DNA from: a virus
Taxonomy: Duplodnaviria > Heunggongvirae > Uroviricota > Caudoviricetes
DNA length: 44,370 nucleotides
Direction: 5' to 3' (one strand)
IMG/VR virus record: IMGVR_UViG_3300045988_005581
Part shown: positions 1 to 44,370 of the stretch, piece after piece
Layout of the letters: each line of letters starts with the position of its first letter
Numbering within the stretch: position 1 is the stretch's first letter
Made by a program: the position numbers and the translations under genes
Notes under the pieces: model-generated
Database searches by the model: none
What the model saw: the letters and a program-made list of their open reading frames with translations, nothing else
What the model was told of the DNA's origin: nothing

Positions 1-119
1 ATTTTTTTTATCTATTTTCTGTGATGACTAGTTGACTATTATCCTCGACCCTATTATATTTACTTCATCGACAACGAGAACGGAGTAGAGAGAAATGGGC
101 AACGTATCGACGATAGAAA
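1..119. repeat. Terminal duplication (copy 1), identical to 44252..44370
   Basis: Bases 1..119 match 44252..44370 exactly by eye; the junction lies in the T-run of the terminator at 44231..44260. Implies a unit length of 44,251 bp; the repeat touches both window edges so its true extent is unknown. Confidence 0.9.
32..60 (+). promoter_or_regulatory. sigma70-like promoter TTGACT-N17-TATATT
   Basis: TTGACT at 32-37, 17-bp spacer, TATATT at 55-60; about 35 nt upstream of the first ORF (ATG 95). Confidence 0.5.
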
Positions 120-295
120 TAACCGAAGAACTCGAAGTTAAATGTATCGCATCAGCTATAATAGGGAATGGTTCGGTGGAAAAACTACAGATGAGGGCTG
201 CTGCGGGCTACATACGCAGGGCTAATAGCGCGCAGACTGATGTTTTACGTAAACGTTACCTCGTGAAAGCGTTAGAAATACTGGAGAATAACTAA
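95..295 (+). CDS. hypothetical small protein (66 aa), first gene of a coupled small-ORF chain
   Basis: ATG at 95 with purine-rich RBS (GGAGTAGAGAGAA); stop overlaps next start (TAATG). No recognisable motif. Confidence 0.6.
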   Translation: MGNVSTIEITEELEVKCIASAIIGNGSVEKLQMRAAAGYIRRANSAQTDVLRKRYLVKALEILENN

Positions 296-444
296 TGAAA
301 ATCACAGATATCGAAGCATTCAAAGACGCGCAACTGATGGCGCGCATCGCAGTTAGTAACCTGAGCAACAGCATTCCAGCGGACGCGTTCTGGTTCGCTG
401 CGATGCAGACACTTAAAGCAGCTTATGCAGGAGAGAAGAAATGA
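295..444 (+). CDS. hypothetical small protein (49 aa)
   Basis: ATG at 295 overlaps the preceding stop (TAATG); ends TGA 442-444 overlapping the next ATG (441). Below the 60-aa cut-off of the ORF track; called from translational-coupling geometry. Confidence 0.45.
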   Translation: MKITDIEAFKDAQLMARIAVSNLSNSIPADAFWFAAMQTLKAAYAGEKK

Positions 445-638
445 AAGTTAAAGCCGCTAAAATTCTCTGGTTAGCCGCCCTTGACTATGTGACAGAGGGT
501 AAAGTGTACGATGTGTACAACCCGACAGCTACTGGTTTCGGTTATATAGACTCCGACGACGACTGCTGTATTTTCATAGACTTTGGTAACGATGAAGGTG
601 ATGGCTTCCACGGCGTTAAATGGGAGATTGTAGAATGA
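441..638 (+). CDS. hypothetical small protein (65 aa)
   Basis: ATGA start/stop coupling at both ends; acidic, Cys-containing; no recognised motif. Confidence 0.6.
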   Translation: MKVKAAKILWLAALDYVTEGKVYDVYNPTATGFGYIDSDDDCCIFIDFGNDEGDGFHGVKWEIVE

Positions 639-793
639 GCGAACAAGGTCAAGTAAGCCAACCACTACGGGTAGGCCGTAAAGTCAGCCACACCCCGTTC
701 CCGACACGCGAGGAACTGATGAAACGTAACAGTTTCCCTGGGCCGGACAAGAACAAGTATCTCAATCGCATGTGGGGAGAGCGTAAAGTATGA
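635..793 (+). CDS. hypothetical small protein (52 aa)
   Basis: ATG 635 overlaps upstream stop (ATGA); stop 791-793 overlaps ATG 790 of the next ORF. Not in the ORF track (<60 aa). Confidence 0.45.
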   Translation: MSEQGQVSQPLRVGRKVSHTPFPTREELMKRNSFPGPDKNKYLNRMWGERKV

Positions 794-1014
794 CTAATAA
801 CGAATATGAAAAAGCATGCGTCGAATCCGCGACCGGTGAATCTGAAATAGCGTGGATTGACACCCACATCGAACACCACTTACGGCAGGTGGATAATCTT
901 ATGGAACGCCGCCGTGAGCTGATTAGCCGCTTCAACATGAACAAGGGGCGCGCTATTTCTGACGATTTCGATGGGGATTACCGAAATGGCGATTTTTATG
1001 AGGGAGCCGAATAA
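790..1014 (+). CDS. hypothetical protein (74 aa)
   Basis: ORF-track ORF; ATGA coupling upstream, TAATG coupling downstream. Confidence 0.6.
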   Translation: MTNNEYEKACVESATGESEIAWIDTHIEHHLRQVDNLMERRRELISRFNMNKGRAISDDFDGDYRNGDFYEGAE

Positions 1015-1304
1015 TGCCTAAAATCACAATCGCGTCACTTGAGCGTCGTATTCTGGTCCTTGAGTCAGAGAAACAGACGTTAGGCGGGCAACTGTCAATT
1101 AACGGTGAGTTTCAACTGGAGGCGTTTAAGGAGTTACTGGCTATTAAGACGCAAGAACCGAACGTGTACGCGGGGTTGTTCGTCGGTGAAGACAGTTCTT
1201 CGCTGGCTTATTACAACACGGCAACCGCAGCTTCAAAGGATGGGGCTGATGTGATAATCCCGCTGTACGACAATGTTGTCGGACCAGAAGATGAAAGCGC
1301 CTGA
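1014..1304 (+). CDS. hypothetical protein (96 aa)
   Basis: ORF-track ORF, ATG 1014 overlapping the preceding stop. Confidence 0.6.
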   Translation: MPKITIASLERRILVLESEKQTLGGQLSINGEFQLEAFKELLAIKTQEPNVYAGLFVGEDSSSLAYYNTATAASKDGADVIIPLYDNVVGPEDESA

Positions 1305-1473
1305 ACCGGTAGTTATTGATGGCGTCCTGTGGAAACCATACTCGGTTAACCACATCGACGCCGACGGGAAGAAGTTTAGCTTCTACATTTTTGCAATTAG
1401 CCGTGAGCACGCCGCTTGCGTGGTTTCCGATATACGAGAAACGGCGTGGCTCGGTGATGAGATAGTGGGGTGA
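1291..1473 (+). CDS. hypothetical protein (about 60 aa; alternative start 1273)
   Basis: In-frame ATGs at 1273 and 1291; 1291 gives ATGA-type overlap with the end of the upstream ORF (stop 1302-1304). Start uncertain. Confidence 0.45.
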   Translation: MKAPEPVVIDGVLWKPYSVNHIDADGKKFSFYIFAISREHAACVVSDIRETAWLGDEIVG

Positions 1474-1477
1474 GAGT

Positions 1478-1570
1478 ATGAGTCTCGAGGTGGTTATTGG
1501 CCTTGTAGCAGCAGGTTATTTTATCGGCGTATTGATTGGGTTTATGTGGGGTAGAGACAGTGTTCAGTGA
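1478..1570 (+). CDS. possible 30-aa hydrophobic peptide
   Basis: ATG 1478 preceded by GGTGAGAG; translates to a single predicted TM-like segment (MSLEVVIGLVAAGYFIGVLIGFMWG...). Very short; speculative. Confidence 0.3.
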   Translation: MSLEVVIGLVAAGYFIGVLIGFMWGRDSVQ

Positions 1571-1730
1571 CATCAACGCAGCAATCGAAGAGGCAATCTG
1601 GCGCCGCTACAACGGAGAGCAGCAGCGGCACTTCTGCCTGGTGCAACGCGGCAACATGGTCGCCGTAGTGCAGGACCGCGATAACAAATATCCGAATGCG
1701 ATGTGGACGACGAGGAATTTCTTAAGATGA
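1536..1730 (+). CDS. hypothetical protein (start uncertain, non-ATG)
   Basis: ORF-track ORF; no ATG near the 5' end, candidate GTG at 1560; stop 1728-1730 overlaps ATG 1727 of the next ORF. Confidence 0.4.
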   Translation: MGLCGVETVFSDINAAIEEAIWRRYNGEQQRHFCLVQRGNMVAVVQDRDNKYPNAMWTTRNFLR

Positions 1731-1963
1731 TTACCAGCATTCCTAACCTTATTAAAGAATTTGGCACGATGGCGGAGACGTGCCGACAAACAGGCCTCAA
1801 CGAAATGACGATTGCGAAGTACAGCAAAGACGTGAAATGCGAGCGCCATGTAATTTATAATAACCGCCTTATGACGCACGTTAAGACAAGCCCGGTGTTA
1901 TTCACGCGCCGTGGTATCACTAAAACAGAGCAACGCATTGCGCGAGAGGAGAGCGGGGAATGA
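1727..1963 (+). CDS. hypothetical protein, possible HTH (78 aa)
   Basis: ATG 1727 in ATGA overlap with upstream stop; tool start 1703 is GTG. Segment TGLNEMTIAKYSKD is weakly HTH-like. Confidence 0.5.
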   Translation: MITSIPNLIKEFGTMAETCRQTGLNEMTIAKYSKDVKCERHVIYNNRLMTHVKTSPVLFTRRGITKTEQRIAREESGE

Positions 1964-2232
1964 TTGAATATGATAACTACCACATAAACCGGTGTGAGGC
2001 ACTTGAATTTTTGTCCAGAAACTTCCACGATTTCCCAGAACACATGCCTAATGTACGCGAAGTTGCGGAGGGTATTTCCGAGAACATATTCAAAGGCTGG
2101 CGATTCGTCGTTATTGATTCTGGTGAGTTGGTTTTCGCTGATTGCCTTTCACCATGTATTCGTAAAATAGACCTTGAGGAATTTAATGCAACTTTTAGTC
2201 TTTCCGAATGCCTGGGTTATAGCGGTAGCTAA
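1960..2232 (+). CDS. hypothetical protein (90 aa)
   Basis: ATG 1960 with GAGGAG RBS and ATGA overlap; followed by an intrinsic terminator. Confidence 0.55.
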   Translation: MIEYDNYHINRCEALEFLSRNFHDFPEHMPNVREVAEGISENIFKGWRFVVIDSGELVFADCLSPCIRKIDLEEFNATFSLSECLGYSGS

Positions 2233-2291
2233 CGACCATTACGGCGGCGACGGTAAACGAGCGCCACGCCACGGCCTATATAACTGATACA

Positions 2292-2314
2292 AGCCCTCTA
2301 CGGAGGGCTTTTCT
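2292..2314 (+). terminator. rho-independent terminator after the small-gene block
   Basis: Stem AGCCCTC (2292-2298) / GAGGGCT (2303-2309), 4-nt loop, then TTTTCT. Confidence 0.6.
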
Positions 2315-2343
2315 GTACATCCCGCCCAATCCCCTTATATAAT
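2314..2343 (+). promoter_or_regulatory. candidate promoter TGTACA-N18-TATAAT upstream of terminase genes
   Basis: Perfect TATAAT at 2338-2343; weak -35 (TGTACA 2314-2319). Followed by a perfect hairpin AGACGCG-TAGGG-CGCGTCT (2350-2368). Confidence 0.35.
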
Positions 2344-2408
2344 CCCTTTAGACGCGTAGGGCGCGTCTGGTGCGCTCTGATGGTCAGACGCATATGCAAG
2401 GGGATTCT

Positions 2409-2918
2409 ATGAAGCTGAAACTTAAGCAGCCATCGCCAGAGGTGGTACAAGCTGCACATGAAGAAGCTGTTAGCGCAAACCGTCGCCGTAAACGACCGCG
2501 CGGTAAACAGAGCCTTTATCAATCATCCCGTAATTCCGCCGCGTTGTGGGACCCGGGCTATTGCGATGCACTAATCGAGTTCTTCGACCGCACGTCGTGG
2601 GAGCTTGTGCCTACGTCTAAGGGTGACGAACGCCCGCTGATTCAGGATAAACCACCGTCACTGGCCCGCTTCGCCTTACACATCGGAGTCACTATCCCGA
2701 TTATTAAGCTTTGGCTGCGTGAGATTCCCGCATTTGCAGAAGCCTGGGAGACAGCACAGGCGCTGGAAGAGGCATACTTCACTGAAACGGGGGCCGCGGG
2801 CATCTCTGCTACGTTTGCTGCCGCGAAACTGGGCCTGAATAAAACAGTTGTCGCCGAAGAAGTACGCGACGAGCCAATCAGCGAAGTAACAATTAAGGTG
2901 GTGTCCGGTGAACGTTAA
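2409..2918 (+). CDS. terminase small subunit (putative)
   Basis: ATG 2409 with AAGGGG RBS (tool start 2370 lies upstream); basic N-terminal region; located immediately upstream of and overlapping the large terminase. Assignment by position and composition. Confidence 0.6.
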   Translation: MKLKLKQPSPEVVQAAHEEAVSANRRRKRPRGKQSLYQSSRNSAALWDPGYCDALIEFFDRTSWELVPTSKGDERPLIQDKPPSLARFALHIGVTIPIIKLWLREIPAFAEAWETAQALEEAYFTETGAAGISATFAAAKLGLNKTVVAEEVRDEPISEVTIKVVSGER

Positions 2919-4179
2919 TATCACGGCAACGGAGCCGCAAGGCGCGTTTCTCGGTATGCATTGCAAGTTTCCGGCATTCGTAGCTGGCTTCGGTACGGGT
3001 AAATCCGAAGTTATGTGCAACTCTGCACTACTCGACAGCATGGAAGGTGGTAGCGATTCTATCATCGCCATGTATGAGCCGACTTATGACCTGGTGCGCC
3101 TCATCCTTGCACCGCGTATGGAAGAAAAGCTCACCGACTGGGGTATCCGGTACAAATACAACAAGTCTGACAACATAATCTATACGTCTTCCGGACAATT
3201 TGGGGATTTTGTTCTGCGTACACTTGATAATCCAGCACGAATCGTTGGCTACGAATCGTTTCGTGCGAAAATCGACGAGTTGGACACCCTTAACATGGAG
3301 CACGCCGAGCACGCGTGGAACAAAGTCATCGCCCGTAACCGCCAGTTGCCGCGGACATATAAACCTATTACACCGAAACCTGCTAATACCGTTTCCGTGT
3401 TCACTACCCCGGAAGGATTCCGTTTCGTACATGACCGCTGGGTAGTCAAAAAGAATCCAGGCTACGAGATGATTCAGGCGTCCACCCTGTCTAACCCGTT
3501 CCTGCCAGAAGATTATGTGCAGTCGTTACGCGACACATACCCAGGTCAGTTGATTGACGCCTACATCAACGGCGAGTTCGTCAACCTGACGGCGGGGACT
3601 GTCTATTACGCCTATGACCGCAGGAAAAACAGCAGCCGCGAAACAATAAAACCAGGCGAGACTCTGTATATCGGGCAGGACTTTAACGTAGGCCACATGG
3701 CTAGTACAGTTTACGTGCAACGTGGCAAAGTCTGGCATGCAGTCGCCGAGTTGGTGGATATGTTCGATACGCCCGATGTGGTGAGAGCCGTAACAGAGCG
3801 CTGGAAAAGTAAGGGCCACTATATCGTTATGTACCCCGACGCAAGCGGTAAAAACCGTAAAAGTAACAACGCCAGCACATCTGATATCGCCCAGTTACAG
3901 CAGGCCGGCTTCGAAGTGCGCGCTAAATCGACAAACCCACCGGTTAAAGACCGCGTAGCGGCGATGAATAAGGCGCTTGAATCTGGTATGGTCATGATTA
4001 ATGAACAGGCTTGCCCTGTTACCGCACGATGCCTGGAGCAACAGGCTTACGACAAGAACGGCGAACCGGATAAATCAGGCGGTGTGGACCACCAGAATGA
4101 TGGAACCACATACCCTATCGCGTATGAAATGCCGATTCGCAAACCAGTTATTAACGTCCCGGTGACTTTCGCACTTTAA
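2908..4179 (+). CDS. terminase large subunit
   Basis: Walker A-like GFGTGKS near the N-terminus, 423 aa, followed by portal gene. Tool start is GTG 2908; alternative ATG at 2956. Confidence 0.85.
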   Translation: MNVNITATEPQGAFLGMHCKFPAFVAGFGTGKSEVMCNSALLDSMEGGSDSIIAMYEPTYDLVRLILAPRMEEKLTDWGIRYKYNKSDNIIYTSSGQFGDFVLRTLDNPARIVGYESFRAKIDELDTLNMEHAEHAWNKVIARNRQLPRTYKPITPKPANTVSVFTTPEGFRFVHDRWVVKKNPGYEMIQASTLSNPFLPEDYVQSLRDTYPGQLIDAYINGEFVNLTAGTVYYAYDRRKNSSRETIKPGETLYIGQDFNVGHMASTVYVQRGKVWHAVAELVDMFDTPDVVRAVTERWKSKGHYIVMYPDASGKNRKSNNASTSDIAQLQQAGFEVRAKSTNPPVKDRVAAMNKALESGMVMINEQACPVTARCLEQQAYDKNGEPDKSGGVDHQNDGTTYPIAYEMPIRKPVINVPVTFAL

Positions 4180-4191
4180 GAGGATTATTCA

Positions 4192-5673
4192 ATGTTAACT
4201 ATGAACGGTCAGAATCAGGGTGTTAAGACAAAACACCGGGAATGGCTGCATCACTTCGATAAATGGCAGAAGGTACGCCACGCTCTTGAAGGCGACCTTA
4301 TCCGCTATCTGCGCAACGTCGGGAAGAACGAGCCTGACCAGACCTACGCAGCACAGCGACAGGAAGAATACGAGAACGGCGCTATCTGCTACAATTTCAC
4401 CAAACGCACGCTGGCGGGGATGACGGGGTCAGTGATGCGCAAAGACCCTGAGCAGATTATCCCGCCTGAACTTGAGTACCTGTTGCACAACGCTGACGGT
4501 TCAGGTGTCGGGCTGTGGCAGCACGCGCAGGATACGCTGATGGAGATTAACTCGATAGGCCGTGGCGGGTTGCTGGTGGACGCCCCGGAAACAGCCGCAG
4601 CAACGGCGGCAGAGCAGAACGCGGGATTATTAAACCCGGTAATCGCATTCTATACCGCGGAGAACATTATCAACTGGAGACTCACCCGCATCGGTTCAGT
4701 GAACCGCGTGACGATGGTTGTATTGCGTGAGGCATGGGAATACTCGGAACCAGGCGCTGAGTTTGAAACAAAATTCGGCGAGCAATACCGCGTCCTTGAC
4801 CTGATTGACGGTCGCTACCGCCAGCGCATCTACCGCTTCGATGCCGAAGGTGGCGCACAGGATGAAGTAATCGAAATCTTCCCGGAACTCGGCGAACAGT
4901 TGCGCGGTAAAATCCCGTTCACGTTCATTGGCGCAAGCAACAACGACGCCACTATAGACGATGCGCCTTTACTGCCGTTAGCTGAGCTAAATATAGGACA
5001 CTTCAGAAATTCGGCCGATGTGGAAGAGGCCAGCTTTATAGTAGGTCAACCGACACTGTTCATTGCCCCCGGCGAGAACATGAGCATGGAGCAGTGGAAA
5101 GAAGCCAACCCACACGGCATACGCATGGGGTCGCGTTCAGGCCACAACATCGGCTCCGGCGGAAATGCGTTTCTGGTTCAGGCGGCGGAAACTAACCTCG
5201 CCAAACAGAACATGCTGGATAAAGAGAATCAGGCCATCCAGATTGGCGCGCAGCTTATCACCCCGACGCAGCAAATCACCGCGGAATCGGCCCGCCTGCA
5301 ACGCGGCGCCGACACGTCAGTCATGGCAACAATAGCACGTAATGTAAGCATGGCGTATACCGATGCGTTGCGCTGGGTTGCGGGTATGCTTGGGCTTAGT
5401 GAAGATACTGAGATTGAGTTCAAGCTGAATATGGAATTCTTCCTGCAACCGATGACCGCTCAGGACCGCGCTCAGTGGATGGCGGATATTAACGCTGGCC
5501 TGCTACCCGCCACCGCTTACTATGCTGCGTTGCGCAAGGCAGGTGTGACTGACTGGACAGATGAGGACATTCAGAACGCTATTGAAGACGCACCTCTGCC
5601 GTTGGGTTCTGTTGCTCAGGTAGCGGGAGAGATTCCGCAGTCGGCGCAGCAACAGGACACCACTCAGCAGTAA
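4192..5673 (+). CDS. portal protein
   Basis: 493 aa directly downstream of TerL, strong RBS AAGAGGA, acidic Gln-rich C-terminus; assignment by size and synteny. Confidence 0.8.
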   Translation: MLTMNGQNQGVKTKHREWLHHFDKWQKVRHALEGDLIRYLRNVGKNEPDQTYAAQRQEEYENGAICYNFTKRTLAGMTGSVMRKDPEQIIPPELEYLLHNADGSGVGLWQHAQDTLMEINSIGRGGLLVDAPETAAATAAEQNAGLLNPVIAFYTAENIINWRLTRIGSVNRVTMVVLREAWEYSEPGAEFETKFGEQYRVLDLIDGRYRQRIYRFDAEGGAQDEVIEIFPELGEQLRGKIPFTFIGASNNDATIDDAPLLPLAELNIGHFRNSADVEEASFIVGQPTLFIAPGENMSMEQWKEANPHGIRMGSRSGHNIGSGGNAFLVQAAETNLAKQNMLDKENQAIQIGAQLITPTQQITAESARLQRGADTSVMATIARNVSMAYTDALRWVAGMLGLSEDTEIEFKLNMEFFLQPMTAQDRAQWMADINAGLLPATAYYAALRKAGVTDWTDEDIQNAIEDAPLPLGSVAQVAGEIPQSAQQQDTTQQ

Positions 5674-5683
5674 GTTCACCTAT

Positions 5684-5704
5684 AGCCCCGAAAGGGGCTT
5701 TCTT
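5684..5704 (+). terminator. terminator-like hairpin between portal and head-morphogenesis genes
   Basis: AGCCCC-GAAA-GGGGCT then TTCTT; probably partial or stabilising. Confidence 0.4.
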
Positions 5705-5709
5705 ATAGT

Positions 5710-6786
5710 ATGCTATTAACTTTAGCGCCACAGGGTTTATCTATGAGCTTACTTACATCCCTAATCAGCCATCAGATATGGCTGCAACGCACCGCATCCG
5801 GTGAAGTGAAAGACCTCACGCCGTTCATTCAGGAGATAAGGGATGAAATCAAACGGCAGGTGCTGTTATTCGGTGACGACGGTCGCAGCACTGCGCGACT
5901 GAATAAACTGTTACGCGACCTGGAAGAAGCACTAACCGGTATTACGGGTGACTGGCAAACAAAGCTAACAGACGACCTTAAGGAACTGGCGGCGTACGAG
6001 GCTGAGTGGAACGTAAAGACACTGACCGCCAACGTAGACGCGGAATTTGTTACGCCTACCGCTGAGCAGGTATGGGCCGCTGCCGAGTTTCAACCATTAT
6101 CATTGAGCGACAAGCCCGTTGATTTCACCAAGCTGATGTCTGGATGGGGCGAAACGGAAGTAGCACGTCTTGTAACTGGAGTTAAGATGGGCTTTGTGCA
6201 AGGTCAAACCACACGGCAGATTGTTAAGAATGTTGTTGGCGCTGGTGGACTAGCCGACATCTCAGAACGTAACGCGACTACGGTAATCCGCACCGCGCTG
6301 TCCCACGTATCCAACGAGGCCCGTAACGAGACGTACCGCCAGAACGACGACATCATCGAGAAATATGAGTGGGTGTCAACTTTGGACAGCCGTACCAGCA
6401 CGATTTGCAGGGCCAGAGACGGAATGACGTGGGAAATCGGTAAAGGTCCGATGCCACCAGCCCATCCTAATTGCCGAAGTACCACTGCACCGGTAATCAG
6501 TTCAGAGTTCGACTTCCTTGATAAAGGCGCAAAACGTGCGGCTAAGGGTGCGTACGGCGGTACTCAGGTAAGCGCAGACACCACCTATTACGAGTTCCTG
6601 AAACAACAACCAGCATGGTTTCAGGACCAGGCGATCGGTCCTGTTCGTGGTAAGATTTTCCGTAACAGCGGTATATCGCCGGAAGAGTTTCGCGTAAAAT
6701 CTGTAGATGGTTTCGGGAATCCGCTTACGCTTAAGCAGATGGCGGAACTCGATAAACGTGTTGCTGATTATCTGAAAGGGGATTAA
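5710..6786 (+). CDS. head morphogenesis protein (Mu F / SPP1 gp7-like)
   Basis: Contains TLDSRTSTICRARDGMTWE, matching the conserved D-x-R-T...C...DG signature of Mu F-like minor head proteins as I recall it; sits after the portal gene. Start could be 5710 or 5740. Confidence 0.8.
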   Translation: MLLTLAPQGLSMSLLTSLISHQIWLQRTASGEVKDLTPFIQEIRDEIKRQVLLFGDDGRSTARLNKLLRDLEEALTGITGDWQTKLTDDLKELAAYEAEWNVKTLTANVDAEFVTPTAEQVWAAAEFQPLSLSDKPVDFTKLMSGWGETEVARLVTGVKMGFVQGQTTRQIVKNVVGAGGLADISERNATTVIRTALSHVSNEARNETYRQNDDIIEKYEWVSTLDSRTSTICRARDGMTWEIGKGPMPPAHPNCRSTTAPVISSEFDFLDKGAKRAAKGAYGGTQVSADTTYYEFLKQQPAWFQDQAIGPVRGKIFRNSGISPEEFRVKSVDGFGNPLTLKQMAELDKRVADYLKGD

Positions 6787-7247
6787 TGATGGGCTTTTTC
6801 AAAGTAACTGATGTGCCGTCACGTCGCGTAGTCCAGTACGCTCGGGTGTCTGGCTCTGGTGAGAACGTGGTGTTTATTGAGGATGAAAGTGTACTGGGTA
6901 CACCGGTAGACGACATGCCGTTTGCGGATAAAACCGGCATTGCGCTGCCTGCGGCCGGTATGCTCTATGAGATTCCGTATCTGGCGGACGCAGGCGATGT
7001 GTATTTCTCTGTGCAACCAAAAGACGCTGAACTGGCCGACGGCAGCGCGACTATCACTGTCGAAGTTAAAGCAGGTGAAGCGCCGTATGCACTGACCTGG
7101 TACAAAGACGGTAAGGAAGTTGTCAACGCCCCGGAAGAGGCACTTTCCTTGACGGTTAACGCAGTGGGTGAATACTTCGTTAAAGTTACCGATGCTGATG
7201 GTGTAGAGGCTGTCAGTAAAGCTGCGAAGGTCACTAAGCCCGAATGA
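6786..7247 (+). CDS. Ig-like domain protein (possible head decoration)
   Basis: C-terminal segment YALTWYKDGKEVV...GEYFVKVTDADG resembles Ig-like/BIG-type domains; shares the motif with ORF 10559..10909. Confidence 0.6.
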   Translation: MMGFFKVTDVPSRRVVQYARVSGSGENVVFIEDESVLGTPVDDMPFADKTGIALPAAGMLYEIPYLADAGDVYFSVQPKDAELADGSATITVEVKAGEAPYALTWYKDGKEVVNAPEEALSLTVNAVGEYFVKVTDADGVEAVSKAAKVTKPE

Positions 7248-7251
7248 TAAA

Positions 7252-7278
7252 AGGCCCCATTAAGGGGCCTTAGTTTTC
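7252..7278. terminator. bidirectional intrinsic terminator
   Basis: AGGCCCC (7252-7258) / GGGGCCT (7264-7270) with 5-nt loop; T-runs on both strands. Lies between convergent genes. Confidence 0.65.
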
Positions 7279-7480
7279 AACGGAATCTTGTGTTTAAATC
7301 CTGCTCGTGGACGACCCTCAGAACAGTGTCATAATCCCCGTATCTTCCAGGTTCAAATACATCTAATGCCTTGTAAGCAGACATTGCGTCAGGGAAAACC
7401 TGCAGAACCTTTTTAACACGGCACAAGTCACCGTCGAACTCTTCATCGAACTCTTGAACTACTTCGCAAATTGCATACAT
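7277..7480 (-). CDS. hypothetical acidic protein (67 aa), solitary antisense gene
   Basis: ATG at 7480 (minus) preceded by GGGGGTG RBS and a sigma70-like promoter; terminated by the bidirectional terminator. Confidence 0.5.
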   Translation of the reverse strand: MYAICEVVQEFDEEFDGDLCRVKKVLQVFPDAMSAYKALDVFEPGRYGDYDTVLRVVHEQDLNTRFR

Positions 7481-7507
7481 TTTTCACCCCCTGCTTAAGT
7501 TAACTGA

Positions 7508-7536
7508 ATAGTACCCTATTATATTGGGGTGTGCAA
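7508..7536 (-). promoter_or_regulatory. sigma70-like promoter TTGCAC-N17-TACTAT (minus strand) with embedded dyad
   Basis: On the minus strand: TTGCAC (7531-7536), 17 bp, TACTAT (7508-7513); dyad AATAG-N4-CTATT at 7507-7520. About 25 bp upstream of the ATG at 7480. Confidence 0.5.
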
Positions 7537-7602
7537 ACTATTTATTTACTTATTCCAGTTATTCCGCTCAATTGTAAATGTTGGAATAAACTATTCGAAT
7601 AG

Positions 7603-7631
7603 TTGACTTTTCACTAAAAATATGATAAGCT
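7603..7631 (+). promoter_or_regulatory. promoter P_A: TTGACT-N17-TGnTAAGCT (extended -10)
   Basis: TTGACT 7603-7608, 17-bp spacer, TG 7623-7624, TAAGCT 7626-7631. Identical core promoter at 39890..39918. Preceded by the perfect palindrome ACTATTCGAATAGT (7590-7603). Confidence 0.6.
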
Positions 7632-7637
7632 CCACCT

Positions 7638-7838
7638 GAGCTTGTGAAGTATGAACAAGCGACCGCGGCGCGGGCAGGTAACGGAGCGGGACGTAAGTCC
7701 TGAGTGTAGTTACGCTGACGCGTTCGGAAGGGCCATACTCTATTGCTTGTGTAAAAAGTAACAGGTTTACTTAGATTACGCCGTTTCTATGTTTAAATGA
7801 TAAGGACTAGCGCCCTGCTTTAAGGCAGGGCTTTACTT
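7638..7838 (+). ncRNA. candidate short terminated transcript / structured leader (element A)
   Basis: Region between P_A and the terminator at 7812..7838; shares a 43-nt identical 5' arm (7626-7668) and a 23-nt identical 3' arm (7723-7745) with element B at 39913-40032. Not shown to be transcribed. Confidence 0.35.
7812..7838 (+). terminator. intrinsic terminator 18 nt upstream of the spanin start
   Basis: GCCCTGC (7812-7818) / GCAGGGC (7825-7831), loop TTTAAG, then TTTACTT. Confidence 0.6.
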
Positions 7839-7855
7839 ATCGAGAAAGGGGAAAC

Positions 7856-8242
7856 ATGAATCTTAAAGCAACCGTCGTAGCAGGAGCATGTTTCATCATC
7901 CTGGCTTACACACACGGCATTTATCAGTACCGCAGCGGCTGGCACGAAGGCCGCGCTAATCTCGTTTCGCAGCAACAGCAGAAAGCACAGGCCGAGTTAG
8001 CGAAGAAAACACAACGGCAGCAGCAAGATGAATCAAAGGCCGCCGCCGCTGACAACGAAGGCAAGACGAAATCAGAGGTGATCACCCGTGAAGTCGTTAA
8101 GTACATTAAAACTCCTGGTCGCAGCGTGTGCACTTTCGACCCTGAGCGCGTGCAGCTCAAGTCCCGCGCCGTCGCAAACGCCAATTCCATCCCCGGATAC
8201 GACGATGATGCAGCCGCCGTGCAAGCTGGCACCGCCGAGTAG
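7856..8242 (+). CDS. i-spanin (Rz-like inner-membrane spanin)
   Basis: N-terminal TM segment (VVAGACFIILAY), charged Gln/Ala/Lys-rich coiled-coil-like middle region, and an out-of-frame lipoprotein ORF overlapping its 3' half. Confidence 0.7.
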   Translation: MNLKATVVAGACFIILAYTHGIYQYRSGWHEGRANLVSQQQQKAQAELAKKTQRQQQDESKAAAADNEGKTKSEVITREVVKYIKTPGRSVCTFDPERVQLKSRAVANANSIPGYDDDAAAVQAGTAE

Positions 8243-8351
8243 CGACGCTGACGAGGATTTAGCTATCGACGTTCAGAACGCTGAATGCGTACGGCAGCTG
8301 CGGCTGAAAGTGTTCATGTTGCAGGATTACGTGAGGAATATTCTGGAATAG
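8088..8351 (+). CDS. o-spanin (Rz1-like outer-membrane lipoprotein), overlapped architecture
   Basis: GTG start at 8088 with GAGGTGA RBS; signal peptide plus lipobox LSAC; proline-rich mature region; +1-frame overlap with the i-spanin extending beyond its stop. Confidence 0.75.
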   Translation: MKSLSTLKLLVAACALSTLSACSSSPAPSQTPIPSPDTTMMQPPCKLAPPSSDADEDLAIDVQNAECVRQLRLKVFMLQDYVRNILE

Positions 8352-8433
8352 TTGCCTTGCATGTTGGAATAATTTATTCTTGACATGTAAATCCGGGTGG
8401 CCCGGGTTCCAACGTCCAGGGGACATACTGACT

Positions 8434-9138
8434 ATGAATCGTTTTTTACGTTATCCGTTCCAGGAAGAAGCTGGGGCAGAAGATAAAGCTGGTGGCGGTG
8501 ACGCGCCGAAAATGTTCACCGCTGAAGAAGTTCAGGCGCTGATTGAGAAAGAAGTTGCCGGGCTTAAGGCTAATCAGGAAGCATTGTTGGCGGAGAAGAA
8601 AGAAGCCGCTCGCAAAGCAAAAGAGGCCGAAGAAGAACGGCAGCGCGCGCACCAGGAGGCGTTAAAAGCCGCTGGTAAGATGGATGAGTTCGAAAAGACG
8701 ATTCGTAGCCAGTATGACCCGGTGTTAGCCGAGAAAGACGGTCGCATCTCCAGAATGGCAGAGCGTATCCTCGGCAGCGAACGTAAAGCGGTGCTAGGCT
8801 CTTTCGCGGGTGACTTTATTACCCCAGAAGCAGTGGACATTCTTGCGCCGTTCGTTAAGACTGAGTTCGAAGGCGATGATGTGGTTACTAAGTTTGTTGG
8901 CGCAGACGGCAACGTAATCACGACTGACCCGGAACAGTTCCGCAAATACTTGCGAGAACACAAAGCGTTTTCACATTTGATTAAAGCAAATGCAGCTTCC
9001 GGCGGCGGGGCTTCCGGTAGCAAAGGCGGCGGGGCCGCACCAGCGTTTAAAGACATGAGTGAAGCGGAGCGTATCGCTCTGTACGAATCGAACCCTGCCG
9101 AATTTGAACGGCAACTTAAAGCCCTGAGGAAAAAATAA
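8434..9138 (+). CDS. scaffolding protein (putative)
   Basis: ATG 8434 (tool start 8380 is TTG); Glu/Ala/Lys-rich predicted coiled coil; immediately upstream of the major capsid gene. Confidence 0.6.
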   Translation: MNRFLRYPFQEEAGAEDKAGGGDAPKMFTAEEVQALIEKEVAGLKANQEALLAEKKEAARKAKEAEEERQRAHQEALKAAGKMDEFEKTIRSQYDPVLAEKDGRISRMAERILGSERKAVLGSFAGDFITPEAVDILAPFVKTEFEGDDVVTKFVGADGNVITTDPEQFRKYLREHKAFSHLIKANAASGGGASGSKGGGAAPAFKDMSEAERIALYESNPAEFERQLKALRKK

Positions 9139-10187
9139 TGGCAATTACTACTATCGGCGACATCGTAACTGGTAAAGAATCGGTAATCCTGTCCTACATG
9201 ACAGAGGACCCGGTAGAGAAAACCGCGTTCTTCCAGTCCGGTATCCTTACCTCGACTCCGTATGCCGCCGCTATCGCAAACGGCCCGTCCAACAAAGCGG
9301 TCCTGCCGTACTGGAAAGCTATTGATACCTCTATCGAGCCGAACTACTCGAACGACGTATATCAGGACGTCGCCACCCCGCGTAACGTGCAAACCGGTGA
9401 GATGGATGTTCGCGTAGCTTACCTGAACGAAGGTTTTGGTCAGGCTGACCTGACGGTAGAACTGACCAGCCAGAATCCGCTGCAATCCGTGGCTTCCCGT
9501 CTGGATAACTTCTGGCAGCGTCAGGCACAACGCCGTCTTATTGCTACCGCGCTCGGTCTGTACAATGATAACGTAGCGGCTACCGATGCGTACCACGAGC
9601 AGAACGACATGGTTATTGACGTGTCCGCTACTCTGGGCTTCGACTCCGGCGCGTTCATCGATGCTACCCAGACTATGGGCGATGCGCTGATGGGTAACGG
9701 TGGTGAAGTGCTTGGCGCTATCGCGATGCACAGCTTCGTTTATGCGCAGGCGCGTAAGCAGCAGCTTATCGACTTCATTCGCGACGCTGACAACAACACC
9801 ATGTTCGCCACCTACCAGGGCTATCGTGTGATTGTTGACGACAGCATGACCGTAGTCGGAACTGGCAACAGCCGTAAGTTCATCTCCATCATCTTCGGCA
9901 ACGGTGCTATCGGTTACGGCGAAGGTTCTCCGTCAAACCCGCTGGAATACGAGCGCGAAGCGTCTCGCGGTAACGGTGGTGGTGTCGAAACCCTGTGGAC
10001 CCGTAAGACCTGGTTGCTGCATCCGTTTGGTTACAGTTTCACCAGCACTGTAATCACCGGCAACGGCACCGAGACTATCGCCCGCTCTGCTTCCTGGCAG
10101 GACCTGGCGAACGCTTCCAACTGGAACCGTGTGGTTGACCGTAAGCATGTACCGATTGCCTTCCTGGTAACTGGTGTCGGGGCTTAA
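9138..10187 (+). CDS. major capsid protein
   Basis: 349 aa, strong RBS GAGGA, follows scaffold and is followed by a strong intrinsic terminator (typical for highly expressed capsid genes). Assignment by synteny and size. Confidence 0.8.
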   Translation: MAITTIGDIVTGKESVILSYMTEDPVEKTAFFQSGILTSTPYAAAIANGPSNKAVLPYWKAIDTSIEPNYSNDVYQDVATPRNVQTGEMDVRVAYLNEGFGQADLTVELTSQNPLQSVASRLDNFWQRQAQRRLIATALGLYNDNVAATDAYHEQNDMVIDVSATLGFDSGAFIDATQTMGDALMGNGGEVLGAIAMHSFVYAQARKQQLIDFIRDADNNTMFATYQGYRVIVDDSMTVVGTGNSRKFISIIFGNGAIGYGEGSPSNPLEYEREASRGNGGGVETLWTRKTWLLHPFGYSFTSTVITGNGTETIARSASWQDLANASNWNRVVDRKHVPIAFLVTGVGA

Positions 10188-10203
10188 GGTTAAGATATAA
10201 TCG

Positions 10204-10230
10204 AGAGGGACTTCGGTCCCTCTTTTCATT
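10204..10230 (+). terminator. intrinsic terminator after the capsid gene
   Basis: AGAGGGA (10204-10210) / TCCCTCT (10217-10223), loop CTTCGG, then TTTTCATT. Confidence 0.6.
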
Positions 10231-10246
10231 TACTAAGAGGTAAATT

Positions 10247-10546
10247 ATGGCTAAGACCGGAAAAGGCTTGCCTCGCAGCCTTCAGAATGTCGACTTCGGC
10301 GACTTTGACATCCCAGTAACGCCGGCTACTACCAGCGTAGTTGGTGGGGTTAAAAAGTCAGCTACTGTAGCCGCCCCCGCGGCCATTACCGCTGCCGCCG
10401 GGTCGCAGTCCGCTGCGGACCCGACTAAGACCGAGTTCGATGCCCTTGTAGCCGAGTACAACAAACTTCGAACTGATGTAACCACGCTGCGCACTACCGT
10501 AGCAAATCTGTTGACTGCGCTTAAAAATGCAGGAACTGTAAGCTAA
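10247..10546 (+). CDS. hypothetical Ala/Thr-rich protein (99 aa; possible head decoration/fibre)
   Basis: RBS AAGAGGT; low-complexity Ala/Thr-rich centre and C-terminal coiled-coil-like segment. Confidence 0.5.
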   Translation: MAKTGKGLPRSLQNVDFGDFDIPVTPATTSVVGGVKKSATVAAPAAITAAAGSQSAADPTKTEFDALVAEYNKLRTDVTTLRTTVANLLTALKNAGTVS

Positions 10547-10558
10547 AGGAGCTTAAAA

Positions 10559-10909
10559 ATGGTTGATGTAATCAAACGTCGTATTACTGGTGTTTCTGAT
10601 GATTCTCCTGCCGATGGTCAGGTTGAAATCGATATGGCGAATATCTCGCCCGCATCTTTTTCTACCGCACTTGCCGCTACCACTACCAAGTCTACGGGGC
10701 AGACGATGACTCTTACCGTAGCCGTAACTGGCGGTCTGGCCCCGTACACATACCAGTGGTACAAAGATAACAACGCTATCCCAGGCGCTACCGCCGCCAC
10801 CTACGAGAAAACTTCGCTCGCTACTACCGATTCCGGTACGTATAAAGTGGTTGTCCACGATGTATATGGTAATATTATCTCCAGCAGCACCGTAGCAACT
10901 GTATCTTAA
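10559..10909 (+). CDS. Ig-like domain protein (116 aa)
   Basis: YTYQWYKDNNAIPGA...GTYKVVVHDVYGN resembles Ig-like domains; paralogous motif to 6786..7247. Confidence 0.6.
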   Translation: MVDVIKRRITGVSDDSPADGQVEIDMANISPASFSTALAATTTKSTGQTMTLTVAVTGGLAPYTYQWYKDNNAIPGATAATYEKTSLATTDSGTYKVVVHDVYGNIISSSTVATVS

Positions 10910-10945
10910 TACCGCAGCCCTTCGGGGCCGTAATAAGGAAAGGTC

Positions 10946-11125
10946 ATGGCAGATAATTATGTAATCCGCGAAAAGTACACCCACGTTGATGTTGTTGACG
11001 GTCAGGTTATGCCCGTTCGCGGTGTTGTAGAAGCGGATGAACTGGTAGCGGTTCAACCGGACAACGAAGAAGCGCACAACAACGGCGGTGGCACTAAGCG
11101 TCGCCGCCGTAAGTCAGAGGAATAA
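10946..11125 (+). CDS. hypothetical small protein (59 aa) with basic C-terminus
   Basis: ATG 10946, stop 11123-11125; not in ORF track (<60 aa); C-terminal KRRRRK. Confidence 0.4.
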   Translation: MADNYVIREKYTHVDVVDGQVMPVRGVVEADELVAVQPDNEEAHNNGGGTKRRRRKSEE

Positions 11126-11128
11126 TTT

Positions 11129-11641
11129 ATGCCGCTAATCGTGGAAACTGGGGCAATCGTCCCGAATGCCGACAGTTACGTTAGTCTGGCTGACGCCCGC
11201 GCGTTAGCGGCTAATTATGGCCTGGAGCTACCGGAAGACGATACTGCCACCGAAGTAGCCTTGCGCAACGGCGCTACTTATGTCGGGCTTGCAGAACCGC
11301 AGATGTGCGGCCGCCGTGTGTCCGCCGAGCAGTCCCTGGCGTACCCACGTACGGGAACAACACTAAACGGCTTCACCGTAGCTGATAATGTTATCCCACC
11401 GCAGTTAATCCGGGCGCAGGTAATCGCCGCTGTTACGTATGGAGCGGGCACTGATGTTCGGGCTAACTCCGATGGACGTTCCGTGCAGACCGAGCGTGTA
11501 GAGGGTGCGGTAACAGTGACCTACTTCAACAATGGCAACAGTGGCGCTACGACCGCGATTACCGCTGCTGACGACGCTTTACGCCCGTTATTGTGTGGCG
11601 GTCTTAACAATGGTTTCTCGTTTAACGTGTACCGGGGTTAA
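11129..11641 (+). CDS. head-tail connector / head completion protein (putative)
   Basis: 170 aa with RBS GAGGAA; assigned only by position between capsid and tail genes. Confidence 0.5.
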   Translation: MPLIVETGAIVPNADSYVSLADARALAANYGLELPEDDTATEVALRNGATYVGLAEPQMCGRRVSAEQSLAYPRTGTTLNGFTVADNVIPPQLIRAQVIAAVTYGAGTDVRANSDGRSVQTERVEGAVTVTYFNNGNSGATTAITAADDALRPLLCGGLNNGFSFNVYRG

Positions 11642-11643
11642 AA

Positions 11644-12258
11644 ATGGCGAAGACTAAATCAGAGATATTCACGCTAATCGGTTCCGAGCTACCGGACAAC
11701 ACGACCGGACTTATTACGCCTGCGAAGTTGCGCGGGGTATTAACCCAGATGGCTGACTCACCTATTTACGCCACTCCGGGTGTTAAAGAGGTTGAAGTTC
11801 TACGCGCTGCGTCGACAGTAGCGCAAGCGCCTACCGCAGTAGATACGGCGTTGCAGGTATCGTTCGGCTCTGCTCAGGGTAGTGCATCTGACCCGGTAAT
11901 GATTAATGCTGCGGGGCTGGTTACATTCAACACCGCGGGTAACTATGCCGTTCGCATCAAGTTACAGGCCGGTCGCTCCGGCGCTAGCGGAACGTCTATC
12001 CTGTTGTCGCGTATCCTCATTAACGGCGCTCAGTACGGCTCACCAGCAGCTACGAAACTTGTTAGCTCGGAAACCACCATCCCTATTGAATCCCGTGTAG
12101 TGATTAACCCAACCGCCGGGCAAACATTCGCCGTTCAGATTATGCGAGATAGCGCCGGGACTAACTTCGGAGGCGTATACCCGCAGGTGGCTACTGTAAC
12201 TGCATGGGGCACGGCACCGTCCGCGCTACTGGTTATTTCGAGACTGGAGGCTGCCTGA
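11644..12258 (+). CDS. structural protein (putative head-tail joining)
   Basis: 204 aa, tightly packed in the head-to-tail block; no motif identified. Confidence 0.5.
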   Translation: MAKTKSEIFTLIGSELPDNTTGLITPAKLRGVLTQMADSPIYATPGVKEVEVLRAASTVAQAPTAVDTALQVSFGSAQGSASDPVMINAAGLVTFNTAGNYAVRIKLQAGRSGASGTSILLSRILINGAQYGSPAATKLVSSETTIPIESRVVINPTAGQTFAVQIMRDSAGTNFGGVYPQVATVTAWGTAPSALLVISRLEAA

Positions 12259-12617
12259 TGAGCACTGCTTTCAGTAAACGTATGCAAGGCGTGGGTACAC
12301 GCCTGCTAACCAAATTCGGCAGCACGGTATCTTTGGTTCGCGCTGGCTCGAAAGTGTGGGACGAAGTTCTCGGTGAGTACATCTGGTCCGCCGATGAAGT
12401 TCTGCCGTTGAAAGCCGTGCCTGTTCCGGTTAACGCAGGTTTGGTTAACGGCACAACCATTCAGGCCGGAGACATGATTGTCAAAGCCGATTGCAGCGTC
12501 GTTCCGAAGATGGAGGACAAGGTGCAATTCGGCGGCGAGCAATGGTCCGTCGTAGCCATTGAGAAGAAGGTGGTTAACGATGATGTTGTGGCCTACTTTA
12601 TTCAGGTGAGAAAATGA
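12258..12617 (+). CDS. head-tail joining protein (putative)
   Basis: ATG 12258 overlapping the upstream stop (TGATG); tool start 12204 is upstream in the same frame. Confidence 0.55.
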   Translation: MSTAFSKRMQGVGTRLLTKFGSTVSLVRAGSKVWDEVLGEYIWSADEVLPLKAVPVPVNAGLVNGTTIQAGDMIVKADCSVVPKMEDKVQFGGEQWSVVAIEKKVVNDDVVAYFIQVRK

Positions 12618-13009
12618 GTTTCGCGCTGGACGTCTCTAAGTTCGTGGAAAAGGCGAAGAAGAACCCTGAGAAGGTGATGCGTCAGGTGTCTATCAAGCTG
12701 TTTTCCGCTATTATAAAGGCGAGTCCGGTAGATACTGGTCGGTTTCGCATGAACTGGATGGCATCTGGCGGTACTCCTGCTTCCGGGATTACGGATGCTA
12801 CGGATAAATCAGGAAACACAGCAACCGGAAACGCTACAAGTTTCGTGCTGAAAGCCACCGACTGGCATGAGTTCACGCTGACAAATAACCTGCCGTATGC
12901 ACAACGGCTGGAGTATGGCTGGTCGCAACAGGCCCCGCAAGGATTCGTCAGGACTAACGTGTCCCGCTTCCAGCAACTCATTAACGAAGAAGCTAGCAAG
13001 GTGAGATGA
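12614..13009 (+). CDS. neck / tail completion protein (putative)
   Basis: 131 aa, ATGA-coupled to neighbours; assignment by synteny only. Confidence 0.5.
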   Translation: MSFALDVSKFVEKAKKNPEKVMRQVSIKLFSAIIKASPVDTGRFRMNWMASGGTPASGITDATDKSGNTATGNATSFVLKATDWHEFTLTNNLPYAQRLEYGWSQQAPQGFVRTNVSRFQQLINEEASKVR

Positions 13010-13422
13010 TGGGCTACTTTGAGGACTTAACAAAAGCGTTTGATGTGCCGCTGGTAGCCTTCGGAACCACCAACGGAATCAAGGTAGCGCTTGAAAACAT
13101 CGACGCGCCGACGTCAACAGATACGCCGTATCTGGCAAGTTACATGTTGCTGGCGGATACCGAGCAGGCTGACTTATTCTTCACGGAACAACGCGCCGGT
13201 GTCTATCAGATAGACATTAACTACGCATCGGTGAAAGGTAGCGCGCCAATCAATAAAATGGCAGACTTACTTAACACGGCGTTTAAATCAGGTAAGGCAT
13301 TTTCGCGTAACGACATCTGCGCCGAGGTTCAATCGGTTAGCCTGGGGCCGCTGATTGTAGAAAACGGATGGGCCAAACGACCATTGTCAATTAACTTTAT
13401 TGCATTCACCAAGAGGCTGTGA
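13006..13422 (+). CDS. tail terminator protein (putative)
   Basis: 138 aa directly upstream of the major tail protein gene; assignment by synteny. Confidence 0.5.
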   Translation: MMGYFEDLTKAFDVPLVAFGTTNGIKVALENIDAPTSTDTPYLASYMLLADTEQADLFFTEQRAGVYQIDINYASVKGSAPINKMADLLNTAFKSGKAFSRNDICAEVQSVSLGPLIVENGWAKRPLSINFIAFTKRL

Positions 13423-13424
13423 AT

Positions 13425-14591
13425 ATGGCTACAACTCCTTTTAAGGGCGCGAATACCGCGCAATTCTATGTGGCGGAAACTACCCCTGGCGTAACACCGA
13501 CTAACCCGGTATGGTCGCCGTTGCGTAACACGGGCGGCGTTCCCGCTGTAACCCGCGATGCACTGACTTCCAACGAACTGGACGGCAGCCGTGAAACTAC
13601 ATCCATCCGAACCGGTAACAAGCAGGTTAGCGGGGAGTATGCCATCGAACTTAGCTCTCGTAGCCAGGATGATTTCCTTGCGGGAGCGATGACTTCTACG
13701 TGGCAAGCTGGGGTAGAGATTACTGGCGCCGAAATTACGGTCGCCCCAGCAGGTAAAACATTCACCCGCGCTGCTGGTAGCTTCATTACTGGCGGTGTAG
13801 AAGTTGGCGACCTTATTGCGTTCACCGACTTAACCGGCGACAACGCAAAACCGTTTATCGTGACCGCGGTTTCCGCTCTGGTAGTTACGGGCGCAGGTAT
13901 TCAGCACACGCTGACAGCAGAGACAGTAACCACTGACGCAAAAACTGGCGACAAGCTGGAAACCGGTAACGCGTGTAAGACGTTCTCCATCCTGACGTGG
14001 TTCAAGGGCCAGTGTGGTAACCCGGACGCGTACATGCTGACCAAAGGTGTGGAAATCTCTGGCTTTACCGTAGAGCAGGCGGTTAACGCCATGGTCACCG
14101 GCAGCTTCCCGTTCATCGGCCTTAGTCAGGAGATTCTTACCGCGCCGCCGTCTGGCTCTGATTTCTCTCAGGTTACGTTCACCGATGAGCCGTTCTCGTC
14201 GGTAGATGTGTCGGTGTTCGATGGCTCCACGCCGTTGCGTTGCGATACTCTCACCATCACCAACGACAACGGAGCTTCCGCGCAGTTCGAACTCGGTAAC
14301 AGTAGCGTGGCGTTCGTCGAACGTGGACGCGCAGCTAACACATTCTCTATCTCTGGCAAGCTGTACGACATGGCGATGATTCAGAAGTTTATCAACGAGC
14401 AGCAGGTAGAGATTAACTCTATTCTGGCAGGGGTAAACGGGGCTATGTCTTTCAGTTTGAAACGTGCAGAGCTTACGGCGGTTACACCTGAGATTGGTGG
14501 GCCTGAGTCAATCACTCAGTCCATTGAAGGCCAGGCTACCGGCAATCGGTACCAGTCGTCTATCGTAATTCAACGTATCACCTACGCATAA
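13425..14591 (+). CDS. major tail (tube) protein
   Basis: ATG 13425 with AAGAGG RBS (tool start 13419 is GTG); about 388 aa, Thr/Gly/Ser-rich; followed by a strong terminator and precedes the chaperone/tape-measure genes. Confidence 0.7.
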   Translation: MATTPFKGANTAQFYVAETTPGVTPTNPVWSPLRNTGGVPAVTRDALTSNELDGSRETTSIRTGNKQVSGEYAIELSSRSQDDFLAGAMTSTWQAGVEITGAEITVAPAGKTFTRAAGSFITGGVEVGDLIAFTDLTGDNAKPFIVTAVSALVVTGAGIQHTLTAETVTTDAKTGDKLETGNACKTFSILTWFKGQCGNPDAYMLTKGVEISGFTVEQAVNAMVTGSFPFIGLSQEILTAPPSGSDFSQVTFTDEPFSSVDVSVFDGSTPLRCDTLTITNDNGASAQFELGNSSVAFVERGRAANTFSISGKLYDMAMIQKFINEQQVEINSILAGVNGAMSFSLKRAELTAVTPEIGGPESITQSIEGQATGNRYQSSIVIQRITYA

Positions 14592-14596
14592 AACTA

Positions 14597-14620
14597 AGGC
14601 CCCTTTCGGGGCCTTTTTCT
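14597..14620. terminator. bidirectional intrinsic terminator
   Basis: AGGCCCC (14597-14603) / GGGGCCT (14608-14614), loop TTTC, T-runs on both strands; separates the tail-shaft operon from the convergent minus-strand cassette. Confidence 0.7.
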
Positions 14621-15174
14621 TACAAACCTAATTTTAAAGCAATGTCTATAACGTTCGATTTAACGTCACCCGGTATGATGTAGGTGTCGTAATCTTTTAC
14701 ACCACTAACATCGTACAGATAGCCACGGCTATCGCAGATGAACGTATAGCCGTCACGATGGAGGCGGACGATTCGCACGTCATGCCCCGCGGCGACGATA
14801 GGGGCAACTTCACTGGCGAATCCACCATCGGACACTACAAAAACTTCGTCGCCGTCAGGCAAGTTTTCAGCAAGATACTTACCGAAATAATCATCGCCGA
14901 ATACCGGTTTAATGAATTGCTCAGAAATGGCAATCATTAACCGGCGGCGGGACAACCCATTAAGAAAACCCTCGGGTTTTTCTTTCCGCGCCCGGTCGTC
15001 GTAGCCGTCGAGAAATTCGTGGTAAGCATCCTGGCCTAACGCTGCCAAAGCAATATTGAACATTGGATTCTTGAAACTGGTAGTTCCTTTCGCAAAGCCC
15101 ATTTCTACCAGCGCCATAGCAAGCGTGTCTTTCCCGCAACCCGCAGGGCCATTAAGAATAATTACCTTAGCCAT
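14620..15174 (-). CDS. deoxynucleoside monophosphate kinase-like P-loop kinase
   Basis: P-loop GPAGCGKDT near the N-terminus; the GKDT variant and overall spacing resemble T4 gp1-type dNMP kinases (recalled, not aligned). 184 aa. Confidence 0.65.
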   Translation of the reverse strand: MAKVIILNGPAGCGKDTLAMALVEMGFAKGTTSFKNPMFNIALAALGQDAYHEFLDGYDDRARKEKPEGFLNGLSRRRLMIAISEQFIKPVFGDDYFGKYLAENLPDGDEVFVVSDGGFASEVAPIVAAGHDVRIVRLHRDGYTFICDSRGYLYDVSGVKDYDTYIIPGDVKSNVIDIALKLGL

Positions 15175-15662
15175 TATTTATCGCTCCCGTGTGGTTTTAA
15201 GTGTGTAGAGTTCCCGTTACAGTCGTATTCGGTAACTGCGTGTGCGGTTATGCCGAGGTCACGGAAATGCTTTATTACCGCTGGAGAGTCGTCGAACGCA
15301 CACAAGATTCTTTCCAGTCCGAAAGCACGCAACACCTCTTCTTTAATTACGATGTCTTTTCTGTTGTCGTGTTTGCTGCGCATGATTAGCGTGTCAAACC
15401 TAACGTTATTCTCTCGTAACCATTCGCGAGTCTCCTCCTCAGCGTCATCACTTCGCCCGGTAAGGATAATTATAGTAAGTCCGGAATGCCACAGTACGCT
15501 ACACAAATGGATATTGTCGTATATCGGAGCGTCATCTTTGCAGGCCATGTTAAATGGCTTCCACGCCCACGTTTCTCCGTAGTTATCTTTTGGTAACAGG
15601 TGTAAGCGATGGGTACCGTCAGCCAATGTCCCGTCTAAATCGAAAATTACAATATCTTTCAT
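15174..15662 (-). CDS. HAD-superfamily phosphatase
   Basis: N-terminal DLDGTL (HAD motif I, DxDxT); 162 aa; TAATG-coupled to the kinase gene. Confidence 0.7.
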   Translation of the reverse strand: MKDIVIFDLDGTLADGTHRLHLLPKDNYGETWAWKPFNMACKDDAPIYDNIHLCSVLWHSGLTIIILTGRSDDAEEETREWLRENNVRFDTLIMRSKHDNRKDIVIKEEVLRAFGLERILCAFDDSPAVIKHFRDLGITAHAVTEYDCNGNSTHLKPHGSDK

Positions 15663-16789
15663 CCCAGCATCTCCGGTGAAATAGTTAAACGTGCGACCTC
15701 GCCATATTCGGCGCTATAAGTAATTACATTTGCACTGCGGCCCGACATCCATCCGCCGCGAGAGGCGTAGGCGTCTTTAGCCGCTAAGGTGCGGTGTTGC
15801 TCAACAATCATGTTACGGCTTTCTACAATCTTCTGGTGGTGCAGATGGCCTACGTGGGCGTAGCTGTAAACACTCTCGCCGAACGCTTTACGGAACTTGG
15901 CAATCATAACCGGTTCGATAGCGTCGAATCGTGCTTTATGCCCGTGATGGAAGAACAGCGTCGTTTTGCCGTGTTGCACCATCTTGTAAACATCCGGCGA
16001 CGTATCGACGAACACGCGCGGCTCATTGTCGTACAGCGTACTGAACATCTCAGCCAACCAAATCATACCCGATTCGTCGTGATTCCCTTGCACGATAAGC
16101 AAGCGAACATTTTTATGCTTAACCAACGCCATATCAACGACACGGCGGACCATACGAATCATGTAACGGACCAGTTTCTGATAGCGCGTGTCAGCGTCAA
16201 GGACATGACCGCTTGCGGGCGTAACGGCATCAAGACTATCGAAGTGCGCTAAGTCGCCAAGAAGATTGATAACCCCAGTACCGGCATCCGGTGCTTTCTG
16301 GAATGCTGCATCGAACCAACGAGAGAACAGGTCTTCCGCAATCTTCATGTCCCAGTCGTCGCCGCTCTCGTCGGCCCAGGCCAGCATACCGAGATGGAAA
16401 TCGGATACAGTGTAAAGATTGAGCAGCTTATCGTCCCGTTTGGCACGAACGGCTTTAACAGGTGCAACGGGCGTAATCTCCGATTTCATGCCTTCGATCA
16501 CGGCTTTCATCAATTCAACCTGACGTTCGGCGTCAGTGTCGGTCTTAACCCATTGCAACTTAGTGTTGCCGAACTCATCCACCAGTGACGACGTTCCTTT
16601 AATCTTATAGCCGTCCGGGACAAGGTGGCTAACATCACGTCCGTGACCTACACCTTTCTTAGCCAGCTTCGCTTTACGGATACGAATTACGCGGTCTGAG
16701 ATGCCGTATTTACGGGCGATGTCTACATTCTTCATTCCGGCGTTCAATTCTTCCTGTAACTGTTCGTCGGTTATTTTCTTCCGGGCCAT
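15659..16789 (-). CDS. calcineurin-like metallophosphoesterase with N-terminal HTH-like domain
   Basis: Motifs SDFH, GDLAHFD, GNHDE, HHGH and GHLHH match metallophosphoesterase signatures; N-terminal NVDIARKYGISDRVIR is HTH-like. RBS GAGGAAG. Confidence 0.75.
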   Translation of the reverse strand: MARKKITDEQLQEELNAGMKNVDIARKYGISDRVIRIRKAKLAKKGVGHGRDVSHLVPDGYKIKGTSSLVDEFGNTKLQWVKTDTDAERQVELMKAVIEGMKSEITPVAPVKAVRAKRDDKLLNLYTVSDFHLGMLAWADESGDDWDMKIAEDLFSRWFDAAFQKAPDAGTGVINLLGDLAHFDSLDAVTPASGHVLDADTRYQKLVRYMIRMVRRVVDMALVKHKNVRLLIVQGNHDESGMIWLAEMFSTLYDNEPRVFVDTSPDVYKMVQHGKTTLFFHHGHKARFDAIEPVMIAKFRKAFGESVYSYAHVGHLHHQKIVESRNMIVEQHRTLAAKDAYASRGGWMSGRSANVITYSAEYGEVARLTISPEMLG

Positions 16790-16827
16790 GCTTACTTCCT
16801 CGTGTTTAGGATTTGTCTTATAGTAGC

Positions 16828-17019
16828 CTACTTCTCTTTCACGTTCGAGTTACAAGCCCAGATTAAAATGAATACCCACGGCAACAGAACCCACCCGAGA
16901 AATAAGTTAGCCATGAATATCGCTAGCTTTGCTTTATGGTTTCGCATATGGGCCACAAAAAACGGGATAAAATAAACGCCTACAACAATAATTAAAAAGA
17001 ACATAGCGATACCGGTCAT
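16828..17019 (-). CDS. superinfection-immunity-like small membrane protein
   Basis: Two TM segments with YFIPFFVAHMRNH...LFLGWVLLPWVFILIWA, resembling the Imm_superinfect family signature from memory. ATG 17019 with AGGAG RBS (tool start 17046 upstream). Confidence 0.6.
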   Translation of the reverse strand: MTGIAMFFLIIVVGVYFIPFFVAHMRNHKAKLAIFMANLFLGWVLLPWVFILIWACNSNVKEK

Positions 17020-17061
17020 AACATAACTCCTGATTTGAGATAACATCGTTGGTGTAAGTGA

Positions 17062-17090
17062 ATAGTACGCTATTATATCAGGGTGTGCAA
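17062..17090 (-). promoter_or_regulatory. sigma70-like promoter TTGCAC-N17-TACTAT (minus strand) with embedded dyad
   Basis: TTGCAC = 17085-17090, TACTAT = 17062-17067 on the minus strand; dyad AATAG-N4-CTATT 17061-17074; near-identical to the element at 7505-7540. Confidence 0.5.
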
Positions 17091-17197
17091 GTAGTATGTT
17101 AGAATAATTTTGCGCCTAGTGTCGCACACGAAAAGCGGGTGGTTCCCGTCTGGCGCATTTCCTTTAACCAGTAACCTCTTAACCAAAGGATTAAAGA

Positions 17198-17614
17198 ATG
17201 AAACTTTCTGATTTTTATTACGAAGCTGAAGCTGAAAAGGGTGCACGTATGCCGATACCATTAAAAGACGGTACCGATTCCGGGGAATGGCTTAATGTTG
17301 TTTCTCCTGAGGCAGACGTTGCCGTTAAGGCTATGCGCGCGTTCACCCTTGCATACCGGGCAGTGTTAGGGAAATTAAAACCGCTTCGTGATAAGTGCGA
17401 AGAGATGAAAGATTTCTCTGAATACAACCTGAAGATGGAAGACGCGGCGACGGACCTTAACCGTCAGTTAGCGGTTGAATTGGTTAACGGGTGGAGCCTT
17501 GACGACGAATTCAATAAAGAGAATCTGAACACACTCCTGACGCAATATAAACGACTCGCGGAACTTGTTGTTGTGTTTCATAACGAACAACTGCACCAGC
17601 TACAGGAAAAGTAG
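17198..17614 (+). CDS. tail assembly chaperone (G-like)
   Basis: 138 aa immediately upstream of the tape-measure gene, RBS AAGGA; the -1 frame stays open through its 3' end. Confidence 0.6.
   Translation: MKLSDFYYEAEAEKGARMPIPLKDGTDSGEWLNVVSPEADVAVKAMRAFTLAYRAVLGKLKPLRDKCEEMKDFSEYNLKMEDAATDLNRQLAVELVNGWSLDDEFNKENLNTLLTQYKRLAELVVVFHNEQLHQLQEK
17605..17611 (+). promoter_or_regulatory. putative -1 programmed ribosomal frameshift site (G GAA AAG)
   Basis: Heptamer GGAAAAG ends one codon before the chaperone stop (TAG 17612-17614); the -1 frame is open from 17584 to 17979. Analogous to the lambda G/GT site GGGAAAG. Confidence 0.35.
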
Positions 17615-17619
17615 ACGCG

Positions 17620-17979
17620 TTGCTCCAGTTCGCCCGTTGGAACTTCATAACCCGCCACAAACGGCGGGAATTTGACAGTATCGCCGATGGGCATAAAGCC
17701 GCGCTAATTGCTATGGGGGTTATGCAAGACGCGCCGGACGCAACGCAGGCCACTGGGCCGGAATGCCCCCCTGAACTACTAACCACATTTGAGAAGTACA
17801 GGGAAATTAAATTCACCCGCCGAGTGGACGACGACGGCATCAAGATGTACCCGCGCGAGCAATTACGATGGTCAGATTTAGTGGCGTACAGCACCGTTTC
17901 AGGCCAGAATATAGGGATGTTCGAATCTGACATCATCATGAGCTTAGACGCTATTTTCGAGGGTAGAAACGATGGCTGA
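17620..17979 (+). CDS. tail assembly chaperone frameshift extension (T-like)
   Basis: ORF in the -1 frame relative to 17198..17614, no convincing independent start (tool start is TTG); ends overlapping the tape-measure start. Confidence 0.45.
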   Translation: MLQFARWNFITRHKRREFDSIADGHKAALIAMGVMQDAPDATQATGPECPPELLTTFEKYREIKFTRRVDDDGIKMYPREQLRWSDLVAYSTVSGQNIGMFESDIIMSLDAIFEGRNDG

Positions 17980-20311
17980 TGTAGCTAGTTTAGTCGTAAA
18001 AGTATCAGAGCAAGGCGCGAAAGCCACATCAGACCGTCTTGATAATCTTTCAAAGTCCGCAAAAGTAGCGGGGGCCGCCGTAGCAGGCCTCGCTTCTATC
18101 GTAGCGGCTACCGCGTATAAAGCCGCCCAAGAACTAGTTGACTCACAGCGGCAACTGGACAAGATGTCCGCCAGTTTGAAGACCTTAACCGGAAGTACCC
18201 AAGGTGCTAAACAGGCGCTAAGTATCCTGCAAGATTTTGCACGCGACACCCCATACGGACTGGAGCAGGCGGTGGAAGGCTTCCGTAAGCTGGTGGCCCT
18301 TGGCCTTACCCCATCCGAGGAGGCGTTGCGGTCCTACGGCAATACCGCATCGGCTATGGGTAAGGACCTTAATCAGATGATTGAGGCGGTAGCCGACGCC
18401 AGTACGTTTGAGTTCGAACGCCTCAAAGAATTCGGCATCAAAGCCAAGCAGAACAAAACCGACGTAGAGTTTACGTTCCAGGGAACGACAACCGTAGTTA
18501 AGAAAAGCGCTGCCGATATTGAGCAGTATTTACTTAACATTGGTAACGTAAATTTTGCGGGGGCTATGGCTGACCAGGCCAACACCCTTAACGGCGCTAT
18601 CGCGAGTGCCAGTGACTCATGGTCGCAGCTAAAAATGACGCTTGCCACCAGTCTTGATGTTGGCGCACTTGCTGAACCTATCAGGTATATCGATGACTTG
18701 ATTCAGGAATTAAACGCGTCTGTTGCTTCCGGTGAATTAGCCGCTGAAATGCAGATGTGGGGGAACATCGCGTCGGAAGTAGGAAGCGCTATCGAGATGT
18801 CATTCGACGCTGCGTTTGGCTTTGTTGGCGATGCCATCAACGGGCTTAATGAACTGTGGGATTTCAGCAGCAAGAGTATTACGGATAGCGGAGAACAAAC
18901 GGCTACTACCATCGCTGAATCCGCCGCCGATGCGCTTGACTTCATCGCGGAAGAGTTCACCGCGATGGAGAGATTCTTTGAAGATATGGTTAAAGGCGCG
19001 CAGGACGCGGGCCGTCTTGTACGAGCCGCTTTTACCCCCGGGGAATCAGTAGACGTAGCTAAAAATATCAACTTCCAGCTTGGCCTGGCTTTGGATACCC
19101 AGCGCGATGTCGCCGACGTTACGCGTAAAAGTTTCCGCGAACAGGTAGAAGCTCAACAGGATATTGTAGCGTTAAAACGCGCGGCGTATGACATCGATAA
19201 GGAGTCCGCAAAAGCTGAGGGGTTAAACAAATTTAAGGTAACCGGAACTGGCGGCGGTTCTGACGATGACGGGTCAGCCGCAAAAGCCGCTAAGAAAGCG
19301 GCGGACGCGTTCGAGCGCCAGAAAAAAGCGGCGGAAGACTTCTACTATCAGTCAATCCATCTTAATGATGACGTATTTCAGAAAATAGAAGCTAACCAGG
19401 AAGAGCAACTGTCTAAGTTGCAGGACTTCTATAGCAATAAGCTTCTTAGCGACCAACAGTACGAAAACGCCAAGACGCAGATTATGTTATCCGCGGAACA
19501 GGCCCGCCAGGAAGAACTGGATAAGAAAAGGAAGGAGGCCCAGGAGAATCGGCAGAAAGGCGAGGATTTCATGGCTCAGATTATGGGTCAGAACGCCACC
19601 GAGCTTGAGCTTCTGGATATTCAGGAACAGCAGAAACTGGCAGTAGCCGATAAGTACCGTGAACAGGGTCTTATTAGCGAGAAGCAGTATCAGGCCACGC
19701 TTAACGCCATCAACGAGCAGTACGCAACCAAGCGAGCCGATGCAACGGCAACCGCTTTCGGCAACATGGCGTCCAATATTGGGTCCGCGTTAGGGGAGGC
19801 ATCCGGGGCTTATAAGGCGTTCGCTATTGTACAGGCCACTATCGCTACGTACACTGCAGCTATTGAGGCGTACAAATCTACAGCGGCTATCCCGGTTGTC
19901 GGGCCGTTCCTCGCACCGGTAGCCGCTGCCGCTGCCGTTGGCGCAGGCATGGCGCAGGTTTCCGCTATCCGGTCTGCGCGAGAGCAGGGCGGTCAGTTAT
20001 CCGCAGGGCAGGCATCGACCATCGCAGAACGTGGTAAACCAGAAGTTATCATGCCGGCTGGCGCATCTCGTGTACGAACTGCGCAGCAGATGAAAGAAAT
20101 TATGGGGCAAAACGGGTCTTCTTCCGGCCCGTCTAATGTTACCATCGTAAACAACACGAGTTCTCAAATCGGCAACGTATCCACTGAACAGGATGATGAA
20201 GGCCGTCTACGCATCATCATAGAAGAGCAAGTTGCTGCATCTTTGCAGAACAGCAACAGTAAGATTAGCAAGGCCCGCAAGGCCACAAGAAATGCGCCGG
20301 GGTTCAAATAA
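17972..20311 (+). CDS. tail tape measure protein
   Basis: 779 aa, longest gene of the tail block, Ala/Gln/Glu-rich with coiled-coil character and a hydrophobic Gly/Ala-rich segment (AAIPVVGPFLAPVAAAAAVGAGMA). Confidence 0.8.
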   Translation: MADVASLVVKVSEQGAKATSDRLDNLSKSAKVAGAAVAGLASIVAATAYKAAQELVDSQRQLDKMSASLKTLTGSTQGAKQALSILQDFARDTPYGLEQAVEGFRKLVALGLTPSEEALRSYGNTASAMGKDLNQMIEAVADASTFEFERLKEFGIKAKQNKTDVEFTFQGTTTVVKKSAADIEQYLLNIGNVNFAGAMADQANTLNGAIASASDSWSQLKMTLATSLDVGALAEPIRYIDDLIQELNASVASGELAAEMQMWGNIASEVGSAIEMSFDAAFGFVGDAINGLNELWDFSSKSITDSGEQTATTIAESAADALDFIAEEFTAMERFFEDMVKGAQDAGRLVRAAFTPGESVDVAKNINFQLGLALDTQRDVADVTRKSFREQVEAQQDIVALKRAAYDIDKESAKAEGLNKFKVTGTGGGSDDDGSAAKAAKKAADAFERQKKAAEDFYYQSIHLNDDVFQKIEANQEEQLSKLQDFYSNKLLSDQQYENAKTQIMLSAEQARQEELDKKRKEAQENRQKGEDFMAQIMGQNATELELLDIQEQQKLAVADKYREQGLISEKQYQATLNAINEQYATKRADATATAFGNMASNIGSALGEASGAYKAFAIVQATIATYTAAIEAYKSTAAIPVVGPFLAPVAAAAAVGAGMAQVSAIRSAREQGGQLSAGQASTIAERGKPEVIMPAGASRVRTAQQMKEIMGQNGSSSGPSNVTIVNNTSSQIGNVSTEQDDEGRLRIIIEEQVAASLQNSNSKISKARKATRNAPGFK

Positions 20312-21720
20312 TGACTGACTTATATTTCCCACGTAGCCTTAAGCCCATCGTATCAAAAGGCTACTCAATGACCAGACGTAACAACGTCTGGAGTGTTGAT
20401 TTAGCCGGTGGCGGGGTGCGTCAGGGCCGTGACACGTATTACGACGTGTTCCCTGTTAGCGTAACCCTGATTACATCCGCGCTTGGGCGGCAGGCGTTTC
20501 TGTCGTTCCTAGAAAAAGTAGACGGCGGTGCGTCAAGTTTCTGGATGGCTCACGATTTCGGCATGGGTATCGAGGACTATCAGGTCACCATCACGTCCAC
20601 CATCGCTGAGTCCACCGAAGACGGGATTAACTGGACGATTACTTTCACGGCAACCGCCGAGAAATCCCCGTTCCAGGACCTTGAGAACCAGTGCCTGATT
20701 AACAATCTGCCAGATTTGTATGGCTGTTACGGGGATTGTCTGGGTAGTTTCCTGAAAATATACGCGAACTATGAGACTACGTTCCCGCGCATCTGGAACA
20801 ATGAAGGGCCAGCCGGCTATCCACCGATCAACCTTCTGGCGCTCACGCTGGATAGTCGCATTGTGTATGACGGGCCGCGATTATTCTACATAGACAAAAC
20901 CGGCGACTTGGTCAGAACTGATGCGAACGAGTGGCCTCTTACGTTTATCGACGGGGTTGCAGTTGGGCGTGTACCACCTGAATTAGCCGCAACTAATCTA
21001 CTGTTCCGGTCAGGTCAAATGGATTACTCAGAATGGGTTAAATCTAGAGTTACTGTTGTAACGGACGCTGCGGACTTTCCCACTACGATAACCTCAGCCG
21101 AAAAAATAGTAGAGACAACGGATAATAACACGCACTTTATACAGCAGACCATAACTCCCGCCGGAGCGACGACTTACACATTCAGTGTGTTCCTTAAAGC
21201 AGAGGAGCGTTCGTCCGCTCGTGTTTATTTTGGTATTTTTGGCAGCCAGCAAGCAGCAAATATCGTAACTGTTGACATATCTGGGCAAACGATAACATCC
21301 GCTACAGACACTTCAAGATGTGGGATAATGCGAGTTAACGACGACTGGGTTCGGGTATACACGACAATAACGACCGTCGAAGCGCCAACAACAACAATAA
21401 ACGGCACCATCCAACTGTTATCACCGACAGGCAGCACCAGTTACGCCGGTGACGGGACCAGCGGTTTTTATGCATTTGGCGCACAAATGGAACTGGGCAG
21501 CAAACCAACATCATACATATCAACCCCGTCGGCAGCCCTGACTCGCGGCGCTGCAACAGCAAAAGTAGCAATGAATGGTGCAACAAGCATCGACATTACC
21601 TACTCCGACGGCTCTACCGTAAACGTGCCTGCAGTAGATAACTTCGCTGTTATCCCGCGGGCGGACTCCGCGTGGGGTAGTAAATATATCACTCGTATCG
21701 ACTTTAATGTGGACGGTTAA
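20311..21720 (+). CDS. minor tail protein (distal tail protein-like)
   Basis: 469 aa, ATGA-coupled to the tape-measure gene; assignment by position. Confidence 0.6.
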   Translation: MTDLYFPRSLKPIVSKGYSMTRRNNVWSVDLAGGGVRQGRDTYYDVFPVSVTLITSALGRQAFLSFLEKVDGGASSFWMAHDFGMGIEDYQVTITSTIAESTEDGINWTITFTATAEKSPFQDLENQCLINNLPDLYGCYGDCLGSFLKIYANYETTFPRIWNNEGPAGYPPINLLALTLDSRIVYDGPRLFYIDKTGDLVRTDANEWPLTFIDGVAVGRVPPELAATNLLFRSGQMDYSEWVKSRVTVVTDAADFPTTITSAEKIVETTDNNTHFIQQTITPAGATTYTFSVFLKAEERSSARVYFGIFGSQQAANIVTVDISGQTITSATDTSRCGIMRVNDDWVRVYTTITTVEAPTTTINGTIQLLSPTGSTSYAGDGTSGFYAFGAQMELGSKPTSYISTPSAALTRGAATAKVAMNGATSIDITYSDGSTVNVPAVDNFAVIPRADSAWGSKYITRIDFNVDG

Positions 21721-21723
21721 TTT

Positions 21724-22239
21724 ATGAGCCAGGAATCAGTAGAAGCCGCCTATCGCCGTAAGCTGGCCTCCAACCCCGACGGCGAGATGGACTACATCAC
21801 GTTGCAAATCAGCCACCCGTTGTTGTCGAAGACGTACTATCTTGTGCGCGGGCTACAGGAACTTACTGCAACACTGGAGACAGGCGAAATTATCACGTTC
21901 GAGCCAACCCCGATGGAGGCGTCGGGAGCCGCTAACAACAGTGATATGGACCAGACGACGACATTTACTTTACCGGATATTCTCAATCAACTTGACGATG
22001 AGATGGATAAAATCCCGATGAGCAATACCGAGTTGCCGAAGTTCGTCTTCCGCCGTTACGTCAGCACCGACCTGTCTTACCCGGCGGATGGCCCTGTCGT
22101 GTACGAGTTACAGGCCATCAACCAGGAGAAGGGCGAGTTCTCTGCGGATGTCGGTACACCTATGCTGAACCAACGAAGCACTGGTATACTGATGACACCT
22201 AAAGAGATACCGTTATTACGCGGCCTGTTGACTACATGA
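21724..22239 (+). CDS. minor tail protein
   Basis: 171 aa; position equivalent to lambda M/L-type minor tail proteins. Confidence 0.55.
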   Translation: MSQESVEAAYRRKLASNPDGEMDYITLQISHPLLSKTYYLVRGLQELTATLETGEIITFEPTPMEASGAANNSDMDQTTTFTLPDILNQLDDEMDKIPMSNTELPKFVFRRYVSTDLSYPADGPVVYELQAINQEKGEFSADVGTPMLNQRSTGILMTPKEIPLLRGLLTT

Positions 22240-22601
22240 ATATTAACGACTACACGGGAATACCTTACGACTTTCGCAAACGTAATTGCTGGCATCACGT
22301 GCGCATTGTCCGCGCGGATGCCGGGTTAGAAACCCCAGCGTTCGACGTTGCAAGCCCAACGGCGATTAACGAAGCGTTCGACGAAGGACATCGCAACACG
22401 AAGGGACTTACAAAAATTGATAAGCCTGAAAACTTCTGTGCGGTGCTTATGGGGTATCGCCGCGGCGGTCGTATCGTGTGGCACGCAGGAGTTTACTTCG
22501 ACGGGATGGTGAGCCATTGCGAGCTTGCGTCCCGTCAGGTACGGCTTGACAGGCTGGCGGATCTCAGAGACACGTACACGGAGATTGAATTTTGGCGATA
22601 A
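22236..22601 (+). CDS. tail assembly protein (possible NlpC/P60-like)
   Basis: 121 aa with a Cys...His...His pattern (NCWHHV ... VWHAGVYF ... SHCE) resembling lambda K-type tail assembly proteins; tentative. Confidence 0.45.
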   Translation: MNINDYTGIPYDFRKRNCWHHVRIVRADAGLETPAFDVASPTAINEAFDEGHRNTKGLTKIDKPENFCAVLMGYRRGGRIVWHAGVYFDGMVSHCELASRQVRLDRLADLRDTYTEIEFWR

Positions 22602-25159
22602 TCCTGCACTACACGCGAAACGCTGATGGCGCTTTCAACCGTACAAAACACGTCGGGATGCCGATGGAGTTTGTCGTTAACCGTATCCCGGGCGGCGTTC
22701 CGGTACGCGTCTATCTTGGCGAGATTGGTGATGATACTGATGTTACAGACGACTTCGACGCGCTCAAAGACGAGGACGCCGTGTACCACATTATTGAGGG
22801 CGCTGGCGGCGGCATTGGCGACGCCATCGGGAGTGTATTCAGTTTCATCCTTAAGCCAATCGCCAAATTGTTCGGGCTAAACACAGCGGCTAACGCTAAT
22901 TATTCCGCTACCAACAATCAGGCTACGTCGCCTAACAACAGTCTCACCGACCGCTCAAACAAGCCACGACCTTATGAGCGTTCCTATGATATCTGCGGGA
23001 CAGTGCAGACTATACCCAATGACCTGATGCAGACGTATAAGGTGTTTAACGCCACGGGGGCGCTTATTGAATATGCGTACTATGACGCCGGTCGAGGGTA
23101 TCTGCATATTGAGGAAGACGGTGTAACTGAGGCAGATACCCGAATCAGCGAGATAACTGGCTCGTCGGTGACGGTGTATTCTCCTTACACTTCGCCGAAT
23201 AACACCAGCACACCACAATTGCATATCGGCGACCCTATAGACCAGAAATTGTACGTTACATTTAAAAACGCCGATGTCGATGGCGCTGTTCTTCCCGCCC
23301 CTAATGATATCGCTATAGACGTGCAGGACTACACTGTCCAGCGGCAGGGAACAACCGGCGTTGTAGTAGGCGATGACGCTGGTTTCGATGAGTTTTTGGC
23401 GGTCGGGGACCTGGCATACTTCGATAACGTATATGCAGATACAACCCCAGGGTCTTTGGGTAATGAGGTTAACCTGGACGGGAGGTACACGGTTCTTTCT
23501 GTTAGTGAAACGACCCTTATTGTGGACGTCAGTACAAATCAATCAATATGGAACCAGCTAGGAACATCTGTATGGTTTATAGGTGAAGAGGGCAACCATC
23601 TTATAGGCCCGGCGGATACTTACGCGGCTTCCCTCTCTGAATGGGCGTACATCACCCGCGGAACCGTCGACCGTGTTGTAGCCAATGTGGCTGCCAGCAA
23701 CGGCATGTACAAATACAACGGCGACTATAACCGCGCTTCAGTGACAGTCGAACTGCAATACCAGATGGTAGATGAATTGAAACAGCCTGTAGGTGACATA
23801 TTTACCGTACGAGGAACCGTAACAGGCCGGAACACGGATTACACAGGGATTACTCTTTACGGAAGTTTACCAACTGCTTCCAGATTCCGCGCCCGTATGC
23901 GTCGTGTTTCGGACACCGATAAAGATTTTGAAGGTACTGTTAGCGACGAGGTTACTTTCACTAATCTGTATGGGCAGTCGCTGGACACAACCCCCCACTA
24001 CGGCAACCGTACTACCGTACACTGCGCCCGTAAACAAACCCCACGTGCAGCCGAGGTGTCCGAACCGGAACTGCGCATGATTGCAACCGAGATGTGCTAC
24101 AAATACTTAGGTAACGGCGTATTCGATACGGTAATGACACCGAACACTCAGGCCGTGCAGTCGCTAATCAGGCTGGCGCGTGACCCTGTGGTGGGTAATC
24201 TGGAACTGACAACGGCAAATATGGACAAGTTACTTGCCGTGCAGGAAGAAATTGAGTCGTATTTTGACAGTGAATTAGCCGGGCAGTTCTGCTACACATT
24301 CGACGACTACGACACAACCATGCAAGACATCGTTCAGACCATCGCGGAAGCCGTGTTTTGTACGGCATACCGTAAAGGTGCTGATATTATGCTGCGATTC
24401 GACCGTCCTGTTGCGGGGCCTGAGATGGTTTTCACCCACCGCAGCAAAACGACCGGTACGGAGAAATGGACGCGCACGTTCAACGATTCGACAACCTACG
24501 ATAGCCTGTCGTTCTCGTACATTGACCCGGATACAAACGTACAGGAGACGATTTATATCCCGGAAGAACTCGGCGCGAACACCGAGGAGTACGAATCGAA
24601 GGGTGTACGTAACTATCAGCAAGCGTACTGGCTGGCGTGGCGTCGCTACCAGCGCAACACGTTAAGTAAAGTTGTCGTAGAGTTCGAAGCTACCGAAGAA
24701 GGCGCTCTCGCTACTCCCGGCGGCGTAATCAGTGTGGTTAAAGGCTCGCGTATCGCGCCGCAGGATGGTTATGTTGTTGCCGTCAATGGCCTTACGCTGA
24801 CGCTGTCTCAGCCTGTTACGTTTACTCCTGGTGATGACCATTCCATCATTCTTAAGAAGCGCGACGGCTCTGTGCAGAGTATTTCTGTTATCAAAGGAAG
24901 CCACGACCGCGAAGTGATTATGCTCTCCGCGCCGGAGGAGGCAATCTACACGGGGAATAGCGCACTAAAAACTGAGTTTTCATTCGGCAACGAAGCAAGG
25001 CATAATGCTCAGAAGATAGTTGTTTCTTCAATCGACCCCGGCGACGACCGCACGGTCAAGATTACGGGCTACAACTATGACGACGGATTCTATAAATACG
25101 ACGGCGTCGCGCCATACGGCAGCAGCTTCTCCGACGGATTCAGCAATGGTTTTAATTAA
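22592..25159 (+). CDS. tail tip / central tail fibre protein (J-like)
   Basis: 855 aa, largest tail-tip gene, follows the K-like gene. Tool start is TTG; first in-frame ATGs at 22658 and 22664, so the start is uncertain. Confidence 0.7.
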   Translation: MAIILHYTRNADGAFNRTKHVGMPMEFVVNRIPGGVPVRVYLGEIGDDTDVTDDFDALKDEDAVYHIIEGAGGGIGDAIGSVFSFILKPIAKLFGLNTAANANYSATNNQATSPNNSLTDRSNKPRPYERSYDICGTVQTIPNDLMQTYKVFNATGALIEYAYYDAGRGYLHIEEDGVTEADTRISEITGSSVTVYSPYTSPNNTSTPQLHIGDPIDQKLYVTFKNADVDGAVLPAPNDIAIDVQDYTVQRQGTTGVVVGDDAGFDEFLAVGDLAYFDNVYADTTPGSLGNEVNLDGRYTVLSVSETTLIVDVSTNQSIWNQLGTSVWFIGEEGNHLIGPADTYAASLSEWAYITRGTVDRVVANVAASNGMYKYNGDYNRASVTVELQYQMVDELKQPVGDIFTVRGTVTGRNTDYTGITLYGSLPTASRFRARMRRVSDTDKDFEGTVSDEVTFTNLYGQSLDTTPHYGNRTTVHCARKQTPRAAEVSEPELRMIATEMCYKYLGNGVFDTVMTPNTQAVQSLIRLARDPVVGNLELTTANMDKLLAVQEEIESYFDSELAGQFCYTFDDYDTTMQDIVQTIAEAVFCTAYRKGADIMLRFDRPVAGPEMVFTHRSKTTGTEKWTRTFNDSTTYDSLSFSYIDPDTNVQETIYIPEELGANTEEYESKGVRNYQQAYWLAWRRYQRNTLSKVVVEFEATEEGALATPGGVISVVKGSRIAPQDGYVVAVNGLTLTLSQPVTFTPGDDHSIILKKRDGSVQSISVIKGSHDREVIMLSAPEEAIYTGNSALKTEFSFGNEARHNAQKIVVSSIDPGDDRTVKITGYNYDDGFYKYDGVAPYGSSFSDGFSNGFN

Positions 25160-25171
25160 AGAGGACTCTAT

Positions 25172-27157
25172 ATGTCAAGCGGATGCGGTGACGTTTTAAG
25201 CCTGGCGGATTTACAGACCGCCAAGAAACATCAGATTTTCGAGGCCGAGGTTATCACTGGCAAATCCTGCGGTGTAGCTACGGGTGCAGACATTGATTAC
25301 GCAACAAATCAGGTTACCGGGCAGACGCAGAAGACGCTTCCTGCCGTGTTGCGCGACGCGGGTTTTTCTCCTGTGTCATGGGATTTCTCCACAGGCGGCA
25401 CGTTAACCGTTAACGACCGGGACAAGGTGGTGTATGACCCTGTTAGCAAAACATGGTACTCGTACGCAGGTACGTTACCAGTTGTTGTCCCTGCATCGTT
25501 TAATCCAGTCGGTAACGCTAACTGGAAGCCGCAGACAGACCCAAATTTGCGTAATGATTTGGCGTCAAGTACCGCCGGTTTAGGGGCTTCACTGGTGTCT
25601 TTTTCCAACGGTAACACCGTTGAAACATTATCTGACGCGGAAGGTGCCAAGAACATAGGCAGTGGCGAAAGGAGTTTGCTTGCACGTAACAATGATATTA
25701 AGCATTCTGGCGACTTTTCTACCCTTCAAGCCGCGGTAGATGCGTCGTTAACTAAAAACGACTTAATTGTTTCTCCGGGTGAGTATACAGAAGCAATCAC
25801 TCTGGGTAGTAAGCAGATAAAAGGTGTAGGTGGTGCTGCAATATTAAAACCATCGGCAAACTATGCAAATACTGTACAGGTTAATTTATCCACCCCGCAC
25901 TGGCAGTTTCGACACAGCGGTGGTTTTGCCGTAGATGGTACAGGTACAACTGGGGCCGTAGGTATTAGTTTTGACCCGTCAGACCAATATTCCGGACGTC
26001 ATAATTTTAGTGATTTATACATCCACAACATCAACAAGGCCATTCAGAAGCCTTCCGGGAACATCGGTAATACATGGAGAAATATTGGGGTATCTACGTG
26101 TGATTGGGGGTATTACGCGATTAGTGGCTCAGAGATGCATTGCGGGGCCGATACCCTCTACAATATCCACTTCGACGGCATCTCCACCTATGCCGTCTAC
26201 CTAAACGGCACTGTCGATAACGGCGGGATAGGCGGATGGTGGCTTAAAGACTCCATTATTGAGGCTTCCGGAGGCGGCGGGATATATTTAAAAAGCAAAT
26301 CAGGTGACTGCCCTACATCTCCATGCGGGGTATCCAATGTATGGACGGACGCGATTGCAACATCATCGGCTGTTCAGGTAGACGGCGTGGCGCAAAAACC
26401 GCGAGTTCTCAAGTTGGTAGACACCGCGATATTCTTTGCTGAGTATTCTTATCTCAACAACATCGAGCTATCCAACTCCAACTTAGTAACTTATGGTTGC
26501 CGTTTTGACAACGCCGATGGTAATCAGGATATTGTAGTGGATGCACAAAGCACCATCGTAGCCCACGACGTGTATTTAAACGGCAGCTCTGGAAAGGACG
26601 TTATTGTAGAGTCTGTCGCGTCGCAATCCGCAACGATAGCCACTACAAACTTGTCTCTACGAGGAAATTTAACAAGGGGACGAGTGTTTAATACGCCGAC
26701 GGGGAATAAGTTAAAAGCTATCACATTTGACTCAGGTAGCTGTAATTTTTCTGGTAGCGGTACCGTTAACGGTTCGACTGTATCTGACGGACTTCACGCC
26801 GCTACATGTACCGAATTTTCATTCCCTGGGTCCGGTTTATATGAAATGGTAGCGTCAAGAACGACACTTACATCCGGTAGATGGTACGTGTGGGGCGTCA
26901 ACTCTCGCCTCCAATCAGGAACAGCAGATGTGAGTATAACGTCAGGTATTACTATGGGTAGCGTTTATACTAAGTCTGGTGAGTGGATTAGCACATTTGG
27001 GGTGGGTAAAGCTTCCGCTAACGGTACTGTAGGTCTGTACGTCTCTACTGGGGGAGGTTCAGGTGCTGTTATCAGATTTAGTGACTTCTTCATCGCTGAG
27101 TTTACGACGCAGGCTCAGGCTTTAGCTTTCGCTAACTCCCGAATGTCGTTGGCTTAA
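25172..27157 (+). CDS. tail fibre / tailspike with beta-helix-like receptor-binding domain
   Basis: 661 aa; RBS AAGAGGA; N-terminal anchor-like region followed by Gly/Asn/Ser/Thr/Val-rich repeats typical of right-handed beta-helix folds; last gene of the tail operon, followed by a terminator. Confidence 0.75.
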   Translation: MSSGCGDVLSLADLQTAKKHQIFEAEVITGKSCGVATGADIDYATNQVTGQTQKTLPAVLRDAGFSPVSWDFSTGGTLTVNDRDKVVYDPVSKTWYSYAGTLPVVVPASFNPVGNANWKPQTDPNLRNDLASSTAGLGASLVSFSNGNTVETLSDAEGAKNIGSGERSLLARNNDIKHSGDFSTLQAAVDASLTKNDLIVSPGEYTEAITLGSKQIKGVGGAAILKPSANYANTVQVNLSTPHWQFRHSGGFAVDGTGTTGAVGISFDPSDQYSGRHNFSDLYIHNINKAIQKPSGNIGNTWRNIGVSTCDWGYYAISGSEMHCGADTLYNIHFDGISTYAVYLNGTVDNGGIGGWWLKDSIIEASGGGGIYLKSKSGDCPTSPCGVSNVWTDAIATSSAVQVDGVAQKPRVLKLVDTAIFFAEYSYLNNIELSNSNLVTYGCRFDNADGNQDIVVDAQSTIVAHDVYLNGSSGKDVIVESVASQSATIATTNLSLRGNLTRGRVFNTPTGNKLKAITFDSGSCNFSGSGTVNGSTVSDGLHAATCTEFSFPGSGLYEMVASRTTLTSGRWYVWGVNSRLQSGTADVSITSGITMGSVYTKSGEWISTFGVGKASANGTVGLYVSTGGGSGAVIRFSDFFIAEFTTQAQALAFANSRMSLA

Positions 27158-27162
27158 AACTA

Positions 27163-27185
27163 AGGCCCCAAACGGGGCCTTTTCT
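27163..27185. terminator. intrinsic terminator closing the tail operon (bidirectional-looking)
   Basis: AGGCCCC (27163-27169) / GGGGCCT (27174-27180), loop AAAC, then TTTTCT. Confidence 0.7.
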
Positions 27186-27323
27186 CTACTCTTCTGATAA
27201 CTTCTCCAGTACAAACGCCAGTTGCGCATTAGCGGCGTCTCTTTGCTGACGTAGCCGCAGAACCTCTTCTTCGAGTTCCTTGATACGTTTTTGCAATGCC
27301 GGAATTGGGGCTATGATGTTCAT
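27186..27323 (-). CDS. possible 45-aa coiled-coil peptide
   Basis: ATG at 27323 overlaps the stop of the upstream Toprim gene (ATGA); RBS-like GAGGAAA; predicted helical (KRIKELEEEVLRLRQQ). Speculative. Confidence 0.3.
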   Translation of the reverse strand: MNIIAPIPALQKRIKELEEEVLRLRQQRDAANAQLAFVLEKLSEE

Positions 27324-27835
27324 CTGGTAAATTTCCTCGCAAGATACGTTATTTCTTCTTCACAAAGTTCATCAAGGTCGTTAGATACAAATCCTCTGGT
27401 GAATGTTTTGCTGAACTTTAATCCAGCTTTATCATTGTCGCCAGCGCACACCCAGTCATACGGCAAAAGTGACATTTGCTGCCGTAGGTCTGTTGATATA
27501 TTTGACCCCAGTGCGCTTACAGCATTGAACCCGCAATTCATCAAGGCTACGGCTTTGAATATGCTTTCGGTAACAAATACCACCCCGCTTTCCGGCAAAT
27601 ACTCAAGCCCCCATAAACACGGCCTTGTTGTTCTGGTAAAGTACCGCGCGTCTTTAGGGTTTTTACAGTTCTTTTCGGCATGTGGTTTGTAATGCTGGTA
27701 TCCGCGAAGCCTACCGTCAAACCCCCACAGGTAAAACGTAGCTACTCCAGGGGCTAAGACTACCTGGAGACGGTCAGCGTCAAACCCACGCGCCAGCAGA
27801 TGAGCTTTAAGTAGAAACTCTTCGAAATCCATCAT
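27320..27835 (-). CDS. Toprim-like domain protein
   Basis: VFVTESIFKAV...DWVCAGDNDKAG carries a conserved Glu and a DxD motif in the spacing of Toprim domains; ATGA-coupled to the helicase gene. Confidence 0.5.
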   Translation of the reverse strand: MMDFEEFLLKAHLLARGFDADRLQVVLAPGVATFYLWGFDGRLRGYQHYKPHAEKNCKNPKDARYFTRTTRPCLWGLEYLPESGVVFVTESIFKAVALMNCGFNAVSALGSNISTDLRQQMSLLPYDWVCAGDNDKAGLKFSKTFTRGFVSNDLDELCEEEITYLARKFTR

Positions 27836-29256
27836 TTCTTACCTCGTCTCTTCATGTAATTAAGCAACTCTTCCTGTACCGATTTCTTCTCGTCGGTACG
27901 CGCGGCGACAACCTCGTCCAGAGTGTCTTTAGCAACGATGTGATAAAGGAACACCGGGCGCTCGTGACCCGCCTGTTTCTGGCGGACTGGGCCTATGCGC
28001 TCAACAACCTGCAAATAGTGCTCAAGGTTCCAGCCTTGCGAGATGAACGCCAGATGATGACCCCCGTCCTGTAAATTCAAACCATGCCCGGCTGACGCAG
28101 GATGCACGCATAAAATCTCGATTTCCCCACGGTTCCACGCTTCCATCTGCTTGTTCCCCCTAGCGCCTTTGGCGAACGCCTGTGCCTGTGGGAATCGCTT
28201 AAGGATACGCTCCAGTTCGTGTTTAAACTGATAGGCTACCAGCAACGGCGCACCCTGCAACTCCTCAACAATCGACTCGAGCGCATCCAGTTTCGTGTCG
28301 TGCACTTTCTCCCAGTCTTTGGTCGCTTCGCCATCCGGCCCTGACACATACACGGCACCAGATGCAATCTGCAAGCACTTTGAGGTCTTCGCCGCAGCGT
28401 TAGCCGCTTCAACTTCCCCGCTCTCCAGTTCTGCGAATAACTTCTCCTCCATATCTATGTACGCCTGACGCGCTTTCTTCGGCAGGTCTATTTCCACCGG
28501 TACGATAACAGGCGCTTCACAACCAAACCACTCGGCGGGGTCTATGGTCAGGCTGATGTCTTTCATCTTCTGATGAATCTCATTATCCGCACCCGGTCGT
28601 GCATGATACTCGCGGGCCATAGCCGATTTACCTTTCTGTACCGAGTTAAACCAGCGGTCGGTGAATGCTGTGTACGAAGAGCCGAGGCGCTCGCCAGCGT
28701 CGATAAACCAGTTCTGACCCCACAAGTCTTTGAGGCCGTTTGGCGACGGTGTGCCTGTCAGGTTGATGAAACGCTTAACCTTTCCGAACGCAACCTTGCT
28801 GAGCGCCTTTGCCCGCTTGCTACCACCCGAACGGCTGCGGAACGATTTAAGCTTCGTGCTTTCATCGGCAACGATAACCGTAAAAGGCCAGTCGTCTTTG
28901 CCGTAGTAGTCAATTAGCCACTCGATAACTTCGTAGTTAGTGCACACCACGTTAGCATCTGACTCCAGCGCTGCGATGCGGCGCTTCTCCGAACCAGTTG
29001 CATCTACGACACGCAGACAAGGGAATTGCCATTTCTCTTGTTCAGCGGGCCACGTACCGGACGCAACACGTAACGGGGCAAGGATTAACACGCGGTCCTC
29101 TTCCGTAAGCTGCCCGTTGCGGAACAGGCGGTTGAGCACCCACATAGTGGAGGAGGTTTTACCTCCCCCCATTCCGCACCAGATATTACAGCGCGGGTGT
29201 TGCAGCATGAACGAGGTCATGAGCTTCTGGTACTCGCGTCTTTGAAACTTAGACAT
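27832..29256 (-). CDS. SF2 (SNF2-like) helicase
   Basis: Motif I GMGGGKT, motif II VIVADEST, C-terminal helicase motifs (HPASAGHGLNLQ). ATG 29256 with GAGG RBS; tool start 29379 would overlap the upstream gene by 130 nt. Confidence 0.8.
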   Translation of the reverse strand: MSKFQRREYQKLMTSFMLQHPRCNIWCGMGGGKTSSTMWVLNRLFRNGQLTEEDRVLILAPLRVASGTWPAEQEKWQFPCLRVVDATGSEKRRIAALESDANVVCTNYEVIEWLIDYYGKDDWPFTVIVADESTKLKSFRSRSGGSKRAKALSKVAFGKVKRFINLTGTPSPNGLKDLWGQNWFIDAGERLGSSYTAFTDRWFNSVQKGKSAMAREYHARPGADNEIHQKMKDISLTIDPAEWFGCEAPVIVPVEIDLPKKARQAYIDMEEKLFAELESGEVEAANAAAKTSKCLQIASGAVYVSGPDGEATKDWEKVHDTKLDALESIVEELQGAPLLVAYQFKHELERILKRFPQAQAFAKGARGNKQMEAWNRGEIEILCVHPASAGHGLNLQDGGHHLAFISQGWNLEHYLQVVERIGPVRQKQAGHERPVFLYHIVAKDTLDEVVAARTDEKKSVQEELLNYMKRRGKK

Positions 29257-29932
29257 GATTAGCCTCGTAAACTGCTTTTGCGAAACCCCGAGGAGTAAGG
29301 CTGCGGATTGTTTTTGTCCGCACTGATTTACCGCCAAGTTTGTTGTGCTGGTCAGAATACCCATCACCCACGGCAACACCTGACTTAACCGGCATTACGA
29401 AACCATTACCCGTCCAAAGACATGTCTTTTTAGGGTACGCGTCTCGGGGTTTTATGTATTCAGGGAACATTGGATGCGTATCGTCTTCCGGTAGATAGCC
29501 GCCGTATTCGTAAGGATTGAACACATAATCGGGCTTACGCCACAAAGACGAGAGGACGCTAACTGGGTTCTCAATCATATAAGGTACGTTATACCTTTTA
29601 GCCAGGCGTGCCGCCACTTTGCATGTGATAACAGCCTCTACCTGAAACGTTGGGTTCTTCTTACGCTTCGTTTCGAAATGCGCCGCACCACTAACGGCTA
29701 AATCTGTGCAAGGAGGGAACGCAAAAATAATATCTGGCGAAACCTCGAAGTCGAACTTATTATCAATCCACGCGTTTATATAGTGGATGTTCTCGTGTTC
29801 AACTTTTGCGCCCAATCGCGCGTAGTCGCCGTGGTCGGCACCGTCGTAGTTGAAACAATAGCAAGTATGGCCCGCTTCTGCCCACGGTTGGGCCATAAGG
29901 CCCGAACCGTCAAACAATGACCAGACAATCAT
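29249..29932 (-). CDS. short DNA (cytosine-5)-methyltransferase-like protein
   Basis: LFDGSG (motif I-like FxGxG), FPPC...SG (motif IV-like PC), ENP (motif VI-like ENV); only 227 aa, so a full target-recognition domain is unlikely. Confidence 0.55.
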   Translation of the reverse strand: MIVWSLFDGSGLMAQPWAEAGHTCYCFNYDGADHGDYARLGAKVEHENIHYINAWIDNKFDFEVSPDIIFAFPPCTDLAVSGAAHFETKRKKNPTFQVEAVITCKVAARLAKRYNVPYMIENPVSVLSSLWRKPDYVFNPYEYGGYLPEDDTHPMFPEYIKPRDAYPKKTCLWTGNGFVMPVKSGVAVGDGYSDQHNKLGGKSVRTKTIRSLTPRGFAKAVYEANHV

Positions 29933-30063
29933 TTTGCCACCAGCACCAGCTCTTTACACCCGAACGCCGTATCAACGGCAACAGGGCGACGTGTCTTAAC
30001 GTTGAAAATCATGTCGCCAGGTACGATGTCACGTGCTGGTTTACGGTCATATTCGTGTTTCAT
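29929..30063 (-). CDS. hypothetical small protein (44 aa)
   Basis: ATG 30063 with AAGGA RBS just downstream of the minus-strand promoter; stop overlaps the methyltransferase-like start (ATGA). Not in the ORF track. Confidence 0.35.
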   Translation of the reverse strand: MKHEYDRKPARDIVPGDMIFNVKTRRPVAVDTAFGCKELVLVAK

Positions 30064-30093
30064 TTCTCAATTCCTTATATTGTTGGTGTATGG

Positions 30094-30381
30094 CTAACTA
30101 TAATAGTTTGCTATTAGGTCGTCAACCTGTTTAAACGAACCAACGACAAAAACATTTGCACCGCGTTTACGCATCCGCTCATGCTCACGTAACTGGTGCG
30201 GGTCTGGCTTCGTGTTTTCGTCTTTCTTAACCTCGACAAACCAGATGATACCGCCAGGGAGAATTACCAGCAGGTCGGGAGCGCCGGAACGTCCTTCGTA
30301 GGAGAGCTTGCGAACGAGGCCGCCGAGGGCCTCGAATCGCTCTTTTGCGTATTTCTGTATGCGCCCCTCAGGCGTACTCAT
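30094..30381 (-). CDS. VRR-NUC domain nuclease
   Basis: 95 aa with PDLLVILP...VEVKK, the PD-(D/E)xK-type signature typical of VRR-NUC proteins. Confidence 0.7.
   Translation of the reverse strand: MSTPEGRIQKYAKERFEALGGLVRKLSYEGRSGAPDLLVILPGGIIWFVEVKKDENTKPDPHQLREHERMRKRGANVFVVGSFKQVDDLIANYYS
30097..30125 (-). promoter_or_regulatory. sigma70-like promoter TTGACG-N17-TATAGT (minus strand) with embedded dyad
   Basis: On the minus strand: TTGACG = 30120-30125, TATAGT = 30097-30102; dyad AATAG-N4-CTATT 30102-30115. Confidence 0.5.
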
Positions 30382-30583
30382 CTATACACCCCTCACGTTT
30401 CGTATGCTCAATACCGCAGCGCGGACAGATTCGGCAGTCTTCCTCATAAAACCAGTAAATTTTCATTCCAGCACCCACAGATAAATTGCTACTAACATAC
30501 CCAATACGGCGACCATCATGCCGTATTGGCCCTCGTGACAGTAGACAACTGCGGCGAATCCCGCCAGTACCGCGATAATCAGT

Positions 30584-32764
30584 TTACTTAGCATAGCGCT
30601 TCATCTCCGCACCTTCCGCCACAAGAGGGAACCCCTCCGCCCATTCCGGTAATTCACACATCAACCGCTCAAGCTCTGCAACATTGTATTCCGGTAAATC
30701 AGGTGTCTCGCAGATAATCTCATCGTGTACATGAAGCACAATAGGGTAGCCGTTTGCCTCTACGTTCAGCAGGGCGTTAGCCAGCAAATCACGGCACAGC
30801 GCCTGAGTGCAGTTTTCCACCAGTTTACCGGAGTAGGTGTACTGGAAGCCCCACTGCCTGGTTAACTGATTTTCACCCTGATACTTGATGCGCACGTTAG
30901 TAGAAACTTTTCCGTCTTCGTCTGTCTCTTTTGACACGCTCAACCCGACGCCCGGGTATGACATAACGCGACCTGACGGCAACGTCATGCGCAACCACCA
31001 ACCAGCGACTTTGTTGCCGTTGTTGTCTGTTTCTACGTTGCGAGAAAACTTAACCCCGCGAGGGCCAGCGGTGAACTCTTTCCCCGGATTACGGATTGCT
31101 GCCATAGCTGCGTCTTCAATATCACGCCAGAAAGCTACTGTTTCCGGGTGGGACTCCCGCCACATACGCTTAATTGCGTCGCATGTACGCCAGACTTTCT
31201 TATCAAGAATATATGATGGTCGGTCATCCTTTTCACCCGGACGCGGTGGTAGCTTGGCTTCCTGAATACGCGCCCACTCGTACCCGCGCGCGGTAGCGGC
31301 CCAGATGTGGTCAGGGAAAGTCCCATCCATTGTTTTTGCCATATCTACAAGGTCAAGGCCGAGGTTCTTGGCGAACTGAACGAAAGCACCGACACCGCCC
31401 GCGTATCCGAGGCCCAATTCGCAGGCTTTACCAATCTGGCGTAAGTCTTTACGTTCTTTCTTAATGTAATCCGGCTCCATGCCAAACATCTTACCTGCTG
31501 TTACGCAGTAAATATCCAGTCCGGCGCGGAACGTATCTAGCGCGGTTTCTTCGCCTGCCAGCCACGCAAGCCCGCGACCCTCAACGTTAGAGTAATCGGC
31601 GACGACAAACTTATGCCCAGCTTCCGGTATAATGCAGCTACGAACGGTAGATGCCGTCAGCTTGGCTACGTCAAATCGGCGGTGCGCCCGGCCCTTAAGT
31701 AACGCTGAAATGCCTTTATCCAGTTCATCATCGTGATAGTACCCACGCGCCAGGTTCTGTGGCTGGAAGCCTTTACCCGCGAACCGTAACGTACGCTTTG
31801 CCCCACCGTACTGGATACAACCGCGGCGTCGGTCGTCCGACGAGCGGCCTAACAGCAGCGGGTTATATTTCGTGGACGCTGTTGACGCGGCCCCGAGGCG
31901 CATTTCGATAATCATCCGGGCGTCGTCCGGTAAATCATCATCTGCCAACAGGTCGTTAAGCGTCGACTTCTGTGCATTGTGTATGCGGTGCGCGGGCGCA
32001 AGTTCACGCAGAATCGGAAGGAAGTCTTTACCGGTAAGCGAGCCGCCGTATTTACGTTGAGCTTCTTCCTGTAACTGTGCCTTGTGCTTCTCTACGGCTT
32101 CAATCGCGGCTTCCGCCAGTGCGACGTCAACCTTAAATCCGCGGTCGTTGATTAACTGGTCAAGTTCCAGTACACGGTCTTCGAACTCGGAGTTACCCCA
32201 ACGCGGCAGCTTATGGAAGACTTCACGCATCGCAGTGATGTCGCTCACGGCGTACCTGATGAACATCGCCCACTCGTCAGGGTGAGTTTCTGCGGTGTAG
32301 CGGCGGATTTTGTAGTTCTTCGGCGTCGGTTTAGAGAAACGCTTAATCAGAGCCTTGCCGCGTTTATCTTTCGCGTTGTCTGCAGACACGCCCAGCACTT
32401 CGCACAGCGCATCAAGAGAACCCGGCAGCGCGTGACGGAACGCCCAAATCATAGTATCAATGGTGTTACTTACCGGAATATCAAAGTCCCAGCAGTGTTT
32501 CATGATTAGGCGATCGAAAAGTCCACCGTTGTGCCACACCATCTTGATGCGGCTGTTGGGCTTAACAAGGCGGCGCAGTGCGCGGTGTAAATCCCCCGGC
32601 ATGTCGCTGCCGTCGGTGCAATCCCATACCCGCACAGGTTCGTCGTCAAAAGCATATGTACAGATAAGCACTTCGGTTGACGGGTGTTCGGCGTAAGCGT
32701 AAGAACCGACTTTCTTCAAATCGGCTTCTGAGAATGTTTCAAAGTCTAAGAACAGGTAACTCAT
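30584..32764 (-). CDS. DNA polymerase, family A, with 3'-5' exonuclease domain
   Basis: Exo I-like LFLDFETFS; Pol motif A ADYSNVEGR; motif B-like KACELGLGYAGG; motif C HVHDEI. 726 aa. Confidence 0.9.
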   Translation of the reverse strand: MSYLFLDFETFSEADLKKVGSYAYAEHPSTEVLICTYAFDDEPVRVWDCTDGSDMPGDLHRALRRLVKPNSRIKMVWHNGGLFDRLIMKHCWDFDIPVSNTIDTMIWAFRHALPGSLDALCEVLGVSADNAKDKRGKALIKRFSKPTPKNYKIRRYTAETHPDEWAMFIRYAVSDITAMREVFHKLPRWGNSEFEDRVLELDQLINDRGFKVDVALAEAAIEAVEKHKAQLQEEAQRKYGGSLTGKDFLPILRELAPAHRIHNAQKSTLNDLLADDDLPDDARMIIEMRLGAASTASTKYNPLLLGRSSDDRRRGCIQYGGAKRTLRFAGKGFQPQNLARGYYHDDELDKGISALLKGRAHRRFDVAKLTASTVRSCIIPEAGHKFVVADYSNVEGRGLAWLAGEETALDTFRAGLDIYCVTAGKMFGMEPDYIKKERKDLRQIGKACELGLGYAGGVGAFVQFAKNLGLDLVDMAKTMDGTFPDHIWAATARGYEWARIQEAKLPPRPGEKDDRPSYILDKKVWRTCDAIKRMWRESHPETVAFWRDIEDAAMAAIRNPGKEFTAGPRGVKFSRNVETDNNGNKVAGWWLRMTLPSGRVMSYPGVGLSVSKETDEDGKVSTNVRIKYQGENQLTRQWGFQYTYSGKLVENCTQALCRDLLANALLNVEANGYPIVLHVHDEIICETPDLPEYNVAELERLMCELPEWAEGFPLVAEGAEMKRYAK

Positions 32765-32780
32765 TATTTTTGACCCCTAG

Positions 32781-32803
32781 TAAAAAGGCCCAATGAAGGG
32801 CCT
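32781..32803 (-). terminator. intrinsic terminator (minus strand) between SSB and polymerase genes
   Basis: On the minus strand: AAGGCCC / GGGCCTT stem with 6-nt loop followed by TTTTTA. Confidence 0.45.
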
Positions 32804-32823
32804 TAGTTAAATTGATTCAGATA

Positions 32824-33450
32824 TTAGCGGCGGCGACGTTCGCGGCGCGGTGCTTCATCTTCTTCGTCGTCTTCCAGGTCATTGACGCTCGCAGCGACTT
32901 TAGAACCGCCGAACGCTTTGCCTTCGCCAACGTATTTAATCGCCAGCAGGTTAACGCCGAGGACTTTGTATTTCTGGCTGAACCAGATTTCAACGCTTAC
33001 GTTAGCTAAGCACCCGCTGTAAACCTGTTCACCTTCAATCTGTTCACCGTCTACATTGAAGTCCTGTTCTACCTGAGTCTCACCTTTTTTAGAGGTTACA
33101 ATCAGCGGCTGCTTCTGTGCCTTCGCTTTGAAGTAGAAGCCTTCCGGGAAGTCTTCAAACGGATTGTCACGCTCGGCAATGTCTTTAATCGCACATTTAT
33201 CCATGTGCTTACCTTCGCCGTAGTTGGACTTCATCCACTTCTCGGCGGCGGCTGCACCTAACGCTTCTTCAACTACAGCGTAAACGGTGTCGTAGAGCGC
33301 GTCGATTTGCGCGTGGTCGGACGGCAGGATAATAGTCGCGCTGTACTGACCTTTAGTGATTGAACCATCATCATTTTCACGGTCTTTTTCGCGTTCGAAT
33401 ACGTTAACCCAAGCAGTGTTTACTTTACGCAGATTTAATTTCAGTCCCAT
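32824..33450 (-). CDS. single-stranded DNA-binding protein (DUF2815-like, putative)
   Basis: 208 aa with strongly acidic C-terminal tail (DLEDDEEDE) then basic end; partnered with a Cas4-like nuclease as in phage recombination/replication modules. RBS GAGGA. Confidence 0.6.
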   Translation of the reverse strand: MGLKLNLRKVNTAWVNVFEREKDRENDDGSITKGQYSATIILPSDHAQIDALYDTVYAVVEEALGAAAAEKWMKSNYGEGKHMDKCAIKDIAERDNPFEDFPEGFYFKAKAQKQPLIVTSKKGETQVEQDFNVDGEQIEGEQVYSGCLANVSVEIWFSQKYKVLGVNLLAIKYVGEGKAFGGSKVAASVNDLEDDEEDEAPRRERRRR

Positions 33451-33505
33451 TTCTCGATTCCTCAGTTTTCAGTTTACTCCGGGAGCTGCCCGGCCAGTGA
33501 TTAGA

Positions 33506-33534
33506 ACTATAATAGCTAACTATTCAGGTGTCAA
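33506..33534 (-). promoter_or_regulatory. sigma70-like promoter TTGACA-N17-TATAGT (minus strand) with embedded dyad
   Basis: On the minus strand: TTGACA = 33529-33534, TATAGT = 33506-33511; dyad AATAG-N4-CTATT 33511-33524. Confidence 0.55.
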
Positions 33535-33723
33535 ATAAAATTTCGCAATACGGACTATGTTCTCGAAATCATTCATATCAACGGGTTCGAATTCATCCTC
33601 CACATGGTTGTATCGCACCATCGTGCCGTTCAGGAACGTAAACGATTCCGAATGGATATAACCGCCCCAGCGCCATATCATCACAAAATCTTTATCTGTG
33701 GGCATTTCATTTACTTGAATCAT
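33520..33723 (-). CDS. hypothetical protein (67 aa)
   Basis: ORF-track ORF; start overlaps the nuclease gene stop; 3' end overlaps the promoter of the SSB gene. Confidence 0.5.
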   Translation of the reverse strand: MIQVNEMPTDKDFVMIWRWGGYIHSESFTFLNGTMVRYNHVEDEFEPVDMNDFENIVRIAKFYLTPE

Positions 33724-34961
33724 TATAAATCCTCCTCTGTTACCCTATTCCACTCAGGACGTTTGTCGTCTGCCGTTGCAACACATGGTGCGCCGGGCTT
33801 ACGGGTAATGAAGTCTTTCAGTTCTTCTTCCGGTATGACTTTAACCGCTTCGGTTGGCGTCATGAGCACTTGCTTCATTAGCGCTATGCCATACTTGCCA
33901 GCCACTTTCTCTGCATCTTTCCACGCACGATTACCCGGGCGGCCTTCAACCAGCTTGTACCCCGGCACTTTCTTACCGGAATGCAACGCGGCAGCCATCG
34001 CTTTCTCAACCTTGTCGATGTGCTGGCGCAACAACGGCAACTTCTCATACTCAGCTACGAGTTGCTCCGGCGTAAGTTCCAGGGCAAAGTCGTCCTCCAG
34101 TTCTTCCGCCAGCACAGAGTTAACCGTCTTTGTACGCGCGGCGCACTGTTCAGAGAACCGGCACCACTGACAACCATCAACCGACGGCTTGAAGTCTGAC
34201 GCTTTCAGGTTCTTCTTGCCACGGTGATAAGCATCAAGCGCTAACAGTGCGCGTTTCTGTGCGAACTTAGCGAACAGCTCCATACCTTCAACCGAGATGT
34301 CCCACTCCGACGCGCCGCCAGTGTACGGCTGGAAGATTACCAGACGAACAACTGTTATGTTATAACGTCTCTTGAGTCGGCGATAAACACCGAGAGCGTA
34401 AAGCATAAGCTGCTTGTTTTCTTTCGCTTCGACGCGATGCCGCCCGGTTTTCAGGTCGCCGATAATGAGCATGTGCTCGTCGGTGTTTGCCAGTTCCTGG
34501 ACAGCAACGAGGTCAGCGGTTCCGAACGTCTCAACGCCTTCATACCCCGGATGCAATACCTCAGTAAGATTGACACGCATTTCCAGCTTGGCGTAAGTCG
34601 CTACGTCTATAATCGCTTTGCAGTAGTCGGTGTACTTGCGCACCTGCTCAATCATGTCCGCCGTAATCAGTACCGCGCCTTTCATCGGGCTGATTAGCGC
34701 CTTAATCTGACCTTTGCCTTCATCCAGTACGTAAGCGCCGACTTCACGCTCCAACGGCAACGCAGTGCCGCGTATATAGGCGTTGAGATGGACCTCAGCT
34801 ATGGTGTGCATGGCGGTTCCTAATACAGCGGCTTTACCCGACGTGTTAGGGGTATCTTTTTCACACGCCAGCGACGCAGCGCATGACAGCCACTTTTTAG
34901 CGCCTGACGGTGACAGTAAGGCGTGTACATCATTATTGCCGCCTCGTTCTTTTAGAATCAT
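33723..34961 (-). CDS. Cas4/RecB-like PD-(D/E)xK exonuclease (DUF2800-like)
   Basis: 412 aa with a C-terminal Cys cluster CQWCRFSEQC plus an N-terminal Cys (WLSCAASLAC), the arrangement seen in Cas4-type Fe-S nucleases. Confidence 0.7.
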   Translation of the reverse strand: MILKERGGNNDVHALLSPSGAKKWLSCAASLACEKDTPNTSGKAAVLGTAMHTIAEVHLNAYIRGTALPLEREVGAYVLDEGKGQIKALISPMKGAVLITADMIEQVRKYTDYCKAIIDVATYAKLEMRVNLTEVLHPGYEGVETFGTADLVAVQELANTDEHMLIIGDLKTGRHRVEAKENKQLMLYALGVYRRLKRRYNITVVRLVIFQPYTGGASEWDISVEGMELFAKFAQKRALLALDAYHRGKKNLKASDFKPSVDGCQWCRFSEQCAARTKTVNSVLAEELEDDFALELTPEQLVAEYEKLPLLRQHIDKVEKAMAAALHSGKKVPGYKLVEGRPGNRAWKDAEKVAGKYGIALMKQVLMTPTEAVKVIPEEELKDFITRKPGAPCVATADDKRPEWNRVTEEDL

Positions 34962-35218
34962 TATTTAGCCTCCTCCGGTAGTTCTGGTAAATACATCCAG
35001 TGTGTTATACCCATCTCGATATACCGTTTCGTATATAACTGATTTCCGTTTTCATCCAGCCCAGCAGTAATGTCGTCGAAATAGTCCTGTATATGCACAA
35101 AATCAATTCCGCCTTCCGGGAACCCATTATCGTCACATTTACTTCCGTCTACTGAGCAAACTAAAACAGAATCATCTTTTGACTCTGGTAGTGCTTCGTT
35201 TACGCTAACCCAATTCAT
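34961..35218 (-). CDS. DUF551-like protein
   Basis: C-terminal ITHWMYLPELPEE, matching the conserved THWMPLPEPP-type DUF551 end; paralogue at 40990..41175. Confidence 0.6.
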   Translation of the reverse strand: MNWVSVNEALPESKDDSVLVCSVDGSKCDDNGFPEGGIDFVHIQDYFDDITAGLDENGNQLYTKRYIEMGITHWMYLPELPEEAK

Positions 35219-35487
35219 ACCCTGTTATCCCACTGGTCAATTAAATGTCGTGTCTTATGGTCGCAGTGCATGGCCCACCCATACATCGACTCGAAGACAT
35301 AAAAGTCAGGCTTGGCGAAAGTTGTGCGCTTAATCTGTGACACGTGACGGCCTATATCTTTAGGCCGTGGTACTTTTCCTAAGTACGCCATCTCTTCCAT
35401 CTGGTGCGCACCGGACGGAGCACGCAATAGCCATAGCGCCTCTGTGTTATCCCGCCTGTCGACGGCTCGGTAGAGTTGGTAAATCAT
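35215..35487 (-). CDS. hypothetical protein (90 aa)
   Basis: ORF-track ORF coupled to the downstream gene; no motif recognised. Confidence 0.5.
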   Translation of the reverse strand: MIYQLYRAVDRRDNTEALWLLRAPSGAHQMEEMAYLGKVPRPKDIGRHVSQIKRTTFAKPDFYVFESMYGWAMHCDHKTRHLIDQWDNRV

Positions 35488-35500
35488 AATTCCGACCCTC

Positions 35501-35523
35501 AGTTAAAGCGGCCCGAAGGCCGC
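35501..35523 (-). terminator. terminator-like hairpin (minus strand)
   Basis: GCGGCC / GGCCGC stem (35508-35523) followed on the minus strand by TTTAACT; weak U-tract. Confidence 0.35.
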
Positions 35524-35530
35524 GAGATAG

Positions 35531-36031
35531 TTATTCTTCTTCGAAATACTTGTTCTTGATTGCTGTCAGGCGTTCCAGGTACTCAACCAGGTCTTCGTCT
35601 TTAATCGCGGCAATCTTCATCTTCTTACCTGTGAACTCTTCCAGCAGTTCATCAGAATCATCGCACGCGGCATCGCTAGGACCTTCATTAATTGCATCGT
35701 CGATGGCCTGAATCTGGTCACGCAGAGACTTGTAATCGACTTCTTCTTTCTCTTCTTCCGGTTCTGGCGCAGGTTCCTCTACTTTAGCTTTACGCGGCTT
35801 GAGTTTTGGCTTCTCTTCCTCCGCCGGTTTAGTGTCAACTACGTCTTCACCTTCAACCGGGATTTCTTTTGTTGCTTCTTCAGCGCACTCAGCTACCGCT
35901 TCTTTGGTGTACGATACCGTCTCTACTTCCGGCGGCGTGGCAACCTGAACAACTTGTTTCGCACTGTTCGCGGCAATCAGTTCGTGCGCAACTACGAAAC
36001 GTTCCAGTAATACTAAGAATTTCTCTAACAT
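35531..36031 (-). CDS. hypothetical acidic protein (166 aa)
   Basis: Glu/Asp/Lys-rich low-complexity middle region; ATG 36031. Confidence 0.5.
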   Translation of the reverse strand: MLEKFLVLLERFVVAHELIAANSAKQVVQVATPPEVETVSYTKEAVAECAEEATKEIPVEGEDVVDTKPAEEEKPKLKPRKAKVEEPAPEPEEEKEEVDYKSLRDQIQAIDDAINEGPSDAACDDSDELLEEFTGKKMKIAAIKDEDLVEYLERLTAIKNKYFEEE

Positions 36032-36055
36032 TATTTATTCTCCTGTTTATTTGGG

Positions 36056-36283
36056 TTACTCGCCGTCGCCTTCTGTAAGGCTATCGTCTATTAATTCAAA
36101 TTTACCGTTTGGGTGTTGAATAGCTTCTTGCCCGCAATGGTCGCAGACAACAAGTTTATCGAACCCATCAAACTCGTCCCCGACTACGCAAGAAAGTACA
36201 AATTTATGTTTTGTGCACACTTCCTGCGATTCTCCGAAAATTGCTAGAAAACCTTTAGCTATGGCTCCCGTTATTGTGTTCAT
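36056..36283 (-). CDS. hypothetical zinc-ribbon-like protein (75 aa)
   Basis: Two Cys pairs (C..C ... CDHC); first gene downstream of the minus-strand promoter at 36312..36340. Confidence 0.5.
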   Translation of the reverse strand: MNTITGAIAKGFLAIFGESQEVCTKHKFVLSCVVGDEFDGFDKLVVCDHCGQEAIQHPNGKFELIDDSLTEGDGE

Positions 36284-36311
36284 ATCCGCCCCTCTCGTTT
36301 GGTATGGGCTA

Positions 36312-36340
36312 ACTATAATAGCGAACTATTCACATGTCAA
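36312..36340 (-). promoter_or_regulatory. sigma70-like promoter TTGACA-N17-TATAGT (minus strand) with embedded dyad
   Basis: On the minus strand: TTGACA = 36335-36340, TATAGT = 36312-36317; dyad AATAG-N4-CTATT 36317-36330. A second imperfect dyad AATAT-N4-CTATT lies at 36361-36374. Confidence 0.55.
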
Positions 36341-36404
36341 TGGGCTTTTCTAAAATAATTAATATGGTACTATTCACATATCAACTGACTAAGGAGTAAT
36401 TGAC

Positions 36405-36620
36405 ATGCAACCATCTGAACTAGGTATCCGTGTAGAACAACGCCGTAAAGAACTCGGCATCTCCCAGCGCAGTTTGGCGGCCCTGACCGGCGTTTCCCAG
36501 GGCGTGATTAACCAACTGGCACTTGGAGTAACTCAGGACGTCCGCTCGGCAACGCTGTTCAAACTGGCGGAAGTTCTGGAAGTAGACGCCAAGTGGCTGG
36601 CGTTAGGTGAAGGGGCTTAA
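36405..36620 (+). CDS. Cro/CI-type HTH transcriptional regulator (XRE family)
   Basis: 71 aa with LGISQRSLAALTGVSQGVINQL helix-turn-helix; RBS AAGGAG; the only rightward gene inside the leftward replication module, divergent from it. Confidence 0.75.
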   Translation: MQPSELGIRVEQRRKELGISQRSLAALTGVSQGVINQLALGVTQDVRSATLFKLAEVLEVDAKWLALGEGA

Positions 36621-36635
36621 AGCCCCTTTCTTTTT
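36611..36635. terminator. intrinsic terminator overlapping the HTH gene stop
   Basis: AGGGGCT (36611-36617) / AGCCCCT (36621-36627), loop TAA (which is the stop codon), then TTCTTTTT. Confidence 0.6.
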
Positions 36636-36948
36636 ATAGCAACTTATCGAGTTCTTCCAAATTCTTAATAGTGTGTTGCACGTTCAGGTACTGAATCCAG
36701 GCGAGAAACCACGCACTTACAGGAAAACTTATAACAATAGTTATCGATATAATTAATTTGAAAAGGCACTTTATAATCTCTGCCAGCGTCATGTCTAAAA
36801 TGTCTTTAAACTCCGCAAAAATCCCCGCTGCATACACACAAAAAGTCCACCAGTTGTTGCTTACAGCGGAAACACATGTCAGGTATGACGGGCGGTATCC
36901 TGCCTTCACTGCTTTAAACGGGTTATCTATAAAATCGTAAATATTCAT
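36634..36948 (-). CDS. hypothetical membrane protein (104 aa)
   Basis: Two or three hydrophobic segments; ATGA-coupled to the end of the primase-helicase gene. Confidence 0.5.
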   Translation of the reverse strand: MNIYDFIDNPFKAVKAGYRPSYLTCVSAVSNNWWTFCVYAAGIFAEFKDILDMTLAEIIKCLFKLIISITIVISFPVSAWFLAWIQYLNVQHTIKNLEELDKLL

Positions 36949-39197
36949 TCCAAATCCTCCTCGGTCACTGTCAGCATTTCATTCGGCTCGTATATTGTCT
37001 TCGGAATCTTGTTATCTGTTATCATGGTGTTCAGTCTGTAACGGCCTGGGATTATCTGATTGTTTTCGTCAGTACCCGGAACAAGATACCCAGCCTCAAC
37101 CATTTTCTTAATCTTCCCGCGTTCTATGGCTTCTTTGGAGTTAAACGCCTTTGCGTTGGGGTCAGACTGCGCGAGCTTATTCGCTGCGGATACCGTGATG
37201 CCCTCGTTGCCGTTGTAGGTCCCCTCCGCCAGTTCAAACGCCGCGAGTATCGTGGCCTCGGAACTGTTGACGGCGTTCTCTATGGTTTTACGTACATTTT
37301 GTTTACCTTCGTTAGTTAACCCTTCTTCCCTCTCTTTCTCCTCGTCGGTCTTGAATGGCTCGAAGCCCCACGGCATCAATACAAGCGCCTTGTGCGGCTC
37401 AGGCAGGTCGAGGTTTACTATTGTGCCGTATTCCTCTGTGCTACCGAGGAACTCAACCGCGCGGTACTCTTTCGGCGGCGGTGCTTCACGGAACTGTACA
37501 GACTCCAGTACCATGCCAACCGTCTTCTGTTGCGGACCGTGCTTAAATTTAGAGTGGTATACGTTTATCTGACGGTCGGTAGCGCGTTCGATTGTCAGTT
37601 CCACGTCGACACCCGCATACAATGCTCCACTGCCGCGGGCTTTCTTTCCGCCCTTCGGAGTATGGTGAACGACACCGACAGCGGCTTTAGTTGCATCGCG
37701 CACTTCTTTCAGGATGGCGATAACTTTACCCATACCGATTGCCGTTGATGAACTGTTCTCGTCGAACTTATCAATCGTCAGGGCCAGCGTCTGGTTAAGG
37801 GTGTCGAAGGCAACCATGCCAATAGGTTCATCCCCCGCGGTTTCGCGCATCCTGCGGATTAGAGCTGGAATTTTTTTATCACCATGCGTAGCGAGTATTT
37901 CGCCCATATCGATGACATGTACATAATCTTTACCTTCCTCGCCATATTTAGCCGCGAGTGCATCAATACGTGTTCGTGTAGCTGCACCACCCTCGCCGTC
38001 AATATAGAAATGGTGGCAACGTTGGGTGTCAGCCCCCGCAAACCGGTACCCGGCGGCGCTCAGGTACATCATCCCCAGCGTATAGAATGATTTGTACGTG
38101 CCGGATTCCCCGACAATATCCCAGATACAATCCGACGGCATGTACCCCTCAACGACGAAATCAGCCTTTACCGGTTCTGGTAACTCGTCCTCTTCTTCAA
38201 GGTCTTCCAGCGTGCAAGTTACAGGCTCCTCGTTCTCTGTGCGGTGCAGTTCTTCAATCTCTTCATCCGGTAAATCAGGCAGAGCCGCACGAATGCTGTT
38301 AATACTGATAGGTTGCTTGTCTACGTTAAGCTCGTCTGGCAGGCCGCACATACGCAGGGCCAAATGCTGTCGGCGGTTAAGCTCGGTGCAAGCGCCGTTG
38401 TTTGTATGCTGGCACACAAAGCGCACTTCTTTACCATCAAGCATGATGCTTGTGGAGCCTTTGCCTGTATGCAGATGTTCGTTAGGGCATGGGACTTCGT
38501 ACCCGCGCCCGGAAGATAAAGCGTCAAGGCCAAGCTCGGCTTCGCAGAAATGCGCTATATCAGCATTAAGCCCATACTCATCGGCGGCAAGTGTCTTAAC
38601 TTCACGTTTACTCAACCCCATCTCTTCGGCTTTCTTGATGTACCGCTCGGCACGGATAACACGCCCTTCTGTAACCGTTATCTTTGACTCTCTATGTGGC
38701 AGATAGATAAGGCGGTTGCCGTCTTCCGTGCAGTGGTCACGCAAGGCTTCATCTATTTCTAACTCTGCACAAATAGCCCGTTGGACCATCCACGCGTCGT
38801 TAGAGTTAAACGGCGTGCGAGCCGGAACCAGAACGCGGAAGGCGTAATCACCGTTTTTACACACATGCTGATGCGATGCCGTTGTATGCAGAATATTGAA
38901 GAACGGTGCGTTCTTGAATTTGCGGGTAAGGTCGCGGTACTGAGTACGGTTGAGATGGTCAAAATCGAACTTAACCACACTGTCTTCCAGGATAGCGTTT
39001 TTACGGCGACCCCCAACAGGCGCAATAGCTTTCTGCTTAATCTTGGCAGCGTCGTACTCTTCCTTAGACCACGACGGATCCACGGATAAACGCTTCGATG
39101 TATCGCAGACATACTCCACAAACTGCTCGAGCGGCATCTCACGCGCTACAGGGTTTTTATCGAATGTGTTGCGCAGCGTTGCAAAAACAATATTCAT
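36945..39197 (-). CDS. primase-polymerase / replicative helicase fusion protein
   Basis: 750 aa; N-terminal region with AEP-like VVKFDFDH and Cys/His cluster; C-terminal RecA-like domain with Walker A GESGTYKS and Walker B-like VAFDTLNQ. Confidence 0.8.
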   Translation of the reverse strand: MNIVFATLRNTFDKNPVAREMPLEQFVEYVCDTSKRLSVDPSWSKEEYDAAKIKQKAIAPVGGRRKNAILEDSVVKFDFDHLNRTQYRDLTRKFKNAPFFNILHTTASHQHVCKNGDYAFRVLVPARTPFNSNDAWMVQRAICAELEIDEALRDHCTEDGNRLIYLPHRESKITVTEGRVIRAERYIKKAEEMGLSKREVKTLAADEYGLNADIAHFCEAELGLDALSSGRGYEVPCPNEHLHTGKGSTSIMLDGKEVRFVCQHTNNGACTELNRRQHLALRMCGLPDELNVDKQPISINSIRAALPDLPDEEIEELHRTENEEPVTCTLEDLEEEDELPEPVKADFVVEGYMPSDCIWDIVGESGTYKSFYTLGMMYLSAAGYRFAGADTQRCHHFYIDGEGGAATRTRIDALAAKYGEEGKDYVHVIDMGEILATHGDKKIPALIRRMRETAGDEPIGMVAFDTLNQTLALTIDKFDENSSSTAIGMGKVIAILKEVRDATKAAVGVVHHTPKGGKKARGSGALYAGVDVELTIERATDRQINVYHSKFKHGPQQKTVGMVLESVQFREAPPPKEYRAVEFLGSTEEYGTIVNLDLPEPHKALVLMPWGFEPFKTDEEKEREEGLTNEGKQNVRKTIENAVNSSEATILAAFELAEGTYNGNEGITVSAANKLAQSDPNAKAFNSKEAIERGKIKKMVEAGYLVPGTDENNQIIPGRYRLNTMITDNKIPKTIYEPNEMLTVTEEDLE

Positions 39198-39322
39198 TTC
39201 TTTTTCTCCGCACGTTCTAAGGCTTCCTGCATACGGCGCATTGCGCGGTTCATCTTTACCGGTGCGAAGAAGTCAGCGCCGTGTTTCTGGCGGCGTAGCT
39301 GTGGAACTATTAACTTTGTCAT
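39194..39322 (-). CDS. possible 42-aa basic peptide
   Basis: ATG 39322 with AAGGA RBS; stop overlaps the primase-helicase ATG (ATGA). Not in ORF track; speculative. Confidence 0.3.
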   Translation of the reverse strand: MTKLIVPQLRRQKHGADFFAPVKMNRAMRRMQEALERAEKKK

Positions 39323-39390
39323 TGTATAATCCTTATGCTTACTTTGATGATTTGTACTTTAGCCCCGACGTTCTGGCGTTGGGGTTTCTT

Positions 39391-39603
39391 TTACTTAACG
39401 CCCGCAATCCACGCACGCTCCGAAGCGTAGAAACGACACTTACTTAAAGCCTCGATTGGCATCTTAATAATGCGTGTCGGTTCCAACAAATGATTAGGCT
39501 TACATATTTCCGCATAGAATCCGCTGTCAGTAATTTCCGGCGCAAACTTAAACCGGTATTTAACTTTACAGTTTTCAAAGTAACAACCCATACGCCCAAT
39601 CAT
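39391..39603 (-). CDS. hypothetical protein (70 aa)
   Basis: ORF-track ORF, ATGA-coupled to the upstream HTH gene. Confidence 0.5.
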   Translation of the reverse strand: MIGRMGCYFENCKVKYRFKFAPEITDSGFYAEICKPNHLLEPTRIIKMPIEALSKCRFYASERAWIAGVK

Positions 39604-39782
39604 TTCACGTTCTCCTTAATCCATGCTTCAACTTTATTACGGTCAAATGTTCCTGGTAAACGGCGACCCATAACCTTAATACAGCAATCAGGGAATTTAC
39701 CGCTGCGCAACCAGTTATTAATTGTTTGACGTGTCACCCCGATACGTTCAGCCACTTCATTCTGTGTCATGTAATGCTGCAT
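39600..39782 (-). CDS. AlpA-like HTH DNA-binding protein
   Basis: MTQNEVAERIGVTRQTINNWLRSGKFP resembles AlpA/excisionase-type HTH proteins; ATG 39782 with AGGAG RBS (tool start 39854 upstream). First gene of the leftward module. Confidence 0.6.
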   Translation of the reverse strand: MQHYMTQNEVAERIGVTRQTINNWLRSGKFPDCCIKVMGRRLPGTFDRNKVEAWIKENVK

Positions 39783-39813
39783 TTTTATATCTCCTGTTTG
39801 TTTGGTGAAAACG

Positions 39814-39842
39814 AGTATAGGATAGCGTGAATGTAAAAGCAA
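39814..39842 (-). promoter_or_regulatory. candidate promoter TTGCTT-N17-TATACT (minus strand) for the leftward module
   Basis: On the minus strand: TTGCTT = 39837-39842, TATACT = 39814-39819; about 30 nt upstream of ATG 39782. Confidence 0.4.
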
Positions 39843-39889
39843 CCAAAACACCACACAAAGTTACTGATATACAAAAGATGCTAATGGTA

Positions 39890-39918
39890 TTGACTTTTAC
39901 TAAGAAATGTGCTAAGCT
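39890..39918 (+). promoter_or_regulatory. promoter P_B: TTGACT-N17-TGnTAAGCT (extended -10)
   Basis: TTGACT 39890-39895, 17-bp spacer, TG 39910-39911, TAAGCT 39913-39918; same hexamers and spacing as P_A at 7603..7631. Confidence 0.6.
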
Positions 39919-39924
39919 CCACCT

Positions 39925-40160
39925 GAGCTTGTGAAGTATGAACAAGCGACCGCGGTGCGGCAGGAAACGGAGCGGTGCGTCAGCACTGAGTGTAGTGTCG
40001 CTGCCTGCATTCGGAAGGGCCATACTCTATTGTAAATCCCGTCTAAATAACCCAAGTCACTAATAATTAAAAGTTTCTATAGTTGCCGTAAGCAAGGTAG
40101 AGAGTACTTCACTCCGCTGGGGTGGGCTAAAGCCCACCCGCTGCGTTGCGTACTCTTTAA
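39925..40160 (+). ncRNA. candidate short terminated transcript / structured leader (element B)
   Basis: Paralogue of element A: identical 43-nt and 23-nt arms flanking a 54-nt core with about 12 substitutions and one indel; followed by GC hairpin GGTGGGC-TAAA-GCCCACC (40121-40138) and a U-rich stretch. Not shown to be transcribed. Confidence 0.35.
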
Positions 40161-40198
40161 AGAAACAAAAGAATCACAACGGCAACGTAACTATTATC

Positions 40199-40227
40199 TC
40201 GCACACCCCAACATAATAGGATACTAT
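40199..40227 (+). promoter_or_regulatory. sigma70-like promoter TCGCAC-N17-TACTAT with embedded dyad
   Basis: TCGCAC 40199-40204, TACTAT 40222-40227; dyad AATAG-N4-CTATT 40215-40228; same element as 7505-7540 in reverse orientation. Confidence 0.5.
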
Positions 40228-40261
40228 TCACTTATCGGAACGAGACAGAGGAGTGATGGTT

Positions 40262-40447
40262 ATGTTTAAGAAGGGTCAGTTGGTTAAAACAAAACGCGGC
40301 GGACAGTACGTAATAGTTACCCAGAATGAGGATGAATATAGTACCGCTGTAGACGTATGGGGTCTTGTACGAAAGAAACATGGTTACGCTTTCAGAGATA
40401 ATTTAACACTCATCGGCAACAATTTTAAATTCAAAGGGGTGAAGTGA
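40262..40447 (+). CDS. hypothetical small protein (61 aa)
   Basis: ATG 40262 with GAGGAG RBS at correct spacing (tool start 40253 is GTG); first ORF of a translationally coupled chain. Confidence 0.55.
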   Translation: MFKKGQLVKTKRGGQYVIVTQNEDEYSTAVDVWGLVRKKHGYAFRDNLTLIGNNFKFKGVK

Positions 40448-40680
40448 TGCAAATCATAATTACAGATAACACCGTTATCTACGAAGAAGATGGTGATACT
40501 CTCGAGAAAATAGGCGTAAATGTGGGTGATGTTTTCAATGTACTGGATTCCTGTGAGGATGGCTGGTGGATTAAGACAGGAAGATACACAATCCCGGTAA
40601 CTAAGGCAGAAGCGAAGGTATACACAACGGCATCTAATCATGATGCTCGTGCCGACGACTCTGAGGGAGGTTGCCGTTAA
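40447..40680 (+). CDS. hypothetical acidic protein (77 aa)
   Basis: ATG 40447 overlapping upstream stop (TGATG), RBS AGGGGTG. Confidence 0.55.
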   Translation: MQIIITDNTVIYEEDGDTLEKIGVNVGDVFNVLDSCEDGWWIKTGRYTIPVTKAEAKVYTTASNHDARADDSEGGCR

Positions 40681-40835
40681 TGAAAATTCGAATAACTGAC
40701 CGCAGGCTTATAGATTTCGGTATCTCGGTAGGTGATGTTTTTCTGGCGTTCAGCAGCAACCATTATGGTTTTATGATTGAGTACAAAGGGTCATTATTGT
40801 TCGTGTATCGGGATGAATGCGAGGTTCTGGTATGA
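40680..40835 (+). CDS. hypothetical small protein (51 aa)
   Basis: TAATG coupling upstream and ATGA coupling downstream; not in ORF track. Confidence 0.4.
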   Translation: MKIRITDRRLIDFGISVGDVFLAFSSNHYGFMIEYKGSLLFVYRDECEVLV

Positions 40836-40993
40836 GAGAAGCATTCGAACGGTGGGCCATCGTCGAGGGTCTGCCGGTTAATAAGGGTTCGAAGAAAGAG
40901 TACCTGAACGTTAAGACGCGTCTCGCGTGGCGGGCGTGGAAAGCTGGTGCGAATGTAATGGCTGGCGCATTTGAGAAGAGAGGCGATTTATGA
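40832..40993 (+). CDS. hypothetical small protein (53 aa)
   Basis: ATGA coupling at both ends; not in ORF track. Confidence 0.4.
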   Translation: MREAFERWAIVEGLPVNKGSKKEYLNVKTRLAWRAWKAGANVMAGAFEKRGDL

Positions 40994-41175
40994 GCAAGTG
41001 GATTAAGTGTAGTGAGCGGATGCCGGAGCCTTATGAATACGTTCTTGTAACTGATTGTTTTGTTGGCTGTGAGGTTATGCGTGTTAATTCAGATGGCTAC
41101 TGGGGGCCTGCAAAGAGTTTATATCACGGTGATATAACGCACTGGATGCCGTTACCTGAGCCGCCGGAGGTGTGA
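40990..41175 (+). CDS. DUF551-like protein
   Basis: C-terminal ITHWMPLPEPPE matches the DUF551 signature; paralogue of 34961..35218. Confidence 0.6.
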   Translation: MSKWIKCSERMPEPYEYVLVTDCFVGCEVMRVNSDGYWGPAKSLYHGDITHWMPLPEPPEV

Positions 41176-41333
41176 TGTTCAATAGTTTGGGATTTTACTG
41201 AGTGACTTACGCTGCTACACAGCAGCGTACAACTTTAACTTAGTGTCGTCAAAAAGCGACACTTCCCTAAAACACTGTTGGTGCTGGAATAAAGTGTCTC
41301 CGATTAGCGACACTAAGCACCAATAAAATTTAC

Positions 41334-41362
41334 TTGCACACTGGGATAGAATAGACTACTAT
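41334..41362 (+). promoter_or_regulatory. sigma70-like promoter TTGCAC-N17-TACTAT with embedded dyad
   Basis: TTGCAC 41334-41339, TACTAT 41357-41362; perfect dyad GAATAG-N4-CTATTC at 41349-41364. Confidence 0.55.
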
Positions 41363-41392
41363 TCATTTACACAGACGGGAGGAGAGACAGAG

Positions 41393-41542
41393 ATGGTTAC
41401 TTTGATGGTTATGGAATTCGAAAACAGCGCAGCAACTTACCGTGAGATGACTATGGCGCAGGCATATCACCTGGCCTCAAACGGCAACTTCTACAAGGCT
41501 CAAATCATCAATGAGTTCGGGGTAATTGACTATGAATTTTAG
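41393..41542 (+). CDS. hypothetical small protein (49 aa)
   Basis: ATG 41393 with GGGAGGAGAG RBS; not in ORF track. Confidence 0.4.
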   Translation: MVTLMVMEFENSAATYREMTMAQAYHLASNGNFYKAQIINEFGVIDYEF

Positions 41543-41810
41543 CAGCTACACCGTGACTGTTGATTTTGAGGGGCTGGAGTTGCCCCTCCCTAACAACTAC
41601 CGGTACATAACTCGCGATAGTAACGGGTTTATTCAGGGGTGGCGGAACAAACCGACAGACACCGAGTTCGGGATGTCAGGAGGAGGAGAAGAGTTGCCGA
41701 TCACGTTCGGGCACCAAAGTAGTAATGAAGAACTTAAAACTGTGATTCGTAAGTACCGCCGCCGCCGCGGCAACACGGGGCTTATCGCAATAACAGGCGC
41801 TGTTGAATAA
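41532..41810 (+). CDS. hypothetical protein (92 aa)
   Basis: ATG 41532 overlapping the preceding ORF (tool start 41526 is TTG); basic C-terminus RKYRRRRGNTG. Confidence 0.5.
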   Translation: MNFSSYTVTVDFEGLELPLPNNYRYITRDSNGFIQGWRNKPTDTEFGMSGGGEELPITFGHQSSNEELKTVIRKYRRRRGNTGLIAITGAVE

Positions 41811-41828
41811 ACGAGAGGAGAGGCAGAG

Positions 41829-41942
41829 ATGTACAGCGAATTTGATTTGTGGGACGTGGTTCTTATGTGGGCCTCCGGGGAAGATGTTGTTTGCGACTGC
41901 GACACGTTAAGTATCATATGCGAGGAGCCAGAAGATGAGTAA
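41829..41942 (+). CDS. possible 37-aa acidic peptide
   Basis: ATG 41829 with GAGAGGAGAGG RBS; stop overlaps next start. Speculative. Confidence 0.3.
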   Translation: MYSEFDLWDVVLMWASGEDVVCDCDTLSIICEEPEDE

Positions 41943-42372
41943 CAAAAACGAAGTATTCGAGTACCTGATTGACCAACTACGGCAGCAGCTAAATAACAAC
42001 CCATACAAGCAACAGTGCGAAGACCTGGCCCATGAGGTGCCGTCACTCAAGAACCAGTTACGTGATGCGTCGGCGCAGATTAAGGAGTTGCATACGGCTC
42101 TGGTCAAAGCTACGGGTGACGTGGAGGCGTACAAACTTATCCGCAATGGTGAACATGGACCTGAGCAATCTGGCTGCCGTAAAGAAGACGTGCAGGAATG
42201 CAGGCATGATTGGGTTCTGGACGAAAAAGGGGACTACTTCGTTTGCTATAAGCGCGGTAAGCAAGAAGCGGAATTGAGCGATTGCCCACACGCTAATACC
42301 GTCGGTTTGCGCAAAGGCTTTGCGCCGGGTTTTACTAAAAAGTGTCTTGATTGCGGGGCTAAACTGAAATGA
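41935..42372 (+). CDS. hypothetical protein with C-terminal zinc-ribbon-like motif (145 aa)
   Basis: Coiled-coil-like N-terminus; C-terminal CPH...C..CG. Confidence 0.55.
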   Translation: MSNKNEVFEYLIDQLRQQLNNNPYKQQCEDLAHEVPSLKNQLRDASAQIKELHTALVKATGDVEAYKLIRNGEHGPEQSGCRKEDVQECRHDWVLDEKGDYFVCYKRGKQEAELSDCPHANTVGLRKGFAPGFTKKCLDCGAKLK

Positions 42373-42572
42373 CCAGCATCTTATTTATCTGGGTATTGTC
42401 GGCGGGCCAGATGCAACTAGCGGCATCAGAAACGTTTTACTCGATGGAGGCGTGCCCGTCAGCGGCACGCGCCGCAGAGAACGCGCACTTTCTGTTTCAG
42501 GGTGACAAGCCCAACGATTCAGAGGTACGCGCTATCTGCTCACCTAAGCGACTTGGTAAACAGGAGAAATAA
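42369..42572 (+). CDS. small secreted/periplasmic protein (signal-peptide-like N-terminus)
   Basis: N-terminal hydrophobic segment ILFIWVLSAGQMQLAAS resembling a signal peptide; ATGA-coupled. Confidence 0.5.
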   Translation: MTSILFIWVLSAGQMQLAASETFYSMEACPSAARAAENAHFLFQGDKPNDSEVRAICSPKRLGKQEK

Positions 42573-42573
42573 C

Positions 42574-42756
42574 ATGGTACAGAGATATACCTACGACCAG
42601 ATATTCGGGTTTACTCCTGATGTTGAGGGCGTGTTAGTGCTTTACGAAGATTACGCGAAACTCGAAGCCGAGTTACAGAAATACAAGGACCAGTTTCCTG
42701 ATTACGTTGAGTGCGCGAACTGTGGGTCAGTTACACATGTGGAGGGGGTGGAGTGA
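42574..42756 (+). CDS. hypothetical protein (60 aa)
   Basis: ATG 42574 with AGGAG RBS (tool start 42502 upstream); C-terminal C..C pair. Confidence 0.5.
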   Translation: MVQRYTYDQIFGFTPDVEGVLVLYEDYAKLEAELQKYKDQFPDYVECANCGSVTHVEGVE

Positions 42757-43049
42757 TGTCTCTTGCAACTGACATCCTGAAACGAAGCGGCCTTGCGCCG
42801 CTGTCACCGAGAACGAACACCCGAATATACAAGCGCCGCCGTAACGCGCTGTACCCTGAGATTCAAGCCAGACGCAAAGCCATCCGCGCCTGCGGATTCC
42901 AGAGCGGGAAGGCCGTTAATCTAGGCGAGTTTAAGACGAAGGAACGCGCAGCAATCGCTAATCGGTTATTTAATTACTGGAAATCGCTGGGGTATGAGGA
43001 TATTCCGACGAAACCGCAGAGACGACAATACATCTGGCGTCATAAATAA
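42756..43049 (+). CDS. hypothetical basic protein (97 aa)
   Basis: ATG 42756 overlapping upstream stop (TGATG); Arg/Lys-rich; last gene before the lysis cassette. Confidence 0.5.
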   Translation: MSLATDILKRSGLAPLSPRTNTRIYKRRRNALYPEIQARRKAIRACGFQSGKAVNLGEFKTKERAAIANRLFNYWKSLGYEDIPTKPQRRQYIWRHK

Positions 43050-43079
43050 ACCGTTATTAAGATAATTCCTAACCGTGCT

Positions 43080-43119
43080 ATCCTCCAGTTACTGCATACT
43101 TAATACGCACCTGGAGGAT
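43080..43119 (+). promoter_or_regulatory. RNA hairpin sequestering the holin Shine-Dalgarno sequence
   Basis: Perfect 9-bp inverted repeat ATCCTCCAG (43080-43088) / CTGGAGGAT (43111-43119); the 3' arm contains the GGAGGA RBS of the holin gene, which starts with TTG at 43125. Confidence 0.4.
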
Positions 43120-43124
43120 TCATC

Positions 43125-43433
43125 TTGGATAAATTTACTGAAACAGTGACGGGGTGGCTTCTCGCTGCCGCATTAGCTGGTGGGGTAATAGGCTTACGGC
43201 AACACAAAGCCACTATTACCGGCCCTGTCGATGCTCTCTGTTTTCTCGCCACTGGCTTTGCGTGCGCCGTATTCGGTGCGCCTCTCGCCGCTCAATGGTT
43301 CGGTATCGCAGGTGAACGCGAAATAGCGGGCCTTGGATTCATCATTGCTATTCTCTGGATGCCAATTTATTCCCGTCTCTCTGGCATTGTCGCCGGAGAA
43401 TACATCGCACGTCGCGGAGGTGGTAATGAATGA
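43125..43433 (+). CDS. holin (putative)
   Basis: 102 aa with at least two hydrophobic TM-like segments and a charged C-terminus; TTG start 6 nt after GGAGGA; directly upstream of the endolysin gene. Confidence 0.6.
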   Translation: MDKFTETVTGWLLAAALAGGVIGLRQHKATITGPVDALCFLATGFACAVFGAPLAAQWFGIAGEREIAGLGFIIAILWMPIYSRLSGIVAGEYIARRGGGNE

Positions 43434-43698
43434 GTTATTCTGGTTTGGTGGTATGCTCGCAATCGGGAGCACATCGCTGTTTAACGTATACCACCCCAGC
43501 GTAGATGATGGGCTGTTCGGGCGTGTGCTTTATATTCTGACTGCTATTGTCTGCGCCGCCGGTTGTATCCACTTGTTACAGGGCAGCATGTCACCTACGC
43601 TGCCTGAGACATTAATCACATTAGTTGCGCTGCGTCAGATTCGCCAGGCGTGGCTGTCATACGGAGGACATAAGCGTGTCTCGAAACATTTCAGATAA
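43426..43698 (+). CDS. second membrane protein of the lysis cassette (holin/antiholin-like)
   Basis: ATG 43426 overlapping the holin stop; two hydrophobic segments; 3' end overlaps the endolysin start. Confidence 0.5.
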   Translation: MNELFWFGGMLAIGSTSLFNVYHPSVDDGLFGRVLYILTAIVCAAGCIHLLQGSMSPTLPETLITLVALRQIRQAWLSYGGHKRVSKHFR

Positions 43699-44164
43699 TG
43701 GGTTGCATTTCACCGCAGCATTTGAGGGATTCCGCGGAACCGCGTATCGCGCTACGCCAAATGAGAAGTACCTGACTATTGGGTACGGTCATTATGGGCC
43801 AGACGTAACGCCAGGCAAGACCATCACCCCGGGACAAGGCCTCCTGTTACTGAATCGTGATATGGCTAAGGCCGTAGCTGCGGTTGACGCAGCAGCACAC
43901 CATTCATTGACACAGGCACAGTTCGATGCAGTGTGCGACCTGGTATACAACGCAGGTGCTGGTGTGATTGCTGCTACTACCGGCACGGGTAAGGCACTGC
44001 GTTCTGGTGATATTGCAACGCTGCGGGCTAAGCTGGCGCTGTTCATCAACCAGAACGGCAAACCGATACTTGGACTGCGTCGTCGTACCGCCGGTCGTCT
44101 GGCGCTGTTCGACGGTAAACCGTGGCAGGAGGCTGAGGCTATCGGGCGCGCGGTGAAAGGTTGA
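43676..44164 (+). CDS. endolysin, lysozyme-like (GH24-type)
   Basis: GTG start 43676 with GGAGGA RBS; FEGFRGTAY...TIGYGH resembles the catalytic region of T4/lambda-type lysozymes (recalled). Confidence 0.8.
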   Translation: MSRNISDNGLHFTAAFEGFRGTAYRATPNEKYLTIGYGHYGPDVTPGKTITPGQGLLLLNRDMAKAVAAVDAAAHHSLTQAQFDAVCDLVYNAGAGVIAATTGTGKALRSGDIATLRAKLALFINQNGKPILGLRRRTAGRLALFDGKPWQEAEAIGRAVKG

Positions 44165-44230
44165 CACATAAGACTAATCCGACGATACTTAAATCACCTC
44201 CTGCTCCATCCCTCTGCTCTCCAGTTTTAT

Positions 44231-44260
44231 CCCGGCCCTGACCCAGCCGGGATTTTTTTT
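44231..44260 (+). terminator. strong intrinsic terminator after the lysis cassette
   Basis: CCCGGC (44231-44236) / GCCGGG (44246-44251), 9-nt loop, then eight consecutive T (44253-44260). Confidence 0.75.
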
Positions 44261-44370
44261 ATCTATTTTCTGTGATGACTAGTTGACTATTATCCTCGAC
44301 CCTATTATATTTACTTCATCGACAACGAGAACGGAGTAGAGAGAAATGGGCAACGTATCGACGATAGAAA
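44252..44370. repeat. Terminal duplication (copy 2), identical to 1..119
   Basis: Exact repeat of the window start, including the promoter at 32..60 and the first 25 nt of the first ORF. Confidence 0.9.

Follow-up and report, generated by a model that had tools for sequence, protein, structure and literature searches.

An Imm-family membrane protein encoded beside the tail genes of a virulent Kagunavirus

The stretch of viral DNA analysed here (the window, 44,370 nucleotides) is the genome of a Kagunavirus (Guernseyvirinae), a group of virulent E. coli and Salmonella phages, and encodes a small inner-membrane protein of the T4 Imm family that probably blocks genome entry by later related phages, perhaps by binding to the tape measure protein (TMP). 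The gene, imm, is an already annotated core gene of a well-sampled subfamily, and its detection is correct but ordinary; the gene call itself adds nothing new, as relatives are already annotated in the same way. New here are the invariance of Imm residues 26-63 and the co-inheritance of alleles of the N-terminal helix with alleles of the tail assembly chaperone (TAC) and of the TMP. The gene and its ribosome-binding site are located as follows.

16828..17019, minus strand: imm coding sequence, 63-aa T4 Imm-family (PF14373) inner-membrane protein
17027..17030, minus strand: Shine-Dalgarno sequence GGAG of imm, 7 nt 5' of the ATG, read from the sequence

The imm gene, its product and its genome

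The imm reading frame starts at ATG 17019-17017 and stops at TAG 16830-16828, exactly the limits given by an earlier reading of the DNA that used no database searches (the sequence-only reading), and the product, MTGIAMFFLIIVVGVYFIPFFVAHMRNHKAKLAIFMANLFLGWVLLPWVFILIWACNSNVKEK, contains all elements of the motif YFIP..H..GW..W..WA quoted there. A purine-rich, Shine-Dalgarno-like site also precedes the equivalent ATG in the type-B alleles described below and in Jerseyvirus alleles. A 72-aa form starting at ATG 17046 was rejected, as it is not preceded by a Shine-Dalgarno sequence and the ATG proximal to that sequence is the one kept in relatives; the resulting 192-nt form is also the annotation in GenBank relatives.

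From this motif, membership in the superinfection-immunity family had been proposed, with a PF14373 (Imm_superinfect) scan as the means of checking it. The scan bears the proposal out, with 51.3 bits against a gathering score of 27.9 (E 1.1e-13) and with model positions 1-42 of 42 covered; T4 Imm scores 58.2 bits on the same profile. The product also matches PHROG 1039, 'immunity to superinfection' (E 7.5e-23). Aligned by BLASTP with T4 Imm, it shows 33% identity over 61 residues (E 2e-12), the sequences for this comparison having been extracted from the T4 genome record and from annotated RB3, and tblastn with the window protein reaches the imm loci of T4, T2 and RB3. A match to DUF3302 (PF11742) was not accepted as membership, since its 25.4 bits fall below the cut-off of 32 and it overlaps the PF14373 region. 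PADLOC models gave no match for Imm or the three proteins encoded downstream, and NCBIfam gave none for Imm.

An exhaustive HMMER search returned 6,337 representative clusters at E <= 1e-3; the distant homologues are mostly unannotated, and cluster look-ups yield almost no names. A tblastn search detects homologues across 1,494 phage records, among them those of Guernseyvirinae, of T4-like phages from many hosts, of Acinetobacter phages and of N4-like podoviruses. When 104 short homologues are aligned, P19 and W48 are invariant, while Y16, F17, A23, R26, H28, I34, N38, G42, W43 and W54 are conserved in at least 90% of the sequences. R26 and W43 align by BLASTP with R33 and W50 of T4 Imm, and in T4 the substitutions R33A and W50A reduce exclusion (preprint, bioRxiv 10.64898/2026.03.06.709160). 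Judged by these sequence comparisons, the window protein is a true relative of T4 Imm, which keeps a second phage from delivering DNA into a cell that is infected already.

The AlphaFold2 model built on the alignment of 104 homologues (pLDDT 97.1, pTM 0.80) contains helices at residues 3-16, 18-25, 31-41 and 45-55, with residues 28 and 60 linked by a bridge. The top Foldseek matches in BFVD are all models of a 'superinfection immunity protein', with TM-scores of 0.66-0.78, and a sequence profile search of the PDB found no relative. The sequence-only reading had described a protein with two transmembrane segments. Hydropathy agrees as far as two hydrophobic stretches are concerned (about 3-23 and 32-56, with the basic loop HMRNHKAK between them), but the four short helices of the model, whose topology was inferred from its DSSP string, suggest one membrane span plus a re-entrant helical hairpin and not two straight spans. 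In such an arrangement the N-terminal helix would cross the membrane with its N-terminus in the periplasm, as cited for T4, the basic loop (R26-K31) and the C-terminal tail would lie on the cytoplasmic side, and the G42-W43 loop would form the tip of the re-entrant hairpin.

Positions 1-119 of the window are identical to 44252-44370, this being the overlap left by a circular or terminally redundant assembly; the window thus represents a complete, circularly assembled genome with a unique length of 44,251 bp. Over the 6-kb neighbourhood of imm, identity amounts to 97.5% with Escherichia phages BEU33 and BEU35 and to 94-95% with Golestan, phiEc4 and SHAK7858. The N-terminal helix allele of Imm, 'type A', is identical to that of BEU33 and of two IMG/VR contigs. 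One related deposit, GenBank OR594183.1 (loci L001/L003), is filed as Autographiviridae; Kayfunavirus under a 'vB_EcoM' name; this taxonomy line is probably a deposit error, since the genome is collinear with, and 95% identical to, Kagunavirus siphoviruses.

The absence of an integrase, remarked upon in the sequence-only reading, holds for the annotated 95%-identical relative as well, which encodes neither integrase nor repressor. Papers on fBC-Eco01 and on Jerseyviruses likewise report no lysogeny genes, and megablast of the imm-phosphoesterase region against 5,426 complete E. coli genomes found nothing. A virulent lifestyle of the window phage is supported, and an understanding of 'immunity' in the sense of a prophage repressor was considered and rejected. 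T4, the founding case of the Imm family, is itself virulent, so that an 'immunity' gene in a virulent phage is no paradox. GenBank relatives label imm 'superinfection immunity protein' or 'putative immunity protein'. One paper (PMC8425127) states that all Jerseyvirus phages carry imm, as a core gene, yet stay lytic, and calls the mechanism of Imm unknown; other genome papers name the gene in passing, with guessed roles in 'gene regulation' or 'cell lysis'; in the literature on Guernseyvirinae, no functional test of imm was found.

Alleles of the N-terminal helix and a possible mode of exclusion

Divergently from imm, two tail genes are encoded on the opposite strand.

17198..17614, plus strand: tail assembly chaperone gene (TAC; PF08748), divergent from imm
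17972..20311, plus strand: tape measure protein gene (TMP; 779 aa; so annotated in relatives), with a hydrophobic segment at about residues 636-666

This arrangement was compared across 36 related loci from IMG/VR, all of which share a fixed synteny with TMP and TAC on one strand and imm followed by the phosphoesterase gene on the other. No two of the loci are at least 99% identical over 8 kb, and the phosphoesterase gene is uniform across them. Imm alleles differ almost only in residues 1-25. Type A begins with MTGI(A/T)MFFLII..., type B with MSSLPVSLILFALL..., and Jerseyviruses have a third N-terminal form. Residues 26-63, in turn, do not differ between types A and B, although synonymous divergence is nearly saturated: comparison of the window with the type-B Kagunavirus allele of locus L019 gives 15 synonymous and 0 non-synonymous differences in codons 26-63, and purifying selection on the imm reading frame is very strong. 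To explain types A and B by a recombination breakpoint inside imm was rejected because of these 15 synonymous sites in the core, which indicate an old divergence with a frozen protein sequence and not a recent exchange. The variable 5' patch of imm extends over about 17090-16950; the flank on the TAC side (17100-17220) is conserved, with 93-98% identity.

The TMP is a mosaic (L006-L029), in which residues 1-80 and 161-520 occur as two alleles that are only 10-58% identical, whereas residues 521-779, within which the hydrophobic segment lies, show 92-100% identity and assort independently of the N-terminal part; TMP(200-480) and TMP(521-779) are uncorrelated (adjusted Rand index -0.05, p 0.65). 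The N-terminal alleles of Imm follow those of TAC and TMP(1-480), with 9 A/A and 14 B/B combinations and two recombinants, L014 and L017 (table 9/1/1/14; Fisher p 4.6e-5), while other blocks nearby are shuffled. Among GenBank genomes, 10/10 phages with the type-A patch have a type-A TMP, and two phages with a type-A TMP are without the patch. The TAC and Imm genes are also among the nine genes that separate K1 phage P from phages G and L (PMC5582158).

Co-inheritance of these alleles fits a functional coupling of Imm with the TAC/TMP module; the co-segregation could also be plain linkage over about 120-180 nt of conserved DNA. It may be hypothesized, though with considerable doubt, that imm, TAC and TMP form a co-adapted 'entry/exclusion' module in which the invariant Imm core (R26 and the W43 loop) reads the conserved hydrophobic C-terminal part of the TMP and the fast-evolving N-terminal helix tunes specificity towards the variable TAC/TMP(1-480) allele. 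If this were true, the TMP-binding mechanism of T4 would extend to siphoviruses with unrelated TMPs, and the recombinants L014, L017, EcoPhCCP1 and SHAK7693 would be expected to escape exclusion by their relatives or to fail to exclude them.

In the probable case that Imm acts against later related phages, the virulent phage would make the protein during its own lytic cycle, and the genomes of late-adsorbing relatives would be kept from the cytoplasm. Imm would bind the membrane-inserting part of the incoming TMP, as reported for T4 Imm and gp29; a TMP bound in this way could not open a channel through the inner membrane, and the DNA would stay outside. In T4, Imm co-purifies with a fragment of gp29, the TMP, and a cryo-EM structure of the complex has been obtained (bioRxiv 10.64898/2026.03.06.709160). 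For the window Imm, binding of the TMP is putative. A BLASTP comparison of the window TMP with the T4-type gp29 of RB3 detected no similarity (best E 0.26), which makes the transfer of the T4 binding mechanism an analogy only; this lowers the claim of the same interface, not that of the same kind of mechanism.

The TMP-contacting residues of T4 Imm lie in the core of the protein, and in the phages compared here this core does not vary, even where the TMPs share only 55-60% identity. It follows that the core cannot encode allele specificity and that the co-segregation of types A and B cannot involve the T4-type contact residues. Since Kagunaviruses have an almost identical Imm core and likewise an almost identical hydrophobic C-terminal third of the TMP, cross-exclusion within the group is predicted.

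The same invariance of the core across divergent TMP alleles may also be read as a sign that Imm is an exclusion protein with a target other than its own type of TMP, altering a host inner-membrane component or excluding unrelated phages. Family members are found in phages whose tails are unrelated, among them N4-like podoviruses (Moo19, Schitoviridae), which have no TMP; these homologues and the size of the family (6,337 clusters), most of it unannotated, make a host-factor target or heterologous exclusion an alternative that is unlikely and nevertheless live, and the unrelatedness of the window TMP to gp29 in sequence also speaks for it. Against this alternative stands T4 Imm, the sole family member whose mechanism has been solved, which binds the TMP of its own phage. 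In the loci compared here, alleles of the variable Imm helix are inherited together with those of TAC and TMP, and the last, hydrophobic third of the TMP is as conserved a part as the Imm core.

Transcription unit and the imm-TAC intergenic region

The predicted transcription unit of imm comprises the following elements.

17062..17090, minus strand: predicted sigma-70-type promoter of imm, -35 TTGCAC at 17090-17085, N17, -10 TACTAT at 17067-17062
15659..16789, minus strand: downstream gene 1, 376 aa, N-terminal HTH and calcineurin-like phosphoesterase region
15174..15662, minus strand: downstream gene 2, HAD-type PNKP 3'-phosphatase, 162 aa (PF25109 HAD_PNKP, 73.1 bits)
14620..15174, minus strand: downstream gene 3, P-loop kinase, 184 aa, weak AAA_18 match; dNMP kinase in relatives
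14596..14615, both strands: bidirectional intrinsic terminator, 8-bp stem (6 GC pairs), T-run on each strand

A dedicated promoter had been claimed for imm, and conservation agrees with this: TTGCAC-N17-TACTAT is kept in all Kagunavirus loci, and Jerseyviruses have TTGCAT-N17-TATTAT in the same place. Its function as a promoter is predicted. A standard sigma-70 scan found no promoter 5' of imm, as the -35 element matches at only 3/6 positions, and the site emerged through the analysis of repeated motifs. A 37-nt element, conserved from the -35 to about +1, is present in four copies, of which this site is one; an operator-like, quasi-palindromic core, AATAG-N4-CTATT, overlaps the spacer and the -10 of the site. 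A perfect extended -10 (TGaTATAAT, 17080-17072) was rejected as the imm promoter because neither the other copies nor the relatives retain it.

The inverted repeat AATAG-N4-CTATT is the core of a 20-nt motif, TGAATAGTAnnCTATTATnT, which occurs 9 times in the window against 0.02 expected.

Copies 1-5: 25-44, 7505-7524, 17059-17078, 33507-33526, 36313-36332
Copies 6-9: 36357-36376, 40211-40230, 41346-41365, 44276-44295

Two promoter classes are built around it. The first has TTGACA-N17-TATAGT and lies 5' of replication genes; the second is the 37-nt element with TTGCAC-N17-TACTAT on the opposite strand, which at 17059-17078 points into imm. The same consensus was reported as 'phage RNA polymerase promoters' in the fBC-Eco01 paper, and no phage RNA polymerase gene is annotated in the annotated relative. 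The motif copies resemble host sigma-70 promoters with a common operator at which a phage regulator would act.

Between imm and TAC, on the strand of the tail genes and about 25 nt 5' of the TAC start codon, lies a full-model match to the int-alpA RNA (Rfam RF02996) at 17109-17173 (+), which scores 36.6 bits against a gathering score of 35.8 and reaches E 3.2e-6 in a local search. The site is the most conserved intergenic part across Kagunavirus and Jerseyvirus; its outer stem is followed by a U-rich tract and looks like a leader terminator, and it overlaps a minus-strand 37-aa 'hypothetical protein' of relatives that is probably spurious. The int-alpA motif is normally tied to the int/alpA regions of prophage-like islands, so that its occurrence in a virulent phage is unexpected. 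At 39600-39782 (-), the window also encodes a 60-aa HTH_17 protein (excisionase/AlpA-like; PF12728, 35.1 bits against a cut-off of 27), whose gene is called 'excisionase and transcriptional regulator' in a relative, in a phage without an integrase. The protein and the RNA motif together suggest an AlpA-type regulator, possibly an antiterminator, that might act on the leader of the tail genes.

Co-transcription of imm with a nucleotide-processing cassette, likewise proposed in the sequence-only reading, is plausible, as the 38-nt gap behind imm holds no terminator-like site and the downstream genes abut or overlap; the terminator at 14596-14615 closes this minus-strand unit. The HTH-phosphoesterase gene, called 'DNA repair exonuclease' in relatives and giving weak Pfam Metallophos matches below threshold, adjoins imm in 36/36 related loci. 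The HAD phosphatase and kinase genes are accessory, being detected in 12/36, and side by side the PNKP-type phosphatase and the P-loop kinase resemble a split T4 Pnkp. T4 imm is expressed early in infection. The single RNA-seq study of a Kagunavirus places imm in the latest-peaking class, which is weak evidence, since sampling ran to 120 min and the time points thus extend far beyond the latent period of 30 min.

Transcription with nucleotide-processing genes instead of early host-takeover genes, the late class in that one RNA-seq study and the lysis role guessed in one paper could be taken to mean that this PF14373 member serves mainly another purpose than exclusion, such as modulation of the membrane or of lysis timing or the support of the phosphoesterase, PNKP and kinase genes. 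Such a role is quite improbable given that the residues needed for T4 exclusion are conserved, that many relatives keep imm without the HAD and kinase genes, and that holins, endolysin and spanins are encoded elsewhere. A class II holin with two spans was rejected separately, there being no holin family among the Pfam matches and imm lying outside the lysis cassette. Finally, the notion that imm is a chance ORF or a wrong gene call within a divergent promoter region, which the short (63 aa), hydrophobic and AT-rich character of imm and the probably spurious 37-aa ORF called by annotators in the same region might invite, has practically no chance of being correct, as it is refuted by the purely synonymous divergence in the imm frame together with the profile match (E 1.1e-13) and is also contradicted by the AlphaFold2 pLDDT of 97 and by the conserved Shine-Dalgarno sequence and start codon.

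Significance and comparison with known systems

Phage cocktails for therapy and biocontrol make use of Kagunaviruses and Jerseyviruses; given a conserved exclusion protein whose core is invariant, members of the subfamily combined in one cocktail are predicted to exclude one another. With the imm gene described here, the generality of the Imm-TMP mechanism of T4 could also be examined in a simple siphovirus system, for which the two N-terminal helix alleles and the natural Imm/TMP recombinants would be ready-made specificity tests.

The closest counterparts are the imm orthologues of other Guernseyvirinae, which share 68-100% identity with the window gene as well as its position, orientation, promoter and annotation. 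They are annotated in the Kagunaviruses Golestan, fBC-Eco01, SHAK7858 and 22664BS2 and in the Jerseyviruses SE2/SETP3-like and vB_SenS-Ent2 (gp24), and nothing essential distinguishes them from the window imm.

T4 Imm, the founding member of PF14373 (83 aa; UniProt P08986 according to the preprint), shares with the window Imm the conserved positions Y/P/A/R/W/W/W and the order of its hydrophobic parts, an N-terminal helix first and a conserved core after it, and both genes are carried by virulent phages. The window protein is 20 residues shorter, having a shorter N-terminus and lacking the C-terminal tail of about 20 residues found in T4, and stands nearer to the family consensus in that it has H28, N38 and G42. 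The genomic settings differ as well: T4 imm lies between genes 42 and 43, whereas the window gene adjoins the tail chaperone and TMP genes, and T4 is a myovirus, whereas the window phage is a siphovirus, and its TMP has no sequence relationship to gp29.

A further parallel is HK97 gp15, a prophage inner-membrane exclusion protein acting on the TMP, as it is cited in the T4 preprint. The action proposed for it and for the window Imm is the same, namely that of a small inner-membrane protein that would block the TMP-dependent translocation of a siphovirus genome; gp15 is expressed from a prophage, whereas the window imm belongs to a virulent phage, and no homology between the two is claimed. The analogy drawn in the preprint, that of a small membrane protein neutralising an incoming pore-forming helical domain in the inner membrane, describes a functional likeness only.

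Follow-up and report, generated by a model that had tools for sequence, protein, structure and literature searches.

The tail assembly chaperone locus

Directly upstream of the tape measure gene in this phage genome lie two overlapping reading frames, here called G and T, and we asked whether T is read by ribosomes that slip back one base at the end of G or is translated from a start of its own. The DNA analysed, referred to as the window, is the whole stretch of 44,370 nucleotides (IMG/VR record IMGVR_UViG_3300045988_005581). It belongs to Kagunavirus (Guernseyvirinae) and has 98% identity to Escherichia phage Golestan over the G/T kilobase, for which matches were found in 485 phage records. 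The features that bear on the question are the following.

13419..14591, + strand: probable tail tube (major tail) gene (PHROG 290, E=3.6e-80)
14620-17046, antisense: four-gene cassette between the tube candidate and G
17198..17614, + strand: gene G, tail assembly chaperone, 138 aa and 15.9 kDa by standard decoding
17584..17610, + strand: overlap in which the 0 and -1 frames are both open, limiting where a shift can happen
17605..17611, + strand: heptamer G_GAA_AAG, the slip site proposed in the initial annotation, present in the sequence
17608..17611, + strand: core slip tetramer A_AAG (tRNA-Lys, AAG to AAA)
17611..17979, + strand: T segment in the -1 frame, first codon GTA 17611-13, stop TGA 17977-79, 122 aa
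17612..17614, + strand: 0-frame stop TAG adjoining the slip codon, candidate 'shifty stop' stimulator
17972..20311, + strand: tape measure protein gene, 779 aa (PHROG 1538, E=3e-205)

The G protein matched Pfam Phage_TAC_4 (PF08748; E=9.3e-8, 32.8 bits against a cut-off of 21.1) and the T segment matched Phage_TAC_18 (PF23812; E=2.1e-18, 66.7 bits against a cut-off of 27), two different Pfam families that are both tail-assembly-chaperone families. A single 259-position profile, PHROG 15027 ('tail assembly chaperone'), covers both ORFs, i.e. a fusion with its junction at K138/V139; G aligned to its positions 1-138 (E=1.4e-50) and the T ORF to positions 136-259. The GT product predicted for the window, join(17198..17611,17611..17979), would have 260 aa and 29.8 kDa, with a junction reading ...HQLQEK-VDALLQF... 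(junction stretch ...HQLQEKVDALLQF). A sequence search of the PDB with G/T returned no meaningful relative, so that no solved structure is detectable by sequence.

The ATG of the tape measure gene overlaps the end of T (ATGGCTGA). On the other side of the pair, the tube candidate comes after the tail terminator in Golestan as annotated, and Klebsiella phage 37P2 has a homologue of it labelled 'tail tube protein'. The order in the window is tail terminator, tube candidate, antisense cassette, G, T and tape measure gene, which is the V-G-T-H arrangement of lambda with the antisense cassette as an insertion.

The proposed slip site at the end of G

The initial annotation, made from the letters of the DNA, had proposed a -1 frameshift at the terminus of the chaperone ORF, read as CAG GAA AAG TAG, with the -1 frame open from 17584 through 17979 and a TTG at 17620 in that frame. 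All three readings agree with the sequence, in which CAG (17603-05), GAA (17606-08), AAG (17609-11) and TAG (17612-14) close the ORF and TAA at 17581-83 is followed by 131 open codons in the -1 frame. The heptamer had also been described rightly as non-canonical: G_GAA_AAG has GGA where XXX is called for and so fails X_XXY_YYZ, and of its two halves A_AAG (Y_YYZ) alone is canonical. A change of pairing from GAA to GGA would require a G.U pair at the middle position. The window contains GGAAAAG six times, and shuffled sequences give an expectation of 5.7, so that the heptamer alone is not beyond chance; the site owes its significance to its position and conservation, not to the heptamer count. 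Here GGAAAAG provides the last two sense codons of G and leads into the -1 chaperone ORF. The sequence GGAAAAGTAA occurs a second time at 3803, but not in phase with the ORF there (2908-4179), and this copy was set aside as irrelevant.

Conservation of the site among relatives

Relatives were taken from 79 IMG/VR loci, by T-domain alignment, and from GenBank loci, giving 87 sequences that form 17 clusters at 70% or lower T identity; identity between T domains went down to ~43%. The tetramer A_AAG was invariant in 17/17 clusters, with a per-position entropy of 0 at -3 to +1 among 69 distinct sequences. The Lys codon before the shift was AAG in 69/69 of these and never AAA. The codon before AAG had a wobble A in all 69, though it is GAA, GCA, TCA, AAA or GGA and variously encodes E, A, S, K or G. 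Judged by this pattern, A_AAG is conserved beyond the coding requirement. A stop codon adjoined AAG in 62/63 distinct sequences and in 16/17 clusters. This stop was TAG or TAA and never TGA, though GTG-A would also give the conserved Val; in the window, TAG terminates only 3 of the 45 long ORFs.

The heptamer as a whole was less uniform. Among the 63 distinct sequences it was GGAAAAG in 49, CGCAAAG in 5, AGCAAAG in 4, AAAAAAG in 2, and GGCAAAG, GTCAAAG and GGGAAAG in one each, the last (relative L094) being the exact G_GGA_AAG of lambda. Where the upstream codon is GCA or TCA, -1 re-pairing of its tRNA is impossible, and therefore a single tRNA-Lys slip must suffice family-wide. Where it is GAA, AAA or GGA, the preceding base permits re-pairing without exception (64 distinct flanking sequences of this kind); every relative with GAA has the first G, and the re-pairing base is kept across the preceding codons CAG, CTG, TCG, ATG, GCG, AAG and GCA. 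The base before an upstream GCA is C, A or G. Since the preceding base always permits re-pairing, the two-tRNA slip of the initial annotation is a reasonable reading for the window, but its heptamer is not the common denominator of the family; A_AAG with the adjacent stop is what stays constant. In several relatives there are just 15 nt of open -1 frame ahead of the Val codon, so that any shift must fall within the final five codons of G.

Conservation was also found beyond the stop. The two codons GCG YTG, codons 3-4 of T (17617..17622, +6 to +11; GCG TTG in the window), have invariant wobble bases, with GCG in 68/68 and YTG in 69/69 distinct relatives (CTG 56, TTG 13), unlike the other conserved T residues, whose wobble entropy is 0.9-1.9 bits. 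The invariance of GCG YUG is not accounted for by the slippage model. Candidate explanations are an influence of the 3' context on termination or slippage, selection for rapid post-shift decoding, a cryptic reinitiation codon or a recombination boundary.

Stimulatory elements

No SD-like stimulator was found 6-17 nt upstream of the site (17588-17604 is CAACTGCACCAGCTACA, with no GGAG, AGGA or GAGG), and the upstream sequence varies freely among relatives; the SD-like upstream element of dnaX-type sites thus has no counterpart here. Nor was a conserved downstream structure detected when 23 diverse sequences were examined with RNAalifold (3 pairs, -0.67 kcal/mol, no covariation). Single-sequence folds of 19 sequences, at 45 and 70 nt, were mostly not significant (z -2.6 to +1.6), and only the 70-nt fold of one relative (L062) passed z -2. 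Two candidate structures were rejected. A recurrent GCUGU/ACAGC pairing is lost where Ser23 is replaced, with no compensating change, and a fold of the window at 17632-17692 (-30.7 kcal/mol, z -2.7) starts 20 nt past the slip site and is lineage-specific, hence not a feature of the family. An Rfam search of 17400-17900 at E<=10 gave no match. Downstream, the conserved feature is linear (GCGYUG).

Distant relatives

Four distant homologues, with G identity of 26-46%, have retained T as a -1 ORF that runs to the beginning of the tape measure gene. Their candidate slip sites are as follows.

Klebsiella 37P2: GCA_AAG_TAG, then GCGCTG
Serratia Serbin: C_CGA_AAG, three codons before the stop; the IS1222/cdd motif
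Pseudomonas Lebethron: canonical T_TTT_TTC
Vibrio CA8: CAA_AAG and GTA_AAG, both internal

The G/T overlaps of the distant relatives are 43-118 nt long, with internal slip motifs and no stop-start arrangement. On these comparisons the system is conserved while the site architecture differs, direct adjacency of the stop being a Guernseyvirinae trait. A scan of genome contigs gave one locus, in a Bacteroidota assembly, which looks like contamination.

Annotation of the gene pair in public records

Fusions were built by re-reading the G of AAG (...QEK|VDAL...) and then looked up by exact sequence. Those built were identical to ADA82267.1/YP_009168804.1 (K1G, 'tail assembly chaperone'), QNO11738.1 (fKuEco01), and QNO11663.1 and QNO11812.1 (fFiEco03 and fPoEco01); the window's own exact GT sequence was absent from the protein collection. 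The annotated GT of these four phages comes from the same gene pair, with the same GGAAAAG TAG site and K|V junction, and fFiEco03 has ~90% DNA identity to the window here. A joined CDS labelled as a frameshift product is present in MT711524 (fFiEco03) and MT711525 (fKuEco01). Golestan, the closest relative of the window, differs from these phages in being annotated with two separate CDSs. The same holds for fEg-Eco06, KMB36, Ent2, ZCEC5, GRNsp50, EF2-1 and St162. RefSeq Golestan and many other records give a 119-aa T CDS starting at TTG 17620, and the annotated T start differs between records. The ORFs were joined in only 2 of the 16 Guernseyvirinae records examined; in the rest T is a 'hypothetical protein' or a second chaperone with an arbitrary start. 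About 500 Guernseyvirinae records carry the gene pair.

The paper on Shashou, a phage 90% identical here, describes a hypothetical protein between chaperone and tape measure and 'no canonical slippery sequence' (PMC6776780). In the Kagunavirus/Jerseyvirus literature, this negative statement was the only relevant item found when an experimental or explicit description of the site was sought. The frameshift call is already public in sister phages; most records and one paper still keep T separate.

Protein collections were also searched by homology. An exhaustive HMMER search of 1.84 billion proteins gave no in-frame G-T fusion among 75 cluster representatives, which neither proves nor disproves the fusion; it returned G-only proteins of ~133-152 aa and called T ORFs that begin at many different points. 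A homologue search with the fusion as query gave 5 matches, all of them G-only or fragments.

Alternatives to ribosomal slippage

Most GenBank and RefSeq records, Golestan included, annotate T as a protein in its own right, translated by ordinary initiation from TTG 17620 with no frameshift, an outcome that the initial annotation had named as one that would overturn its proposal. An AGGA (17604-07) lies 12 nt upstream of this TTG, and the Shashou paper's report of no canonical slippery site also favors independent initiation. The idea fails on comparison, however, as the codon is CTG in 56/69 distinct relatives. The T frame reaches its first ATG, GTG or TTG at codon 11, 13, 29-35, 48-58, 95 or 109 in most clusters, and in many relatives the first possible start falls downstream of conserved T residues (residues 3-31 are conserved, and residues 1-31 include the invariant A3, L4, A8, F21, D22, I24, G27 and H28). 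The AGGA is missing in CGCAAAG or AGCAAAG relatives, annotators pick different T starts in different genomes, and the invariant A_AAG, the use of AAG and never AAA, and the fixed -1 relation would all be left unexplained. We consider independent initiation very unlikely; from the alignments, T has no conserved start codon. Coding constraint in the -1 frame begins right at the slip site, where variability just downstream was 0.67, 0.61 and 1.33 bits for -1-frame codon positions 1, 2 and 3. Codon 1 of T is GTA (Val) in 68/69 sequences, and evidence at the protein level for translation of T codons 1-3 is weak because AAG followed by TAR forces Val1, and Ala3 is nucleotide-invariant. Termination at UAG 17612-14 with reinitiation 6 nt on at YUG (UUG or CUG) would make a low amount of free T and no fusion. 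In favor of such a restart are a stop that directly adjoins A_AAG, as well as the invariant third base of YUG and the invariant GCG before it, neither of which slippage explains, and a weak restart could yield a low T:G ratio. Yet CUG is a very poor bacterial start codon and is the form present in most lineages, the invariant A_AAG and the preceding wobble A remain unexplained, and the distant relatives, with overlaps of 43-118 nt, have no stop-start arrangement. Free T would also lose the G-T tethering that underlies lambda gpGT function (PMC5009743). Reinitiation as the source of T is, in our estimate, very unlikely. Independent initiation and reinitiation could both add some free T in the subgroup to which the window belongs.

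The fusion could also be encoded by an edited mRNA if RNA polymerase dropped one A. The site contains a short A-run (AAAA at 17607-17610), and some bacterial genes are known to yield -1 products by transcriptional slippage (PMC5009743). Stop adjacency and AAG-specific usage point to decoding instead. Moreover, the run has just four A's in the window and shrinks to three in relatives with xGCAAAG, and productive polymerase slippage is generally reported from clearly longer homopolymer runs. We regard this route as extremely improbable. Independent initiation, reinitiation and transcriptional slippage are each weaker than a -1 tRNA slip as an explanation of the locus.

Discussion

We conclude that a programmed -1 slip at A_AAG probably joins G and T into a GT fusion. 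A -1 shift is supported because the -1 relation, the G-T-tape-measure layout and the missing conserved T start hold in all relatives examined, distant ones with other slip motifs included; that slippage takes place, and at what rate, we infer from these comparisons. On A_AAG (17608-17611), where G comes to its end, a minority of the ribosomes translating the gene would move back by one base. The tRNA-Lys would re-pair from AAG to AAA, GUA (17611-13) would be read next, and the -1 frame would be translated to 17979, yielding a 260-aa GT fusion beside abundant 138-aa G. At least part of the slippage may take place while the P site is occupied by peptidyl-tRNA-Lys and the A site by a stop that is decoded slowly. 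UAG is read only by RF1; the adjacent UAG, rare as a terminator in the window genome, may slow the A site and so favor slippage of peptidyl-tRNA-Lys. In the window, re-pairing of tRNA-Glu from GAA to GGA may add efficiency. Either timing of the slip would yield the same protein. By analogy with lambda gpG/gpGT, G and GT would each be a binding partner of the tape measure protein, and GT would in addition use its T part to bring in the tail tube protein.

What is known of -1 shifting speaks on both sides of this mechanism. A_AAG is the most shift-prone tetramer of E. coli (PMC4066793), in which one tRNA-Lys serves both AAA and AAG (PMC5009743, PMC4066793). NNA_AAG is used by IS1222 and also occurs in B. 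subtilis cdd (PMC5009743), and in E. coli recoding is known to be triggered by stalling at a stop codon (PMC6815119). Against it, Z_ZZN tetramer reporters that carried no stimulator gave, as a group, ~0.15% against a background of 0.11% (PMC4066793), and a slow A-site codon is held to be more important for +1 than for -1 shifts (PMC5009743).

The initial annotation had likened the site to the lambda gpG/gpGT frameshift (Levin, Hendrix & Casjens 1993; Xu, Hendrix & Duda 2004, as presented in PMC5009743), and the likeness extends to layout, -1 overlap, missing conserved start and chaperone families. In both systems two ORFs lie right before the tape-measure gene, with T in the -1 frame, overlapping the end of G and having no conserved start or ribosome-binding site of its own; the slip would be made by tRNA-Lys on A_AAG, and both products would be non-virion chaperones. 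The differences are G_GAA_AAG here in place of X_XXY_YYZ, membership of G and T in separate Pfam families (TAC_4 and TAC_18), and the four-gene antisense cassette between the tail tube gene and G. In their 2004 work Xu et al. reportedly also accepted cases lacking the canonical motif, so that its absence here lowers the fit to the motif rule and not the fit to the system. A further difference is that the slip codon here abuts the stop, whereas the lambda shift is described as 'near the 3' end' (PMC5009743).

A closer parallel for the motif itself is given by the NNA_AAG -1 sites of IS1222 (G_CGA_AAG) and B. subtilis cdd (A_CGA_AAG) and by the A_AAG sites of the IS3 family (PMC5009743, PMC4066793). 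As at those sites, NNA_AAG is invariant while the upstream codon varies and in some lineages does not re-pair. The insertion-sequence sites depend on a downstream pseudoknot or hairpin, in contrast to the adjacent stop and linear GCGYUG with no conserved structure found here. With 'shifty stop' frameshifting (Weiss et al. 1987; prfB CUU_UGA; antizyme; as described in PMC5009743) the site shares a slip-prone P-site codon, an A-site stop and conserved adjacency of the two. The classical natural cases are +1, however, whereas the shift proposed here is -1, and conservation is what suggests a role for the stop. We put forward as a tentative and rather doubtful proposal that the Guernseyvirinae G/GT site is a structure-free -1 signal composed of NNA_AAG, a pause at UAG or UAA in the A site and a linear GCGYUG stimulator.

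The system is of a known kind, and sister phages already have this slip in their annotation. The main value of the finding is a better annotation of Guernseyvirinae G/T pairs, as the rule NNA_AAG directly before UAR would allow GT to be called consistently, including by predictors that have learned canonical motifs. What interest remains attaches to the minimal NNA_AAG_UAR architecture and the GCGYUG element: at this natural site, which is easily mutated, one can ask whether an adjacent stop or a short unstructured 3' sequence can stimulate -1 slippage. If the structure-free signal were confirmed, it would represent a '-1 shifty stop' that occurs naturally in a lytic E. coli phage.

Constraint and RNA structure downstream of the probable slip site

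Just past the slip site at which the tail assembly chaperone gene G would shift by −1 into T, the segment encoding the second chaperone domain, two features were noted:

17617–17622: T codons 3–4 (Ala-Leu), GCG TTG in the window, with an equivalent position in relatives L015–L105
17632–17692: stable local RNA fold internal to the coding sequence of T (−30.7 kcal/mol, z −2.7)
17650–17667: core hairpin of this fold, CCCGCC/GGCGGG

The third bases of the codon pair, GCG YTG, are fixed in 68–69 distinct relatives, unlike the codons for other invariant residues, which vary freely at synonymous positions. No RNA pairing partner was found for GCG YTG at 17617–17622. The fold at 17632–17692 is conserved in the closest relatives only; lying 20 nt away, too far from the slip site, and unconserved beyond those relatives, it was rejected as a feature of the family.

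The G/T layout in relatives

The arrangement of G followed by T in the −1 frame is shared by distant homologues in Serratia phage Serbin (MK608336), Pseudomonas phage Lebethron (PP954861) and Vibrio phage CA8 (MN102376), for which plausible slip-site candidates are C_CGA_AAG, T_TTT_TTC and CAA_AAG, respectively. The records of these three phages carry no frameshift annotation; T is either given an internal start or left uncalled.

Within Kagunavirus, the G/T module is mosaic. Some E. coli phages match the window over only the first 120–260 nt of the region and past that stretch carry a G/T allele 45–58% identical to that of the window; the break is near the G start.

In the old record of Salmonella phage SS3e (NC_006940.2), the G ORF is broken, with 85 aa and an end in a shifted frame; because G has 138 aa in every other Jerseyvirus relative, the break probably stems from an indel introduced in sequencing. 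In a Bacteroidota genome assembly, a 13-kb Taishania pollutisoli scaffold (NZ_JACVEL010000023.1) carries a G/T locus of the Jerseyvirus type, whose T shares 85% identity with that of the window and whose GGAAAAGTAGACGCGTTG is identical. The presence of this locus on a short Bacteroidota contig most likely reflects phage contamination of the assembly rather than a prophage. Four separate copies of the G/T region occur in PP935706.1 (Salmonella phage vB_SE130_2P, 164,642 bp), whose length is ~4 times that of a Jerseyvirus genome; the record appears to have been concatenated or mixed during assembly.

Genes flanking G and T

Within the tail module, four antisense genes separate G from the probable tail tube gene:

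14620–17046, minus strand: antisense cassette
minus strand: 184-aa ORF, 'hypothetical protein' in the Golestan annotation
minus strand: polynucleotide kinase/phosphatase-like protein
minus strand: metallophosphoesterase, annotated 'DNA repair exonuclease'
minus strand: small superinfection-immunity protein

With this cassette in between, G needs its own promoter; a simple sigma-70 scan of 16800–18100 found none. On the other side, the T stop overlaps the tape-measure start:

17972–17979: ATGGCTGA, T stop and tape-measure start

The conserved C-terminal sequence of T is ...IFEGRNDG. The tape measure gene may be translationally coupled to termination of T or of the G–T fusion.

Follow-up and report, generated by a model that had tools for sequence, protein, structure and literature searches.

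What does the last gene of the late region encode in this viral window (the whole 44,370-nucleotide stretch analyzed here), and which surface glycan does its product recognize? The ORF in question lies on the plus strand and, in the ORF list of the window, starts with ATG and encodes 661 amino acids before its stop codon. It is evident that this ORF is a genuine gene. Its product has a full-length match (E = 0) in PHROG 27367 ("tail fiber protein"). Tailspike or tail fibre genes annotated in 13 phage genomes share 96–99% DNA identity with it (98.8% nucleotide identity for the 'tailspike protein' of phiEc3), and the exact 661-aa protein is already public as DAO31768.1 ("MAG TPA: tailspike protein [Caudoviricetes sp.]"). 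The PHROG match, the 13 annotated homologs and the identical public protein together argue that the ORF has not arisen by chance. The gene start is separated by 12 bases from the stop codon (25157–25159) of an 855-aa J-like tail gene, and a Shine-Dalgarno-like AGAGGA located in this gap is six bases away from the ATG. The protein is the already annotated tailspike of Kagunavirus (Guernseyvirinae), and there is nothing new in its identity.

The nearest genomes are those of the Kagunavirus siphophages phiEc3, 22664BS2 and Golestan. In these phages, as well as in fEg-Eco06, phiEc4 and SCS44, the same locus encodes a 661-aa protein of 96–99% full-length identity, from which the window protein differs by few substitutions, mainly its private changes E393D and H524C. 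The plus-strand genes of the window are arranged in the order terminase, portal, head, tail, tape measure, distal and minor tail proteins, J-like protein and tailspike, and this order is the same as in phiEc3, Ivi and Shashou. Beyond the tailspike gene comes a convergent replication block on the minus strand, with a 45-aa ORF and then genes for a Toprim-like protein and an SNF2 helicase. These convergent genes, along with a hairpin after the tailspike stop codon, show that the tailspike gene closes the late operon. With its conserved N-terminal anchor, and as the final late-operon gene immediately following the J-like gene, it conforms to a Kagunavirus-type Guernseyvirinae tailspike. Among the ten larger ORFs of the structural region that were screened, no second fibre gene was found. 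The hairpin follows the tailspike stop codon immediately, with a perfect 8-bp GC-rich stem (27162–27181), and the convergent 45-aa ORF ends at 27186. A consensus terminator scan did not list a hairpin at 27162–27186, and terminators are annotated in the same place in Shashou. As read from its sequence, the hairpin probably terminates transcription in both directions, from the late plus-strand block and from the early minus-strand block. The J-like ORF (22592–25159) begins at TTG in the mechanical call that makes it 855 aa long, and related genomes annotate 829–831 aa, which implies that translation in fact begins at an ATG near position 22664. The coordinates of the features at the tailspike locus are listed in the table.

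Table. Features of the tailspike gene, its predicted product and its borders in the window, with the basis of each assignment.
Feature	Residues	Coordinates	Strand	Basis or remark
Shine-Dalgarno-like AGAGGA		25160..25165	+	Sequence reading, between the upstream stop codon and the ATG at 25172
Tailspike gene	1-661	25172..27157	+	ORF; PHROG 27367; phiEc3 nucleotide identity; DAO31768.1
N-terminal virion-anchor module	1-130	25172..25561	+	Homology to Ivi and Shashou
Lineage-specific linker	131-156	25562..25639	+	Private DNA, nt 390-468 of the gene
Receptor-binding module, LM33_P1 gp17 type	157-661	25640..27154	+	Homology to LM33_P1 gp17
Low-confidence segment with one helix	1-40			Model, pLDDT below 50
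Small beta-domain	43-120			Model
Short helices	124-191			Model
Predicted right-handed parallel beta-helix, about 12 rungs	~195-540	25754..26791	+	Model, stack of short strands with a 24-30-residue repeat
Codon Glu364, candidate catalytic carboxylate	364	26261..26263	+	Conservation; end of a rung strand
Codon 393 (GAC, Asp), second candidate catalytic carboxylate	393	26348..26350	+	Glu in relatives
Predicted C-terminal beta-sandwich, conserved end helix at 647-656	546-661	26807..27154	+	Model, pLDDT 89-97
GC-rich hairpin AAGGCCCC-AAAC-GGGGCCTT, T-rich runs on both strands		27162..27186	.	Read by eye; probable bidirectional terminator

The tailspike is a mosaic of two modules, a separate N-terminal particle-binding domain and an exchangeable receptor-binding domain. 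The preliminary description had assigned an anchor-like role to roughly the first 130 residues, and this estimate proved exact. The tailspike of Kagunavirus phage Ivi shares about 92% amino acid identity with the window protein up to residue 131 and none beyond, its distal part being unrelated, and with the K1 endosialidase tailspike of Shashou the identity ends near residue 159. LM33_P1 gp17 (YP_009324518.1, from a Kayfunavirus) stays at background identity until residue ~155–160 and then shares 80–100% to the end. At the DNA level, the break points are located at nt 389 and nt 469 of the gene (shared segments nt 1–389 and nt 469–1979), and the linker of about 80 nt between them has no DNA match to Ivi/Shashou or LM33_P1. 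The anchor contains a small beta-domain (aa ~66–120), and PF18668 (Tail_spike_N) matches at aa 77–112 with a sub-threshold score (23.9 bits versus a cutoff of 25). Across Kagunavirus and Jerseyvirus tailspikes, the N-terminus shows 55–92% identity. Judged by such homology, the anchor of aa 1–130 is specific to Guernseyvirinae. The stretch of aa ~62–150 is also found in tailspikes of Kuttervirus-like phages and of Klebsiella and Aeromonas phages, with 40–66% identity, which fits the conserved junction that has been proposed to aid recombination (PMC10408124).

Elsewhere, in proteins P0062–P0120, the Kagunavirus anchor (71–94% identical) is fused to a wide variety of distal domains, among them a GDSL/SGNH esterase (PF13472), a glycerophosphodiester phosphodiesterase (PF03009), a Peptidase_S74 fibre, and beta-helices of PF12708, PF13229 and PF27114. 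From these sequences, the Kagunavirus tailspike locus appears to amount to a broad cassette system.

The receptor-binding module shares 86.3% nucleotide identity with LM33_P1 gp17 over 1511 nt. At the protein level the identity is 83% over aa 95–661 (BLASTP) and about 90% from residue 154 onward, so that the likeness extends end to end and includes the C-terminal domain. Given this end-to-end identity, the same beta-helix and C-terminal domain are predicted for LM33_P1 gp17, and presumably the same receptor. The two proteins differ at the N-terminus, where LM33_P1 gp17 carries a T7-type fibre domain (PF03906) for a podovirus tail, whereas the window protein carries the Guernseyvirinae anchor. 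The kinship to LM33_P1 gp17 is already published, since ORF30 was reported to be 88% identical to the LM33_P1 fibre in the Golestan paper (PMC7203180). A more distant homolog is the 1021-aa TFP of the Kuravirus ES17, which shows 64–67% identity across the receptor-binding module. It differs from the window protein in an unrelated N-terminal part of roughly 510 aa, and binding to mammalian glycans has been shown for ES17 alone.

We then considered how widely the module is distributed. An exhaustive search with aa 160–661 among 1.84 billion proteins identified 273 cluster representatives (E ≤ 1e-3), and in most of these the alignment spans everything from the neck to the C-terminus. Helix and C-terminal domain therefore move as a unit. 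The adaptors ahead of the module include PF18668, the P22 head-binding domain (PF09008), the T7 fibre domain (PF03906) and the 1021-aa ES17 fibre. The module has thus been exchanged among sipho-, podo- and P22-like phages. This swapping, together with the lack of a second fibre gene among the ten ORFs screened, bears out the earlier suggestion that the protein is the likely host-range determinant.

Several copies of the module were found in other contexts. In a P22-like prophage (Logan SRR14303836 contig, 6001–7935), a 70%-identical module lies behind a P22 head-binding domain in the interval between ant and integrase. Two of 5426 complete E. coli genomes carry module copies, both of them distant (65–66% nucleotide identity), so such prophage copies are rare. 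A 70%-identical copy of aa 122–526 is located at 4001–5239 of MZ417522.1 ('UNVERIFIED: Mycolicibacterium phage J1'), within a 916-aa hypothetical protein. The 25-kb record, which names a Microviridae phage of Mycolicibacterium as its source, seems to be an enterobacterial phage assembly that was mislabelled or contaminated. Another copy, at 36788–38285 of OR594184.1 (Escherichia phage vB_EcoM_SHAK9454), is labelled 'similar to terminase large subunit' and is evidently mis-annotated.

We further sought to address the fold of the receptor-binding module. An AlphaFold2 monomer model was built from an alignment of 39 sequences (mean pLDDT 83.6, pTM 0.70), and it confirmed the predicted central right-handed parallel beta-helix. 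Long strands start at residues 247, 277, 301, 328, 357, 385, 412, 437 and 461, which corresponds to one repeat per 24–30 residues. In a Foldseek search, the model was most similar to CBA120 TSP4 (E 3e-12), followed by the spikes of Klebsiella and Acinetobacter phages, Sf6, Det7 and HK620. The last domain matched the carbohydrate-binding modules CBM22, CBM4-2 and CBM16 (TM 0.5–0.6 on the target), and the best match among viral models was the ES17 TFP (E 7e-63). The preliminary description had proposed a tail fibre with a beta-helix on the basis of composition and periodicity, and had named structure prediction and comparison with tailspikes as the way to check it. The composition agrees with this proposal (G, N, S, T and V make up 47% of aa 131–661 versus 32% in 12 other long window proteins), as do the strand repeat in the model and the ranking of phage spikes at the top of the Foldseek matches. 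The beta-helix therefore stands in the model, but the term fibre does not, the protein being a tailspike. The spike is presumably a homotrimer, and the low confidence of its first 40 residues is as expected of a segment that folds on assembly.

The similarity to known spikes lies in structure much more than in sequence. Identity to all solved structures is 9–16%, and a PDB sequence search with the single protein returned chance matches only (E ≥ 0.34). The Pfam beta-helix and pectate-lyase models gave no match to the query at E ≤ 1, nor to the module alone at E ≤ 0.01. Among 72 aligned, distant relatives, PF12708 was found in 16 and PF13229 in 13. A family profile searched against the PDB matched the Sf6 tailspike, 7chu, a beta-1,3-glucanase, the phiAB6 spike and others (E 6e-10 to 1e-6). 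The query has no PF12708 or PF13229 match of its own and its relatives and profile do match, so its membership in the pectate-lyase fold is only transitive. Sf6 endorhamnosidase (2vbk) was matched by the profile at E 4e-9. By hhalign, aa 166–336 align with Sf6 residues 150–339 at 95.5% probability, covering the neck and the first rungs. Sf6 differs from the window protein in its P22-type head-binding N-terminus and in its C-terminal domain. The O-antigen glycosidases CBA120 TSP2 and TSP4 (6w4q, 5w6p and 5w6h) share 12–16% identity with it and have no match at the sequence level. Unlike the window spike, they have other specificities and belong to a branched multi-spike assembly.

Conservation among 119 aligned family members is highest at G296-N297-I298-G299-N300, R276, K293, M322-H323, D327, E364, W391, E393, W605 and F644. 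In the C-terminal domain, W605, F644, A650 and N655 are conserved in 88–97% of the family. The pattern points to a patch on rungs 3–7 (R276, K293, N297, N300, H323, D327, E364, W391 and E393) as the likely binding and active site. E364 and E393 follow equivalent strands of successive rungs in the model (357–364 and 385–392) and are our candidates for the catalytic residues. Position 364 is occupied by E in 107 and by Q in 11 of the 119 members. At position 393, all 118 other family representatives have Glu, as does every close relative where the surrounding motif was located, versus Asp in the window protein. We take E366/D399 to be the catalytic residues of Sf6, reportedly identified by Muller et al. 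in 2008. This pair would fall next to E364/E393, a placement that is an extrapolation because the Sf6 alignment reaches only residue 336 and stops short of the catalytic rungs.

The Asp at position 393 is a natural change that is private to the window sequence, along with H524C, among 18 close relatives. The protein of the nearest relative (P0280, on two Logan contigs) differs from that of the window by E393D and H524C only. These two replacements account for three nucleotide changes, and one or two further changes are synonymous. H524C results from a CAT to TGT change at codon 524 (26741–26743), and position 524 is variable across the family. The D393 sequence is present on eight public contigs, which makes an assembly error unlikely. 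In view of the conservation of Glu393, E393D may weaken catalysis.

The receptor of the module is suggested by the hosts on which its carriers were isolated. It is known that Kagunavirus phages rely on surface glycans and have an enzymatic tailspike at the same locus (PMC11990801). The tailspike of 22664BS2, a phage isolated on an O25b-positive strain (PMC8614997, Table 1), is 98.9% identical to the window protein. O25b-positive strains were also the isolation hosts of three Kayfunaviruses with the receptor-binding module, 22664BS1, 101118UKE1 and 101136BS1 (PMC8614997, Table 1). LM33, the host of LM33_P1, is ST131-O25b:H4 (PMC5434335), and ES17 targets ST131 (PMC7885116). All cultured module carriers for which host data were found thus have O25b or ST131 isolation hosts. 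This correlation with isolation hosts suggests that the O25b O-antigen is the likely receptor, also for the present phage, which is known from a metagenome assembly alone. Papers citing the description of LM33_P1 gave no mechanistic detail on gp17, and the tailspike modularity paper of Pas et al. 2023 contains no O25 or LM33 entry. The O25B repeat unit consists of two Glc, two Rha (one of them O-acetylated) and GlcNAc, and has no uronic acid (PMC9516715). Beta-elimination would therefore be unavailable, and if O25b is the substrate, its cleavage must be hydrolytic. The conserved acidic and polar patch suggests that the tailspike cleaves its receptor polysaccharide.

Among the other readings, the one that survives best is that of a beta-helix adhesin which binds glycans without cutting them, either throughout the family or only in the E393D variant, possibly with affinity for heparan sulfate. 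The ES17 TFP was found to bind heparan sulfate only, and depolymerase action was not detected by its authors (PMC7885116). We regard a purely binding spike as rather improbable. A version confined to the present phage, in which the natural variant E393D (with H524C) makes the spike mainly a glycan binder and the virus a gut siphophage tuned to adherence rather than to fast digestion of the O-antigen, seems to us quite unlikely. If E393D does slow or alter cleavage, the spike might share the affinity for mucosal heparan sulfate that has been claimed for its ES17 homolog.

It is also conceivable that the module degrades a capsule, as a K-antigen depolymerase directed at a group 2 capsule of ST131 strains, and is not an O-antigen tailspike. 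Such a role would be in line with the founding Kagunavirus phages, which hit the K1 capsule with the same locus and anchor (PMC11990801), with the many capsule depolymerases of Klebsiella and Acinetobacter phages among the structural neighbors, and with the name of putative capsular depolymerase that the ES17 authors gave to the domain (PMC7885116). The reported common feature of the isolation hosts (several DSM strains, LM33 and ST131), however, is the O25b antigen. Capsule types vary among ST131 strains, and LM33_P1 is reportedly described as O25b-restricted in the title and abstract of the 2016 paper by Dufour; both points count against a capsular receptor, which we consider unlikely, slightly more so than a binding-only spike. 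A polysaccharide lyase or epimerase acting by beta-elimination, as the 'pectate lyase' and 'K5 lyase' names of relatives would imply, is highly unlikely, because the likely substrate O25B offers no uronic acid (PMC9516715), these names derive from a fold-level Pfam family that covers hydrolases too, and the hydrolase tailspikes of Sf6, HK620 and CBA120 match about equally well. A specific kinship to K5 lyase was rejected as generic fold similarity. An endosialidase and a self-cleaving Peptidase_S74 chaperone were also rejected, neither domain being present in the query by Pfam.

The reading that we favor, and hold to be fairly probable as a whole, is that of a single Kagunavirus tailspike in which an anchor is joined to an O25b-binding and probably hydrolysing beta-helix unit. 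The first ~130 residues would fix the spike, which is presumably homotrimeric, at the tail tip beside the J-like protein. The remaining ~500 residues make up one horizontally exchanged unit, in which a C-terminal beta-sandwich follows a short helical neck and a beta-helix of ~12 rungs. Its most likely ligand is the O25b O-antigen of the E. coli ST131 lineage, which it probably hydrolyses as an endoglycosidase. By such cleavage the virion would advance through the LPS until it reaches the outer membrane, and DNA ejection would there be triggered by the central tail fibre.

The tailspike is an ordinary and known feature of modest practical interest, and the sole unexpected detail is the private change at the otherwise invariant Glu393. 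Host-range engineering could make use of the module boundaries (aa ~130 and ~157) and of the candidate active-site residues, as could the design of a reagent that binds or cleaves O25b specifically. Several phages put forward as therapeutics against multidrug-resistant ST131-O25b E. coli owe their specificity to the same module, which moves among siphoviruses, T7-like and phiEco32-like podoviruses, and P22-like prophages.

Follow-up and report, generated by a model that had tools for sequence, protein, structure and literature searches.

The gene considered here occupies positions 27320-27835 on the minus strand of a Kagunavirus genome of 44,370 nucleotides, the whole of which is referred to below as the window. 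It is a real and well-conserved phage gene, flanked on both sides by genes with which it shares bases:

27832-29256, minus strand: SNF2-family helicase, 474 residues from the ATG at 29256 (Pfam SNF2-rel_dom at 3.4e-13; PHROG 62)
27832-27845, minus strand: helicase/RPD junction identified by sequence inspection, with ATGA at 27832-27835 and a GAGG Shine-Dalgarno-like element at 27842-27845
27320-27835, minus strand: gene for a Toprim protein of 171 residues with an ATG start, a stand-alone DnaG-type RNA-polymerase domain (RPD)
27186-27323, minus strand: ORF of 45 residues, a predicted coiled coil, overlapping the RPD stop through ATGA (PHROG 5915 at 2e-27)

The start codon of the RPD gene (27833-27835) and the TGA stop of the helicase gene (27832-27834) form the ATGA of the junction, and the GAGG element is found 6 nt upstream of the RPD ATG. 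At its other end, the RPD stop TGA (27320-27322) overlaps the ATG (27321-27323) of the 45-residue ORF. The Pfam matches of this ORF are weak and confined to coiled coils, and it is also present in the annotation of the relative fEg-Eco06. The program-made ORF list extends the SNF2 helicase to a GTG at 29379 (515 residues); the annotated gene of the relative encodes 474 residues. Comparison with seven Kagunavirus relatives places the RPD gene under purifying selection (pN/pS 0.09-0.16). The original prediction of a Toprim-like ORF of 171 residues with Glu and DxD motifs is borne out by E90 and D133/D135, the Pfam Toprim_2 match, the fold model and these pN/pS values, and the start coupled to the SNF2 helicase is seen in the ATGA overlap.

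Such coupling had suggested a partnership with the helicase, which we rejected as an argument. In fEg-Eco06, overlap is seen in 20 of the 31 same-strand neighbour pairs and measures exactly 4 nt in 10 of these. Adjacent genes usually share bases in genomes of this type, and the RPD/helicase overlap is therefore no proof of partnership. The gene already carries the GenBank labels "DNA primase" or "toprim domain-containing protein", and PHROG 849, named 'DNA primase', matches the protein with an E of 2.7e-48. Genome-announcement papers merely repeat these annotations, and a literature search for Toprim and Kagunavirus together returned no paper.

Fold and motifs of the 171-residue protein

A PDB sequence search with the protein gave a best E of only about 1.5, to E. 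coli DnaG, so that fold and profile methods were needed. Two parts can be distinguished:

27596-27835, minus strand: N-terminal subdomain, residues 1-80, a helix and beta-sheet region delimited by AF2 secondary structure, invariant columns and hhalign to DnaG
27365-27586, minus strand: Toprim domain, residues 84-157, from Pfam Toprim_2 (residues 87-147) and alignments to DnaG and T7 gp4

The Toprim_2 match scores 23.1 bits (E 9.6e-5), above the cut-off of 22.1, and the AF2 model has a pLDDT of 94.5 and a pTM of 0.89. Among the 50 PDB fold matches listed, the best 32 are all DnaG-type primases. E. coli DnaG (1dd9, TMq 0.69), T7 gp4 (1nui, TMq 0.66, rmsd 3.9 A) and T4 gp61 (8dvf) were matched, and the RNA-polymerase domain of each of these three accounts for the entire length of 171 residues. 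The BFVD matches are viral DnaG-like primases, and hhalign places family positions 27-172 on residues 197-356 of E. coli DnaG (prob 96.6). The modelled product is shown to be a complete DnaG/T7-gp4-type primase catalytic core, composed of the N-terminal subdomain and Toprim and devoid of a zinc finger. As a structural description, the earlier proposal of a minimal DnaG-type primase core is thus correct, given that the whole protein corresponds to the RNA-polymerase domain. The Toprim fold, on which that proposal had been staked, is predicted with high confidence, and on this point it stands. A zinc-binding domain is absent from the 171 residues, which include five isolated Cys and zero CxxC pairs, as is a helicase-binding C-terminal domain or fused helicase, since the protein terminates 14 residues past motif VI.

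DnaG-like motifs of the N-terminal subdomain comprise G45-Y-Q in the hairpin, K55..N59-P60, R64-Y65-F-T and L74-W-G76-L, of which G45, Y65 and G76 are invariant in 86 family sequences. Within the Toprim domain, E90 (27566-27568) lies in VTESIFKA and D133-N-D135 (27431-27439) in GDNDKAG, followed by a third acidic motif, D153-L-D155 (27371-27379), whose aspartates align by hhalign with the motif VI pair D345/D347 of E. coli DnaG. In 14 homologues with identities as low as 50%, these three motifs do not vary, and across 86 diverse family members E90, D133, D135 and D153 are each kept in at least 90%. This bears on the idea of a non-catalytic accessory subunit or decoy, acting either as a helicase cofactor or by mimicry, titrating away a host factor or a defence system based on Toprim. 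The small size, the co-expression with the helicase and the location of relatives in accessory/counter-defence islands of large phages would suit such a role, but acidic residues kept to this degree in a family whose members share as little as about 30% identity are hard to explain without catalysis, and the PADLOC match is weak and of a generic Toprim kind. We regard a non-catalytic role as very improbable.

The position of the DnaG motif IV Asp (EGxxD; E. coli D269) is taken by K94 (27554-27556), which is invariant in the alignment of the window's sub-clade. Among 166 family proteins examined, the position of this second acidic residue of motif IV is D in 77, E in 8 and K in 57. The sub-type of the window, TE90SIFK94A, resembles VE9SPAK13A of E. 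coli topoisomerase I in its E-x-x-x-K spacing. Lys94 might share the role attributed to Lys13 of type IA topoisomerases. Judged from sequence, the substitution could alter the chemistry, including cleavage instead of synthesis. A Toprim nuclease of this kind would cleave RNA or DNA through the Glu and DxD metal site, for instance in primer removal, in the maturation of tRNA precursors of the phage or its host or in the trimming of damaged ends before ligation. Toprim nucleases that act on RNA are known (RNase M5, itself a weak fold match, AriB and the OLD tRNases), and the family is associated with tRNA arrays, a CCA-adding enzyme and end-healing genes. Nevertheless, the protein retains the DnaG-specific N-terminal subdomain, with strongly conserved nucleotide/template-groove motifs, the canonical Asp persists in roughly half of the family, in similar contexts, and primases are the best fold matches. 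A nuclease function appears improbable to us. DnaG, T7 gp4 and the T5 primase share a conserved acidic residue at the position of K94, and its replacement was also counted against the explanation in terms of nucleotidyl transfer preferred below.

Two specific nuclease relationships were rejected. RNase M5 first appears at rank 34 among the fold matches (E 0.02), and its matches, with E of 0.02-0.06, cover about 95 residues, in the Toprim half alone, while the N-terminal half is DnaG-like. The suggestion of an OLD-type nuclease remnant did not hold up: the protein has no ATPase domain, OLD, topoisomerase and RecR chains are absent from the 50 fold matches listed, and PADLOC gives only a weak generic Toprim/DnaG-like match.

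The stand-alone family and the replicative primases

The protein belongs to a family of stand-alone RPD proteins, in part PHROG 849, with which it shares the motifs GYQxYxP, RYFT, WGLE, TE[GS]xF[DK]A, DxDxAG and DLDE. The family comprises 632 clusters at 50% identity, and tblastn recovers the 171-residue protein in 488 phage records. Most members are of 165-200 residues: 125 of the 147 best matches examined do not exceed 215 residues, and 79 of 80 IMG/VR genes encode 171-198. A scan of bacterial genomes with a narrow alignment found nothing, and only about nine full-length relatives were recovered from 185,579 species genomes, mostly on MAG contigs. The family is shown to be large, essentially phage-specific and made up of stand-alone proteins.

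The window also encodes a candidate for the priming of replication:

36945-39197, minus strand: 'replicative helicase-primase' of 750 residues, with an AEP-like N-terminal domain, a Cys/His zinc module and an AAA_25 (RepA/DnaB-like) helicase

The presence of a large primase-polymerase/helicase was part of the original prediction, and its helicase half is solid (AAA_25 at 2e-20). The AEP primase half is partly supported, by motifs, by the PHROG 3228 name and by the match of one homologue to Pfam BT4734-like_N (PF08800, E 1.9e-6). Five aligned sequences, with 27-39% identity to the protein of the window, show no variation at D78, D80, H111, D154 and R162, nor at the putative zinc ligands C237, H243, C262 and H264. 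The model of the AEP-like domain has a pLDDT of 37.5, with homologues that are 97-100% identical there, the N-terminal fragment yielded just 2 partial proteins in a word-indexed homologue search, and PDB sequence and profile searches with the N-terminal domain gave no match. From these sequence features, the 750-residue protein is likely to be the replicative primase of the phage.

Other phages allow the two kinds of gene to be separated. The T5-like phage FFH1 carries a DnaB-like helicase and a primase of 296 residues in its replication module, and a 172-residue RPD homologue 30 kb off, at the head of a tRNA array. The T5 deletion strain st0, according to its genome record, is without the RPD homologue and is viable. 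Dhillonvirus SSL-2009a has a helicase-primase, a DUF2800 exonuclease, SSB, PolA, VRR-NUC and an SNF2 helicase, and no RPD homologue. Coexistence in T5-like phages, the st0 deletion and the absence from Dhillonvirus all argue against a replicative primase. With these, and with an AEP-like primase fused to the replicative helicase of the phage, it is strongly supported that the RPD gene is accessory.

The helicase is likewise separable from the RPD gene. Its homologues are 65-72% identical in Dhillonvirus and other siphophages, and Dhillonvirus has a 65%-identical helicase in genomes that lack the RPD gene. Related siphophages with 53-60% identity keep the order SNF2-then-RPD, with a 1- or 4-nt overlap. 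When the helicase of the window served as BLASTP query, no SNF2 helicase came up in 80 D-type loci, and among K-type loci such a helicase adjoins a family member only in Guernseyvirinae-like ones. At the BLAST level, the helicase has no homology to the T5 helicase D10.

Could the RPD then be a second genuine DNA primase? In that role it would synthesize RNA primers at forks or origins, and another component would bind the DNA and select the site in trans: the SNF2 helicase, the zinc module of the 750-residue helicase-primase or a small separate zinc-ribbon protein, an arrangement proposed for the split DnaG primases of jumbo phages. The full DnaG-type fold and motifs, the name 'DNA primase' in PHROG and GenBank, the place in the replication operon and the conserved SNF2-to-RPD order are in keeping with this, and relatives with a zinc-finger extension exist, namely the T5 primase and a protein with a DUF3268 zinc-finger N-terminal extension before the RPD (P0082). 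DnaG-like primases of jumbo phages, moreover, are described together with separate stand-alone primase-type zinc ribbons (Iyer et al., 2021; PMC7824862). A zinc-ribbon neighbour is, however, not a consistent feature of the family (5/38 and 6/37 groups, with a background of 1.6% per ORF), and no zinc-ribbon ORF lies beside the RPD gene in the window, whose only two small Cys/His ORFs are distant (36056-36283 and 39391-39603). Lys occupies the place of the motif IV Asp, outside one sub-clade the family never adjoins replisome genes, other primases coexist with it in Guernseyvirinae as in T5-like phages, and phages with the same replisome (Dhillonviruses) or with the gene deleted (T5 st0) do without it. 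A second primase seems rather unlikely to us, and the wider context of the family points away from replication.

End repair and other possible functions

The surroundings of family members elsewhere suggest a different setting. Among 38 dereplicated IMG/VR groups, the most frequent neighbours within 4 kb are RNA ligase 1 in 14, a metallophosphoesterase in 12, a P-loop kinase in 9, a DNA ligase in 6, and a PNKP kinase/HAD phosphatase, NAMPT and Band-7 in 5 each. These and the following neighbourhood counts are descriptive: ORFs were called crudely, a single representative of each cluster was annotated with Pfam, the phages are related, and the counts were not set against a formal null model. 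An RNA ligase, a polynucleotide kinase/phosphatase or a CCA-adding enzyme lies within the same distance in 17 of the 38 groups. The repair-gene signal is present in 8 of 13 lineages at 60% single linkage, and about half of the lineages have no repair gene nearby. One locus (L045) has metallophosphoesterase, HAD phosphatase, kinase, RPD and Rnl1 in contiguous order. Loci of the Lys subtype show DNA ligase and metallophosphoesterase in 9/37 each and NAMPT in 5/37. In Vibrio and Shewanella phages a CCA-adding enzyme gene lies directly upstream of the RPD gene and overlaps it, and fusions of the two occur in both orders (P0112 and P0100). NAD-salvage genes and tRNA arrays are found around other members. 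As tRNAs occur within 7 kb of only 9 of 80 IMG/VR loci, any tRNA enrichment is modest. Large phages, furthermore, group many unrelated accessory genes in islands, so that proximity may not mean shared function.

A ligase, a CCA-adding enzyme or a tRNA gene was not found in the window. It does encode three candidate end-healing proteins, listed as context:

14620-15174, minus strand: P-loop kinase, its link to the RPD presumed
15174-15662, minus strand: HAD_PNKP-type 3'-phosphatase (Pfam HAD_PNKP, 73 bits), its link likewise presumed
15659-16789, minus strand: metallophosphoesterase-like protein (weak Metallophos_2), its link again presumed

These genes lie more than 10 kb from the RPD gene, the HAD_PNKP phosphatase at 11.7 kb. 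This phosphatase is homologous to genes that adjoin the RPD elsewhere (BLASTP neighbour cluster 142, 1e-11 to 2e-16), and Dhillonvirus, which is without the RPD, is also without this kinase and phosphatase.

Sequence and context make the RPD a probable accessory enzyme of repair or counter-defence. As the best explanation, which we favour only tentatively, we propose an accessory DnaG-type core whose nucleotidyl transfer would serve restart or the repair of nucleic-acid ends and which is here expressed along with the SNF2 translocase. As there is no zinc finger, de novo choice of priming sites is probably not possible. The RPD would instead carry out Mg2+/Mn2+-dependent nucleotidyl transfer on existing nucleic-acid ends or gaps, adding or extending with ribonucleotides, and would thus serve as the 'polymerase' component of end-healing/sealing or restart pathways. 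Its gene immediately follows that of the SNF2 translocase in the replication operon, and the translocase might bring the enzyme to stalled or remodelled forks. Preparation of the ends could fall to the kinase, the HAD-type 3'-phosphatase and the metallophosphoesterase encoded elsewhere in the window; the substrate may be DNA or RNA (tRNA). The position in the replication operon and the conserved SNF2-to-RPD order were counted against repair, and a replication role fits them equally.

A bolder version, which we consider unlikely, is that the zinc-finger-less DnaG core is an unrecognised polymerase of phage RNA (tRNA) repair that counters tRNA-targeting host defences. Exapted from a primase catalytic domain, it might fill in a truncated acceptor-stem 3' strand by template, before CCA addition, or put back nucleotides cut out of the anticodon loop, which Rnl1 would then ligate; Guernseyvirinae would have placed this enzyme behind an SNF2 translocase. 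One survey of RNA-repair components lists no DnaG-type domain among them (PMC7824862). If tRNA repair were true, the known enzymes of RNA repair (ligases, kinases, phosphatases and Pol-beta-type nucleotidyltransferases) would be joined by a Toprim enzyme.

Taken alone, the gene belongs to a common coliphage genus and already bears a "toprim/primase" annotation, which is probably misleading. Should it encode a repair or counter-defence polymerase or nuclease, this would represent a new use of the DnaG catalytic domain, would correct hundreds of "DNA primase" annotations and would add a testable player to the phage response to tRNA- or DNA-damaging defence systems. T5 and Kagunavirus phages are easily manipulated, which makes direct tests feasible.

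Comparison with known primases, nucleases and repair systems

A close structural parallel of similar size is the RNA-polymerase domain of T7 gp4 (1NUI, 1Q57), which shares the two-subdomain fold over the whole 171 residues. The phage protein differs from gp4 in having neither the N-terminal Cys4 zinc-binding domain nor the C-terminal helicase, the aspartate of the gp4 EGEID motif is Lys, and identity is only about 14%. E90, D133 and D135 align with what we take, from the T7 literature, to be E157, D207 and D209. T7 gp4 without its zinc motif loses template-directed primer synthesis and keeps phosphodiester bond formation. The bacterial DnaG core (E. coli 1DD9/1DDE/3B39; S. aureus 4E2K), compared by hhalign, is about twice as large as the phage protein, and E. 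coli DnaG aligns with the family at the GFGGR hairpin, KYLNSP, LYGL, E265, D309/D311 and D345/D347, with D269 matched to K94. Nothing in the 171 residues corresponds to three other parts of DnaG: its zinc-binding domain, the helical subdomain at the C-terminal end of its core, and its DnaB-binding domain.

The canonical T5-like primase, which adjoins the DnaB-like helicase, is homologous in its RPD (hhalign prob 94.9): the family aligns to its residues 126-284, and about 125 extra residues precede them. It resides in the replication module, whereas the paralogue at the tRNA array is dispensable. The split primases of jumbo phages likewise consist of a DnaG-type Toprim protein without a fused zinc ribbon, but here no zinc-ribbon gene is conserved with the family and another primase is present. 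RNase M5 (6Z2B/6TPQ) and the OLD nucleases have the Toprim with Glu and DxD in common with the phage protein and lack a counterpart of its DnaG-specific N-terminal subdomain.

Among repair systems, the bacterial LigD POL-PE-LIG protein and the T4 pair Pnkp and Rnl1 offer a functional analogy only. The POL domain of LigD is an AEP and not a Toprim enzyme, and in the window the linkage to repair genes is not physical. The RPD might nevertheless parallel, in function and not in ancestry, the primase-like POL as a partner of phosphoesterase and ligase domains, for its family sits among comparable end-repair genes.

The target gene and its replication operon

The window corresponds to an approximately complete Kagunavirus genome (Guernseyvirinae, 44.4 kb), 98.8% identical to Escherichia phage vB_EcoS-22664BS2 over the 4 kb tested. 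A long replication operon on the minus strand carries the target gene at its 3' end. The operon is convergent with a tailspike gene on the opposite strand and encodes, in order, a 750-aa helicase-primase, a DUF2800 PD-(D/E)XK exonuclease, an Enc34-type SSB, a family-A DNA polymerase, a VRR-NUC protein, a cytosine methyltransferase, the SNF2 helicase, the target and a 45-aa product.

Features of the target gene (overlaps read from the sequence)
27320..27835, minus strand: target ORF, 171 aa
27832-27835, minus strand: ATGA overlap of target ATG and helicase TGA
27320-27323, minus strand: ATGA overlap of target TGA and the ATG of the 45-aa ORF

The target start is preceded by a GAGG element, 6 nt upstream. 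The proposed coupling to the helicase is real, given this start/stop overlap, yet it is not distinctive: in an annotated relative, overlaps occur in 20 of the 31 pairs of adjacent same-strand genes, and in 10 of these the overlap is exactly 4 nt. The order of SNF2 helicase and DnaG-type RNA-polymerase domain (RPD) gene recurs in four further siphophage lineages (53-60% identity), where the two genes overlap by 1 or 4 nt and differing genes follow downstream.

Mechanical ORF calling starts the SNF2 helicase (27832-29379, minus strand) at GTG 29379 (515 aa, 131-nt overlap with the methyltransferase gene), and annotated relatives start it at ATG 29256 (474 aa, 8-nt overlap). In Salmonella phage 5sent1 (MT653144.1, Guernseyvirinae) the annotation records an intein in the SNF2 helicase adjoining the Toprim gene. 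The 45-aa ORF (27186-27323, minus strand), a predicted coiled coil matching PHROG 5915 and ATGA-coupled to the end of the Toprim gene, is labelled 'exonuclease subunit' in one GenBank record; it is absent 3' of homologues in other siphophage lineages, where a Dam or C5 methylase is found instead.

The 750-aa protein had been called a primase-polymerase/helicase. The AAA_25 helicase domain is solid; the primase part is likely, and the N-terminal 330 aa of the protein have no match in Pfam. Aligned with homologues from Dhillonvirus, Eiauvirus and Jersey-type phages (27-39% identity), it retains a zinc module (C237/H243/C262/H264) and invariant D78-x-D80, H111, D154 and R162, the latter residues forming a pattern that reads as AEP-like; the protein matches PHROG 3228 "replicative helicase-primase", and one homologue matches Pfam BT4734-like_N (AEP family) at 1.9e-6. 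The structure model of the N-terminal domain, built with homologues 97-100% identical in that domain, has a pLDDT of 37.5. This domain (330 aa of 36945-39197, minus strand) is ~28-29% identical between the window Kagunavirus and Salmonella Guernseyvirinae, whereas the Toprim protein is ~91% identical between Kagunavirus and Jerseyvirus jersey, which suggests a strongly mosaic replication module.

Fold and catalytic site

E90 (VTESIFKA), D133-N-D135 (GDNDKAG) and D153-L-D155 are invariant across 14 homologues with identity down to 50%, and the same residues are conserved at 90% or more, or nearly so, in 86 members of ~33% mean identity to the window protein. Since the target also matches Pfam Toprim_2 (23.1 bits, just over the gathering cut-off of 22.1) and PHROG 849 "DNA primase" (2.7e-48), and its pN/pS of 0.09-0.16 against seven relatives is purifying, the Toprim-like motifs of the original prediction are genuine. 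We regard a non-catalytic role as very improbable.

An AlphaFold2 model from the 14-sequence alignment (pLDDT 94.5, pTM 0.89) predicts a Toprim/primase fold. Its first 32 Foldseek matches in the PDB are all DnaG-type primase RNA-polymerase domains, including T7 gp4 (1nui; TMq 0.66, rmsd 3.9 A over ~188 columns), E. coli DnaG (1dd9; TMq 0.69), DnaG of Aquifex, Mycobacterium, Staphylococcus and Pseudomonas, and T4 gp61. A BFVD search places T5-like homologues first (TM 0.84), followed by viral DnaG-like primases. No OLD, topoisomerase or RecR chain is among the PDB matches listed, which speaks against the OLD-type remnant once considered. An RNase M5-like identity was rejected (rank 34, E 0.02, Toprim half only).

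In profile alignments, the family covers E. coli DnaG residues 197-356 (prob 96.6) and residues 126-284 of the canonical 296-aa T5 primase (prob 94.9). The GYQ hairpin, K55..N59-P60 and LWGL correspond to DnaG GFGGR, KYLNSP and LYGL; E90 corresponds to E265, D133/D135 to D309/D311 and D153/D155 to D345/D347. In T7 gp4 the aligned residues are E157 and D207/D209, by a numbering that we take from the T7 literature. The target accordingly corresponds to a whole primase catalytic core, more than a Toprim domain alone, and fold matches and alignments agree with the 'minimal DnaG-type primase core' suggested earlier, as far as structure is concerned. Unlike DnaG-type primases, it has neither an N-terminal zinc-binding domain nor a helicase-binding or helicase domain.

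It also differs from DnaG at the second acidic residue of motif IV (EGxxD, D269), which is Lys94 in the target. Among 166 family proteins this position is Asp in 77, Glu in eight and Lys in 57, the Lys group including the window, T5-like phages and jumbo phages. The resulting E-x-x-x-K arrangement, as in E. coli topoisomerase I (VE9SPAK13A), makes a Toprim nuclease more plausible, but with 32 primase domains heading the fold matches we consider this improbable.

Distribution and accessory status

HMMER, run in full against 1.84 billion representatives, detected 632 clusters (E <= 1e-3). The proteins are short (<=215 aa in 125 of 147 top matches examined; 171-198 aa in 79 of 80 sampled IMG/VR genes). 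Scans of 185,579 species genomes turned up no more than about nine relatives of full length, most of them on contigs from MAGs, so the family is essentially viral.

Three independent results strongly support an accessory gene rather than the replicative primase. First, T5-like phages possess a DnaB-like helicase and a canonical primase within the replication module, and their 172-aa homologue (46-48% identity) is found 30 kb from there, where it heads the tRNA array and has a Band-7 gene 2 kb away. Second, the T5 st0 deletion strain (113,238 bp), a viable strain in standard laboratory use, has lost, at an annotated junction, the 8.5-kb segment between T5p066 and T5p079 with the homologue; st0 is absent from the six records matching at >=99% identity, and the 7.4-kb wild-type segment has no match in it. 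Third, Dhillonvirus SSL-2009a shares the cassette (SNF2 65% and PolA 65% identical; DUF2800 and helicase-primase present), and a search for the target homologue found none there, even at E <= 1.

The annotated start of the T5 Band-7/SPFH gene (546-1493 of locus L109; AY587007 39712-40659), 2 kb from the homologue, overlaps a tRNA-Arg gene, and its segment is wholly lost in st0. In many jumbo phages, including ones of Erwinia, Dickeya and Serratia, the homologue is split into two ORFs exactly between N-terminal subdomain and Toprim domain (L013 6001-6508, +1 shift; L023 7010-7508, Erwinia phage Y3). Such a break might reflect a frameshift that is conserved, a gene that is truly split, or a pseudogene.

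Repair-gene neighbourhoods and a proposed role

The 80 Asp sub-type IMG/VR loci form 38 groups at <85% identity, for which ORFs were called, neighbours clustered and representatives annotated with Pfam.

Neighbours within 4 kb of Asp sub-type genes (groups of 38; crude ORF calls, one annotated representative per cluster, no formal null model; related phages picked by peptide patterns)
T4-type RNA ligase 1 (Rnl1): 14
Calcineurin-like metallophosphoesterase: 12
AAA_33 P-loop kinase: 9
ATP-dependent DNA ligase: 6
GIY-YIG endonuclease: 6
PNKP kinase/HAD phosphatase: 5
NAMPT: 5
SPFH/Band-7: 5

In large phages, such islands accumulate many accessory genes. Gene order varies; one locus (L045) runs contiguously through metallophosphoesterase, HAD phosphatase, kinase, RPD and Rnl1, and 8 of 13 lineages (60% single linkage) have a healing or sealing gene nearby. 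The 71 Lys sub-type loci (37 groups) have as their commonest neighbours DNA ligase (9), a 244-aa metallophosphoesterase (9), a SLOG protein, DUF7831 and NAMPT/NMNAT-Nudix (5); Rnl1 was not seen among them. Apart from Guernseyvirinae-like phages and the siphophage lineages noted above, no Asp or Lys sub-type locus examined had a homologue of the window's SNF2 helicase nearby. The NAD+-salvage pair NAMPT and NMNAT-Nudix directly adjoins the family gene on several unrelated large-phage contigs (L038, L052, L077, L083, L115-L126).

The window carries neither tRNA genes nor a ligase. Inside its plus-strand tail module lies the following trio:

14620-16789, minus strand: P-loop kinase, HAD_PNKP phosphatase (73 bits) and metallophosphoesterase-like protein (Pfam)

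It looks like a split Pnkp-type end-healing set in a genome without ligase. The phosphatase is homologous to family-gene neighbours in other phages, and phosphatase and kinase, like the RPD, are absent from Dhillonvirus. Relatives' annotation calls the 3'-phosphatase 'polynucleotide kinase', and the metallophosphoesterase-like protein goes by 'DNA repair exonuclease'.

Links to tRNA also exist. The gene overlaps the end of the CCA-adding enzyme gene in Vibrio phages F100, helene and eugene and Shewanella phage 1/40, and in metagenomic proteins the two are found fused, in either order (P0112, CCA head + RNA-binding + HD + RPD; P0100, RPD + CCA head). Further fusions involve a HAD phosphatase, a cytidylyltransferase with a weak RNA-ligase-like C-terminus, an Arr-like ADP-ribosyltransferase, Mom and a DUF3268 zinc finger. 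tRNA genes lie within 7 kb at 9 of 80 loci. The boldest reading, in which a polymerase derived from DnaG is dedicated to repairing tRNA and to counter-defence, seems unlikely to us. In P0056, P0069 and P0110 the partners are Arr-like (rifampin ADP-ribosyltransferase-type), GNAT acetyltransferase and Mom-family domains, which are conflict-related. P0072, P0075, P0090, P0095, P0110, P0119 and P0138 share a short repeated C-terminal motif, NPETGNxILVKTALKYxxxHPAY..., also N-terminal in some; these long 'fusions' may reflect read-through into adjacent genes, in viruses that use an altered genetic code.

Hundreds of records already annotate the ORF, as "DNA primase", "toprim domain-containing protein" or "hypothetical protein", so the gene as such is not new. 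A published survey (PMC7824862) notes stand-alone DnaG Toprim proteins in jumbo phages, where the zinc ribbons are separate; its RNA-repair section covers ligases, kinases, phosphoesterases, RlaP, CCA-adding enzyme and Thg1 and no Toprim enzyme. We found no account linking the family with repair genes in the literature covered, a key 2016 survey lying outside its scope. The question is directly testable in T5 and Kagunavirus.

T7 gp4 without its zinc motif loses template-directed priming and still catalyses phosphodiester formation. Since the target has no zinc finger, selection of priming sites is improbable. A true auxiliary primase, for all the DnaG-type core of the target, appears rather unlikely. 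We tentatively favour a predicted nucleotidyl-transfer enzyme for nucleic-acid end repair, as suggested by the recurrent kinases, phosphatases, phosphoesterases, ligases and CCA-adding enzyme nearby; in Kagunavirus, co-expression with the SNF2 translocase suggests that it might act at remodelled or stalled forks. By functional analogy, such a role would resemble that of the primase-like POL domain of LigD, or of the nucleotide-restoring transferases of RNA repair.

Follow-up and report, generated by a model that had tools for sequence, protein, structure and literature searches.

The gene at positions 29249..29932 is most probably that of a SAM-dependent, catalytically active DNA cytosine-5 methyltransferase (C5-MTase) of a compact phage type. 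It lies on the minus strand of a stretch of 44,370 nucleotides (hereafter the window), which is a Kagunavirus genome (Guernseyvirinae). An earlier note, made from the sequence alone, had offered three readings of its product, namely a minimal DNA methylase, an enzyme acting on RNA or nucleotides and an inactive paralogue, and the first of these is favoured by an orthologue of 57% identity that raised 5-methylcytosine (5mC) in vivo while its quadruple mutant did not. The protein is C5-cytosine-methyltransferase-like as judged from its fold, motifs and family, and it is one of a very large group of compact phage proteins (PHROG 757) that resemble C5-MTases. The gene as such is already known, with relatives routinely labelled "DNA cytosine methyltransferase" and one member characterised, and it is standard in Guernseyvirinae, Drexlerviridae, Vequintavirinae, Webervirus and many other phages, so that for the window the finding is of little weight. 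The family bears, however, on how a C5-MTase with almost no recognition domain reads DNA, and the cassette swap described below is an observation beyond the existing annotation of the gene.

Genomic context

The open reading frame (ORF) is genuine, since database searches matched it to more than 7,797 proteins (best E-value 2e-153), and homologues are present in 1,526 phage records. The earlier note was right in placing it in the replication module, as it sits within a single minus-strand gene string that comprises a DNA polymerase A, a VRR-NUC protein, a 44-aa ORF, the MTase, an SNF2-family helicase and a Toprim primase:

30584-32764, minus strand, DNA polymerase A (gene string)
30094-30381, minus strand, VRR-NUC (gene string)
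29929..30063, minus strand, 44-aa ORF upstream, its stop codon overlapping the start of the MTase (ATGA; ORF listing)
29249..29932, minus strand, compact DNA cytosine-5 methyltransferase coding sequence, 227 aa, ATG start (ORF listing and translation)
27832..29256, minus strand, downstream SNF2-family helicase (Pfam SNF2-rel_dom, 6.7e-13)
27320-27835, minus strand, Toprim primase (gene string)

The 44-aa ORF, a counterpart of which is annotated in JSSK01, matches PHROG 4879 of unknown function (3.4e-24). The helicase begins with an ATG at 29256 and shares 8 nt with the end of the MTase gene, and an identical 8-nt overlap is annotated in JSSK01. A longer, 515-aa call for the helicase, beginning at a GTG at 29379 and overlapping the MTase gene by 131 nt, was rejected because relatives annotate the ATG at 29256. 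The overlaps suggest that the MTase shares a transcript with the replication genes and that translational coupling probably links it to the adjacent genes, in which case phage DNA would become methylated as it is made in the infected cell.

Family assignment, size and substrate

Profile searches, which the earlier note had proposed as a check, matched the protein to PHROG 757 'DNA methyltransferase' (1.7e-87, residues 1-226) and, below threshold, to PF00145, its sole Pfam match (17.1 bits against a gathering threshold of 22, residues 3-100); 3 of 98 family representatives reach an E-value of 0.01 with PF00145. A search of NCBIfam with the MTase returned zero matches. Sequence searches for solved structures in the PDB gave no significant relative with the MTase alone as query, and HMMER searches with family profiles yielded nothing significant either, the best E-values being 0.62 for a profile of 36 sequences and 0.3 for one of 98 sequences. 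The C5-MTase link therefore rests on the fold, the motifs, the PHROG match and a published HHpred result for a relative. The protein has the C5-MTase catalytic-domain fold, and its structural similarity to the catalytic domains of DNMT3A and DNMT3B does not imply that it belongs to their family. The identity to these is 13-17%, and the phage protein is without regulatory domains; DNMT3 acts as a tetramer and targets CpG.

The description of the protein as unusually short holds in comparison with M.HhaI (327 aa), M.HaeIII (328 aa) and E. coli Dcm (472 aa), relative to which it is ~100-250 residues shorter, but not within its own family, where the median length is 234 aa (150 representatives of 50%-identity clusters) and full-length homology at ~210-250 aa is the mark of the compact type. 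A conventional target-recognition domain is absent, as the earlier note had stated: only ~34 residues (176-209), against roughly 80 or more in canonical C5-MTases, separate the motif-VIII-like strand (170-175) from the RSLTP motif, and the protein ends at residue 227.

That the protein might instead methylate RNA, in the manner of the Dnmt2-like tRNA m5C enzymes, or free nucleotides, is extremely improbable. Nothing was found in its support, DNA enzymes give higher scores, the genomic context is that of DNA replication and an orthologue methylates DNA in vivo; one family member is, in addition, a natural fusion to a Dam-type DNA adenine methylase, which points to a DNA substrate.

Conserved motifs of the catalytic core

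The three signatures noticed earlier, LFDGSG (residues 6-11), FPPC (72-75) and ENP (121-123), are all present in the 227-aa translation. Together with two further segments they map as follows:

29900..29914, minus strand, motif I, F7-D-G-S-G11, SAM-binding FxGxG loop after strand β1 (sequence)
29708..29719, minus strand, motif IV, F72-P-P-C75 with the catalytic cysteine C75 (C75 kept in 137/138)
29564..29572, minus strand, motif VI, E121-N-P123, ENV-type (E121 kept in 138/138)
29423..29431, minus strand, K168-K169-T170 at the start of strand 170-175, motif VIII position (strand of the AF2 model)
29270..29305, minus strand, C-terminal motif R210-S-L-T-P-R-G-F-A-K-A-V221 and last helix (conservation; final helix of the model)

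Conservation was counted over 138 family representatives. The motif I segment aligns with motif I of M.HaeIII, DNMT2 and CmoX, and its G11 is kept in 106 of the 138. In motif IV, P74-C75 aligns with the PC motif of both CmoX and E. coli Dcm; 92% of the family retain F72, and the nearby G82 is invariant (138/138). In motif VI, which aligns with the AENV of CmoX in a global hhalign comparison, N122 and P123 are found in 133 and 137 representatives, respectively. Motif VIII departs from the canonical C5-MTases in that QxRxR is replaced by KKT; the corresponding strand reads P167-K-K-T-C-L-W, without RxR, and within it K168 (132/138) and T170 (131/138) are well conserved. The acidic residue at the end of strand β2 is Asp in 132 of the representatives and is N28 here.

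Only one of motifs IX (RxLTxxE) and X (GNxVP) is recognisable. The single C-terminal motif, RSLTPRGFAKAV, in which R210 is kept in 125 and P214 and G216 each in 130 of the 138 representatives, is placed by a weak hhalign match on motif IX of the CmoX family (E-value 0.05), whereas motif X would agree with its location in the final helix.

Experimentally tested relatives

The Dcm-like protein of phage KarlJaspers (Bas06) is 57% identical to the window MTase over its full length (232 columns), and its 711-bp gene matches dcm of phage K42. The K42/KarlJaspers Dcm is thus a full-length orthologue (236 aa against 227 aa), falls in PHROG 757 as does the window protein, and is likewise encoded in the early/replication region of a lytic coliphage. 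These phages differ from the window in belonging to the Drexlerviridae rather than the Guernseyvirinae, and KarlJaspers has a Dam-like methylase gene in addition. A Pfam scan of 20 window ORFs and the portion of the JSSK01 annotation that was consulted revealed no second methyltransferase.

Expression of K42 Dcm raised 5mC on msDNA, as measured by LC-MS with a 5mC standard, and no rise was seen with a mutant in which C82, E128, K175 and K176 were altered together (preprint, 10.1101/2023.08.16.553469). These four residues align exactly with C75, E121, K168 and K169 of the window MTase, for which 5mC formation on DNA would be expected by orthology. K42 Dcm also triggers the retron Ec86 (Eco1), and escaper phages had lost dcm, which was dispensable in the laboratory as they lost the gene without penalty; the CCWGG specificity of the enzyme was assumed from E. 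coli Dcm and not measured (10.1101/2023.08.16.553469). A peer-reviewed version of the preprint is cited in a later paper. A second relative, gp52 of Pantoea phage AAS23, is 54% identical to the window MTase; its authors reported that HHpred matched it at 99.7% with a C5-MTase of solved structure and that restriction digests showed Dcm-type protection of DNA from the phage. For Kagunavirus or Guernseyvirinae, a literature search for methylome or restriction studies returned annotation-level mentions only.

The K42 orthologue also bears on the proposal that the protein is a catalytically dead, DNA-binding paralogue, to which we give almost no credence. In favour of it one may cite N28 in place of the usual acidic ligand of the SAM ribose, the non-canonical motif VIII and the sub-threshold Pfam score; the active K42 enzyme, however, shares both the Asn equivalent to N28 and the KKT strand. 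The residues C75, G82, E121, N122 and P123 are kept in 133-138 of the 138 representatives, with the Cys in 137 and the Glu in all 138, and another family member carries an intein inserted exactly at the catalytic Cys. Intein insertion is typical of functionally essential sites.

Comparison with Dcm and with a carboxymethylating phage enzyme

An active DNA C5-MTase being the preferred reading, its name and its product deserve comment. An hhalign comparison of E. coli Dcm with the family profile covers 22 columns around motif IV (E-value 0.17, probability 0.4%), and since motif IV alone aligns, 'Dcm-like' is a name and not a statement of orthology.

A different product would result if the protein resembled SpCmoX, the carboxy-SAM-dependent DNA C5-carboxymethyltransferase of Synechococcus phage S-B43, and used carboxy-SAM from the host CmoA to form 5-carboxymethylcytosine instead of or besides 5mC. 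SpCmoX, however, is larger (372 aa), possesses a complete recognition domain as well as motifs IX and X, has SPPC where the window MTase has FPPC, and is encoded beside CmoA and an amide ligase, neither of which turned up in the Pfam scan of 20 window ORFs or in the consulted annotation of the JSSK01 region; the second methyltransferase sought in the same scan was likewise not found. In hhalign comparisons with CmoX and with a CmoX-family alignment, only the N-terminal half through motif VI could be aligned. R210 is a candidate counterpart of R350, the Arg of CmoX that replaces the Asn of motif X, but the weak profile alignment favours motif IX for the RSLTP segment. An Arg occupies the motif X position in DNMT3A and DNMT3B too, and both of these enzymes use SAM. 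As the K42 orthologue raises 5mC, identified against a 5mC standard, carboxymethylation by the window enzyme appears highly improbable.

Proposed mechanism and role in infection

The chemistry of the window MTase can be outlined by reference to the established mechanism of C5-MTases. The F7-x-G-x-G11 loop would hold SAM, the target cytosine would be flipped out of the helix and its C6 attacked by C75, and E121 would contact the flipped base and activate the ring, with K168, T170 and R210 presumably aiding substrate positioning. The methyl group would then be transferred to C5 and the enzyme released. Sequence recognition probably falls to the catalytic loop (residues 76-95) and a cassette of ~40 residues (157-197), an arrangement that would resemble the very small recognition loops of DNMT3A/B.

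The DNA of the phage probably carries 5mC at some short motif. This would affect restriction mapping, cloning and nanopore base-calling, as well as host range wherever strains have restriction systems that are methyl-dependent or methyl-sensitive. An anti-restriction purpose is plausible, and the likely benefit of the methylation would be to shield phage DNA against cytosine-sensitive restriction by the host. Enzymes of this type have a known cost, since retron Ec86 (Eco1) can sense them, and the phage may, by analogy with K42, be visible to this retron through its MTase.

The enzyme could also be an active DNA C5-MTase whose main role is something other than restriction protection, such as the tuning of gene expression, replication or packaging, the marking of host DNA or the countering of another defence. 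Several observations agree with such a role: the BASEL study found no simple link between the methyltransferase genes of Drexlerviridae and resistance or sensitivity to restriction, K42 escapers lose the gene without a laboratory penalty, the gene is tightly set in a replication operon with overlapping start and stop codons, and in very long phage proteins annotated as helicases the compact domain makes up the N-terminal part. The protection of AAS23 DNA from Dcm-sensitive enzymes, however, speaks for the conventional function, and our search gave no direct evidence for any other role. Protective methylation is, moreover, the established role of orphan phage methylases, and we regard a main role outside protection as unlikely.

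A variable cassette at the target-recognition position

The segment preceding the C-terminal motif differs from the rest of the gene in its pattern of divergence:

29342..29464, minus strand, variable cassette, residues 157-197, at the target-recognition position, 'GYSDQHNK' form (mosaic identity)

In comparison with the gene of Jerseyvirus UPWr_S5, nucleotide identity is 93-100% over codons 1-150 and 87-93% over codons 196-225, but drops over codons 151-195, where three 15-codon windows give 73%, 71% and 44%. The two proteins differ almost exclusively in residues 158-197. The mosaic is visible at the protein level too, and the cassette holds the part of the structural model with the lowest confidence (pLDDT ~60 at residues 191-200). 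Two swappable forms of ~40 codons can be distinguished, 'GYSDQHNK' (GYSxQH) and 'DNPGWAK' (DNPGWA). The window protein has the former, whereas the '(D/S)NPGW' form occurs in KarlJaspers, JohannLBurckhardt and AAS23, and hence in the tested enzymes, the K42/KarlJaspers Dcm reading 'DNPGWAK'. Since the window enzyme differs from these in its cassette, a CCWGG specificity is not transferable to it.

It is possible, although we would sooner doubt than assert it, that the cassette is a miniature, horizontally exchangeable target-recognition module and that its two forms direct methylation to different motifs. If so, the Kagunavirus would methylate a sequence other than the assumed CCWGG, and the family would constitute a minimal C5-MTase scaffold, occurring in nature, that exchanges its specificity through recombination of ~120 bp. 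The C5-MTases of the Bacillus phages SPR, phi3T and rho11s are multispecific enzymes of ~440-500 aa with modular target-recognising domains. The cassette swap would be analogous to these in placing exchangeable specificity modules on a constant catalytic scaffold, but the Bacillus phage enzymes carry several large tandem modules, as against the one ~40-residue cassette here, whose role in specificity we infer.

Both the name 'Dcm' and the CCWGG specificity of the family rest on assumption, the latter being a guess borrowed from the former. The site is not avoided in the genome, with 71 occurrences against 63.5 +/- 8.9 expected from dinucleotide shuffles (113 by a higher-order Markov estimate), and its frequency is uninformative as to target specificity. 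GATC is strongly avoided, with 8 occurrences against 140.6 +/- 10.9 expected.

The P-loop gene distant from the replication module

The earlier note had linked the MTase to a 'dNMP-kinase-like' gene elsewhere in the window as a joint sign of modified DNA:

14620-15174, P-loop 'dNMP-kinase-like' gene

The link was abandoned and the gene rejected as a sign of modified nucleotides, because it adjoins a polynucleotide-kinase-type (PNKP-type) HAD phosphatase and an Mre11-like phosphoesterase and not base-modification genes. This neighbourhood suggests end-healing or repair rather than base modification.

The compact methyltransferase gene and its family

The window is an essentially complete Kagunavirus (Guernseyvirinae) genome, and the 6-kb surroundings of the methyltransferase (MTase) gene share 98% identity with Escherichia phage vB_EcoS-22664BS2 and 92% with phage JSSK01. 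The gene is part of a minus-strand string of replication genes:

30584-32764, minus strand, DNA polymerase A
30094-30381, minus strand, VRR-NUC
minus strand, 44-aa ORF, its stop codon overlapping the start codon of the MTase (ATGA)
29249-29932, minus strand, MTase ORF, ATG start, 227 aa
ATG at 29256, minus strand, SNF2-family helicase, 8-nt overlap with the MTase stop
minus strand, Toprim primase, following the helicase in the string

Judging by these codon overlaps, the MTase may be co-expressed with the replication proteins. A mechanically called helicase ORF (27832-29379, minus strand) would start at a GTG at 29379, encode 515 aa and reach 131 nt into the MTase gene; this start was rejected, as the helicase begins at the ATG at 29256 (474 aa) in the annotations of related genomes. 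The MTase gene is not new: annotations of it are widespread, several related genomes list it as 'DNA cytosine methyltransferase', and there is experimental work on a close family member.

The motifs from which the earlier note recognised a cytosine-5 methyltransferase are present in the translation, viz., LFDGSG (residues 6-11), FPPC (72-75) and ENP (121-123). Ordinary sequence methods nevertheless barely tie the protein to the canonical enzymes. The sole Pfam match is to PF00145, which scores 17.1 bits where the gathering score is 22 and spans residues 3-100 only, and searches of NCBIfam and of PDB sequences with the window protein gave no match. Family profiles reach M.HaeIII and DNMT2 only at E-values of 0.3-0.6, and just 3 of 98 family representatives reach PF00145 at an E-value of 0.01. 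Its homologues place the protein in a very large and coherent family. It matches PHROG 757 'DNA methyltransferase' over its full length (1.7e-87), more than 7,797 proteins in a metagenome collection, and homologues in 1,526 phage records named for Escherichia, Klebsiella, Salmonella, Vibrio, Arthrobacter and Rhizobium, among others; representatives of 50%-identity clusters number 2,683 at E <= 1e-3 and 302 at E <= 1e-30. The median length is 234 aa among the best 150 cluster representatives, so that a short protein is typical of the family and not the result of truncation. As the earlier note had remarked, this leaves too little for a conventional target-recognition domain, about 34 residues against the usual 80 or more.

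Fold and conserved residues

An AlphaFold2 model built from an alignment of 36 sequences is of high confidence (pLDDT 89.8, pTM 0.89), with residues 191-200 (pLDDT about 60) as the sole weak stretch. The Foldseek comparison proposed in the earlier note agrees with a C5-MTase fold, matching DNMT3A/B at an E-value of about 3e-7, and the top matches in a viral structure library are phage proteins of similarly small size that carry a cytosine methylase annotation. DNMT3A/B, the closest structural analogues, likewise read DNA through very short loops; this likeness is an analogy and carries no claim of membership.

Across 138 aligned family representatives, E121 and G82 are invariant (138/138), the catalytic C75 and P123 are each found in 137, N122, Y166 and W173 in 133, K168 in 132, T170 in 131 and R210 in 125. 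Where canonical C5-MTases have the motif VIII QxRxR, the window protein has a conserved K-K-T strand. A single C-terminal motif, RSLTPRGFAKAV, stands where motifs IX and X are expected; it aligns weakly with motif IX by profile (E-value 0.05), and as the last helix of the model it would be in keeping with motif X. An acidic residue is usual at the end of strand beta2 (D in 132/138 representatives), at which position the window protein and the active orthologue from phage K42 have N (N28 in the window protein). In the enterobacterial-phage clade this N28 is followed by an inserted 'YDGADHG' segment (29833-29851, residues 28-34), a feature also carried by the K42 orthologue. H34, which falls within this insertion, does not vary among the 36 aligned sequences, which comprise close relatives and the actinophage clade; 132 of the 138 broader representatives are without the insertion.

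Evidence for activity from characterised relatives

The 711-bp 'dcm' gene of phage K42, a phage 95% identical to the BASEL phage KarlJaspers, is reported to trigger retron Ec86, and all four escaper phages had lesions within or just upstream of it; expression of K42 Dcm raised 5-methylcytosine on msDNA, as measured by LC-MS, and its C82A/E128A/K175A/K176A mutant gave no such rise (preprint 10.1101/2023.08.16.553469). The KarlJaspers genome has a 711-bp gene annotated 'Dcm-like C5 cytosine methyltransferase', whose product is 57% identical to the window protein over its full length, and the four mutated K42 residues align precisely with C75, E121, K168 and K169. For another relative, the gp52 protein of Pantoea phage AAS23 (54% identity), the authors report a match to a solved C5-MTase with an HHpred probability of 99.7%, and from restriction digests they concluded that the phage DNA is Dcm-methylated. 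Given these experiments, the best-supported reading of the window gene is a compact phage DNA C5-methyltransferase, of a type described before and predicted to be active. Following the established C5-MTase mechanism, the motif I loop would hold SAM, the target cytosine would be flipped out and attacked at C6 by C75 while E121 contacts the ring, and the methyl group would pass to C5 before the enzyme is eliminated.

Longer family members bear on the other readings. Of P0291 and P0373 (563 and 348 aa), one is a fusion with a Dam-type D12 N6-adenine DNA methylase (PF02086, 2.5e-48) and the other joins the compact C5-MTase domain to an HNH endonuclease domain; in P0376 (548 aa) an intein (Hint and LAGLIDADG) sits exactly before the catalytic cysteine (junctions FGFPP/CFTGDTL...IVHN/CTNLSVSG). 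The interpretation in the earlier note is thus partly supported: among the options it raised, the compact DNA C5-methyltransferase is the one favoured. The inactive paralogue is disfavoured, since residue conservation, the fusions and the intein at the catalytic cysteine argue for an active enzyme that works on DNA, and no evidence was found for an enzyme acting on RNA or nucleotides. A further alternative is a carboxymethyltransferase like CmoX, the carboxy-SAM-dependent DNA enzyme of Synechococcus phage S-B43, which is a good structural match to the window protein. However, CmoX is marked by SPPC and by an Arg in place of the motif X Asn, whereas the window motif is FPPC and alignment could not establish R210 as the equivalent of that Arg; neither the 20 window ORFs scanned with Pfam nor the annotated JSSK01 region showed a gene for CmoA or the ligase, and the K42 orthologue produces 5-methylcytosine. 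The evidence is thus against this alternative.

In Arthrobacter phage Daob (L001, 1577-3636), a 216-aa family member lies immediately downstream of, and overlaps, a 470-aa 'DNA methylase' gene, and a deoxycytidylate deaminase gene (5693-6070 region) lies 2 kb beyond it.

A swapped cassette in the recognition position

The variable segment in the target-recognition position (about residues 157-197) occurs in two discrete forms, 'DNPGWAK' and 'GYSDQHNK'. Of the 34 relatives closest to the window protein (identity of 90% or more in residues 1-150), 31 have the former and only 3 the latter, as in the window. Over residues 157-204 the identity of the window protein to these close relatives is about 58%, against a mean of 71% (maximum 81%) to distant members of its own form. 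Compared with Salmonella Jerseyvirus UPWr_S5, the DNA is 93-100% identical across codons 1-150 and 87-93% across codons 196-225, whereas the three 15-codon stretches that make up codons 151-195 fall to 73%, 71% and 44%. Read from these identities, the cassette difference is a recombinational swap, and the swappable 40-residue cassette may determine the target sequence.

The members with any experimental support (K42/KarlJaspers and AAS23) all have the form that the window protein lacks. The CCWGG specificity of K42 Dcm was adopted from E. coli Dcm and not measured, its support being that mutating CCTGG in msDNA abolished defence (10.1101/2023.08.16.553469). Since only motif IV aligns (E-value 0.17), the compact family is, on alignment, without real sequence kinship to E. 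coli Dcm. CCWGG occurs in the window as expected (71 sites against 63.5 +/- 8.9), a frequency that speaks neither for nor against it as the target.

Biological purpose and genomic context

What the enzyme does for the phage is the least certain part of this account; the textbook answer is protection from restriction. The protection of AAS23 DNA speaks for it and the lack of a simple correlation in the BASEL study against it; the K42 dcm gene is dispensable under laboratory conditions (10.1101/2023.08.16.553469).

The dNMP-kinase-like gene, which together with the MTase had led the earlier note to call the DNA modification state worth checking, adds nothing to the case for unusual DNA chemistry. 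It lies in a group of three adjacent genes:

14620-15174, minus strand, P-loop kinase (the gene in question; PHROG 139 'dNMP kinase', 3e-44)
15174-15662, minus strand, PNKP-type HAD phosphatase (Pfam HAD_PNKP, 3.3e-20)
15659-16789, minus strand, Mre11-like metallophosphoesterase (PHROG 704 'DNA repair exonuclease')

The phosphatase and kinase look like a split polynucleotide kinase/phosphatase, and the trio looks like an end-processing or repair set and not a base-modification pathway.

A Dam-type methylase was not among the genes identified in the window. GATC is nearly absent from the window, to a striking degree, with 8 sites (6633, 8080, 16496, 20826, 22560, 32512, 39077 and 41699) against 140.6 +/- 10.9 in dinucleotide-preserving shuffles of the whole window; the remaining 4-bp palindromes are close to expectation. 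GATC avoidance is a known phenomenon in enterobacterial phages.

Follow-up and report, generated by a model that had tools for sequence, protein, structure and literature searches.

Why does one short inverted repeat, AATAG-N4-CTATT, recur inside promoter after promoter of a single phage genome? The question arose at positions 33506..33534, where an initial annotation had described one member of a family of at least eight intergenic, sigma-70-like sites with an embedded dyad, and had suggested that a single dimeric regulator, of the phage or of its host, controls them together. The DNA analysed here (hereafter the window; 44,370 bases) is the complete genome of a virulent siphophage, an E. coli phage of the genus Kagunavirus within the Guernseyvirinae, and is ~97% identical in the replication region to Escherichia phage vB_EcoM_SHAK7858. 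Because the two ends of the window share an exact 119-bp overlap, the unique genome is 44,251 bp. Genes are ordered as in annotated relatives: plus-strand packaging, head and tail genes are broken by two minus-strand islands, a DNA-metabolism block runs leftward from 39.8 to 27.3 kb, and small genes and lysis genes are read rightward from 40.2 kb, as a block that continues across the ends into the terminase. Comparing the ORF list with related annotations assigned the large ORFs to terminase, portal, tape measure, tail, polymerase, helicase and exonuclease functions.

Dyads and promoters in the window

The window was re-read at all eight sites of the initial annotation, and each carried the sequence claimed for it. 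Seven exact copies of AATAG-N4-CTATT are present, against 0.06 expected from shuffled sequences, and 12 copies with at most one mismatch, against 1.14 expected. Among palindromes of the form 5-Nx-5, this is the most over-represented one of the window, the runner-up reaching 3 to 4 copies, and every exact dyad (7/7) lies inside a promoter (Table 1). The division into two promoter sub-types also proved real, class A (TTGCAC/TCGCAC-N17-TACTAT) having four members and class B (TTGAC(A/G)-N17-TATAGT) three. Two details of the earlier description needed correction. The downstream GGGTGTGCAA attributed to class A is merely the reverse complement of the -35 region TTGCACACCC. Of the sites called intergenic, two reach into genes: 30097..30125 falls in the last ~10 codons of the VRR-NUC ORF 30094..30381(-), and 33506..33534 overlaps the 3' end of ORF 33520..33723(-).

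Two further imperfect dyads lie over the -35 hexamers of the promoters at 32..60 and 7603..7631. Since the hexamer TTGACT itself forces part of the match to the motif, we count these dyads as possible weak sites only. The Jerseyvirus counterpart of the dyad at 27..40 reads AATAG-TTGA-CTAGT and occupies the same place.

Table 1. Promoters, dyads and candidate binders in the window (match, number of positions agreeing with the sigma-70 consensus).
Feature	Position	Strand	Dyad	Match	Genes and remarks
Class B, TTGACA-N17-TATAGT	33506..33534	-	perfect, 33511..33524, centre ~-18.5	11/12	heads SSB/annealing protein and DNA polymerase
Class B, TTGACA-N17-TATAGT	36312..36340	-	perfect, 36317..36330	11/12	heads operon from 75-aa ORF through exonuclease; divergent from XRE gene
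Class B, TTGACG-N17-TATAGT	30097..30125	-	perfect, 30102..30115	10/12	heads small ORF and helicase/primase-like genes
Class A, TTGCAC-N17-TACTAT	7508..7536	-	perfect, 7507..7520, centre ~-12.5		heads lone 67-aa ORF 7277..7480(-)
Class A, TTGCAC-N17-TACTAT	17062..17090	-	perfect, 17061..17074		heads Imm (superinfection immunity), repair exonuclease, polynucleotide kinase, dNMP kinase
Class A, TCGCAC-N17-TACTAT	40199..40227	+	perfect, 40215..40228		heads rightward small-gene operon (40253 onward)
Class A, TTGCAC-N17-TACTAT	41334..41362	+	perfect, 41350..41363		heads rightward genes through holins and endolysin
Imperfect dyad (AATATGGTACTATT)	36361..36374	+	AATAT-GGTA-CTATT		in front of XRE gene; overlaps extended -10 TGGTACTAT at 36365..36373
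Alternative XRE-gene promoter, TTCACA-N16-TAAAAT	36329..36356				
Dyad-less promoter, TTGCTT-N17-TATACT	39814..39842	-	none		HTH_17/primase-helicase operon; kept in Kagunavirus and Jerseyvirus
Promoter, TTGACT-N17-TATATT	32..60, duplicate 44283..44311	+			heads small genes, then terminase
Imperfect dyad	27..40, repeated 44278..44291	+	ACTAG-TTGA-CTATT, centre ~-33.5		over -35
Promoter, TTGACT-N17-TAAGCT (TG-extended)	7603..7631	+			spanin/scaffold/capsid operon
Imperfect dyad	7598..7611	+	AATAG-TTGA-CTTTT		over -35; within 16-bp palindrome AACTATTCGAATAGTT at 7589..7604
XRE/HTH_3 protein, 71 aa	36405..36620	+			lead candidate for a dyad-binding dimer
HTH_17 winged-helix protein, 60 aa, BldC/excisionase type	39600..39782	-			rival candidate binder

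Are these sites promoters? Each is a promoter-like element heading a transcription unit, being followed by a leader, a ribosome-binding site and a start codon; at 8/8 sites, a leader of 27-55 nt separates the element from a Shine-Dalgarno sequence, behind which a gene cluster begins. Sigma-70 promoters were recognised by a -35 hexamer close to TTGACA, a spacer of 16-18 bp and a -10 hexamer close to TATAAT whose second base is A and whose sixth is T, and the hexamers and spacing found here, as well as the placement before a leader and a ribosome-binding site, are those of such promoters. The qualifier sigma-70-like suits class B well, with 10-11/12 matches to the consensus and the best scores of the region in a promoter scan. 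It suits class A poorly: these promoters match at 7/12 positions (TTGCAC, TACTAT) and fall below the generic scan threshold; they have the 17-bp spacer and the required A and T of the -10. The class A promoters at 7508 and 17062 head minus-strand islands that have no other source of transcription, the first being the sole conserved promoter candidate for the island inside the plus-strand head module. Start sites of all dyad promoters are predictions from sequence, conservation and fold.

The initial annotation went too far in placing a dyad in every early-type promoter: the one that drives the HTH_17 and primase-helicase genes, 39814..39842(-), has none. Likewise, two annotated promoters of Salmonella phage Jersey, at 5569 and 38860, are good promoters without a dyad. 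As good promoters of the same genomes do without it, the dyad is not required for promoter activity.

Other ways of reading class A were tried and rejected. As a bidirectional promoter it would use an opposite-strand, -10-like TATATT or TATGTT, and these have poor -35 partners only; the opposite-strand TCGATA belongs to a leader motif, ATCGAAACGAGAGG, that is found elsewhere in sense orientation. A TATAAT-like hexamer within class A (ATATAATAG) was considered as the true -10, and it has no usable -35 and a TG extension at 1/4 sites.

Conservation and register of the dyad

In order to follow the dyad across relatives, promoters were located through orthology of the downstream gene, and not through the motif. 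At the SSB promoter, both arms are exact in 13/14 genomes, drawn from Kagunavirus, Jerseyvirus, a Klebsiella isolate and two Serratia phages. The 4 bp between the arms vary (TTAG, TTAA, TACT, AATA), and the bases between the -35 and the arm, plus the whole upstream flank, have diverged. Upstream flanks are saturated with change between genera, whereas the arms are not. Within the window, the three class B copies differ from one another at 8/8 non-arm spacer positions and at 0/10 arm positions. The invariance of the arms in Kagunavirus, Jerseyvirus and the Serratia phages (SSB promoter), against a varying centre, spacer and flanks, supports selection on the embedded dyad itself.

Loss of dyad symmetry in homologous promoters with retained hexamers had been named in advance as evidence against a regulon. 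The symmetry persists across two genera, and only the distant phage St162 breaks it, its SSB promoter, TTGACA-CTGAATTATTAAACTAT-TATCTT, having hexamers without a symmetric dyad. A replacement dyad was sought in St162 by eye and by palindrome counting, and none was found. The motif is absent from the Dhillonvirus (jat) and Eiauvirus relatives, which have many copies of TGCAACCAA instead. Among the matches listed in an IMG/VR scan for TGAATAG-N4-CTATTAT, unrelated contigs had single chance matches, and contigs with multiple matches were mostly 41-45 kb long.

Relative to the promoter, the dyad occupies several registers. Its centre lies at about -12.5 in class A, at about -15.5 in the Jerseyvirus Imm promoter (TTGCAT-N17-TATTAT) and at about -18.5 in class B, so that class B has it 6 bp upstream of its class A position; the weaker copies are centred at about -33.5. 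The orientation of the motif, read as TGAATAG-N4-CTATTAT, is opposite in the two classes with respect to transcription. Its left arm lies in the spacer, at -25..-21 in class B and at -19..-15 in class A, and we know of no base-specific contact of sigma-70 at these positions. As either orientation and three registers are used, the dyad is separable from the -35 and -10 hexamers. A shift of 3 bp changes the face of the helix, a change compatible with a repressor but usually not with an activator. The variable register thus fits a repressor that blocks RNA polymerase, rather than an activator or a contact of the polymerase itself. With 14 bp in all and half-site centres 9 bp apart, the dyad has the dimensions of an inverted-repeat operator of ~14-18 bp, and its centres at -12.5, -15.5 and -18.5 put it over the core promoter.

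We propose, with moderate confidence, that the dyad is the operator of a phage-encoded dimer that blocks the sigma-70 promoters of seven transcription units, the most likely binder being the XRE protein. A dimeric DNA-binding protein of the phage would sit on the dyad, over the spacer and the -10 of the seven promoters, which head DNA-metabolism, accessory and rightward early/lysis units, and would block RNA polymerase sterically. Because the bound protein would occlude the polymerase, one protein could turn all seven units down together, in a manner comparable to that of Cro at lambdoid early promoters. The binding of a protein to the dyad, its identity and repression are what we infer from sequence, conservation and fold. 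The poor match of class A (7/12) was counted against an operator placed on sigma-70 promoters.

Published expression data bear on this proposal. By RNA-seq of Kagunavirus vB_Eco_K1B4 (PMC12645636), a gene labelled helix-turn-helix (gene 008) was among the four earliest-peaking genes, and DNA polymerase and Imm peaked late, in a coarse course of 5-120 min with gene-level timing. This timing fits a regulator made early, and gives no clear shut-off of the dyad promoters: DNA polymerase and Imm both lie behind such promoters, and their late peaks are unlike an early shut-off.

Candidate binders of the dyad

Which protein would read the dyad? A Pfam scan of 30 selected small ORFs of the window recognised three DNA-binding proteins, the XRE/HTH_3 protein, the HTH_17 protein and a weak NinH-like match at 1703..1963. 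The first had been called Cro-like, rightly so: it matches HTH_3 at 46 bits (cut-off 23), it has the length of 434 Cro, and among PDB sequences it matched 434 Cro (E = 1.9e-4) and the 434 repressor. Structurally, too, its model (mean pLDDT 78) comes closest to 434 Cro (2cro, TM 0.71-0.77). Dimers of the 434 Cro family bind inverted repeats of 14-18 bp. The XRE gene stands alone on the plus strand, with the perfect dyad 36317..36330 and the imperfect dyad 36361..36374 directly upstream; the latter is kept in all Kagunavirus genomes compared, and in Jerseyvirus both dyads beside the XRE gene are imperfect. With a perfect dyad at the divergent promoter and a weaker one at its own promoter, the gene would be set up for self-limitation.

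The recognition helix of the XRE protein, GVSQGAINQLALGVTQDVR, does not differ among Kagunavirus variants with identities as low as 74%. The base beside the arm appears to vary in step with this helix. AATAG is preceded by TG in 35/49 Kagunavirus dyads and by TT in 17/18 Jerseyvirus dyads, and this G or T tracks the helix, which reads SQG.. in Kagunavirus and the Serratia phages and SQS.. in Jerseyvirus, a correspondence over three lineages with an unchanged core dyad. Two observations count against the XRE protein. It is 48% identical between Kagunavirus and Jerseyvirus, with N to T and Q to H at likely base-contact positions, and the 10 core bases are the same; moreover, St162 has an XRE homologue without the dyad family.

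The dyad may alternatively be an operator read by the HTH_17 protein, made together with the primase-helicase from the dyad-less promoter 39814..39842, an assignment that we find rather unlikely. Its earlier label, AlpA-like, was loose: this is a winged helix of the BldC/excisionase type and not a Q-like AlpA antiterminator, and the nearest folds to its structure model, in which there is no coiled coil, are BldC, RacA and excisionases. The distribution of the gene speaks for it. All the Kagunavirus and Jerseyvirus genomes examined have it, it occurs in 443 phage records that belong without exception to this group, and it is absent from St162, Dhillonvirus and Eiauvirus, which likewise lack the dyad family, so that its range matches the strong dyad family better than does the range of the XRE gene. 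The protein is 82% identical between the two genera, conserved like the dyad itself, and as its own promoter has no dyad, it could be an early regulator made constitutively. Among its fold neighbours RacA binds a 14-bp palindrome, but BldC and excisionases typically bind direct repeats head-to-tail rather than dyads. Further points against this assignment are that the HTH_17 recognition helix varies (GVTRQT, GVTRRT, GVSPMT) among phages with identical dyads, LM02P1 having 8 exact copies, and that no dyad lies beside the gene. The Serratia phages also keep an exact SSB-promoter dyad and the XRE gene without an HTH_17 gene, which counts in favour of the XRE protein; a profile search for distant HTH_17 homologues in these phages, St162, Dhillonvirus and Eiauvirus gave a best E of 0.27. 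Large protein searches with both candidates returned close relatives only. We rank the XRE protein first and the HTH_17 protein second, in an order that is not secure.

Other explanations, known systems and a possible portable cassette

A dedicated regulator might be dispensed with altogether. The seven promoters would then be paralogous cassettes, alike by descent or recombination, and the palindrome a by-product of -10-like sequences (TACTAT, TATTAT, ATAATA) that favour RNA polymerase binding or DNA melting. The cassettes are indeed alike beyond the dyad, over ~35 bp in class A and in their leaders, they precede non-orthologous genes and they seem mobile. In addition, RNA polymerase contacts account for part of the arm conservation, CTATT being part of the -10 or next to it and ATAATAG being itself -10-like, a point that weighs against an operator. 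By-products of this kind would not, however, be expected to leave the left arm invariant in a spacer whose neighbouring bases vary, nor the arms unchanged across genera whose flanks are saturated. The maintenance of the motif in three registers and both orientations, and the strong dyad-less promoters of the same genomes, also argue against this explanation, which we regard as unlikely.

It is improbable, in our view, that the dyad binder is an activator, or a factor appropriating sigma, that serves weak class A promoters, the units being delayed rather than repressed. Class A promoters are poor sigma-70 matches, and in the Kagunavirus RNA-seq (PMC12645636) the helix-turn-helix gene peaks first and Imm and DNA polymerase late, as such a factor would have it. 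MerR-type activators, too, use dyads between -35 and -10, and HTH_17 has a MerR-like winged helix. Their spacers are of 19-20 bp, however, against 17 bp here, and HTH_17 is without the coiled-coil dimerisation helix or an effector domain. Near-consensus class B promoters need no activator, and shifts of the centre by 3 and 6 bp, together with overlap of the -10, are incompatible with known activator geometries.

A transcription factor of the enterobacterial host, which would tie phage early genes to host physiology, is a still more remote prospect. Phages of E. coli, Salmonella and Klebsiella have one and the same core dyad despite the divergence of both phage candidates, as would be expected if the host supplied the binder, but the flanking base shifts in step between phage genera, and St162 and Dhillonvirus jat, relatives growing on the same hosts, are without the motif. 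We know of no E. coli factor with this dyad as its consensus; FNR, CRP, Fur, MntR, RcsAB and SlyA all differ.

Least credible of all is that a Q/AlpA-type antiterminator loads at the dyad, as at the QBE and ABE elements between -35 and -10: the genome has numerous internal terminators and the class B arm at -25..-21 resembles the Pseudomonas AlpA-binding element at -25..-20 (PMC9371919), but known Q/AlpA elements are asymmetric and fixed in register whereas the dyad is symmetric and variable, the sigma-dependent pause signal that they need is not evident at dyad promoters, Pseudomonas AlpA has eight helices, residues to at least 142 and an asymmetric 6-bp element (PMC9371919) against the 60 aa of HTH_17, and Pfam recognised no Q-like protein among the 30 selected small ORFs, so that the dyad sites do not have the make-up of such loading elements.

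The motif itself has been reported before, as a promoter. In Kagunavirus fBC-Eco01, seven PHIRE sites with the consensus tgAATAGTa-ccTATTat-T were ascribed to a phage RNA polymerase (PMC9825357); the Golestan paper has seven PHIRE promoters; and the GenBank record of Salmonella phage Jersey (KF148055) annotates the orthologous elements as sigma-70 promoters. The fBC-Eco01 sites and the Jersey promoters are the same elements as the dyad promoters described here, and are reported as promoters only, the dyad, its variable register and a regulator being left undiscussed. The label of phage-polymerase promoter (PMC9825357) calls for a polymerase of the phage's own and falls short on this count, as no phage RNA polymerase gene is annotated in three related genomes. 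None of the papers found in our literature search describes the dyad as an operator or proposes a regulator for it. The motif is thus known as a phage promoter, and its reading as an operator is new but ordinary.

For the Cro-type operator that we favour, the closest comparison is 434 Cro. Both regulators are small HTH_3 proteins, both systems have a 14-bp inverted-repeat site overlapping the core promoter, both place the regulator gene next to two divergent promoters whose sites differ in quality, and the role predicted here, to lower early transcription in the lytic cycle, is that of 434 Cro too. They differ in their half-sites, ACAA-N6-TTGT (4-N6-4) in the 434 operators against 5-N4-5 in the dyad, and in layout, single operators over 7-8 promoters, dispersed along the genome, replacing the tripartite OR/OL clusters of lambdoid phages. 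Since the phage is virulent, there is no CI partner or lysogeny module here.

From one genome to another the cassette is retained, often with a non-orthologous first gene behind it, and Jerseyvirus RA114 has one Kagunavirus-type, TG-flanked cassette. Tentatively, and with less confidence than we have in the operator, we suggest that promoter, operator and leader form a portable regulatory cassette. Genes placed behind it would come under the Cro-like timing circuit, and recombination at the near-identical 35-60 bp copies could reshuffle accessory genes, both inside Kagunavirus and Jerseyvirus and from one genus to the other. PeSL elements of T4-type phages reportedly are repeated promoter cassettes that flank variable genes; in both cases small genes that are not orthologous from genome to genome follow near-identical promoter cassettes, and the likeness is drawn on these cassettes. 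PeSL elements also have an upstream stem-loop component, and nothing like the embedded dyad is described in them.

In conclusion, the dyad is a real and conserved motif, which most probably marks a Cro-type regulon of a virulent phage. Such a regulon would leave general concepts of gene regulation unchanged. Within the family it would matter more directly: the Guernseyvirinae (Kagunavirus and Jerseyvirus), which also serve synthetic biology as small chassis, rank among the most frequently isolated of the phages put forward as agents of therapy and biocontrol against E. coli and Salmonella, yet to our knowledge there has been essentially no study of how they regulate their genes. Should most non-structural units be run by a single 71-aa protein and a single 14-bp site, this would correct the literature that names the dyad sites phage-polymerase promoters, offer a simple handle with which to engineer the timing of expression, and provide a clean Cro-type circuit in a strictly virulent phage devoid of a CI partner.

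Genes downstream of the dyad promoters

The promoter cassette carrying the dyad (the 14-bp palindrome AATAG-N4-CTATT) is retained between genomes, yet the first gene downstream of it is often non-orthologous (genes in this position in the window are listed in the table). Phage RA114, a Jerseyvirus, has a single cassette of the Kagunavirus type, i.e. with a TG-flanked dyad, at 24724. A dyad with one mismatch, TATAG-TATG-CTATT, was also found at 5704..5717, immediately past the terminator at 5684..5699 and across the start codon (5710) of the head-morphogenesis gene; it is conserved in 5 of the 7 Kagunavirus-group genomes compared.

Positions in the window of first genes, leader motif sites and direct repeat copies
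Feature	Position	Strand
First gene behind a dyad promoter	7277..7480	
First gene behind a dyad promoter	36056..36283	
First gene behind a dyad promoter	40253..40447	
Leader motif site	17055	-
Leader motif site	30089	-
Leader motif site	36305	-
Direct repeat (roughly 150 bp), copy 1	7603..7745	+
Direct repeat (roughly 150 bp), copy 2	about 39872..40030	+

Repeats and RNA structures

An exact 119-bp repeat is present at both window ends (1..119 and 44252..44370), and the assembly is therefore circularly closed or terminally redundant, with a genome of 44,251 bp. In both copies of the roughly 150-bp direct repeat, the TG-extended promoter TTGACT-N17-TAAGCT precedes about 120 nt of transcribed sequence, which is conserved and has GGAAGGGCCATACTCTATTG at its end. 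Downstream of copy 1 there is an intrinsic terminator at 7812..7831, beyond which lies the spanin/scaffold/capsid operon, a layout resembling promoter-qut-terminator or put-RNA antitermination. The predicted RNA fold of the repeat has a z of -2.0, and no Rfam family matched it. Among the compared genomes, copy 2 was found only in the window phage and in its close relative SHAK7858.

No convincing gene was found in 39783..40198, the ~400 bp separating the gene of the small HTH_17 protein from the class A (TACTAT-type) promoter at 40199, and ORF 39757..40023 had no match in Pfam or PHROG. The annotation of this region differs from relative to relative, its sequence is highly variable between genomes, and a strong hairpin, GGGTGGGCTAAAGCCCACCC, lies within it.

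In the gap that separates the class A promoter 17062..17090 from the tail chaperone gene, the Rfam int-alpA RNA motif (RF02996) matched 17109..17173 (+), barely over the gathering threshold (36.6 bits, for a cut-off of 35.8). Another hairpin, CCGGGCAGCTCCCGG, at 33479..33493 (-) within the 5' leader of the SSB/annealing-protein gene, is kept throughout Kagunavirus and Jerseyvirus; in Serratia phages, another G+C-rich sequence takes its place.

A motif shared by the leaders

At about 9-20 nt past the -10, leaders of the dyad promoters have in common ACACCAAC(G/A)A or ATCGAAACGAGAGG. The 9-mer TGCAACCAA is present in 11 copies in jat (Dhillonvirus), 14 in eiAU-183 (Eiauvirus) and 8 in Serratia phage Otaku, and Smarc3 has 6 copies of a related 10-mer, GTTGGTTGCA. 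These copies frequently lie within promoter spacers or in pairs. The AATAG dyad is absent from jat and eiAU-183. The leader motif and 9-mer may constitute a second, lineage-specific site of regulation.
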